From contig MU271284.1 in NCBI GenBank assembly GCA_021432655.1, positions 62,001 through 103,380 of the forward strand: a stretch of 41,380 bases of DNA, read 5' to 3'. Positions within the stretch are counted from its first letter, which is position 1. Every line of letters begins with the position of its first letter. Made by a program: the position numbers and the translations under genes. The DNA is from Atractiella rhizophila (Eukaryota). Shown piece after piece: positions 1-41,380 of the stretch. The notes beneath the pieces are model-generated. The model saw only the letters and a program-made list of their open reading frames with translations. It did not search any database and was not told where the DNA came from.

Positions 1-12
1 GAATCGATAGCA

Positions 13-1477
13 ATGGCAGACATCTTCGAACTGGACGGATGGGTGAATCAGCTCCTCCAGTGCAAGCAGCTCTCAGAGAACGACGTCAAGAAACTATGCG
101 ATAAGGTCTGTTCTCCTTCTCCTCATCTCCCTCATGCCGCCATCTCGAACGAAGTCTTATCATTCGGTGTGTGGTGTGCTCGCTTTGTCCGCGGCTGGAT
201 GGTTCACGTCGTGCCTGGGTGTATGGATCGGATGGGGATGAAAGGCGCGCGAGATATTGATGGAGGAGTCGAATGTTCAGCCGGTCAAGTGTCCTGTCAC
301 CGTCTGTGGTGATATCCACGGTCAATTCGTGGGTCTCCTTGCACTCCGCTTGTGCAAAAAGGTATTGAAGTGGGAATACGTCCAGCACGACCTCTCGGAA
401 CTCTTCCGGATCGGCGGCAACTCTCCAGACACCAATTACCTCTTCATGGGCGACTATGTCGACCGTGGCTACTACTCCGTCGAGACCGTTACCCTGCTCG
501 TGACGCTCAAAGTGAGGTACAGGGAGAGGGTCACCATCTTGAGAGGCAACCATGAATCTCGACAGATCACTCAAGTCTATGGATTCTACGACGAATGTCT
601 GAGGAAATACGGAAACGCAAACGTTTGGAAATTCTTCACCGATCTCTTCGATTATCTGCCCCTCACTGCCCTGATCGATGATCAGGTAGGCGTCCTTTCT
701 CTCCCTAACCTTAATACTTTGCCTCCTTTCAATCCTAACGTCATCATCAGATATTCTGTCTTCACGGCGGCCTCTCCCCCTCCATAGACACCCTCGACCA
801 CATCCGCTCCATCGAACGCATTCAAGAGGTCCCTCACGAAGGTCCGATGTGCGACCTCCTCTGGTCCGACCCCGACGATCGTTGTGGATGGGGTATCTCG
901 CCCCGTGGCGCCGGATACACTTTTGGGCAGGACATCAGTGAAGCCTTCAACCACAACAATGGCTTGACATTGGTGGCGAGGGCACATCAGGTGCGTTCAT
1001 CCTTTCTCTAGCGACGGAGCGGGGTGGGATGGAGCTCCTTTCGTCCAATACCGATTATTCTTCCAGTATCCCCAAGCAGAGGATGGCTGACTGACAGATT
1101 GTTGTTGTGACAGCTCGTGATGGAGGGCTTCAACTGGTCGCACGAAAAGAACGTGGTCACGATCTTCTCCGCCCCCAACTATTGCTACCGATGCGGCAAC
1201 CAGGCGGCGATCATGGAGCTGGACGAGAAGCTCCAATACACCTTGTCAGTCCTCCCTCGTTTATTCCCCTCATCCCTATCCTCTCCCCTCTCCCCTTTAC
1301 CCGATCTCGGTCTTGGTGACTGATCCCATCTGCGATCGACAGCCTCCAGTTTGACCCTGCACCGAGGACCGGGGAACCGTTGGTCTCGCGGAGAGTACCG
1401 GACGTGAGTTCATCCCTTCCTTCTTGTCTCCTTGATGGGATGGGAAATTGATTGATTGGGTACAGTATTTCCTCTAA
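13..1477 (+). CDS. PPH21: Serine/threonine protein phosphatase 2A catalytic subunit (7 exons)
   Basis: Phosphatase motifs GDIHG, GDYVDRG and [16 protein letters not shown]; spliced C-terminus RRVPDYFL*. Introns at about 106-244, 329-385, 686-750, 991-1113, 1245-1342 and 1404-1465. Confidence 0.95.
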
Positions 1478-2112
1478 TAGTCGTCCCTAATTTCCCTTCG
1501 GCCATCCTCCTTGTCACGCTGTCACCTCATTGAACACATCACTACCTCCCGATTTCCGATCACAACCCGTCCCCGAAAAGAAAATAAAACGACGAACAAA
1601 ATCCGTACTGCCGATCGAGCACAAGAAGAAGAAAAAAGAAGGAATAAATTCACTGTTTGAAGCAGAAGAAGAAGTATTGATTGGTTGGTTGGCATCGAAT
1701 CTTTCAAGTCTAATCGAGTACAATCTCAAAGAAGAGGAACATTTCAAGTCTGAGTCTGATGATGTTGGATGTACATGTGCCTCAGTTTCTGTTCCAAGTT
1801 CGTCCCTTACTACTACTATATTCTTACCCTGTAGACTCTTTCCTTCTTCCCTTCCCTTCCTCCCTTTTTTATATTTCCCTCTCTCGACAATTTTGTTGGT
1901 GTGCGTACCCTTGGTCAATGAACTGGCTTTTGAACCAGGATGTGAGGCATTGGACTATAGATATTCACATTTGCGACATCAGCATGAATCTTAACGATCT
2001 CAACAGGTATGGTATTCACTCAAATTCAGATCGGATAGATGGATAGGATAAATCCCTGGTCAAAAAATGGGGCACGTGCAATTACTGATGCCGGAAGCAA
2101 ACTCTCGAGGAG

Positions 2113-2127
2113 GGAACTTTCCAGAGT
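2113..2127. promoter_or_regulatory. Putative heat-shock element (nGAAnnTTCnnGAGn)
   Basis: gGAActTTCcaGAGt lies about 75 bp upstream of the ATG of the Hsp90 co-chaperone p23, with one mismatch to a three-unit HSE. Confidence 0.4.
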
Positions 2128-2201
2128 TCGCGTCGTCTGTGTGCAGAAGAACGACCAACACCTAACCCTCACTCTTCCCATCCGCGACATATCCTTTCTA
2201 A

Positions 2202-3250
2202 ATGTCAGCCACTCCCACCGCCCAGCCCGAAGTGCTCTGGGCACAGCGATCGAGGCAGGTCATTTTCTGGTCCCTCGTCAAATGAACAACTTTTATTGAT
2301 GTTCGATGTGGTGGCTCGCAGCGATGTGGACGCTAACAGGAACGTCATCTGGCTCACCATCTCCGTACCTGACCTGGATCCGAGTTCTGTCAAGGTGGAA
2401 TGGACGAATCCTTCCCATCTCAGATTCGAAGGCACTTCGAACCCTCCGCACATGCAGAAAGGCTCGACAGCTTCTCAGGTCGAGAAGAAACACTTTGTGT
2501 TCGATTACGACCTCTTTGGAGAGGTGGAGGAAGTGACAGAAAAGAGGAGGCTGACAAATAAGAGCTTGATTTTGACGGTTAAGAAGAAGGAGCTGACGGA
2601 GGAGTATTGGCCAAGGTTGATCAAGGAGAAGAAGAAGGTTCAAACCATCAAGTACGCTTTTTCTCTTGTTGTTCTTACACCGGGTGGAGTGTTCATTATC
2701 CTTTTTCACGGACAGAACCGATTTTTCCAAGGTACACTGGTTATTATACTCCTGACCATGTTGCTGAAAGTCCAAGTGTAGTGGAAGGATCAAGATGAGC
2801 AGAACGATGAAGAGGAGCCAGAAGAGGACATGGGAGGCATGGGAGGTATGGGAGGTATGGGAGGCATGCCAGGAATGGGAGGAGGCGGAGGTATGGGAGG
2901 CATGAATCGTACGTCGTTTAAAGATCTTCCACTCGCAAGCCTTACCAATTTTCTCATCAGCGGAAGACATGGCAAGTACGTTTATCCTTTGATCTCCCTC
3001 TGCTACGACCATAATAATGTTCTGTGGACGTGTAGAAATGATGGAACAGTTCAAGGCTGGAGGAGGTGTTGGAGGAGATGCTGATTTCGGAGACGATTCG
3101 GATGAGGAATTTGAGGACGATGAGGAAGATGAAGAAGGAGAGGGTAAGGAGAAGAAGAAGGATGACGATGCCGATCTTCCCCCTCTAGAAGTTCGTCCTT
3201 ATTCCTCCTCTCCCTCCCCTCGTTCGCTTACTTCTGTTTTGCAACAGTGA
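2202..3250 (+). CDS. SBA1: Hsp90 co-chaperone p23 (CS domain, GGM-repeat and acidic tail)
   Basis: PEVLWAQRS, YWPRLIKEKKK, KTDFSKWKDQDE, GGM repeats and the ending LPPLE*. Contains 16-nt and 15-nt exons; the first intron (2255-2321) is GC-AG. Confidence 0.9.
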
Positions 3251-4027
3251 CACCTTACATGATCGAGGACTTGCTTGGATCGAACGCTCTTGAAACTCGC
3301 CTTACACCGTCTGTTGTGTAGCTATCGACAAGAAATAGCGAAAAATAAAATGTCCCATTTATTGTTACATCAGCTCACATCCTTCAAGTCGCACGCTCGG
3401 ATTCATCTCTCCATCGGGAGCCTGATCAAAAGTAGCTGAATTACGCAACCGTCCATTCAAACAGTCTCAATATCCGACGTCTATGTGTTTGAAAGAGAGC
3501 GATAAATATACGTAGGATAAGATGTTGTCACAGGCACTGAATAAATGAAGCGGTACAGGATGTCGATGATGAGCCTGAGACGGGAGCTACAAAGGAAGTA
3601 AAGCAAGAACAGCAAAAAACGGCCGTGTGTTCAACTTCTCGAGATTGTCCAATTCCACGAGAATGAGGCGGAAGATTAGGGAGCCAAGATGGGACACGAG
3701 TGTTTGCCGATATCATCTCTCTGAAAACGATGATATGGACGATGTTGAAGGGTCGCTGATGGGGGTGCGAATGGCAGAGAAGAATATGAAGGAGCGTAGA
3801 CGGTGAGAAAGAAATGTGTGATTTAAAGGTGGCGACGGCCGCACTTGGAAAAAGGAGAGTGTTAGTTAAAGAGAGGATGAGCGCTGACGAGCTGTGGTCC
3901 ATGGTGCGAGAAACATCTAAAACGGAAAGGGAACGAAGAACAGAGTCCCTTCGCACGTAGTCAGTATTTCATTTCGACGGGCTGAGAGAATAAGAATGGC
4001 GCACAGGGATTCCTACAAGGAATGAGT

Positions 4028-5136
4028 TTAGGACACCGGGGGATAGTCTTCGTCTTCCTTCGGCAGCCTCCGCTGAACCACCACAAAATAACATCAGCAA
4101 GACTAGAAACTCGTGACGGCAGAAAGGAAGGCGAACTTTGCCTAACCCGACTCCGACACTTATTGTATCCAGAGCAAGCGTGGCATTCACTGTGATACCC
4201 AGGAGGTTCACATCCTGTATAATCATTAGAAGGAGGCGATGAGAGAACACAAGATACTTACTACGCTACTGTAGACCATAATCACAGACGTGGTGAGTAA
4301 AAGATTGGGGTCAGTTCATCATGATGCGACTTACATGCTGCTGATAACGACGTCAGCAAACACACATGATCGATGGAACGAGAGGACACTCACTCGCTGT
4401 CGGCGGAAAAATGGTCCAATTCAGCAATAACTCAGCACATGAGCGGGCAAACTCACCTACTGTAAGAGCAACAGTGGTCAGCCCAGAAATCAACAAAAGA
4501 AAGTTTGTGGAAGAAGAACTTACTCTCTATTCAATAGAATCATGACAAGCGGGTCGCGGTGACCTTGATAAGCAGGCTTTTGGCACTAGAAAGTATAAAC
4601 TTACGCGCTGCGATGGAATGTCGCCGTCAGCACTATCCTACGTAACGGAGAGGGAGGGGAGGCTCACCAGCTGCGACGAAGAATAAGCATCGAGCACAGT
4701 CAATGTTCTGATTGCAATGATGAAACAATGCTTACCCGCTGATACAGACGTCAGCAAAGATGCAAAAATAGAGAAACACACGTACCTTCTGCAATTCGCA
4801 ATTCGAGGAATCACAAGCAGTGAGATTAGTTGATTATTTAGAGCGTTGCACTTACTCCCTATCGCGGAATCAGACTTCAATTCTGTCAATCGAGGGACGG
4901 AGACCTACCAACTGGGGCCCACCAGAACAAGGACGCTCCGTCAGAGGTAAGAAATTATGGCATGAACAACAGCGCACCATCGAGCCTTTATCCTCCTGTC
5001 GCCAATGTGTCAATGATTTACTCAGGTCGAAACACAAGTTAACTTACGCTGCTGGGCTAGATTCAGGGGAGGCAGCCAAGGCGAGCTGACTGGTCCACAG
5101 TCCCAAAGCGAGAGAGATGAGAGCAGCAGGGCGCAT
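4028..5136 (-). CDS. Secreted 89-aa prepro-peptide encoded by a 15-exon micro-exon gene
   Basis: Exons (minus strand): 5136-5048, 4995-4978, 4911-4909, 4858-4856, 4788-4786, 4738-4736, 4670-4668, 4607-4605, 4526-4524, 4459-4457, 4396-4394, 4340-4335, 4268-4262, 4214-4137, 4072-4028. All 14 introns are GT..YAG and 47-78 nt long. The joined frame is open: MRPAALISLALGLWTSQLALAASPESSPAARIKARCWESGCADSDSISVDVNLLGITVNATLALDTISVGVGLGKRRLPKEDEDYPPVS*. Confidence 0.8.
4262..4911 (-). other. Array of nine consecutive 3-nt exons (TTG, GGA, AAG, CGG, CTG, CGC, AGA, TAG, CGA) followed by 6-nt and 7-nt exons
   Basis: A YAG-NNN-GT unit recurs every 50-80 nt. The donors following the eleven exons are GTAGGT, GTAAGT (x5), GTACGT, GTAAGC, GTGAGC and GTGAGT (x2). 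Branch-like motifs (GCTGAC, CTAAT, TTGAC) lie upstream of most acceptors. Confidence 0.85.
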
Positions 5137-6124
5137 TGTGGATTTTTCGAAAGTGATGATGTACAAAAACAAAGTGAAAGAGGCCGAAATGAAGGAGGGG
5201 AAGGGCCAGGAGCGAGCAGATCGAAAAGATAACGTCGAAGGCAGGCTGCGAGGGCGGGAAAAAGTGAGGGTGCCAGGCGGCGGGGATATTATACCACTTT
5301 TTGGACCGCTGTTCGCGAATTCGACCGCCTTGTAATTAGAAGTTTTGGCGCCGTCCGTTTACATGAAATTGTTGCGTGCCGTTCCCCGTCCTTTCTTTGG
5401 AACGTTGAGAGCTTTCTTACTCGACAAAGGCAGAAGATGGAAGTATTCTCAGTGCTCGTTGCATTCAAGAAAGAGGATTATCCACCGTGAAGAACCACTT
5501 AGAAGATGTAACTTGAGCAGAGGCAGTGGTCAAAAAATCGTCAAGGTGATGGCAGGACAACAGTTGCTGAAGCGAGAATTTAGCGAACTCCGGACTTGGA
5601 ATGGTGGAACGCCACAAGAAACTACGCCCGAAGTATTTCTGTCCTTACAACCGAGCAGGAAGGTCCTCCATTCAATCTCAGCCAATCACGCTGCCCGAGT
5701 TGATCGAAACCCGAAGAGGTTCGCAGACAGCAGCTTTGAGGTTCGTCTCTTGAGTGCTGAAAAGGAATACATGTTGTCTTCCCCGGCGTTCACTAAGCGA
5801 GCAGAAGTATTCGGAGGTGTGATGGACCATGTGCTAAGATCCGCAAATTTGGGACTATTCTGAAGCAATCGGGTTATTTGAAAATCATTCATTAACAAAC
5901 CTTACTTTGCTTGTCCAAGGCTCGTCATGTGATTCTAGGAAGCTCTGCACTTTTTGAGTGATCGCGGAGTTGGAGTTGATCGAGACTTTGGGATTGGGAT
6001 CCAGTATCGGGAGAGCAGGAAAAGAGAGCTACGAACCGCAGTAAATGTTTCATTATCAGCATTTCTTCCATGCGTTAACCTGAGTTGACGAGCAGGATAA
6101 GGCACAAACATCTGTGAAATCATC

Positions 6125-7021
6125 ATGTCGCTTTTACGTCCATTTGTCGCTACGGACCTCTTCAAGTTCAACAACGTCTGCACCTCTTTTCTCACCCCCT
6201 TCTGCTCACATCACGCTCATCGGGTTTCCGGTGCAGATCAACCTGGACTCATGGACAGAGACTGTGGGTCTTCTCATCCAGCCCTGCTGACAAAAAACGA
6301 AGTGTTCCCAATATCATCGTGCATACAGTTCAGCACGTTTTACTACATGAACTACCTTTGTAGCTGGCCAGACCTTTTCAGCGTCCAAGAATCGCCAGAT
6401 GGAACCTTGATGGGCTACGGTCCGTCCCCCTCCTTGTTGTCCTCTCCCACGAATGCTTAGGAGCGATCTAGTGATGGGGAAAACCGAAGGTGTACAAACA
6501 GACTGGCAGTATGTCCACCCCCTTCTTTCTGCACTATCACCTTCCCTCACCAAAGAAGACTGAGCTCACGCTGGCGAGTTAGTGCTCACGTGTCTGCAAT
6601 CACGGTGGCGCCATCATATCGACGCCTGGGACTCGCCTCCAAAATGATGGGCCTCTTGGAGCGGGTTGGGAACAACCAACAAGTAGGTTCCCTTCATTCG
6701 TACATCGATCGAAGGATGCACTTTGATGTTTTATAGGCCTGGTTCGTTGATCTATTCGTCCGACCATCAAACGAGACCGCTGTGGACATGTATGAGAGCA
6801 TCGGATATTCGGTTTATCGGAAGGTGAGAGGTTATTATGGAGGTGGAGTGAAGGAAGGAGAGGAGGACGCTTATGGTGTGTACCCACTCTCTTTACGTTC
6901 AGTCATTTCATTCTGCCGGAACCCAGATATGCGAAAAGCCTTGCTTAAAGATGTCCATCGAATATCAGTGAGAGAAAACGGGAGGTCATATAGTGTCGAT
7001 CCGAATGAAATATATTGGTAG
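6125..7021 (+). CDS. NAT3: NatB N-terminal acetyltransferase catalytic subunit (7 exons)
   Basis: Spliced protein MSLLRPFVATDLFKFNNINLDSWTET...WHAHVSAITVAPSYRRLGLA...FVDLFVR...EDAYDMRKAL. Confidence 0.93.
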
Positions 7022-7133
7022 CTTTATGCAAAGAAGGCAAAAAAGTGTGTTATGTTTTACACTTGATCTCTATAGCAGAACTACATTGGTTGCATTTCGG
7101 TACAGGAGCAAGTTATATAATTCTATTGTAAGA

Positions 7134-9122
7134 TCAATCGTTTCTGTCGACCAGAACCGGGGTTGAGACGGGCGGGATATCGAACTTCAAGGTTCTGTTC
7201 ATCTTCTTTCTCGGCACGGGAGCTGAGGAACAATGCATGAGATTGAGACGAAGGAAAAGCGACGAGCGTACCGTTGACATTCTCGGTAATATAAAACCGA
7301 CGCAAGAGCATGATCGCCTCCTCTCTCTTATAGCCACCAAGAGCCACATAAGGTGGAGAGTGTATCAGGCGCGGGCTTCACAACATCGATTAGCAAGAAA
7401 TTCATTCGAGAAACCGAGGAAGTCTCACTCATCGTGCACATTCTGTACGCCACCGCAACCACCAAATCGCTCATTCGCGCATCCATAAATCACCATCCCA
7501 ATGCCGACTTGCCTCAGCGCAGAAGCGCACATGAGACAAGGTTCGACGGTGACGTAGAGAGTCAGGTCGCTGAGAGGAACCTGATGTTTATGAGGAGAGA
7601 CGGCGGGATGTGCGTCGGACGGAGTGAAGTAGGTCGATCGATGAGGGAGGAGGAGGGAGAGTGCATCGAATTCAGCGTGCAAGGTGGCCTGTTGGTGCCA
7701 TTAACTGCTACTTCTTAGTTCAGTTTGGTACTGTAAACAATTTGCAAGAGAATAAATCTGCTTCCCCAGCTGCAAGAAATTGTGTCGCATTGGGGAGTAC
7801 AACCTTTGTGTCATCAAGAAGACCAATGTTGACCCTCTCCTATCGTGTCTGCCAGAGACAAGTTTGAGACCTTTCAGTGAAGCGACAGAATAGCCTTGAA
7901 AGACAATCGGTCGAACACCGGTCCATCTTCAATCAGAACGATCCATTGTACTCTATCAACGGTGAAAAGAACAGAAGCACCAATTAGAAAGTCCACCACA
8001 GTGGTAACATCTAACATCGGCTTCTTCTCTGAGCTCCACTCGCGTCAATAAATGTCGTCTCAGTTTATCATCAATCAAGCCAAGAGTCTTCTTCCCAAGA
8101 GGTAGAACAATTACCTGGCCACCGTTTACAGTCATACTTGAAGGTTTCTATCTTCATTCGTCAGATGATTAGAACAAAAATCACCGTCTTCTCTATATCT
8201 TCACAGTGGAAAAGGGGAGAGTGCGTTGACCCGAAAAGACAGATCACTGTGGCATCTAAATGTGTCTAGATGGTTGTATGAGACGATCCCACATAGGACT
8301 TAACCAGCTGGGAGATGCTCATAAGAGCTCTTTTAAGGTTTTTTGAACCTGTTTTGACTTGACTCGTAAATATCATCATCTTCCTCCCCCCCATCCATAG
8401 GTGAGTGATAGGATTTTGAAACACATCGTGATGTGAAGCCATTAATCTAGTATTCAGAGAGAAAAGGACATTTCCTGAAAATAAGTTGGTTCACTATCTA
8501 CTGCTTCAGAGTTGGATGAAATCATGCATGCCTCTAGCGATTGACAAAAACACATAGCATAAGATCTCTTTCAGTGGTCTTTAGGAGAAGAACGACAATT
8601 TACGTTGCCTTTAAAATGGAGCAACAAAGTAGGGCGTAGTGGTGAGCTATATGCTTACCTTGCTATCATTATGTAGAAGTCTTTCATTGAAGTATGCTTT
8701 CGTTGGATATCATGATGTAGCACTTCATTCGATGAAGGGGAAGAAACATTAAACAAATTGCGAGCGGGACGAGACAATATGTGGCATCTCTCAAGTGAAA
8801 CGATCCATTGCATTCTCCTTGTCATTCCAAATGATTTTGATCCAGTATGCCAAAGCAGTCCACAAGCAATAAGCAGAAATAAACGACATACATTTCGACT
8901 CTGATTCGTCCTATTCCTCCCCTTAGCAACTACCTCCCATCCCTGATCCCCGTCTCCATCACCATCTCCTATCTCGAGTCCTTTTCCCCTTCCCCTGACG
9001 AGCACACAACCAACCGGTATTTCACCCGCGCGCAACGCCTCCTCCGCCATCTCGAATGCGAGGTCCATGCACCGTAGGTCTTCCTTGCTCTGCTGAGAAG
9101 GCGGAACGAGTGTAGGTGCCAT
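7134..9122 (-). CDS. TAD2: tRNA-specific adenosine-34 deaminase catalytic subunit (4 exons; 1203-nt first intron 7689-8891)
   Basis: GEIPVGCV, NRTNQSRN|ATLHAE, YVTVEPCLMCASAL, GCANERFGGCG and LLRRFYITEN. Confidence 0.93.
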
Positions 9123-9284
9123 ATTTATATCTAGTGTGATTTGTGATTTGCGTCCTCGTCGATTGGTTGGCAAAATCTGAGCTCACTTTGACCACCAACT
9201 TCACTTGCCACTGACACAAGTTGTGTCTACGCCAGGCAGCGCGTATCCCACCCATATCACTGTAGTATTTGAGGCGCAAAGAAG

Positions 9285-10457
<1,173 letters not shown>

Positions 10458-10729
10458 GCTTAGCAATCGATTGGAGCGTTGGAATGGGGATGGAGAGAGG
10501 GAGAAAGGGAGAGGATGTAAAAAGTTCTTTATATCCCTCCTTAGAGAGAAATCAGGGAGGAATGCATAATCTTTTCTACTTGTCCATCTTTCTCGTTCCA
10601 TTCGAAAGATACATGCAAACGACGAATTCCTTGCAACGAACGTGAATAACATATGCACAGCCAACCAGTCTGGACGTCTCCTCGCAGCCCCCCATCCTCC
10701 AAGTTTGTATGAAGAGAAAGACGAGACCA

Positions 10730-12233
10730 TCAAAATCCATTCGTCCCACCCCAACCCGGCGTCCTCCCCCCCACATTAGCATACGGAGTCGACGCACCCG
10801 CTCCGGCACCCGCACCAAAAGGAGTAGCAGGATGAGCCTGGCCAGGTACGACGAGGGGGGTCTGAGCGCTGAGGCCGATGAGTCCGGTGCCAGGAGCGAT
10901 GGTGAGCGCGGCATTTGGGTCGTCGGGGTTATCGAGGGAGTGTCGGATGTGGCCTATCTTGCTGATCAGCTGCTCGATGCCTTTGTACACCACCTCTTCG
11001 GGCTTCATGGACCCGACCACTTCGACGTCGAAGTAGAAGCGGGACGGACGGAGGGTGTGGTCGTAGCCGGGGACGAGGAAACGTTGTGGGTCGTTGGGGT
11101 CGATGGAGTGCGGTGGCGGTTCGCGTTCGTACTATTTGCATCATATTCGTCTCGAAAGTGTCGATGACGAGGATGAGAGACGCACCCGTCGATTTCCCTT
11201 GTCCCTATCCGCATGCTCCAAAAACCACTCCCTCCGAGGATCCGTCCCGACTTCATACCACAGATCTGTGTGTTGCATCTTGTTCCAGGGATCGTATTCG
11301 AATCCGACAGCTGAGACCGGTGACCATTTCGCGTGTTCTAGTGCCAGACCTTTGACCGCGTAGCAGTCAATGTGGATCTCTTGATTTCGACGGAGCTTGA
11401 GGAGGGTGATGCCATTGCCGGTCGTTTTGTCATCTGTTCTCCCATCGTCGTTTCATGAGATGACCTGGTGAGTGAGGAGAGGAAAGAAGAAGAGCTCACA
11501 CCAAGGAGTTGCTGCATCCCCCACCTTCTCCGTCACCCGCACTAAGTCCTTCGTCGTCACCTCCCTCGTCTCGTCATACTCCTGAGACACTTTCACACGC
11601 AGAGTATATTTGATGGAACAAAGGTCGCAAAACTCTTCACACTCGCAGTCCTGTCCATCAATCCAATCCCTACGTCAGCCATTGCTTCGTTGTGACTCTG
11701 TTAAAAGCAAAAGGTAACATTTTCAGGGAGAGGGACCAACCCGATGGTAGTTCACTGGGAGCGCGTTCTCTGTTATTAGGAGGGGAACCATGCCCAGTCG
11801 ATGAGCTATCATTTCATCGGGGAGGACGGATGAGTTGGCGTGGATGATGACTTGCTCGATCGCTTGATGGCACATAAAGATAATCCCACAAATATTGGCT
11901 CATCTCCATAGGGAAGGGGAGAAGAACACACCGATCGTTGGGATACATCCTATCATGGAGCGCCGTAACGAATTGGCGAGCCTTTTCTCCCATTCATTCT
12001 CTCAACAACAACTTCACGTGTAGACAACTCTGAACGAAAGAAGAGAAGGAAGAGAAACACACCCCAGTTCTACACCGTCAAGGATAAAAGCTACATGCTC
12101 ATCGTTATAATCCGTGACTTGTACCTGTCCTCCCAGTTCCCCTCAACTCTACGCTCCACATGCAAATTACAAGGCACACTTTTAATTCTGACCCGTTTGT
12201 GGTCCGTGGAGGATCGAGGGAGAGGGCTGACAT
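10730..12233 (-). CDS. RPB3: RNA polymerase II subunit RPB3
   Basis: [26 protein letters not shown], zinc loop [36 protein letters not shown] and [10 protein letters not shown]. Confidence 0.93.
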
Positions 12234-12393
12234 TCTACAATGGTTACTTTGTCGATTTCGTTGTTCTGGTTTTTGGCCACAAATCGTGGTGGTGCGTATT
12301 TGGCCAGCATTTCGCTTCGGGTCCGCCGCAAACGACGACCTCGCCTTCTGTCTGTTTAAGCTGGGCCGATAAGCATAGATCGCCAGTGAAGAT

Positions 12394-15300
12394 ATGGTGT
12401 CTAAGTCCCACAGGCGTCTTGACTTGAGGAAGGCCAATTTGGCGGCTGTTCAAGGTGCGATGTCCTTCCACGAGCGTGCACTTTGTATCTGACGCCTATT
12501 CGTTGGTAGATGTTCCCTCCACCCCACCGCTTGGTAGCTCAAAGCTCGACTCCTCTCTTAAACGCCACACTGCTCTCATTAAAAAGCTCAAAACTTCCCT
12601 CCACAGCGCTCCGTCGGCGGAGTTCATTAAAGAGATCAAAGGGTTGACCATAATGAAATACATGGAGGAAGTCGTCAGTGCGGTCGTGGAGGGCACGGGG
12701 AAATGTAGGAAGGAAGGAGAGGTGCAAGGAGCTGTCGAGGTGCGTTTCCACTCAACTTGACTTGAAATGGAGCGACGCGGAACTGTTTCCGTTACGTCCA
12801 TTCATAACCACCTGGGTTGTTTCAATGTCCAAGCATAAGCCCCCCTGTCTGTCACATCCATTAGGTATGCTGCCATTGATGGGCTGCTCTCTCGAATATA
12901 ACCGGGCTTCCCGACATTCTTCATGGCCTGTCAATAATTAATGCGCGCGCAGGAGAATAATACGCGCCATTCACTATATTTGCCAACCGTGAGAACGCTG
13001 CGTTATTCTCGAAAAGTGACTAGCCTCGCTAAAGCCCTCAGGACCGTTGATCCTGACACGCTCCATGTCAATTCTACAAAGTCTCACTAAATTAGCCAAG
13101 ACCGGCAGCTAACAGAATTATGTAGGTCATGTCCGCGATGCACCAACGCTTTCCAACACTGTTCACGCCGCCATTAACCGCAAACTTCCTCTCTCTTCTA
13201 GCACCCAGCAAAGCCTCTGCTAGTGCAGCGCCTGAACAACGGGAGAAGGAAGATACCGCAAGAGTTTCTCGCCAACGAGTACTTCTACGCATTTTCGCAG
13301 AACTCGAGCTCGTCGGTTTGGTGATGACGCCCACTGGACCAACAAAGAATGAGGGCGAAAACACATTTCAAATAATTAAAGAACTCGTACGTTGTCCTCT
13401 TCCCAGAACCACCAGAGAGGAGCTGATAGTGCAATTACTGGTGTAAAGTTGACGGCAGACAAGGAGGCGCTCCTCCTTTCCATTCCTGTAGCTACGGCGT
13501 TCGCTAAGCAATTGGGAAATCTATTCCTTCCAAGCAGTGCAGACAACCCCCCTCTTGTTGATGATGCAGACAATTCACTTGGAGACGAAGATATCATCCC
13601 CGTTCCCATGAAAGAAAAGTTCAAGAAACTTTTCACGCAGTATTATGATGCTCTGAGCAGGAGGGCTGTCAAGGAGAACCTTGTTCGCTATCCGGTTGTT
13701 CGAACAGCTTAGGCTGACTGGTTTGAAACAGTTCATGAAGGAAACGGACCGCCGGAATCACGAAGCATACATTCGCTCGGGTCAAATTTTTGAGGATCGA
13801 GCTCAGAATTACGAGACTCTGGCCAAGTCCTTTGAGAAGCTATGGGCTGGCGTGACGAGGTTTGTTCTCCGCCTCTATCGAACACAATCTACAGTCTGAA
13901 TATGTACCTGCAGCCTCTCAGAAGTCTTGGGAACATCCGTGCCTGAGCTGCCTTCCCTTCCTTCAACGACAATTACTTCTACTATTTCTTTTGGAGGCTC
14001 TACTGGTGGACCGACCGAAGGAGAAGGTGTGGGTAGCATCTGGGCTGATGAAGAAGAGCGGAAGTTTTACGAGGACATCGTGGACCTCAAAGGCGAAGTT
14101 CCTGGGAGCGTCCTTGTTTCCACCCAACAACCGCAGACCAGTAATGCGCCAGCCAAACTTACTTCCGTCCCAGAACCTATCAAGGCAGAAGAGGCAGAAG
14201 ACGACGATGACGCGTACGTTTTCCAGACCTCGTTCAGTCACCAAATTGAACTTGTATTTGGACAGACCTCCAACCTTAAAAGAAGATCCTGAGGAAGCTC
14301 TCCCTCCCGCTCCCGCCGCACAGTTGCAAGCTATACTCGCCCGACTGCCAGAGTGTACAAGTCGAGCAACCATCGACAAAGCTGCTGTTGATTTCGCTTT
14401 CTTGAATAGCAAACCGGCGAGAAAACGCCTGACAAGAGTACGTATTGTACGAAATGTTTGAATCAAGCTTAATATCCAACAGTTCTTAGCCTCCGTTAGC
14501 AGGAATCGTACCGACTTGTTGCCGTACTATGCTCGGCTGACAGCGACGCTGAGCAAGTATATGCCGGATATTGGGAGTGGGTTGATTGCTGCAGTGAGTT
14601 AACACCTTTCCGTTGACACTGATTTTGATTATTCCGTGAAGCTAGAAGACGAATTCCGCTACCTGCAAAGGAAAAAAAGCGTCAATCTTGCTGAAACGAG
14701 AGCGAAGGTTAGTACATCCTTGTGCATCACTTGTCGCGGCTGAAGCAACGTAGAACACGCGCTACCTTGCAGAGCTCACCAAATTCAAGATCACGCCAAA
14801 CCATCTCATCCTTTTCTGCATCAAGTCGTGTGTCGATGACCTTACCGGACCCAATGTTGACAATCTCTGTAATCTCCTGGAAGGCTCTGGTCGCTTCTTA
14901 CTAAAATCTGAAGCGACTGGAGAGAAGACTGCTTCTCTGGTTGGTATTCTGACTCTACTATATCTAGCAAAGATTCATTAGGCCCGAATAGTTGGACGTG
15001 ATGAAACGGAAAAAGGCGGCTCAAAATTTCACCCATCAGCAAATAACTATGTTGGAAAATGCTTATTACCAGGTTGGTAGTGACGACAATTTGTGCGGCT
15101 AGCTCATAAGCTCGTTCAGTGCGATCCGCCAGACAGAGTCGTTATCCCGCCAAAGGAAAGAACGCCAATGGAGCTGTTTTTGCGGCACCTGTTTTTCAAT
15201 GTCTTGACCAAAAAGACGATCGACTCCGTGATAAAGACGTTGAGAAAGATGCATTGGGAGGATCCCAAGGTAAGCGTTAATTTAGACCCCGATATGCAGC

Positions 15301-18300
15301 TCAGCTCCGTGCAGATATTTCAGTTGCTTGTGTCGCACTTTACCAAAGTTTGGAAAGCTAAATTCAGCAATATTCATCTGTTTGCCATCCTTCTTCATGA
15401 TCTATCAAAGTTTCACCCGGACTTTCACGTCGTGGTTGTCGATCAAGTGCTGGAGAATCTAAAAGTCGGTATGGAAGTATGTAACTTCCTAAACCTGTCT
15501 ACACAGTCTTATTTCTCTCTCAAGGTCAATAACTTTAAATACAATCAGCAGAGGATCGCCACCATCAAGTACATCGGCGAGATGTACAACTATCGCGTCA
15601 TCGATTCGAAAGTCGTTCTCGATGTGCTATGGACCCTCACCATGTTTGGACACCGTGCGTCTCGACTTTCCGTCCCTAACCTGATTAAATGCTATTTCCA
15701 GCTGGAAATCGCCCATCACCTGAGGATCCTTCTTTACGAGATGCCGCCGATGATTTCTTTAGAGTCCGGTTGACGTGCACTCTTCTGGACACTTGCGGAT
15801 CATGCTTTGATCGAGGACAGCTCAGAAAGAAGCTTGACCATTTTCTCATCTTCTTCCAGGTAGTTCCCTTTCACTGCTTGAACATACCATTCTAACAATA
15901 TATGCCTCAGATGTACATTCTTGCGAAGCAAACTCCACCAATGGATGTCGGCTTTATGATCAACGACACTTTTGATGTTAGTTCGTTTATCTTCCGGTCC
16001 CGTCGACTAACGATGTCAGCTAGTCATTACGCCCCAAGATGACGATGATGAAGACATACGAGGAAGCTTCGAATGCAGTAGACAACATGGTTGCCGCTAA
16101 TCAGGCTGCCGTAGAATCCCACGAGCCTGGTGTGTAACATCATGCAGTTCGGCGTGATCTCACAGCATTTTAGCTGAAGAAGAGCTCGATGACGATGCAT
16201 CAGATGGAGAAGTCGATATTGCCAGTGATCCCATGGAACTAGCTTCAGACAGCGAGTCAAGCGATGAAGCTGAAGAAGACGTATGTGATTATTCTTGGCC
16301 ATACAATTAATCTGAAATCCGGTATGCGTAGCCTGATGCTCATGAGGCCGAAAGGGACGAGAGTGAAGACGAAGACGAGATGGAAATTGGTCGAAACACC
16401 TCCTACGGTCCTACTGTAATCACCAGAGAAGAGCTAATAATGCAATTATTGGTGTAAAGTTGACGGCAGACAAGGAGGCGCTCCTCCTTTCCATTCCTGT
16501 AGCTACGGCTTTCGCTAAGCAATTGGGCAATCTATTCCTTCCAAGCAGTGCAGACAACCCCCCTCTTGTTGATGATGCAGACAATTCACTTGGAGACGAA
16601 GATATCATCCCCGTTCCCATGAAAGAAAAGTTCAAGAAACTTTTCACGCAGTATTATGATGCTCTAAGCAGGAGGGCTGTCAAAGAGAACCTTGTTCGCT
16701 ATCCCGTTGTTCGAACAGCTTAGGCTGACTGGTTTGAAACAGTTCATGAAGGAAACGGACCGCCGGAATCACGAAGCATACATTCGCTCAGGTCAAATTT
16801 TCGAGGATCGAGCTCAGAATTACGAGACTCTGGCCAAGTCCTTTGAGAAGCTATGGGCTGGCGTGACGAGGTTTGTTCTCCGCCTCTATCGAACACAATC
16901 TACAGTCTGAATATGTACCTGCAGCCTCTCAGAAGTCTTGGGAACATCCGTGCCTGAGCTGCCTTCCCTTCCTTCAACGACAATTACTTCTACTATTTCT
17001 TTTGGAGGCTCTACTGGTGGACCGACCGAAGGAGAAGGTGTGGGTAGCATCTGGGCTGATGAAGAAGAGCGGAAGTTTTACGAGGACATCGTGGACCTCA
17101 AAGGCGAAGTTCCTGGGAGCGTCCTTGTTTCCACCCAACAACCGCAGACCAGTAATGCGCCAGCCAAACCTACTTCCGTCCCAGAACCTATCAAGGCAGA
17201 AGAGGCAGAAGACGACGATGACGCGTACGTTTTCCAGACCTCGTTCAGTCACCAAGTGGAACTTGTATTTGGACAGACCCCCAACCTTAAAAGAAGATCC
17301 TGAGGAAGCCCTCCCTCCGGCTCCCGCCGCACAGTTGCAAGCTATACTCGCCCGACTGCCAGAGTGTACAAGTCGAGCAACCATCGACAAAGCTGCTGTT
17401 GATTTCGCTTTCTTGAATAGCAAACCGGCGAGAAAACGCCTGACAAGAGTATGTGTTGGACGAAATGTCTGAGCCAAGCTTAACGTCCAACAGTTCTTAG
17501 CCTCCGTTAGCAGGAATCGTACCGACTTGTTGCCCTACTATGCCCGACTGACTGCGACGCTGAGCAAGTACATGCCGGATATTGGGAGTGGGTTGATTGC
17601 TGCAGTGAGTTAACACCTTTCTGTTGACACTGATTTGATTATTGCCTGAAGCTGGAAGACGAATTCCGCTACCTGCAGAGGAAAAAAAGTGTCAATCTTG
17701 CCGAAACGAGAGCGAAAGTTAGTATATCCTTGTGCATCACTCATGGCGGCTGAAGCAACCTAGAACACCCGTTACCTTGCAGAGCTCACCAAATTCAAGA
17801 TCACGCCAAACCATCTCATCCTTTTCTGCATCAAGTCGTGTGTCGATGACCTTACCGGACCCAATGTTGACAATCTCTGTAATCTCCTGGAAGGCTCTGG
17901 TCGCTTCTTACTAAAATCTGAAGCGACCGGGGAGAAGACTGCTTCCCTCGTTGGTATTTTGACTCTACTATATCTAGCAAAGGTTCATGAGGCCCGAATA
18001 GTTGGAGGTGATGAAACGGAAAAAGGCGGCTCAAAATTTCACCCATCAGCAAATCACTATGTTGGAAAATGCTTATTACCAGGTTGGTAGTGACGACAAT
18101 TGTGCGGCTAGCTCATAAGCTCGTTCAGTGCGATCCGCCAGACAGAGTCGTTATCCCGCCAAAGGAAAGAACGCCAATGGAACTGTTTTTGCGGCACCTG
18201 TTTTTCAATGTCTTGACCAAAAAGACGATCGACTCCGTGATAAAGACGTTGAGAAAAATGCATTGGGAGGATCCCAAGGTTAGCGTTTATTCAGGCCCTT

Positions 18301-19944
18301 ATATGCAGTATGCAGCTCAACTCTGTGCAGATATTTCAGTTGCTTGTGTCGCACTTTACGAAAGTTTGGAAAGCTAAATTCAGCAATATTCATCTGTTCG
18401 CTATCCTTCTTCATGATTTATCAAAGTTTCATCCGGACTTTCACGTTGTGGTCGTCGATCAAGTGCTGGAGAACCTAAAAATCGGTATGGAAGTATGTAA
18501 CTTCTTAAACGTCTCTACACAGTCTTATTTCTCTCTCAAGGTCAATAACTTTAAATACAATCAGCAGAGGATCGCCACCATCAAGTACATTGGCGAGATG
18601 TACAACTATCGCGTTATCGATTCGAAAGTCGTTCTCGATGTGCTCTGGACCCTCACTATGTTTGGACATCGTGTGTCTCGACTTTGCGTCCCTAACCTGA
18701 TTAAATGCTATTTCCAGCTGGAAATCGCCCATCACCTGAGGATCCTTCTTTACGAGATGCTGCCGATGATTTCTTTAGAGTCCGGTTGACGTGCACTCTT
18801 CTGGACACTTGCGGATCATGCTTTGATCGAGGACAGCTCAGAAAGAAGCTTGACCATTTTCTCATCTTCTTCCAGGTAGTTCCCTTTCACTGCTTGAACA
18901 TACCATTCTAACAATATATGCCTCAGATGTACATTCTTGCGAAGCAAACTCCACCAATGGATGTCGGCTTTATGATCAACGACACTTTTGATGTTAGTTC
19001 GTTTATCTTCCTGTCCCGTCGACTAATGATGTCAGCTAGTCATTACGCCCCAAGATGACGATGATGAAGACATACGAGGAAGCTTCGAATGCTGTAGACA
19101 ACATGGTTGCCGCTAATCAGGCTGCCGTAGAATCCCACGAGCCTGGTGTGTAACATCATGCAGTTCGGCGTGATCTCACAGCATTTTAGCTGAAGAAGAG
19201 CTCGATGATGATGCATCAGATGGAGAAGTCGATATTGCCAGTGATCCCATGGAACTAGCTTCAGACAGCGAGTCAAGCGATGAAGCTGAAGAAGACGTAT
19301 GTGATTATTCTTGGCCATACAATTAATCTGAAATCCGGTATGCGTAGCCTGATGCTCATGAGGCCGAAAGGGACGAGAGTGAAGACGAAGACGAGATGGA
19401 AATTGGTCGAAACACCTCCTACGGTCCTACTGTTGAGGATGAAGAAGAATTCGAAAGGGAACTGGCGAAGATGATGATTGACACTAGTGATTCTAGAAAG
19501 GCCGCGAATGAAAAGAGAACGGCCCTCGCAGATGTGGCGTTGCCAGTTTGGAAGAAAAAGGAAAAGATCCGGGATGAAGAACTGGATGATGAGGAGGATG
19601 GGCTTCAACACATGAAGTTCACGGTACTGACAAAGAAAGGGAACAAAAATCAGGTACGCTATTCTTCCCCCAATTCGACGAAATCTAATTAGTTGTAGAC
19701 ACGGACGCTGCAAGTACCTGTCGATAGTGCTATCGCTGTACACACTCGAAGCAAACAAGAGCAAGTGAGGGCAGAACAGCAGCAGCTCAAAAAGCTTGTC
19801 TTGGAGTTCGAAGAAAGAGAGGAAGCTCAGGAGAAGAAGAGTGAGTGATGCAGATGACCTGGGCTTTTTTGACAACGTCTTTCAGGTCTGCAAGAAAGTA
19901 TGGCGAAGAGAGGTATCAGAATCAAGTACGGTGAACCAGCATAA
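12394..19944 (+). CDS. UPF2: Nonsense-mediated decay factor Upf2 (MIF4G domains), carrying an internal 3-kb tandem duplication
   Basis: LDSSLKRHTALIKKLK, HEAYIRSGQIFEDR, IWADEEERKFYEDIVDLK, IDKAAVDFAFLNSK, DDFFRVRLTCTLLDTCG, and a C-terminal Upf1-binding-like region FTVLTKKGNKNQTR. Confidence 0.9.
12762..13071 (+). other. Structured intronic element bounded by a 13-nt imperfect inverted repeat in UPF2 intron 2
   Basis: ttgaaatggagcg (12762-12774) pairs with cgctccatgtcaa (13059-13071) at 12 of 13 positions, and several internal hairpins lie between them. Confidence 0.45.
13407..19433 (+). repeat. Tandem direct duplication: unit 1 13407-16417 (3011 bp), unit 2 16418-19433 (3016 bp)
   Basis: The two units align along their whole length with scattered substitutions and small indels. 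The junction reads cctactgt|aatcaccagag. Confidence 0.97.
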
Positions 19945-20442
19945 CACTGAATAAATCGCTCTCGCTATCACTTTGCCGGTCGCACCCATTCCTTACAGGC
20001 ACAATGATGTCGTAAGCCGTGCAAACATCTGAAGCAATGCTCGGCGTCCAGACTTCATGAACAGATGAGAGACAGGTGTTGGTAGTCTCTACCATTGGTT
20101 AGACTTACAGTGATAGTGGTGACGAAATCAAGTTTAGGCATGACATACCTGGCGAGGTAAAATTATAGAGTGAGCTGTGATGCAAATGAGCAAGAGCTAC
20201 CTATTTTATCCGCACACAGATTCCTTGTTAAAATTGAGAGAGAGATCCAGGCACTAGTATTCAAGCATAGTTTGAATGGCAATAGGTGAACGGGGCACAG
20301 AGCTCGAATCATAGATCGCTCTTAAGAAATTAAAGCTGCTTGTAGTACAGTGTGACTGAAAGGCGGGCTCACTCACTGCTGGGTGACCATTTGTGATTTG
20401 TGAGCATATTGGCGCTTCGTTATCGCTTGGAAAGAAGAACAA

Positions 20443-21804
20443 ATGCAGAAGGCCTTGAACAATCATCACCTTGCCAGTCACGGTGTGGTACCACCGCTCT
20501 CAGCAGCAGAGTATGCCTTCTGTGCCTCCATCCCCAAGCTCGAGGTCCATGCACATCTGAACGGGTCCATTCCACGATCTACTATCGCTGAGCTCAAAGA
20601 AAAGTTCTTGGAGGAAAATGGAGTTGAAGGGAATGAGGACCTCGTCAGCTGGGACCTTGACGAATTCACCATGGAGAAGATTGATGAGTGCGTGCCCAGG
20701 TGTCCTTTATGACTTTCGCAGTGCTAACGTCGTCGTGGGTGTATAATGACATAGCTTCTTTCCACTCTTCAGTTCCAAGATCTATCGTCTGACGTCTTCT
20801 CCTTCCCTCCTCGCTCATGCCACCGCGGCAGTTTTGGACTACTTTCAATCCCACAATGTCGCCTATCTGGAACTCCGTTCTACTCCTCGTCTTTTTGCCA
20901 ACTTGGATTCCTTTCTGCCTTACATCCAGACGATTCTCTCGTCCATCTCTGACTTCGCGGCCACAACCTCTCAAAAATATCGCCCATGGAAGATGGTCAC
21001 GAAACTGGTCCTCAGCGTCGATCGTCGTCATTCCATGTCTACTGCCTCTCAGATCATAGACGCTGCCATCATGCTCAAAAATCAGGGAGAGCCTGTTGTT
21101 GGCATAGACTTATGCGGAGATCCGAGATCAGGAGATCCAGTAGTTTTCAGGGAGTTATTCCTGAAAGCGAAGCACGCTGGATTGGGGACCACAGTACACT
21201 TTGCTGAGGTTTGTCTTTACGTCCTGTCTTGTGTCGTTTTGTACGCAAGATACACGATTATTCAGTCCGCTGAGTAGAGGCTGAATAATTAGATTCCTGA
21301 TCCTCCTTCTGGCTTGGACTCAGATATGGAAGCACTTCGGTGCCTCACACCTGACCGTTTAGGCCATGGCACATACATCCACCGCTCATTGTCGACAGAA
21401 CAGTGGGTGTTAGACTCTAAACAGGGGATTGCGATAGAGATGTGTATCACTTCGAACGTGTTTTGCGGGACGGTTCCATCATTGGAAGAACACCATGTTC
21501 GATGGGCCATTCAAAATGAAGTGCCCATCCTCATTTGTGTGAGCATTGTTTCTTTTGCTGACATAGAGCGGCTGATAACTACCCTTTCCCACAACAGACG
21601 GACGATTCGCTGGTTTTCCGATGCTCACCAACCGACGAGTACTCCCTCGTTCTTAGCCTGATACCTGGGGAAGGACATGCGAGGAAGAAGGTACTAATGG
21701 ACATCCTGTCTCGTGGCGTTGAGCATCTGTTCTGCGACGAAGAAGAAAAGCAGTCTATCAAGCGATTGATTGAGAGTGTCCCGTCAAGCCTTGAAGCGAA
21801 TTGA
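20443..21804 (+). CDS. Adenosine deaminase-like protein (ADAL/MAPDA-type N6-methyl-AMP deaminase family)
   Basis: PKLEVHAHLNGSI, YLELRSTPR, VVGIDLCGDP, HFAE, RLGHGT, EMCITSN and CTDD. Confidence 0.88.
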
Positions 21805-21956
21805 GATGAGGCTGACAGAAACCAGAGGCATGCGTACATGTGTCAAGGTGGATTCATGTGTTTACAGAATATTTACAGGTCATTCTATACACAAGACGGA
21901 AATGTAAGCAGTATTTCATATATCTCGAAAAATGAGTGTAGTTGCTGGATATCATT

Positions 21957-23022
21957 TTACTCAGTATCCTGATGAGTTCCTTTCGACACTGCACTCCTCG
22001 TGTTCATGGCTGGCACATCCCGGCCCACACTGTTCACCTTCGCTTTCTTATTTGGCGGCTTTCTTCCGACAAGAGACTCAGGGTTGTGATCAGCTTGAAG
22101 CAAGCAAGACATTCAGCGGTGTGTTTAATTTAGCGAAAGTGCAAACCTCGTGGTCAACGGCGCTACCCCCTTCGTCGTCTTCACCAGTGCTATTGGATTT
22201 AGCGCTCGTTTGCGTTTTTTCGAAACCTTTGTCGTCTTAGAATGCGTGGCATCGACATTGCAGAGAAAGAATCAACCTCTTTGGCGCCATTGGCTTCGTA
22301 GTTTTCGGAGGAGATTTCTTCCTCCTCCTCTTCAACATGGTCCGTGATATCCTGTAAGTGTGTCAACTTTGACGAATATCGTCCAAGATTGCGGCTGGTG
22401 TGACTAACCTCAGACTCATAAGCTTCTTCTTCTTCGTCTACCTTTCCGATTTGGTCCTGATGCCCCCGACCGTTACTCAGTTTTCCTGAGAAGATAGGAT
22501 ACCGTACGTACCTTTTCCACATCCTCCTCATCCACAACGTGACCATCAACGTCGATTACGTCCTCTTCACCTCCTTCCTCGCTTTCCCGAATTACGTCCT
22601 CCTTCATGCCCAATTTCGCTTTTTTCTCTTCGACGCTCTTCCCTGTGCTCTCCAAATCCACCTCGTTCAATTCGCTCGCTCTCTTCAGTACATCCACCTA
22701 AGCACAGCAGAGCAAACACACAGTCAAATCAGTGACTGCTTGCATCTATGAAATCTAAAACAGACTCACGCCTTTCGATGTTTTGATGTGCACGGCAGGG
22801 TTCTCCGCGTCGCCCTTCTTCGTAACTCTCGTGTTGTTCTTGCTCGTGATGGTCTTTGGCTTTTTGTCCACCGAGACAATTTTCCCTGTTGGAGTAGAGT
22901 CTGGAAGTGTACCGTTTAGTAAGTGATGATGTTGGTTGGGGATCTGGGTGAGACAGTTACGCACGACCCCAGTTCCAGGAGACTTCTTCCCCTTGTTGAA
23001 GCTCAGATGCTGGCTTGACCAT
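21957..23022 (-). CDS. DUF2945/HVA1-like Tudor-domain protein with acidic tail (3' exon structure uncertain)
   Basis: GEEVSWNWG..TPTGKI..TITSKNNTRVTKKGDAENPAVHI..DVLKRASEL. The reading frame near 22200-22280 could not be resolved cleanly. Confidence 0.65.
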
Positions 23023-23474
23023 GTTGGAAGAAATGGAGTGGATTTTGTTTATTGTGAAAATGTACGTGCTGGGGGGGCGCGGAGGATTATGAGCAATGCA
23101 CCTGCTATATAGCTTGCTACGAGCGCTGGTTTTATAGACTTGGAAATATGGCTCTACGAGACCTCCTAAGGCTGCTCTCGCAAATCGAGATAAGTAGAGA
23201 CTTCCTCATATCTAGCCATGATATCATTCGTGCCACTTCCGGGTTCAAAACAACAGCCGACAGCGACGACAATCTATCAAGTTGAGACAATGGATGTGTT
23301 ATGTATGTAAACACTTTGTGCTACCCTAAAGAAGAATGAAGCCATATGAAGCATAAAAGAAGGAAGGGTCATAGTTTTGGCCATCAATCATGAAAGGACA
23401 ACAATGACGTCACGTGTAGAAGACGGAGGAAGACTACACGTCGTCTCTCTAATCCTTCTCTAATCTCCTCCTCC

Positions 23475-24048
23475 ATGTCCGACTCTCCTCCATCAAGCCT
23501 CCCACCCCCACCAACGCTTCCCACCACCAACACAACCTGGCGGGACGTCTCAGCGTCCAAGCTCTCCTGGACGAGCGCCAAACGGGACCCATGCGTCGTC
23601 GGCCCGCTGCTGTACGGCCTCGTGGGAGGGACGACGGTGGGGGTTGGGACGCTCATCTTTAGTCGACGGGGTGCGTCTTCATTGTTTACATCCGTCTCGT
23701 GCGCTCTGTGAGGCGGGAGGTGATGAGAGGTTAGTGTAGGGTCGAGACCTTTGAGAACTTTTAGCAACTTTGCGATTCCTACCGGAGCGCTCGTCGCGAC
23801 TGTTTCTTGGTGCGTTTTTTGCCTTTTTTGTCTGTGTTTGCGGAGTAAAACGGTTGTTGAATGGTGGGTGGGACAGGTATGGATGTCGACGGAAGATGTT
23901 GATTGAGAGACAGAAGATGGAGGCTTTGAAGGACATGTATCGGTTGGCTAATTTGAAGAAGAAAGAGAAAGAGGAGGTGGAGAGGAGGGAGCGGGAGCGG
24001 TTGGCGAGTTCGAAGGAGGAGACGAAGAAGAAGGGGTGGTTTTGGTAG
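23475..24048 (+). CDS. COX20: Cytochrome c oxidase assembly factor Cox20-like (3 exons)
   Basis: PCVVGPLLYGLVGGTTVG (first TM segment), SNFAIPTGALVATVSWYGCR (second TM segment with WxxC) and a charged coiled tail. Confidence 0.65.
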
Positions 24049-24149
24049 CTTTACCGCTCGAACTTGCTTTGATATTATCATTATCAATTCTCTGCTCCAT
24101 GTCATGGTGTGTTGATGTTGCAACCGCAACAACGATGTTTGCATCGAGC

Positions 24150-24594
24150 TCAGTGTCGAGCGTAAGGAAGCAGCCTCTTCAACTTCCAAATCTCGTATCC
24201 CTTCGCATAAACCCTCTCTCCCAGTCTATTCAAGCTCGCAGGACTCTTCTTGCTCGTCTTATGTCTCTTTCCCGCCCTCATCTACGCCCAAAAGCCTCAA
24301 CACGCACCCTGGCAGGACCAAGAAGGGGGAGAGACGCACACGCTTGAATTGGCCATTAGCAACGACGATGAACCGCTTCGCGGCTCCCTTGTGCGTCTTC
24401 AGCTTGTACTTTGTCGGCTTCCGGAGGAGGAAGGCGGGCGAAGAGACGGAGAATGCGCGTGCGCTGTGTGGCAGGGAGAAGGCGGCGGAGAGCGGGAGGG
24501 AGAGGGTGCGGAGGGAGAGGGACGGCAGGAGGGACGGCCGTAATGCGCTGCTGAGGCAACGCGCCGTCGAGGAAAGGCGAAGGAGAGGTAACAT
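24150..24594 (-). CDS. Mitochondrial ribosomal protein bL35m (2 exons)
   Basis: Presequence followed by KLKTHKGAAKRF..NGQFKR|MRAGKRH..LNRL..KLKRLLPY. Confidence 0.88.
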
Positions 24595-24683
24595 GGTCGT
24601 TTTTTGTGAACTAGAAAGAGACTAGAGCGGGTAGTGACAGCCTTCTCGAAGGCCGATGCCGATGCGGATGCTGGTGAGCAAGG

Positions 24684-25434
24684 ATGTCGTTCAACAAGCC
24701 AAAGTATCAGTTCGAGACCGCCGATGAGATTGCGGGCATTTTGAAAGACCCGGAGAAGAGGAATGGGGTCGATTATGCCATTGTCGATGTGCGAGGTGAG
24801 CTTTCCCTCCTTCCTTTACATCCCAAACGTTCACTAAATATCCGCGCAACAGATGATGATTACATTGTACGCGGCTCTGAGTTCTTGCGAAAGATGTTGA
24901 AGGAGAAGTAAGGGGGGCAACATTCCGGGCTGCAAACACGTCCCTTCGATCGAGATCAAGGAGAGAATTGCTGATCTGACACAATCCCTCACAGATGGTT
25001 CGTTTTTTGCCCATATCCTATATAACACTTGTTGATAGTTACTGTTACAGTTCCGCTGGTTGTTGTTTGTCCTCTCATTGCCATTGCCTTGTGTGTCATA
25101 ATTGACGCTGATTGCTCTGTTGGCTCAAGTTCCACTGCGCTCTCTCCCGTCCGTGTCTTCTTCTTTCATCCTCCAAACGAAGCTTTGAGGCTTCTGAATG
25201 GTGACAGAGCAGCGCGGACCCAACGCCGCCCTCTTCTACGCCAACCAGCTTCCTCCGGAGTCTGAACAGAGGGTCGTGGTGCTGAGACATGGCTTTACTG
25301 GATGGCAGGCCAAATTCAAGGTGAGCCTTCTCACCATCAGACATCGTACTTTGTGCAGGATATTTTGGCACTCATTGTGATTGCAGGATGACCCAAAGTT
25401 GGTGGAGAACTATGATGCTAGATTTTGGACTTGA
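24684..25434 (+). CDS. Cdc25-like rhodanese phosphatase/arsenate reductase (Ibp1/Ych1/Acr2 family; 7 exons, three of 14-19 nt)
   Basis: IVDVRDDDYIGGNIPG, active site FHCALSQQRGP and VLRHGFTGW. Confidence 0.87.
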
Positions 25435-25519
25435 CCGTGACGAATTCAGTCATAGAGTGTAAGGAGCAAGACAATACCCGATGAAATGTTAGAAATGTAC
25501 ATTGCATGCAGCACTGATT

Positions 25520-27326
25520 TTACCCAAAAACATCATCCACCTCCATCGCCCTCTTTTCCGCCTTCTCCAACTCCTCCTCTCTTTCCCTCCTCTCCTTCTC
25601 CTCCATTTTCATTTTATACCTCCAACGCATCACTCAGCTCTGTCCATCCAAGAATAAACCAAAAAAACTCACAAAGCAGAATTCGGGTCCTTCTCCGGAT
25701 TCATACACAACCTCAACTGCTTATCCACCGCTCTAACCGTCTCCAACTCCACCTTCCTCTCCTCCTGCTCCCTAATGCATCGTCCAATCTCCTCCAACAG
25801 AAGCTTCATCTCCTCGTTCCCCATTTCGACGTCTCCGTTCTGTGGCTTCAGCTCCTCTTTCGCCGCTAGCCATCTCCACGCCTCCTCCGGATCCACGAGG
25901 ACGAAGGCGGCGAGCGCGATCTGGGAAGGGGAGTAGAGGAACTCTAGATCTGTCAATCTCGCATGGGCCAGCAGGGCCTGAACATCCGTGAGGCTTTCAT
26001 GGAGTTTCGACGCTCTCGTCGGGTCAAGATCGAGGGACTACACCGAACGAGAACGAGAACGCGAATGACGGTTGTCAGGGGTGAGACAGAGAGGAGAGAT
26101 GAGGGAGAGACGAACCTGCATGTCGAGGAAGAGACCGTAGGCGGCGGTGTGGGCATGGTGCACTTTGAATTGGAATCCGAGGGATTGACAGATTACGAAT
26201 TCGAGCTTGAGGATCTGGAGGAGCGAATGCTTAGCCCTGCACGCAGAGGGTAGATGTTTAGCCAGTTTGGTCTAGATTTTTAAGAAACTTCTCTAGAAAC
26301 GTCTCTCTGCCGTCGTGAACTGTTGCGCTTGAGCACCAATAAGGTAGTGATCGTGTGCAACATCTCGAATGCTTCAAATGGATTGTTTTTTTGAAACGCA
26401 GTCGATGAAGGAGACTCCGTTGATTGGAAACAAACGTGGGGCAGCATCCACCACATGAGCTCGTTCTTCCACCCATTTTTTGATGCGAGAATAACGATTC
26501 TTTCAGTCCGTGTGCTGCTTGTCTTTCAGTTCAGAGACCATAACCATTCTAGTGCATGCACGGTTCCAAAGCTCACAAGTACAAGTCAGTCTCTCTGCCG
26601 AAGCATAAGGAGTAAACACGATATCACTTCTGCATAATGTGAGATGTATTAAATAGCATGTAATAAGACATAGATTTTAGCACATCCATCATGCCAGGCT
26701 GCCTTAACCATTTTGTACTCAACTCAGAACTGATTAGAATCAACCAGCTCGCAATTTCGACGTTCGCCAGTCAGAACGCGTTCAACATCTGCATTCTGGA
26801 TTTCTATTACACGTCCAACAGCCACCACATATTCTGGTGCGGCTGACGATGCCCTCGTACAAAGACGACAAAACAGCAAAAGACTTACCTCTTCCCGATC
26901 AGCTCTAACCATGTCCGCAAATTTATCCGCCTCCACTATCCAATTCTCCGTCTTGGTGCTCAACCAGAGACACGTCAACATGATATTCTTAGGATGATAA
27001 TCCATCGCCGTGTTCCTCAAATAAAACCGCTTCACATAACTGACCGCCGTCGCCTCCACAGTCTCTGGAAAGTTGAGGGCGTTGCTAATTTCTCGTATTT
27101 TAGACAGATAGAACGTTTGGAGGAGCAACAGCTCGTGAGGAGGCGGAGGATTGAAGGATATGGAGGAGGAGCCGCTGGAGAGGGAGGATTCGAGACGCAT
27201 TGCGTTCGAGATGCGCGTCACGGCAGACGCGTGCGTTTCTTCCCGCGCCTTCTGCAGAGAGGGTGGCGTGAATCGCCAGTGCAGGTACTGGCTGGACAGC
27301 TCGTAAGTCGCGATTGGCATTGGCAT
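25520..27326 (-). CDS. CCL1: Cyclin H (TFIIH/CAK cyclin, Ccl1/Mcs2); 674-nt first intron 26215-26888
   Basis: YELSSQYLHWRF, TAVSYVKRFYL, YHPKNIMLTCLWLSTKTEN, LEFVICQSLGFQFKVHH and TDLEFLYSPSQIALAA. Confidence 0.9.
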
Positions 27327-27501
27327 CGTCGTTTCATTCTAGCTGTACTTTGACAGCGTTGCCGGAGTCCGATACGGCCACTGCTGCATTTTCCGGCCAT
27401 CTCAAAAATTCCTGATTGAAAGGGAAGAAATCGACAACAACGAGGTTCTACGTCTCTCCCTTCCAAAAGCTTCACGCCACCCAACCACCACAGTCACTCA
27501 C

Positions 27502-29744
27502 ATGCCTCCCTCAGCATCTAAACAAAAGCGCCTGGCAGAAAAGGTGAGTCTTCCCGAGTTCCATCTTCATCAGTGCCTCGTAGCTGATCGCTCGTTTCTG
27601 TGTACAGGCTGCAAAGGCAGCTTCCAAAGGAGTGAAGGAGAATGGCTCTACCTCCGCTCCATCCACCAACGGAACCTCCACCCCGATCGCAGCTTCCAGT
27701 CGGACGTCGATGGATGGCTTGGACGAGATGAGCAAGCTCAAATTGGCCACCGATCGCTCAGGCAGCGGCGTCTTGACGAGCGACCCTCAGAGTAGGGATA
27801 TTCAGATGGAGAGTTACACGCTTTCTTTCCACGGAAGATTGTTAATCGAGAACGCGAGCATCGCGCTCAATTACGGACAGAGGTAAGTTTTTCGCTGCAT
27901 GATTTGGGAAGGGAAGAGTGATGCGAACTCGTGTTTAGGTATGGGCTGTTGGGAGAGAATGGGTCTGGAAAGGTGCGCCTTGTTTTCCGGGTGGGCGAGA
28001 GGACTGGAATGCTGATTTACATCGTCGAAATAGACCACTTTCCTCCGCTCACTCGCTGAGCGAGACGTCGAGATTCCTTCGCACATTGATGTCTATCTCG
28101 TCGCCGGCGAGGTCGAGCCTTCGGATGTGAACGCGTTAGATTTCATCGTGAACTCGGCTCGAGAAAAGGTGGACCGGTTAGAGAAGGAATTGGAGGAGAT
28201 GATGACTTCTGAATTCCCGGACGATGCCTTGATTCAACAGAAGACGGATGAATTGGAAGAGCTCGATCCTTCCACTTTCGAGAGCAAGGCTTCTTCCATC
28301 CTTCACGGTCTCGGTTTCACGGCTCAGACAATGTTGAAGAGGACGAGGGATATGTCTGGTGGTTGGAGGATGCGTGTTGCTCTCGCAAGGGCCCTCTTCA
28401 TCCGTCCTCACCTTTCTTCTCCTCGACGAGCCCACCAATCACTTGGATCTGGAGGCTGTCGTGTGGCTCGAAGCCTATCTCAGCACTTACAGTCACATCC
28501 TTGTCATCACCTCTCACTCTGCCGATTTCATGGATTCAATTTGCACAAATATCATGGACCTCAATCACCAACGTCGTTTGACCTACTACGGAGGAAATTA
28601 CTCAGCATACGTGAAGACAAAGACGGAAAACGAAGTCAATCAGATGAAGGCGTACCAAAAGCAGCAGGATGAGGTTTGCCTTTCCATCCTCCCAATCCTC
28701 ACATCGGTGGCTGATAGAGATTGATAACAGATTGCACACATCAAGAAGTTCATCGCTTCCGCTGGTACCTACGCGAACTTGGTGAAGCAAGCAAAATCGA
28801 AACAGAAGATCATCGACAAAATGGAAGCCGCAGGTCTCATCGAGCCCGTCTTTGTTCCTAAACCTCTCCGGTTCAACTTTGACGACATTCGAAAGATGCC
28901 TCCTCCCATCATCGCTTTCAATGATGTCGCATTTTCCTATTCGGGCAAGAAGGAGGATTTCTTGTATCAAGATCCTTTCCTTCGGTGTCGATATGGACTC
29001 GCGTGTGGCTATTGTTGGACAGAACGGAACGGGAAAATCTACTCTCCTCAATCTCATCACTGGGGACTTGATGCCAGTCAAGGGAAGCGTATCCCGCCAC
29101 TCAGGTCTCAAACTTGGTACGTCCAACTTCTCTTTTCCATGTCGATGCTAATGATTGACATCCTGGTCCATGTAGCCAAATACTCTCAGCACTCCGCGGA
29201 CCAGTTACCGTACGACAAATCCCCTCTGGAGCACTTCGAGTCCACATACAAGCAACGTTTCCCCGAACGAGACACTCAAGCCTGGCGCGCTCAGCTTGGT
29301 CGTTTCGGTCTTTCAGGCGCACATCAAACTGCCGCCATCCGCACGCTCTCTGACGGATTGCGGAATCGAGTCGTCTTCTCCCAACTGGCAATGGAGCAAC
29401 CTCACGTCCTGCTCCTCGACGAACCTACGAACCATCTTGATATGGGTTCGATCGACGCTCTTGCGCGAGCGATCAAGGAGTATGAGGGAGGAGTCGTCAT
29501 TGTTTCTCACGATTTCAGACTCATCAGTCAGGTCGCGGAGGAATTGTGGGAGGTTAAGGATAAGAAGATTGTCAATCTCACGAAGCAGGATATCAATATT
29601 CAGCAGTACAAGAAGATCCTGTCGGATCGGTCGCAAAAGTTCGTTTTTCCTTACGTTCTTTCTGACAATGGGTATTGATGAAGGAATAGGCAAATCGAAA
29701 AGGCCAAATTGGTTTCGAAGGCTGCGAAATCTAACAAGGTCTAG
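27502..29744 (+). CDS. ARB1: ABC-F ATPase Arb1/ABCF2 (two apparent +1 frameshifts at about 28413 and 28974)
   Basis: [80 protein letters not shown] and [11 protein letters not shown]. Confidence 0.93.
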
Positions 29745-30169
29745 ATCTGTTAGGACTGATCACTCTTCTTGCTTGGATTGATTGACTGTGTGAATTGAAT
29801 GCATCATGATTTGATATGATTTGATGATATAGACTGCTCCCTTATCATTCTTTCGCTCTGTCCTTATCACGTTCTATCTGTCCTTATCCGTCTCGTTACT
29901 GCCATCATCATGATCATTCTCATCGTAGATAGTTCATTCAACTCTTGTTTGATTGATTGAAGCAGCAAGATCATGAAATGTTAGACATGTGTACAACCAT
30001 TTCGTCTATCGCCTACTCGTGCTCTGTTCAAAGCTTTGCCGGTGTTGGAAGGAGGATGAGGTGGGACAAGGCCGCTAGAATTTGAGAGCAGTGTGCTGAT
30101 CAATTATGGACATGAAATTAAGACTCTAATCTCTTTCATTTGATGTTGCCCGATCACACGACACACAAT

Positions 30170-31043
30170 AGGTCCACCATGGGGAGAGTTTAGCCGTCTG
30201 AGAGACAGCGGAACTGTACTGGCAATTGTTGATGAGTTAGCTAGAATGGTGGAGTGTGCAGACGGAGAAGACGAGAGTCGACCCAATTACGGTAGAATGG
30301 GAGAGTGTTGTTTGGTGGATGGGGTTCTTGGACAAGAAGCATGTTGTAGAGAAGTCAGTGGGAGTTTATACAAACAGGCGATTTCTGGGTGTTTTCTTGC
30401 AACACCCATAACAGGGACGGAGGATGAGGAGGGTTCAAATGGATTCGGTGTGACCTAAACGACCAACCCAAGAAACGGTTACACAATGTAGGTCAAAAGA
30501 AGACCTCTGGTCTGCAAACTTCGTGCTGATAGAATTTCACAGGACTTACCGAATGGTCACGGAGACGCACACTGATGGTGAGAGATGACCATCCACCTTC
30601 GCTGGATCCACACTCCCCTCCATCGCTCGCACAGAAAAGTCCAAGACGTCTCAAATTTGATCCGCTAGTGGAACCTCCTTACGGTCTTGGCTGGGTGCTT
30701 GATGGTGAAATTTTCAAAACTCTTCAATAAACGAAGTCGGCACATCCTGATCTCAAAACTTGCTGACAGATGGGTGGAAAACAACATGTAAGATCATTAC
30801 ACATGGACTGTCACATGGAATGCTAACTTGGGTCAAAGGCACAAGCAGCAAATGTTCAACCATTCCTACGTCCGCCGCAACGGTAGTCGAGAGATGGTTT
30901 TGAAGATTGCGGACAACAAAACTCAGGAATCCCTTGATAGAGGGACAAATGAAGATTATATCAAGGATGTGCAGAAGCTCTATGGTATTGGGGAGGAGCA
31001 TCGCCCCAGGTGGTATCGTCTGGATATATTGCCTGACATATGA
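30170..31043 (+). CDS. Lineage-specific hypothetical protein or degraded gene (only the 3' exon is convincing)
   Basis: Coding-like terminal segment VLKIADNKTQESLDRGTNEDYIKDVQKLYGIGEEHRPRWYRL. Upstream exons could not be joined cleanly. Confidence 0.3.
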
Positions 31044-31675
31044 TCAATCCACGAAATTGCGCGGAGCATTCTGATTCATTGGTAAACCTGAGCCGAGATA
31101 TACTCAGTTATCAACAACATTATTGTAGCATCTGAACTTTGAACTTCTTTTGAATCAAGGTTTTCCTCCCTGTTTTCCTTATATTTATTATTGGTCGCCA
31201 AAGCAATTCCTTCATATATTCCTACCACTGAACTGATAACTAGCTTTGTCCACGCGTTCTGCTTAGGGATTCTGGCTTTTCTTTTGTACTCAAGTGTTGT
31301 GCCGCCTCTTACCAAAATGATTCTCTCAGGTGCTTTTCTTTGGCACTTTCTTTGTACCAAGGAAATAGTTCCCCTTCAGCCCTTCTTCTTGTGTGTGTCT
31401 ATATTACAATCAATGACCACACTTATCGTTTGGGAAGTTGCCGAGAATCATTCTATATCAGCACTCATATTTCCAACGTCCTTTACTCATGCCGTCTTCT
31501 GGATGACGGTGGAGATGTCAGCAAAACGATTTGACTTACTGCACCAGTTCCACTGACTCCTTTTCCTTCTGCGTCGAAGTGGGAACAAGCCAAAATGTAA
31601 GTTCTGCTGCTTCTCTAATTAAACCTCCATTTGCAGAGCGAAGACCTTTGTAAATATGCAACAAAAGGGCTGCTT

Positions 31676-33649
31676 TCACTCTTCAGCTAAAGCAGTTCGA
31701 AGCCACAGATCCAACCTATGTCCTTTCTCTGTCGCCGCCCATCGCTTCTCCACCCAACCGCCTTTCAGCTCCAACGTCCAAACGGCCACGCTCAAACCTT
31801 GCTCGCCGCTCGTGACTTTCACTCGCGCTCCATCTCTTCTCGCCTCTCCAAGTTTATCCACCTTCCAATCCTTCCCGCTCCCTCCATCTCCATCTCCGCC
31901 GCCACCACCTCCACCTTCTGAGTGTATCAATCCGTCTGCGACAGCGCGAGCGATTTGAGAGTGGATCTCGTCGTATCGCACTGTCGAAGAAGGCGAGAGA
32001 CGGACTAGGATCGTCCGGCCATACACTGTGAGTAGGATATGACCTCCTATTCCGCCGATGCCTTTTGCTGCTGCTCCACTTTGTTCTTCCTTTCCTATCA
32101 CGCTAGCTACACCGACTAGAGAAGAAGAGGAAAAATCGAAAGGTGTGATCGAGTAGGAGGTGCTTCCTTCCAGAAGATGGGGTAGGAGGTGGTGTTTATG
32201 GAAGTTCGAGAGGCGGGTGTGAGTGGAGCGGAGGAGAGAGATGTAGGAGAGGAGGGATAAGAGGGGCGAGAGGAGAGATTCCGCCTTTTCTTTCCCGCCC
32301 AGTTTGCTTAGAGGGTTGAGTGGCAAGGAGGGCAGTGGTTTGGTGCTAGAAGAAGAGCTGTTGGCCGAGTTTATTGCAAAGGAGAGAAAGGTGTGGATCA
32401 GATGCGCGGCGATGAGGGTAGCATAAGCTGAGAGGGTAGGGTCTAGCTCGACTTCCTCCTCTTGGGGTTTGGAAGAGTAAGAGATGTCGAGCACAGCTCC
32501 ACTGGGTAGAGCGAGGGAGAACGACTCTTCCCCGCGCCGCTCAACGCGTTCCATCGACCTCGCGTCCTTCTGGACCTTTTCGCCCACCCACCCAAATCTT
32601 AATACCTACTGATCTTGAAGATGAAAGAAGAGAAGACTGACTGCCTCCCACATCGCTTTTTCGCAAGCTCTCCATCTTTCTTGCTCCCACTTCGCTTCTC
32701 CCTCTTCATCCTGCGAACTAGATGGCCGTTCCCAAACCCCTCTCCTTCCTTCCACACCCTTCAAACCGATCCTCAACTTCTTCTTTTCCTCCCCTTCTCC
32801 TCCTCCTGCACTACTACTAGATCCGACATCAACAACAACTTGCACGCCTCCAGCAGGATTGACGCCAAAACCAGCACCGGTTCCCCTCTCCTTCCTTCCC
32901 AAATCGTCCCTCCGGATCGTCCAACCCTCACTCCTGGCACCAATCCACTCCTTCCACTCCTTCTCCGCCCCATCCAAAGCCGTCTTGATCTGATTCTCCG
33001 CCGCAAAGAAAACTTGAGCAGCCTCCGCAATGTCCCTCCTCTTCCTCCCGAGCGCGACGGCGGACAACTCGAGCGATTCGTACTCCGTGCTCGGCGGATG
33101 GAGCACGCGGGTTGGGTGGAGGGAACCGGAGGGTAGAGGGAGAGAGGAGGGGTCTAAGTAGGTCGATGGGTCTGTGGGGTCGTCCAATGGGTGGAAGAGG
33201 AGGTTGAGGGTGGTGAGTGCGGCTGAAAGCGCGTTTTGGGCCTTTCTGCTCTCCACCGATCGTTGTGAGCTTCAATCGCCACCCTTCCCATGCCAAAGAA
33301 AGAAAGGGAGAGAAGGGGGAGGGACGGACGCGAGTTCGATCCAAGCTTTTTCCTGCACTCCTTCCAGTTCTGCCCTTCCGATCTCCCTCGTCCTCTTCCG
33401 TTTGCCTTCTCCTTCCTTCCCTTCCTCCTCCTCTCCTCCCTCCGTCATAGCTTGAACCTTCTCAACTGTGAGCGAGCCAAAGTCTCCGCCATTGAGATCC
33501 CAGAGTTGAGGTAGAAGTGTGGAAAGTGCTTTGGAGGGGTCGGAGGAGGGAGATGAGGAGCGGTAGATGGGTTGGGAGGTTTGGGGAGAGATATCCCAGT
33601 ATTTGAGACCGCCATTTTCTGGTTCAGGTTGGAGGGAGAGGAGGGACAT
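31676..33649 (-). CDS. MED17: Probable Mediator subunit 17 (Srb4), 3 exons
   Basis: Three long minus-strand ORFs are joinable by short introns. The N-terminal pattern LSTLLPQLW..GDF / acidic stretch / ELAKAQNALSAALTTLNLL and FFAAENQI..EWKEW..EGWTI resembles fungal Med17. Confidence 0.55.
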
Positions 33650-34533
33650 GGTCGTTTTTTGCTGCAAAAGTTGGTTACAACGCTCATAATAAACATCTTC
33701 GATCGTCCCATCAGGGTCACAATGAGGGAGAGAAATGGGTGGCGCACCTAATATACATGGATACAAACATCACAGTCACTTTGAACTCGACCCCAACCCT
33801 TCCTGAACGACAGGCACCTTCTCCTCTCTGCCAGCACCATGCACATCCCTCCACCCTTCCCAGAGCCTCCAAACGCCCTCCGCCGAGTCTACCACCTTAC
33901 AAGCTACCTCGATCTCTCTACTGAGCGCATTCATTTTCACAGAAATCGAATTGAAGTTCTGTCCCACCCCCCATCATGCTCCCGTTAGCTGGACTCTGTT
34001 TCACAAGGAGAATTTATGCACCTGCGAAATGGAGGAGAGTAGGCGGGCACGCTCTGCTTCGAACTCAGGGGAGGGGACATCCATTCTTAAACCTCAAGGA
34101 CTCGCTTGGCCGGTGTGGGAGTATCAACAAATTGTCGAAGATTGGATCATAAAGCGCGTTTTTGGGAATGCGAACACGTGACATGCAGTACGGCATGTCG
34201 ATTCCTAATGATTGCTTGTCGCGCTGCTGCTACGCATTATTTCCTCTCGCGTTTCTTTCGCGTGTTATGATAGCGCACGATAGTGAGCCAAGCCGTGATA
34301 ATGTCATGTTGAGATGTAATTAGCACGTGATCGTGATGATTGGAAATTGATTGGTATTTAGTTGAGGGACTGTCGCATTGCAGCTCAAATTGCTATCGTC
34401 CAGAGCAGTGTCTAAGACACTGCCAGAAGAAAGATACAAATTTATTGGATGTAGGTATTTTACTTCTCTGGGTAACCATTGTCTCATTGCATCGAACAAC
34501 AGAGCAGACCGTTTTTGTTGACAGGTGCATAAA

Positions 34534-36128
34534 ATGTGGTTCAAGAAGAAAAAGTACACACCTACGCTGGTCATCCATGGAGGAGCAGGATCAGTGAATA
34601 GGGCCAAGTGACGCCTTTCGGCACGACGATAAGGCCACCCACTGACTTCATGGCTGCATAGTTATCCCCCAGAGAGGCAGGCGGCGTACCGTCAAGCTTT
34701 GAAAGGCGCTTTGAATGCCGGCACGGAGGTGTTGAAAGGAGGAGGGAGTGCTTTGGATGCTGTAGAGAAGGCGGTTATGTTTATGGAAGGTAAGCACTTC
34801 TTTCCGAACGAGTGACGACGCCTGCCAGTGCTGATCAAATGCATATAATTCAGACTGTCCACTGTTCAACTGTGCTCGGGGTAGGCCGCTCTCCTTACAC
34901 TGTCTCGTATTTCTTATCATTACAGCTGTTGACATGGTACGCAGGAGCGGTCTACAACGTCGAAGGGAAACAAGAGCTCGAAGCGTCCATCATGTGCTCC
35001 TCACCTCCACCCGGATCCTCTGGCACCATCCCTGTCTCCCGTCGCGGGGCATCTATCACTCTGCTCACCCACGTCAAGAATCCAATAGCGCTCGCCAAAG
35101 CTCTCTACCTCGACCCAGTCGCCAACCCGCACTTCTTCCTCAGCGGTCCAGACGCTGAACGGATAGCAGAGGAGAAAGGGTTCGAATTGAGGAATGCCGA
35201 TTATTTCTACACCGAGTATGTCTTCTTCTTCCTTCATTTTGTTTTATTTCTTCTTGTAGTGGATGGAAGCTGTTTCACTCATCTGTTGCTGAAAGGACGA
35301 GGTGGAAGGAGCATTTGAGAGGACTAGGTCTTGACGAAAACATCCCTTACCCGGGACATGATAAGAATCCGTTTGAGGACGAGAAGGCATATATCGATCA
35401 CGAGATGGTGATGGAGAAAGGGGATCCGTATTCGACCATCTGGGACGATCTGCCCAAAGGTACAGTTGGCGCTGTTGCACTGGACGGCAAGGGAGACGTC
35501 GCATGTGCTACCAGCACCGGAGGGAAGACGAACAAGAATGTGTGTCCTTTTTCATCCTCTCATCCAACTTGTTCCATCCAATAAGTCAAGTTGAGTTATG
35601 TGTTACATTCGCTGAACCAACGGAGGGCAGGTTGGGCGCATTGGTGACACTCCCCATTGCGGTTCCGGCTTCTTCGCCTCGACATGGAAGCGCTCATCCA
35701 CTTCTCTCCTTCCCGACCGTCTCTTCGGCTTCATGCTTCGGAGAGGGAGGGGCAAGAGGTGGCGGTCTGTCGCGCTTTCGGGGACGGGTGATGGTGACTA
35801 CTTCATCCGTCAGAACACCTGTCATGAGATAGAAGCCCGGATGAGGCTTCAGAACCAATCTCTGAGGAGGGCGGCGGAGGCGGTTGTCGCTGAACTTAAG
35901 TTTATGGGCGGGAGTGGAGGAGTGATTGGAATAGATAGGAAGGGAAGAGGTCAGTCTGGCTCCCCTTCATTTCCATCTCTTTTTCTCGATGCTCGCAGAT
36001 GTTGTAGGCTGATTGGCACCACAGAATGCTTTGCTATCAATTCTACGGGCATGTTTCGAGGAGTCCAAAAGGCTGACGGGTCAAAAGCCAAGGTTGCAAT
36101 CTTTGCTGAGGAGGAAGTAACGGAATGA
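34534..36128 (+). CDS. Type-2 (Ntn-hydrolase) L-asparaginase/isoaspartyl peptidase
   Basis: TLVIHGGAG, SALDAVEKAV, EDCPLFNCARGAV, ELEASIM, nucleophile motif GTVGAVALD, TSTGG, GRIGDTP and SGTGDGDYFIR. Confidence 0.92.
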
Positions 36129-36263
36129 GCGACATTGCTGTCAACTTGTACTAACAGCTTGGGTTCAACTCATTCAATGTTCCAATGTTCATGACGATCA
36201 ACAAGCAACATCCAAACCGAAGGTGTGCGGAAGAAAGGACGGATACATTACTCAAAGTGCAAA

Positions 36264-38959
36264 CTATTTACTTTTCGACTTCCTCTTCCTCTTCTTCCCA
36301 TCCTCAAACGAGTTCGCACTCTTCAAATCTCGCGACAATGGGTCGTCTCCCTTCACTTTGTAAATGCGGACGATCCAGTTTTCAGAAGTGAAAGCCTCCT
36401 CTGTTACCAGCAGCAACACAATAGCCCATCAATCAGTTTGTGCTTTGTTCGAGAAGGAGGGAAAGGACGCACCAAGGGTATCAAGTACTGGTCCGGGTTT
36501 TGGCATCCGTTGGTTTCGCACACGATCTAGGGCTGGCGAAGGACCGAAGAGTTCCGCGAAACGGTAATAGCTCATCTTGTACATCAACTGGACAAGTTAG
36601 GTGTTAACTTGACGTACTTTGGAGAAGGAAGGACGTACGCTGTTCTTCATCGCAGGTGTAGCCTCTTCGTCTACTTTATACTCTCCGCGGGAGGTGAAGA
36701 AGCTCCTTTCTGACACTTCGTCAGGCCAAATACCTTCCTGTAAAGCCCAACTGGTCAGGACGAATACTTAAGCAGAAGCAACAAGAACGCACTGAGATCC
36801 TGATCATCCACAAGAACTTGTTGATGTCGTCTCCAGAGAATCCCAACAATCCGCCGAAAATGATCAAGACGTAGTCCACATCGTGCTTCCTCAGAATGGG
36901 ATACGCGACCTCCTCTCTCGTGCTCATCGCCTTACCTACAGTTGCGATATGGGTGTTGTTCCAGGTATTGTTATCCACCAATGTCGTCCTATCAGCAAAT
37001 CCAGCGATCTGATATCCATAGTCCCACCAGCTCATGATCTTGGCATCCTCAGCCGTGTTTTGTCTCAACCAATAATACGCCTCTCTGAAATCATCGATGA
37101 TGTTCGCGCTTCCATCTGGATTGTGGGAAGCGAGCACGACGGAGGGAGAAGAGTAGGCGGATTGGGTGACCCAGGTGCAGTGGAGACAGAAGATGGAGAG
37201 GAGGAGAGTGAAAGCACCGATGAGGATGATGCGCACGTCGATAGAGCGCACTGAGGGAATTTCGTCGTTCTCAACAATGGGAAGAGGGGCGACAGTGGTG
37301 GTCGCTGTTGTGGAAGCGGGGGTAGTGGCAGCAGCAGAAGCACCCTTCTTCTTCTTTGACGAAGTGCTCGCAACGCTTGCGGCGGCATTCTTCTCGGTTT
37401 TCGAATCTGCCTCGGCAACTGGTTCGAGAGGATCCAAATATGTCTCATAGATAGTGGAAACCACCATGGCGGCGGTGACACAGACGACAGGTGTAAGGAC
37501 GAGCATCAGACGAACCATAACACCCGAGAAGTAAGATGCCATGACTGAGTAAATAATGAGGAACACGTGTTCGTCCCTCAGTTCTCGGAAACACATGTAC
37601 ACTCCGGCAGGGAAGAGATAGATGAGCATTTGGAGGTCGAAGAAGAAGGATGGCCAGGCAGTGGGCTGATGTTCGGAGACGGAGGCGATGATGGGGATGT
37701 GGATCTGAAGGATTCCTCTTTCGTCAACACAAACAAATGGACGAGACAATTGACACACCTTTGCATATCCCGTATCCCACAAGCTGTAGAACCGCCCCGT
37801 CCATGGTGCAATGTATCCTTTAAGGGTGAGGAACACGAGGGTGAGCGCTCCGCCAACGCCGATGAATACGACACCAGCGGTCAAGAAAGTCCTGAACTGT
37901 TTAGTGCCGAGATGGCTTCTGACTACTTCCACGAACGCGACAATCTGAAGAAGACCGAAAACACCAAGCGCAGCCATATGCTCGCTCGTCCTCACAGGTT
38001 GGAAACCGACAAAGGGGACTTGCATGGATGCAAGAGTGCCGATGGCGTAAAAGGAGGAATAGGCGACGTAGAGGCGGGAGGTGAAGCGTCCCATAAGGAT
38101 GAGAGTGAGAGCGTGGAGGGGAAGCATGTTGGTAATGAACGCGTATCCTCCCCAAGCAGCTACCATGTAAAAGTAGAAGAGAGCGGTGAGTGAGCCCCAT
38201 AATGTTGAGCCAAGCTTGAGCGCCTTTATCCAGAGATAAAATGTGGTCATGAGGATGAAGATGGCAATGGCTTCGTTGTCGTAACTTCCAGCAACACTTC
38301 GAGAGATGTACCCAGGAACTATACCGATGAATAATGCGGCCCAGAGTCCAGTTCCTTCGCTGCCCACTTCCTTACCAAGAAGATACGTGGAGTATGCGGT
38401 GAGGCCAGAGAAGGCCGGGGCGAGAAGAACACAGATGTTGCGGATGTCGACAGGGAGCGAGAAGAAGTGGAGAATGTTGTAGATTAGGTGAGAAGTCAGC
38501 ATCAAGCCAGGGTAGACTGTCCCTCCAACAACTCGTCCTAGGGGATACCATGCTGTTGGATCGAACCAATTCCAGAATTCCTGCTTCGCAGTCAGTATGG
38601 GGCAACTGCAACCACAACGCAACATACGTAGACTCCATCTCGAACTAATACCCGTGTTGCTCGACTAGAAAACGTTCGACTTCAACTTTCAGAAGTGATG
38701 GAATGGCTCACTAGTTGAACCACGGGTCGCTGCGCGCTTTATTTAGCATGTGCCCTGAGAACATGATAGTAGCAACTTACAATTCATGGATGATGCTCTC
38801 GAACCTGACTACAGCAAACAAGCGAGAGCTGACCGCGGCTCCGGCTATGAGCGCGATGATGATGATTCGAAGTAAAGAGAGGGTATTGGTTGTGACTTCT
38901 GCATTGGAGAAAATGGAGGGAACGGGATACGTGAATTTGAAAGATTGGACGCTCGACAT
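36264..38959 (-). CDS. STT3: Oligosaccharyltransferase catalytic subunit STT3
   Basis: [58 protein letters not shown] and DDINKFLWM. Confidence 0.97.
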
Positions 38960-39248
38960 TCTGTATTCCGTGGCCACAATTAGCATAATGCCCTGTCTAC
39001 CAAAATCCCAATAGCCAATAGCACTGGCAACCACTGGGTGCCTCTGCTTCCACACCGCGGACACGTAGGCAAGACGAGAAGCGCACATGGAAGATTCCGC
39101 CGATGCAGCGGTTCTGAAGATGACCTCTAAACCCTTTCTAGCTGTTGCTGATATCCAGTACTCCTTCCTTTCGATAGTGCCAACTGTGACTGTTGAGTTG
39201 TTCCACCACCAAGTTCTTTTGTTCTCCCCAAGATGGAAGTTCCCGAAT

Positions 39249-39262
39249 GTGACACGTGTCAC
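39249..39262. promoter_or_regulatory. Perfect 14-bp palindrome GTGACACGTGTCAC (bZIP/bHLH ACGT core, candidate UPR element) in the STT3/PDI divergent promoter
   Basis: The palindrome is directly visible. A second GACACGT occurs at about 39060, and both flanking genes encode ER glycosylation or folding factors. Confidence 0.4.
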
Positions 39263-39330
39263 TTTCTGATCGAGACCTTCAAGTTCACAGAGCTCATAAA
39301 TTATCTCGTTTGATAGAGCATATAGACCCG

Positions 39331-40474
39331 ATGAAGCCCTCCCAACTCGCCTCTTTTCTCCTTCTTGCCGCTCCCGGCTCAGTCCTTGCTGGTCTCTTTG
39401 GGCCAAAATCACCAGTGAAAATGCTGACCGGGAAGACGTTCAGCAAATTTGTGCAGGGTTCAGATGTCCGTGCTTTTCCTTCATTAGCCAACTTATGTGA
39501 ATAACTGCGGATGCAGAAAGCGTCAATAGCTGCCTTTGTAGCTCCTTGGTGTGGTGTATGTTGAGGCTCGTTCAGCTTATGTTGCTGACTGAGCATCCTT
39601 TGAAGCACTGCCAACGCCTCACTCCTGAGTTCGAGAAGGCTGCTTCGAATCTCAAAGGACTCGTGAACGTTGGTAGGTGTTTCTCCTCCACATTCTCATA
39701 ATCGTAAGCTGACCAAGAGCTTGCAGTGGCTGTCGATTGCGACGATGATGCAAACAAGCGCTTCTGCGCGGAGCAAGGCGTGCAGGGTCCGCGCTTCTAT
39801 ACCTTGCTCTTCAATTTCCATACTAACAGGCTTATAGGTTACCCAACGATCAAGACGTTTGGAGGAGGAAAGTCGAAAGCTCAAGGTATTTATCATGGTC
39901 TCGAGCCAGCATAACTCTGACACTGCTTGCAACGCAGATTACCAAGGACCACGGACAGCCAAAGCGATTGTCGACGACGCACTATCACACATGCCTTCGT
40001 TTGCGAAGAAGATCAAGTCCCCTTCGGCACTCGACCAAGTTCTCGTCCCTTCCTCGCGTCCAAAATCCATTCTCTTCACCCCCAAATCATCTCCCTCTCC
40101 TCTCTATCGCGCCCTTTCCTCCGAATTCCACAAGGGGGTCGATTTCTATTTTTGTCGTAGATAGGAACGATGAATATAAGGAGTATAGGAAGAAATTAGA
40201 TCTCAAGCCTGGAAGTGAGGCACAACTCGTCATTATTCGTACTGAGGATCAAGCAGCGGGAATAAAGCACATGGTTTATAATGGTTCGTCGCCTCGTTCT
40301 GTCTAGCAAAAGGGAAATGACCGAGTGTGTATGACAGGCAAGTTTAATTACGACTATCTGCAGAAGTTCTACGAGACCCAGGTTAACATGAAGGACCTTT
40401 TCGAGAACATGAAGAAGAACACTAGGGTCGTGAAGCCCAAGAGTGGTTCGAAGTCGGAAAAGTCGGAGCTGTGA
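39331..40474 (+). CDS. MPD1: ER protein disulfide isomerase family, single CGHC domain (Mpd1-like)
   Basis: Signal peptide, FVAPWCG|HCQRL, AVDCD, VQGYPTIK, DYQGPRTAKAI and the ER-retrieval-like ending KSEL*. Confidence 0.85.
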
Positions 40475-40572
40475 TACATCTTATATTCTCTTACACACAG
40501 TACTGCATTTGCATTTCGTCATTGGATCTTGTTTTTCAGACATGGCACGAGGTGAACGAATAAATTACGCAA

Positions 40573-41380
40573 TCAGTTTCCTAAATCAATTCCAACAATT
40601 TTGATATCATCAAGTGGTTTATCAGTCTTATCCACCCTGACATTCTCGATAGAATGTATCACATCCAATCCCGCCACCGCCCTTCCGAAGATGGTGTGCT
40701 TGTTGTCCAACCATGGAGTAGGGACAGTGGTGATGAAGAACTGCGAACCTGTTCGCACAGAATGCAATTAGTCTCCACCGATGGACATGAAGAAAGGTAC
40801 TAACCATTCGTATTCGCGCCAGCGTTCGCCATACTCAACGTATAGGGACGATCGTGCTTCAACTTAGGATGAAACTCATCCTCGAAGTTACGTCCCCATA
40901 AACTTTCTCCACCAGTTCCATCACCCAAAGGATCGCCTGTCTGTATCATCTGTTCTCCCGCAGGAACGTGTCAATCTCTTACTTCACAAGAGGAGAAGGA
41001 GACCGACGAATTTCGGAATAACCCGATGAAAGATGATCCCGTCATAGTACCCTTTCCTTACCAGACCACAAAAATTCTCCACTGCTTTTGGTGCTTCGTT
41101 GGGGAACAGTCTAAGTTTGACATCCCCAACGGTAGTATGGATGGTGGCTTCCTTAGCGAGCTGGACGGCATTCGCTGAAGCGACAGAAAGCGCAAGGTTG
41201 AGCTCCTCCCTCGTCGGTTTCTCATTCAAAACGTCTCGGTCGCCATGATGTCCATGAGAGGTTTCGGATTCGGGCTCAAGAGTGGTGAAGATGAAGAAAC
41301 GGGAACGCTTGTACGCCGTGCAGATGAGCATGGGATAGAGCGTCGCTTCTTCGTTCAGAAGTGGATTGTCTGATGCCGCA
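40573..41380 (-). CDS. PPWD1: WD40-cyclophilin peptidyl-prolyl isomerase, 3' part (5' end outside the window)
   Basis: [55 protein letters not shown] and [11 protein letters not shown]. Confidence 0.92.

Follow-up and report, generated by a model that had tools for sequence, protein, structure and literature searches.

Can a nuclear gene be divided so finely that successive exons are a single codon in length, and still yield a continuous message? The question is raised by the minus strand of a 41,380-nt stretch of the Atractiella rhizophila genome (contig MU271284.1; the whole stretch is called the window below), in which an 89-codon frame, as read from the sequence, is split into 15 coding exons between 5136 and 4005. 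Together with a 3′ untranslated region (UTR) exon the gene has 16 exons, and 11 consecutive ones measure 3, 3, 3, 3, 3, 3, 3, 3, 3, 6 and 7 nt, which places nine exons of 3 nt each in a row. We conclude that this is probably a genuine nuclear gene, expressed by a root-associated basidiomycete, with serial intron-defined splicing, constitutive triplets, a lineage-specific protein and a tolerated architecture.

Exon and intron layout

RNA contigs from four runs (X1 to X4) were compared with the window; X4 is recorded as a metatranscriptome and X1 to X3 are presumed to be RNA. The contigs are those of Logan, assembled from 31-letter words, so that rare forms are dropped and isoform ratios are not readable from them. 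In the following list, a feature rests on both the sequence and RNA contigs wherever no other basis is given in brackets.

5048-5136, minus strand, exon 1, 89 nt, start codon 5136-5134 and signal-peptide-like hydrophobic N-terminus, next intron in phase 2 (RNA contigs X1 to X4)
4996-5047, minus strand, intron 1, 52 nt, GTAAGT..CAG (spliced out in an X3 contig)
4978-4995, minus strand, exon 2, 18 nt (letters in two loose ends, that of X3 before 5047 and that of X1 behind 4859)
4912-4977, minus strand, intron 2, 66 nt, GTGCGC..CAG
4909-4911, minus strand, 3-nt exon TTG (sequence, contigs of X3 and X1)
4859-4908, minus strand, intron 3, 50 nt, GTAGGT..TAG
4856-4858, minus strand, 3-nt exon GGA (sequence, contigs of X3 and X1)
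4789-4855, minus strand, intron 4, 67 nt, GTAAGT..CAG (sequence; kept in one X1 contig)
4786-4788, minus strand, 3-nt exon AAG
4739-4785, minus strand, intron 5, 47 nt, GTACGT..CAG, 3′ end resembling that of intron 11 (sequence)
4736-4738, minus strand, 3-nt exon CGG
4671-4735, minus strand, intron 6, 65 nt, GTAAGC..CAG
4668-4670, minus strand, 3-nt exon CTG
4608-4667, minus strand, intron 7, 60 nt, GTGAGC..CAG
4605-4607, minus strand, 3-nt exon CGC
4527-4604, minus strand, intron 8, 78 nt, GTAAGT..TAG, the longest, without CTRAY (sequence; kept in X1 and X4 contigs)
4524-4526, minus strand, 3-nt exon AGA
4460-4523, minus strand, intron 9, 64 nt, GTAAGT..CAG
4457-4459, minus strand, 3-nt exon TAG; the X4 relative has CAG, a synonymous change (GAT>GAC)
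4397-4456, minus strand, intron 10, 60 nt, GTGAGT..CAG
4394-4396, minus strand, 3-nt exon CGA
4341-4393, minus strand, intron 11, 53 nt, GTGAGT..CAG
4335-4340, minus strand, 6-nt exon CAGCAT, also in the public model
4269-4334, minus strand, intron 12, 66 nt, GTAAGT..CAG (sequence)
4262-4268, minus strand, 7-nt exon TAGCGTA, phase 2 to 0, also in the public model
4215-4261, minus strand, intron 13, 47 nt, GTAAGT..CAG
4137-4214, minus strand, exon 14, 78 nt, hydrophobic stretch with an N-A-T site
4073-4136, minus strand, intron 14, 64 nt, GTTCGC..CAG (joint 4072>4137 in X1, X3 and X4)
4005-4072, minus strand, exon 15, 68 nt, final 14 codons, stop TAA 4030-4028 and 23 nt of 3′ UTR
3949-4004, minus strand, intron 15 in the 3′ UTR, 56 nt, GTGCGC..AAG (joint 3947>4004, cut +1, in X1, X2 and X4)
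3726-3948, minus strand, exon 16, 3′ UTR, contigs continuing below 3700 (X4 and X3 contigs)

All coordinates and splice letters that the first-pass annotation had predicted for these exons and introns were found in the sequence. The 13 introns between exons 1 and 14 are 47-78 nt long and every one starts with GT and ends with AG; the same range of lengths holds for all 15 RNA-supported introns of the gene, and their GT..AG ends (15/15) are those of U2-type introns. As is typical of short introns with a branch site, a branch-like motif, CTRAY, precedes the 3′ end by 11-42 nt in 10 of introns 1-14, those that lack it being introns 1, 6, 8 and 10. Introns 1-12 are all in phase 2 (12/12). The joined exons, predicted to be free of stops, do form an open frame of 89 codons ending at TAA 4030-4028, which begins at the first ATG of the transcript (context CACAATG) and stays open across 13 junctions, and the remaining two frames of the spliced RNA are riddled with stops.

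Closely spaced acceptor-donor pairs of this kind are concentrated at the locus. The pattern YAG-NNN-GTRNGY occurs at 17 sites on both strands of the window, 10 of which fall within 575 nt of the minus strand (4340-4914), one of these being the CAG|CAT|GT inside the 6-nt exon. The other seven sites give a background of about 0.05 expected per 575 nt, which the run exceeds about 200-fold. A looser chain search of the window returned no second real chain; one candidate, at 9539-9664 on the plus strand, was a false positive formed by GTATGT motifs inside an ordinary coding exon.

The chain is spliced in RNA-derived contigs

The spliced chain is present in RNA-derived contigs of three studies, one of them recorded as RNA. 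X3 has one loose end before 5047 and another behind 4214; read as reverse complements, the two jointly spell what remains of exon 2, then the nine triplets in their order, then the exons of 6 and 7 nt, and their letters cover all 13 junctions between exons 1 and 14. With the joints included, 15/15 junctions of the gene are covered, showing precise intron removal in RNA. Thus the predicted junction string, and with it a spliced transcript that contains every triplet, was recovered, and the joints that would have spoken against it, from 4978 directly to 4214, 4268 or 4340, appear in none of the contigs of the four runs. On the plus strand, the joints of introns 14 and 15 are bounded by CT..AC, and the transcript is therefore that of the minus strand.

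Partly spliced intermediates are also found among the contigs. One X1 contig reads exon 2-TTG-GGA-(intron 4)-AAG-CGG-CTG-CGC-(intron 8), so that intron 4 is kept while introns 2, 3, 5, 6 and 7 are out of the same contig, with depth 3 over 4798-4858 and a joint 4608>4786. One X4 contig reads (end of intron 8)-AGA-CAG-CGA-6 nt-7 nt-exon 14-exon 15-exon 16. Intron 8 is hence kept in contigs of both runs with its adjacent introns out. Such intermediates with single retained introns indicate that splicing was ongoing. X1 also holds a joint 4214>5047, and its depth, 23-25 over exon 1, 0 at 4249-4492 and 4920-5041, and 0.6-7.8 at 4493-4858, fits RNA and not DNA. X2 has zero cover over 4066-5041.

It is scarcely credible that the chain consists of chance splice-like motifs within one intron, with the joined letters supplied by assembly chimeras or a processed DNA copy. 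Such an error might be suspected because X1 to X3 carry no RNA record and because Logan contigs are built from 31-letter words, but the chain recurs in three studies, one of which is recorded as RNA, intermediates with single retained introns exist, and the motifs stand about 200-fold above the window background. Furthermore, the 40-letter chain is nowhere contiguous in the window, so that 31-letter words across it can have come only from reads of a spliced molecule.

The public gene model and a second copy

The first-pass annotation had expected gene finders to miss such a chain, and this is borne out. Translating window exons 1, 2, 12, 13, 14 and 15 reproduces in full P0001, a public protein labelled Atractiella rhizophila, and the model of P0001 lacks exactly the nine triplet codons, 4977-4341 (637 nt) having been taken as one intron with the frame kept. 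As the missing 27 nt are a multiple of three, the loss is silent, and the public protein is nine residues short, a Cys-x4-Cys pair included. In-frame losses pass every frame check, and similar annotation errors may therefore be common in intron-rich fungi.

The species has a second copy (P0002), in which at least the last seven micro-exons are present and whose spliced chain is seen in RNA: an X3 contig combines P0002-type replacements with the same last seven micro-exons and one synonymous change. Those triplets that are seen in the second copy do not differ from the window's. The public model of P0002 begins at an ATG within the intron that matches intron 12.

The encoded protein

The product of 89 residues has a hydrophobic, signal-peptide-like N-terminus (mean Kyte-Doolittle hydropathy 1.63 over residues 4-22), the Cys-x4-Cys pair that the triplets contribute, a hydrophobic stretch, and a tail that is first basic and then acidic, and is predicted to be secreted or membrane-anchored. 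No Pfam family matched below an E value of 0.2 and the ESM Atlas gave no usable feature match; the Atlas model, with a pLDDT of 0.44, has a poor predicted fold, and the triplet-encoded residues lie in a region without one. A HMMER search with P0001 against 1.84 billion representatives returned one match, P0002 from the same species, and none elsewhere. A degenerate-pattern scan of metagenomes for nine residues of exon 14 gave seven loci, none of which (0/7) had blastn similarity to the locus, and we consider them chance matches. The neighbours, on the basis of Pfam searches of 117 stop-to-stop frames, are housekeeping genes (Metallophos, Rpb11-like, MIF4G/Upf2, adenosine deaminase, cyclin, ABC-F, Med17, asparaginase_2, STT3 and cyclophilin), and a biosynthetic-cluster context for a processed peptide was rejected on that ground.

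Variation among relatives can be read from the contigs. Of ten variant letters assessed, four are synonymous (one of them in a triplet), four are conservative replacements and the remaining two share a single codon of the second copy, and all nine listed indels lie outside the reading frame. The frame diverges by about 2.5-8% per contig piece versus about 5% for the UTRs; as this is not clearly less, divergence argues only weakly for selection on the protein.

The spliced RNA might act untranslated, as a non-coding or regulatory molecule such as a sensor of splicing load or a substrate of nonsense-mediated decay, in which the open frame is incidental. An orphan gene without a family, the weak sequence constraint, and a long 3′ region with its own intron and a further open frame (3902-3531) would all agree with such a role. 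We regard it as distinctly unlikely, however, given that the very first ATG opens a signal-peptide-like frame that continues uninterrupted across 13 junctions while the two other frames are full of stops, that the few variants are enriched in synonymous changes and the listed indels all fall outside the frame, and that the 3′ UTR intron lies just 23 nt past the stop.

Order of splicing and origin of the chain

We propose that ordinary U2-type splicing would take out the short GT..AG introns, with every intron recognised as a unit, and that each triplet would simply be the three bases past one acceptor and the three bases ahead of the next donor. Because a triplet abuts both acceptor and donor, neighbouring introns most likely cannot be held by two spliceosomes simultaneously and would be removed successively. 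The steric case for removal one at a time leans on the sizes of spliceosome footprints. The order of removal is not fixed from 5′ to 3′: some of the intermediates lack an intron but retain the one 3 nt upstream of it, and introns 4 and 8, two of the three longest in the run and without a well-placed branch motif, lag behind their neighbours. For 10 of introns 1-12, retention brings a stop codon directly after the junction, and the whole protein is therefore encoded by fully spliced RNA only. The triplets are probably constitutive, and the architecture appears to be a tolerated outcome of intron evolution and not a generator of isoforms.

Several other accounts of how the chain arose, or what it is for, have to be weighed against this. 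A neutral relic of serial duplication, in which a short intron and three exonic bases were tandemly duplicated and the copies then diverged beyond recognition, would explain twelve consecutive phase-2 introns, and at the 3′ ends of introns 5 and 11, the top-scoring pair, 19 of 21 nt agree (E 0.026 within the window). This shared end is mostly branch-site and acceptor consensus, however; Tandem Repeats Finder reports no array, the mean pairwise intron score of 12.7 is no different from the 11.8 (s.d. 2.3) of shuffled introns, the best pair scores 24 and so falls below the shuffled maximum of 26, and the units of intron plus triplet are irregular in length (50-81 nt) with triplets unlike one another. 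We hold such an origin to be a real possibility, if a doubtful one. Somewhat less likely still is that in-frame 3-nt exons subdivide the 637-nt interval from exon 2 to the 6-nt exon for piecewise removal and were selected for efficiency. A spliceosome suited to introns of about 50-80 nt could profit from such an analogue of recursive splicing, which would leave one codon's length per step, and the public model indeed has 4977-4341 as a single in-frame intron, the 15 RNA-supported introns are all 47-78 nt, the pieces leave in variable order through intermediates, and the residues added fall where no fold is predicted. Yet an undivided long intron was seen in no relative, the sole homologue being the second copy with the same chain, and the identity of the triplets in both copies, where seen, is also compatible with constraint on the protein.

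That the triplets are symmetric exons skipped in combinations, so as to vary a secreted peptide in the manner of the micro-exon genes (MEGs) of Schistosoma, is quite improbable. The layout is MEG-like, a signal-peptide exon followed by symmetric micro-exons, and the form with all triplets skipped is in frame and equals the public model, but forms with skipped triplets are absent from the contigs of the four runs, which drop rare forms. Moreover, 328 of the 512 subsets are stop-free, fewer than the 426 (s.d. 63) of 88 letter-shuffled controls, two of the nine single skips create a stop, and the second-copy triplets seen are those of the window.

A broader claim, that the chain is a selected serial-splicing device, seems to us rather unlikely. 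It could be a fungal counterpart of recursive splicing, with one-codon stepping stones by which a short-intron spliceosome gets across a 760-nt interruption, or a kinetic gate, in which a dozen obligatorily sequential splicings, nearly all made fail-safe by an immediate stop, would tie the output of a secreted protein to splicing capacity or time. If true, similar hidden chains would be expected elsewhere in this genome and in relatives, unseen by present annotation.

The locus is informative for splicing mechanism and for intron evolution. Nine acceptor-donor pairs 3 nt apart, all used in vivo, are a natural substrate for studying how tightly splice sites can be packed and in what order they are resolved. 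In the excerpted text of a 2026 review, recognition of extremely short micro-exons by the spliceosome is among the matters still to be clarified (PMC13149111). With twelve short introns of one phase packed into about 60 nt of mRNA, the gene is also an extreme case on which to test models of how introns are gained or subdivided and how exons erode.

Comparison with known systems

Our literature search found no run of consecutive 3-nt exons like the nine described here, and single 3-nt exons are known in fungi. The published systems are compared below as they appear in excerpts of the cited sources. In Coprinopsis cinerea, a long-read annotation counts 27 exons of 3 nt over 26 genes (PMC12230235), and by these excerpted counts no gene there has more than two; lipS of Dactylellina haptotyla has two 3-nt exons (PMC5639578) and CYP621A of Fusarium a 1-nt exon (PMC12940212). 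These isolated fungal micro-exons and ours are alike in their GT..AG introns, their intron-rich hosts, their lengths of 1-3 nt, the broken or altered model that follows from omission, and in being missed by automatic annotation. They are unlike ours in number, as here nine stand in a row with a 6-nt and a 7-nt exon in an 89-codon gene. In human RPS24, as excerpted, three micro-exons of 3, 18 and 22 bp are consecutive (PMC12207440). The likeness is that of consecutive micro-exons, one of them of 3 nt, whereas those of RPS24 are three and not eleven, undergo alternative usage at the frame's 3′ end and belong to an exon-definition system.

The likeness to Schistosoma MEGs, raised by the first-pass annotation, holds for the layout and fails for membership. 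A signal-peptide first exon, judged by hydropathy alone, is followed by a run of symmetric internal micro-exons (18 nt, nine of 3 nt and 6 nt, the 7-nt exon being asymmetric), which encode part of a small, lineage-specific and putatively secreted protein, as in the MEGs described. Micro-exons reportedly make up most of the coding sequence of MEGs, whereas here they account for 58 of 267 coding nt (22%). MEG exons of 3-81 bp are separated by introns of up to 5 kb in the excerpted account (PMC10526429), against 47-78 nt here. Neither alternative skipping, in the contigs of the four runs with their loss of rare forms, nor a sequence relationship to schistosome MEG proteins, in the HMMER search with its sole match P0002, was seen.

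Two further systems are removed stepwise. Fungal stwintrons, as these sources present them, have splice signals too close for simultaneous use and are hence removed in consecutive reactions (PMC5639578, PMC9024468, PMC6616335); they share with the present chain the need for consecutive splicing and a setting in fungi with short, intron-defined introns. In a stwintron, however, the donor, branch site or acceptor of the outer intron is itself split by the inner one, with no exonic base left between the two, whereas here the introns are complete and 3 nt are kept per step. Recursive splicing, as excerpted, uses zero-nucleotide AG|GU sites in very long animal introns (PMC13149111), and is likewise the stepwise removal of a long region through internal acceptor-donor pairs. 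At 9/9 sites of the Atractiella gene, by contrast, three bases are retained between AG and GT and are read as protein, with about 50-80 nt removed per step.

Exon–intron layout

Sequence alone had led the first-pass annotation to propose a chain of single-codon-length exons on the minus strand, and this layout was reproduced when we read that strand from 5400 to 3900 and then parsed it by script.

Exons 1 to 14 of the micro-exon gene, from the sequence parse
ATG at 5136, minus strand, exon 1, 89 nt
4995–4978, minus strand, exon 2, 18 nt
4911 (high coordinate), minus strand, 3-nt exon TTG
4858 (high coordinate), minus strand, 3-nt exon GGA
4788 (high coordinate), minus strand, 3-nt exon AAG
4738 (high coordinate), minus strand, 3-nt exon CGG
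4670 (high coordinate), minus strand, 3-nt exon CTG
4607 (high coordinate), minus strand, 3-nt exon CGC
4526 (high coordinate), minus strand, 3-nt exon AGA
4459 (high coordinate), minus strand, 3-nt exon TAG
4396 (high coordinate), minus strand, 3-nt exon CGA
4340–4335, minus strand, 6-nt exon
4268–4262, minus strand, 7-nt exon
4214–4137, minus strand, exon 14, 78 nt

Eleven successive exons of this gene supply 40 nt of mRNA. The introns from exon 1 to exon 14 measure 47–78 nt and all start with GT and end with AG; a CTRAY motif lies 11–42 nt from the 3′ end in 10 of the 14 introns checked. The pattern YAG-NNN-GTRNGY occurs at 17 sites on both strands of the window, ten of them within 575 nt (4340–4914), and by our arithmetic the other seven correspond to about 0.05 expected per 575 nt. 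A looser chain search of the whole window returned no comparable micro-exon chain elsewhere. One candidate on the plus strand (9539–9664, with sites at 9539, 9610 and 9664) was a false positive composed of GTATGT motifs within a normal exon; from its translation, we take the gene concerned (9286–9790, plus strand) to encode the complex I 20-kDa (PSST-type) subunit.

RNA evidence for the spliced chain

Public sequencing runs were searched with window 3900–5300, and the four best, X1–X4, were compared with 3700–5500, all as contigs. X4 is registered as a metatranscriptome; X1–X3 are RNA by guess only, with RNA-like coverage. In X1, depth is 23–25 across exon 1, 0.6–7.8 at 4493–4858 and zero at 4249–4492 and 4920–5041.

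The chain itself is read from the loose ends of two X3 contigs. Record 16 matches 5047–5428 and carries 56 extra letters, of which the 30 printed, once reverse-complemented, give the remainder of exon 2, TTG, GGA, AAG, CGG and the first letter of CTG. Record 13 matches exon 14 and carries 31 extra letters that, likewise reverse-complemented, give the end of CGG, then CTG, CGC, AGA, TAG, CGA, the 6-nt exon and the 7-nt exon. Jointly these ends span all 13 junctions from exon 1 to exon 14 and match the junction string predicted in the first pass, whose central claim, a chain spliced with every triplet included, is thereby borne out by RNA contigs. X1 contains a joint 4214>5047 (intervening letters not given) and a contig that runs exon 2-TTG-GGA, unspliced intron 4, AAG-CGG-CTG-CGC and the start of intron 8; an X4 contig runs from the last five letters of intron 8 through AGA-CAG-CGA, the 6-nt and 7-nt exons and exons 14, 15 and 16. 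No joint from 4978 to 4340, 4268 or 4214, which would skip the triplets, is listed in the X1–X4 contigs.

Downstream, the joint of intron 14 (4136–4073) is present in X1, X3 and X4, and a 56-nt 3′ UTR intron (4004–3949; GTGCGC donor, AAG acceptor), which begins 23 nt past the stop codon, is removed in X1, X2 and X4. Both show CT..AC ends on the plus strand, which places the transcript on the minus strand.

Public gene model and second copy

A protein search with the contiguous translation around exon 14 gave one match, P0001, a hypothetical protein of Atractiella rhizophila with 80 residues. It is the exact translation of exons 1, 2, the 6-nt exon, the 7-nt exon and exons 14 and 15: the model includes the two longer micro-exons and takes 4977–4341 as one intron, losing all nine triplets, and, 27 nt being divisible by three, its frame stays open. 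A HMMER search of 1.84 billion representatives found no relative of P0001 beyond P0002, a 50-residue protein of the same species on a different contig (8,118 nt). Because the P0002 model starts at an ATG whose counterpart in the window sits within intron 12, the signal peptide and exon 2 are missing from it, and the 7-nt exon is the only micro-exon that it retains. The two replacements diagnostic of P0002 (A>G and L>V, at 4174 and 4178) occur in X3 record 15, whose 30 printed loose letters contain CTG, CGC, AGA, TAG, CGA and both longer micro-exons (6 and 7 nt), differing by one synonymous change. At least the last seven micro-exons are thus shared by the second copy, be it an allele or a paralogue, and the X3 contigs contain its chain in spliced form.

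Reading frame and product

The spliced frame stays open through 89 codons up to TAA 4030–4028, with the stop codon 23 nt ahead of the last exon junction; the other two frames are full of stops. Introns 1–12 are all in phase 2, and for 10 of them retention turns the first codon past the junction into a stop (donors of the type GTAAGT, GTGAGT and GTAGGT), so that only fully spliced RNA yields the whole product. Of ten variant letters evaluated from relatives' contigs, four leave the amino acid unchanged, among them TAG>CAG in the triplet of that name (GAT>GAC), four replace a residue conservatively (S>T, L>V, A>G, L>V) and two share a codon in the second copy. None of the nine indels listed in the X1–X4 contigs falls within the frame. 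This pattern lends modest support to translation of the 89-codon frame.

The product has no Pfam family and no usable neighbour in the ESM Atlas, where its model has a pLDDT of 0.44. It combines a hydrophobic N-terminus (Kyte-Doolittle 1.63, residues 4–22), a Cys-x4-Cys pair coded wholly by triplets, an N-A-T site and a second hydrophobic stretch (1.56, residues 53–71) followed by K-R-R and an acidic tail. Judged by these features, it would be a small protein that either is secreted and cleaved at the dibasic site or spans a membrane once.

Genomic surroundings

The neighbouring genes are housekeeping ones, with no biosynthetic cluster. On the plus strand, 13407–15592 and 16418–18608 form a tandem duplication of about 3 kb (start spacing 3009–3016 nt, 95–97% identity) that spans frames with the MIF4G domains of a Upf2-like gene; it may reflect either a true segmental duplication within the gene or an artefact of assembly.

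In the 3′ region of the micro-exon transcript, another open frame, about 124 codons long (3531–3902, minus strand, ATG at 3902), has no Pfam match and is probably non-coding UTR. X3 record 12 (1,285 nt) places its first 232 letters on 3700–3927, continues for about 1,050 nt toward lower coordinates (about 2650–3927) and enters an apparent plus-strand gene at about 2089–3300, which has Gly/Met repeats and an acidic tail; overlap between the 3′ ends of the two transcripts is possible. At the other end, a TATAATAT motif lies at 5286–5293 (minus strand), about 150 nt upstream of the ATG. RNA contigs reach beyond it, to 5382 in X1 and 5428 in X3, so the motif does not fix the transcription start; these contigs may include the divergent neighbour at 5336–5860 (plus strand).

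Splicing order

Partly spliced molecules give a view of the order of intron removal. One in X4 retains intron 8 and has lost introns 9–15; one in X1 retains introns 4 and 8 and has lost introns 2, 3, 5, 6 and 7; X1 record 4 (4579–4694) is unspliced throughout introns 6–8. Removal therefore follows no strict 5′-to-3′ order, and loss of an intron does not require prior loss of its neighbour 3 nt upstream. The lagging introns 4 and 8 (67 and 78 nt) are two of the three longest in the run, and both lack a well-placed branch motif: in intron 4 a CTAAT stands 37 nt before the end, and intron 8 contains no such motif.

Adjacent introns in the triplet run would not be engaged simultaneously, because each acceptor and the next donor are 3 nt apart; spliceosome footprints and the minimal-exon problem in exon-definition systems are the basis for this expectation. 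With nine such acceptor–donor pairs, all used, the gene is a test case for the packing limits of splicing events.

Origin of the chain

The chain could have arisen by serial duplication of a unit made of one intron and one codon, by subdivision of a single long intron, or by erosion of exons that were formerly longer. Tandem Repeats Finder detected no tandem array at the locus, and pairwise local scores among the 15 introns, trimmed of splice consensus, have a mean of 12.7, compared with 11.8 (sd 2.3) in shuffles, the best pair scoring 24 against a shuffled maximum of 26. Duplication is hinted at only by introns 5 and 11, whose 3′ ends agree at 19 of 21 positions, for the most part within branch-site and acceptor consensus. 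We found no relatives outside Atractiella rhizophila that could choose among these origins. Diversification of the protein by triplet skipping has no support: of the 512 triplet subsets, only 328 keep the frame free of stops, compared with 426 (sd 63) for 88 shuffled controls, and a stop arises in two of the nine single skips.

Comparison with known systems

Single exons of 1–3 nt are documented in fungi in the available text of three papers (PMC12230235, PMC5639578, PMC12940212), which report 27 exons of 3 nt across 26 genes of Coprinopsis cinerea, two 3-nt exons in Dactylellina lipS and a 1-nt exon in Fusarium CYP621A, respectively. A run of 3-nt exons is undescribed in the full-text literature searched, a scope outside which most subscription journals lie, and goes unmentioned in the available part of a 2026 review of non-canonical splicing (PMC13149111). 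The constitutive use of the triplets, like the translation, function and origin of the gene, is inferred.

The Atractiella gene has its layout in common with Schistosoma MEGs but differs in scale, intron size and share of the coding sequence, and no sequence relationship to them was found. Stwintrons and recursive splicing sites likewise need consecutive reactions, as the triplet chain does, but leave no exonic base. The gene is an extreme variant of the micro-exons of intron-rich fungi, not a new kind of system.

Follow-up and report, generated by a model that had tools for sequence, protein, structure and literature searches.

The question raised by this locus is whether a run of exons of only three letters each, found on the minus strand of the 41,380 nt window (the whole stretch of DNA analysed here), is genuinely joined into a mature mRNA and, if so, whether these triplets are included constitutively or are used in varying combinations to alter a small peptide, as an earlier note on the sequence had proposed. 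The data presented below indicate that the locus is probably a genuine nuclear gene with 14 short introns, in which the nine 3-nt exons are included constitutively and alternative processing is mainly intron retention. The source of the gene is most likely the basidiomycete Atractiella rhizophila, a root-associated fungus of the Pucciniomycotina.

Layout of the gene and its introns

The gene extends from an ATG at position 5136 to a TAA stop codon at 4030–4028 on the minus strand, and comprises 15 coding exons with a coding sequence of 270 nt, which specifies 89 amino acids. Its features are listed in Table 1. Contigs covering 5049/5053–5250 extend the 5′ UTR to at least 5250, and the N-terminus encoded by exon 1 is hydrophobic (MRPAALISLALGLWTSQLALA...). 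The intron in the 3′ UTR is represented by loose ends at 4004 in contigs from all four of the sequencing runs described below (X1, X2, X3 and X5); these loose ends are identical, or nearly so, to window positions 3918–3947.

The block of micro-exons had been placed at 4335–4978 in the earlier note. That span corresponds exactly to the interval from exon 2, at the start of the chain, to the 6-nt exon, and the coordinates confirm the accompanying claim that the boundaries share a phase, phase 2 being found at all boundaries from exon 1 as far as the 6-nt exon. The 3-nt exon TAG does not introduce an in-frame stop codon; it is read as GA|T AG|C.

Table 1. Features of the micro-exon gene, in order of transcription. 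Positions are those of the window.
Feature	Position	Strand	Evidence
Exon 1, coding part, 89 nt, phase 2 at its end	5048..5136	minus	Coordinates and translation
Exon 2, 18 nt, GAGGATAAAGGCTCGATG, encoding A-R-I-K-A-R plus TG of the first Cys codon	4978..4995	minus	Coordinates; X5 record 15, X1 record 5
3-nt exon TTG, acceptor cccag, donor GTAGGT	4909..4911	minus	Coordinates; X5 record 15, X1 record 5
3-nt exon GGA, donor GTAAGT	4856..4858	minus	Coordinates, pattern match; X5 record 15, X1 record 5
3-nt exon AAG, donor GTACGT	4786..4788	minus	Coordinates; X5 record 15, X1 record 5
3-nt exon CGG, donor GTAAGC	4736..4738	minus	Coordinates, pattern match; X5 record 15, X1 record 5 (AGCCG)
3-nt exon CTG, donor GTGAGC	4668..4670	minus	Coordinates, pattern match; X5 record 15, X1 record 5
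3-nt exon CGC, donor GTAAGT	4605..4607	minus	Coordinates, pattern match; X5 record 15, X1 record 5
3-nt exon AGA, donor GTAAGT	4524..4526	minus	Coordinates, pattern match; X5 record 15
3-nt exon TAG, donor GTGAGT	4457..4459	minus	Coordinates, pattern match; X5 record 15
3-nt exon CGA, donor GTGAGT	4394..4396	minus	Coordinates, pattern match; X5 record 15, X2 loose end
6-nt exon CAGCAT, tandem cag|cag acceptor	4335..4340	minus	Coordinates; X2 loose end, 33-nt loose end of X5 record 15
7-nt exon TAGCGTA, returning the frame to phase 0	4262..4268	minus	Coordinates; X2 record 9, X5 record 14
78-nt exon, DVNLLGITVNATLALDTISVGVGLGK	4137..4214	minus	Coordinates; contigs of X1, X2, X5; identical in P0001
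Last coding exon, RRLPKEDEDYPPVS, stop codon 4030-4028 and start of 3′ UTR	4005..4072	minus	Joint 4072>4137 (GT..AG) in X1, X2, X5
3′ UTR intron, 56 nt, GTGCGC...AAG, 24 nt past the stop codon	3949..4004	minus	Loose ends

Tandem acceptors, cag|CAG (4338–4343) and cag|TAG (4266–4271), are situated on the minus strand before the 6-nt and 7-nt exons, respectively. The upstream AG is the one used in the contigs. Use of the downstream AG would remain in frame in both cases, removing one Ser codon at the 6-nt exon or changing Ile-Ser to Ile at the 7-nt exon.

All 14 of the coding introns begin with GT and end with AG, and their lengths range from 47 to 78 nt; a CTRAY branch motif was observed in 10 of them. 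The pattern YAGNNNGTRWGY was matched 13 times in the window, where 3.09 matches were expected, and a count of 13 was reached in none of 100 shuffles. Eight of the 13 matches are situated on the minus strand between 4329 and 4861, with a spacing of 59–120 nt, and these correspond to seven of the nine triplets and to the terminal CAT of the 6-nt exon. The two remaining triplets were not matched because their donors, GTACGT and GTAGGT, lie outside the pattern.

When the introns were compared with one another, their similarity was not above that of shuffled controls (best pair 12, as against 14 for the 99.9th percentile of the null distribution), and copies of the introns were not found elsewhere within the 41-kb window. 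A recent tandem duplication or an introner-type spread is therefore unsupported by the intron comparisons within the window. One 21-nt intron 3′ end is common to 4340–4360 and 4738–4758 (90%), a match that is too short to argue for duplication. The chain may have originated by serial intron gain or by an old duplication of exon-plus-intron units. An older duplication of such units, each comprising two exons, is hinted at by the D-S-D-S-I-S segment, in which xGA and xAG triplets can be seen by eye to alternate.

Transcript contigs across the chain

The RNA data consist of assembled contigs, with depths of 2–22, from four of 24 matching public runs (X1, X2, X3 and X5), all of them small-share. 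Three of these four runs are presumed to be RNA; X2 is a soil metatranscriptome library. Expected strings were derived from the coordinates and then compared with the contigs, and stretches free of contigs (e.g. 4346–4521) were given no evidential weight. The remaining runs, X4 and X6–X24, were likewise given no weight as regards expression or habitat. The contigs contain spliced joints, and it is apparent, therefore, that processed transcripts are present.

Record 15 of X5 reads exon 1 (with one letter different, at 5048), then exon 2, and ends in a loose end of 33 letters. The 30 letters of the loose end that are shown correspond exactly to TTG, GGA, AAG, CGG, CTG, CGC, AGA, TAG, CGA and CAG, and its length of 33 nt is that of the chain through CAGCAT. 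Exon 2 is joined in this contig both to exon 1 and to TTG; the joint to TTG is also found in record 5 of X1. Record 2 of X1 runs from 4030 across the joint 4072>4137, continues through the 78-nt exon and then bridges 4214 to 5047. The bridge contains 57 letters plus one that is ambiguous, equal to the 58 letters expected with full inclusion, which is a match of length, the letters themselves being unprinted.

Record 5 of X1 is partly spliced. It reads exon 2|TTG|GGA, keeps the intron 4855–4789, continues with AAG|CGG|CTG|CGC and keeps the intron that begins at 4604. The first six triplets are present in order, five junctions of the chain are spliced, and both AGCCG and the loose end are as predicted. 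Further along the gene, record 9 of X2 contains CGA|CAGCAT|TAGCGTA joined to 4214, with the intron 4136–4073 removed. Record 14 of X5 retains the intron 4334–4269 and has the two introns downstream removed; it too joins the 7-nt exon to 4214, with three letters different.

Each of the 14 coding introns is removed in at least one contig, and two runs, belonging to two studies, include contigs in which the joined triplets are found letter for letter, and in order. Wherever a contig enters the chain, all of the triplets of its span are present in order. Skipping of a micro-exon was observed in none of the four reported joints (contigs of four runs, from which rare variants are dropped by assembly), and the alternative forms that were seen are retained introns (records 3–5 of X1 and record 14 of X5), beside fully spliced forms. 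Since contigs drop rare variants, these results neither prove constitutive inclusion nor support combinatorial use, and skipping could occur at a low level or under specific conditions. Several contigs end in the chain or at its edge, which could reflect branching between isoforms.

At window position 5090, G is found in all four runs and C in the window (plus strand), and X1 contains two variants of exon 1 (records 6 and 7). It follows that several alleles or copies are expressed, none of them identical to the window. The difference at 5090, taken together with changes in X5 that match those of the paralogue P0002 (see below), indicates that the contigs may stem from other strains or gene copies. 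Two degenerate exon patterns had no matches in metagenome contigs.

Intron definition is usual in fungi. In the mechanism proposed here, each of the 47–78 nt introns would be recognized alone, by intron definition, and neighbouring introns would be removed sequentially, with no fixed order. Adjacent introns would have to be removed in turn because a 3-nt exon is too small to hold the acceptor and donor complexes of two spliceosomes together, with the consequence that partly spliced intermediates would accumulate. The introns of record 5 of X1 are, in order, spliced, spliced, retained, spliced, spliced, spliced and retained, a mixed pattern which indicates that intermediates exist and that removal follows no fixed order. 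All of the triplets are present in the mature product; the chain would thus serve as constitutive coding sequence, and alternative processing would consist mainly of intron retention and not of exon skipping.

Predicted product, public gene models and rival explanations

Translation of the joined frame, MRPAAL...ARIKARCWESGCADSDSISVDVNLLGITVNATLALDTISVGVGLGKRRLPKEDEDYPPVS, contains ...ARIKARCWESGCADSDSISVDVNLL..., and the peptide given in the earlier note is thereby recovered. The predicted product also includes the stretch CWESGCADSDSISV, and its C-x4-C segment, CWESGC, is encoded by the micro-exons. Residues 4–22 have a Kyte-Doolittle value of 1.63 and are followed by A-L-A|A; this N-terminal hydrophobic stretch is a putative signal peptide. 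After the moderately hydrophobic core LLGITVNATLALDTISVGV (Kyte-Doolittle 1.56, and 1.17 in P0002) come KRR and an acidic tail. This core could be a membrane anchor, and the product could be a short membrane-anchored protein as an alternative to a secreted pro-peptide. The protein is small and, by the homologue searches described below, restricted to its lineage; its secretion is predicted from sequence.

For the protein searches, an in-frame reference of 40 aa, taken from around the 78-nt exon, served as the query. One protein was matched, P0001 (NCBI hypothetical protein BT69DRAFT_1332629 of Atractiella rhizophila, 80 aa). It is identical, letter for letter, to the product with all nine triplets omitted: the P0001 model has a single 637-nt intron (4977–4341) where the RNA has nine exons, and is without WESGCADSD, which includes one Cys of the Cys pair. 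As 27 is a multiple of three, omission of the triplets leaves no frame error. The public gene model appears to be wrong, and the absence of WESGCADSD from it is probably due to the inability of transcript aligners to place 3-nt exons. Alternatively, P0001 could represent a real isoform in which all nine are skipped.

The sole relative, found in a word-based search with P0001 and with HMMER among 1.84 billion representatives, was P0002 (BT69DRAFT_1343535, 50 aa), from the same species. Its V-S-V and V-G changes match record 14 of X5. The P0002 model is truncated, its start falling within the intron that precedes the 7-nt exon, and it is probably without its true 5′ exons, any micro-exon chain included.

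Pfam contained no match above the cut-off for P0001 (best DUF3778, E 0.21). For the reading frames on both strands across this interval, too, the only Pfam match was below the cut-off (DUF3757, E 0.036), and a plus-strand gene is therefore unsupported. No Rfam match was found in 3800–5400, so that known RNAs hosted by the introns are also unsupported; introns of 47–78 nt are too short for snoRNAs. The protein atlas had no usable feature match, and its structure rows were uninformative (model pLDDT 0.44).

A first alternative to constitutive inclusion of an invariant chain is that the chain is a hypervariable module, which changes rapidly among paralogues or alleles, either through substitutions or because exon units are gained and lost, the variation being genomic and not made by splicing. 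This is doubtful, although it is hinted at by record 9 of X2, in which the chain differs from the window more than do the exons downstream of it. In the 27-letter loose end of that record, the 16 letters adjoining the 78-nt exon are those of the window, and six of the next 11 chain letters differ (..AA|TAG|AGA|CAG versus ..TG|CGC|AGA|TAG); across the two exons downstream, the contig has two differences in 147 letters (6/27 versus 2/147, Fisher p = 2e-4). The second Cys of C-x4-C is replaced in this variant. TAG precedes AGA in it, an order that is impossible by linear splicing of the window locus; an alternative exon choice at that locus was therefore ruled out, and the variant must derive from another copy or strain. 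This one contig end suggests that variation in the chain segment may be genomic in origin and not a product of splicing. There are, in addition, at least two paralogues in the species, and the alternation of xGA and xAG noted by eye in D-S-D-S-I-S is compatible with duplication of two-exon units. The divergence, however, concerns the end of just one contig, from the soil metatranscriptome, in a comparison that presumes equal exon number, and the similarity among the introns does not exceed that of the shuffled controls (12 versus 14, the null 99.9th percentile).

Secondly, slow clearing of the dense introns could limit the output of protein, with intron-retaining transcripts that contain premature stops being held back or degraded. 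A coding sequence of 270 nt interrupted by 14 introns is consistent with this, as are the contigs with retained introns observed in two runs beside fully spliced forms, but the latter may represent ordinary pre-mRNA or DNA carry-over, and an effect of this kind is considered unlikely.

The role put forward in the earlier note was combinatorial: regulated skipping of single 3-nt exons would alter the length and Cys content of C-x4-C, with some of the combinations ending in TGA. The arithmetic behind that proposal is sound. When the 512 inclusion patterns were enumerated, skipping of any triplet preserved the frame, skipping of GGA or CGC created TGA, and skipping of TTG removed the first Cys (C-W becoming W), all as had been claimed; 328 of the 512 patterns are open to the normal stop, and these encode 287 distinct proteins. 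The shared phase of the boundaries, the identity of the public 80-aa model with the all-skipped form and the breaks of contigs within the chain would each be in keeping with such a role. A precedent is provided by the schistosome micro-exon genes, which are discussed as a case in which alternative splicing varies the proteins secreted (PMC10526429). Against it stand the four reported joints of the four runs, with no skip and with the triplets always in order, and the X2 variant, whose different exon order is unobtainable from the window locus by skipping. Alternative splicing in fungi is mostly intron retention, and exon skipping is disfavoured where introns are recognized by intron definition, which also counts against regulated use of the triplets. 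Such regulation appears quite improbable, and a combinatorial role is unlikely to be the main one.

The notion that the feature is not real, and consists of chance splice-like motifs or of the one 637-nt intron assumed in the P0001 model, can be given hardly any credence, as the triplets are joined in order, letter for letter, in contigs and the motifs cluster far above shuffles; the single intron was rejected because the triplets are present in RNA.

Comparison with known systems and genomic surroundings

The nearest analogue in logic to the present gene is the micro-exon genes (MEGs) of Schistosoma mansoni. These contain 10–20 exons of 6–81 bp, mostly of 15 bp and mostly multiples of three, and introns of 100 to about 5000 bp; they encode a signal peptide and are hard to annotate (PMC10526429). 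Like the MEGs described there, the present gene has a signal-peptide-like exon followed by a run of very short, frame-preserving exons, has no recognisable domains, and is one with which annotation struggles. Twelve of its exons are of 18 nt or less, and 11 of these, i.e. all except the 7-nt exon, are multiples of three, in agreement with the MEG layout. Unlike the MEGs, which are animal genes with much longer introns, it is a fungal gene with introns of 47–78 nt and nine exons of 3 nt, and 58 of its 270 coding letters are in exons of 18 nt or less. No sequence relation to MEG proteins was found in the homologue searches (one same-species paralogue; Pfam nothing above the cut-off), and alternative exon use was unseen here in contigs of four runs, from which rare isoforms may be missing. 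It is conceivable, but unlikely, that the gene belongs to a small Atractiella micro-exon gene family, in which the 3-nt chain would act as a dedicated hypervariable module within a peptide that is secreted or displayed at the surface where fungus and root meet. Such a module would be diversified from one gene copy to another, through substitutions or the gain and loss of exon-plus-intron units, and in addition by skipping that keeps the frame, and would make the family an independently evolved and more extreme fungal counterpart of the MEGs.

The Basidiomycota are already known to contain spliceosomal exons of no more than 3 nt. In Coprinopsis cinerea, 27 exons of 3 nt are found in 26 genes and 89 gene models contain an exon of 3 nt or less; such exons are missed without long reads (PMC12230235). 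Those counts allow at most two such exons per gene, in contrast to the nine in a row, together with exons of 6, 7 and 18 nt, in the present gene. Ultra-short micro-exons are also misannotated in plants (PMC8831610), and RPS24 contains three consecutive micro-exons of 3, 18 and 22 bp that are alternatively used (PMC12207440). The resemblance to these cases lies in tiny coding exons that are dropped by aligners and annotators. The runs that the excerpts of these two papers describe are, however, much shorter, with no chain of 3-nt exons, and RPS24 is spliced by exon definition, in animals.

Recursive splicing, which involves zero-length exons and ratchet points (PMC6224609), was considered as well. 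It shares with the chain an acceptor situated directly before a donor and the removal of a long interval in several steps. Nothing is left in the mRNA in recursive splicing, whereas three coding letters per step stay in the mature RNA here, and it was rejected since the triplets are kept in spliced contigs. Searches of the openly accessible literature revealed no description of consecutive 3-nt exons forming a chain, in fungi or elsewhere.

Single 3-nt exons were already known; nine of them in succession, in a gene with 14 introns per 270 coding letters, were described in none of the papers found, and are supported here by RNA contigs. The chain provides a natural test case for the encounter of the spliceosome with exons that are smaller than the stretch covered by either splice-site complex, and it allows study of the sequence in which crowded introns are spliced out, and of the pile-up of same-phase introns at a spacing of 3 nt. 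Because annotators and aligners drop such exons without causing a frame error, fungi rich in introns may contain further genes of this type that have gone unnoticed. Should the chain prove variable, whether between copies or by splicing, it would represent a new route by which a plant-associated fungus varies a small exported peptide.

Neighbouring genes in the window have long, uninterrupted frames. These include STT3 (36721–38664, minus strand), with a frame of 647 aa, and, on the plus strand, an ABC-F type ATPase (28034–29678) and a PP2A-type phosphatase (242–787). The long exons of these neighbours indicate that the chain is a local peculiarity, atypical for the region. A perfect head-to-tail tandem duplication of approximately 3.0 kb was also observed in the window, at 13407–16417 and 16418–19433, with 96.8% identity between the copies, each of which contains an open frame with an MIF4G domain (E 2.8e-16 for 15084–15773).
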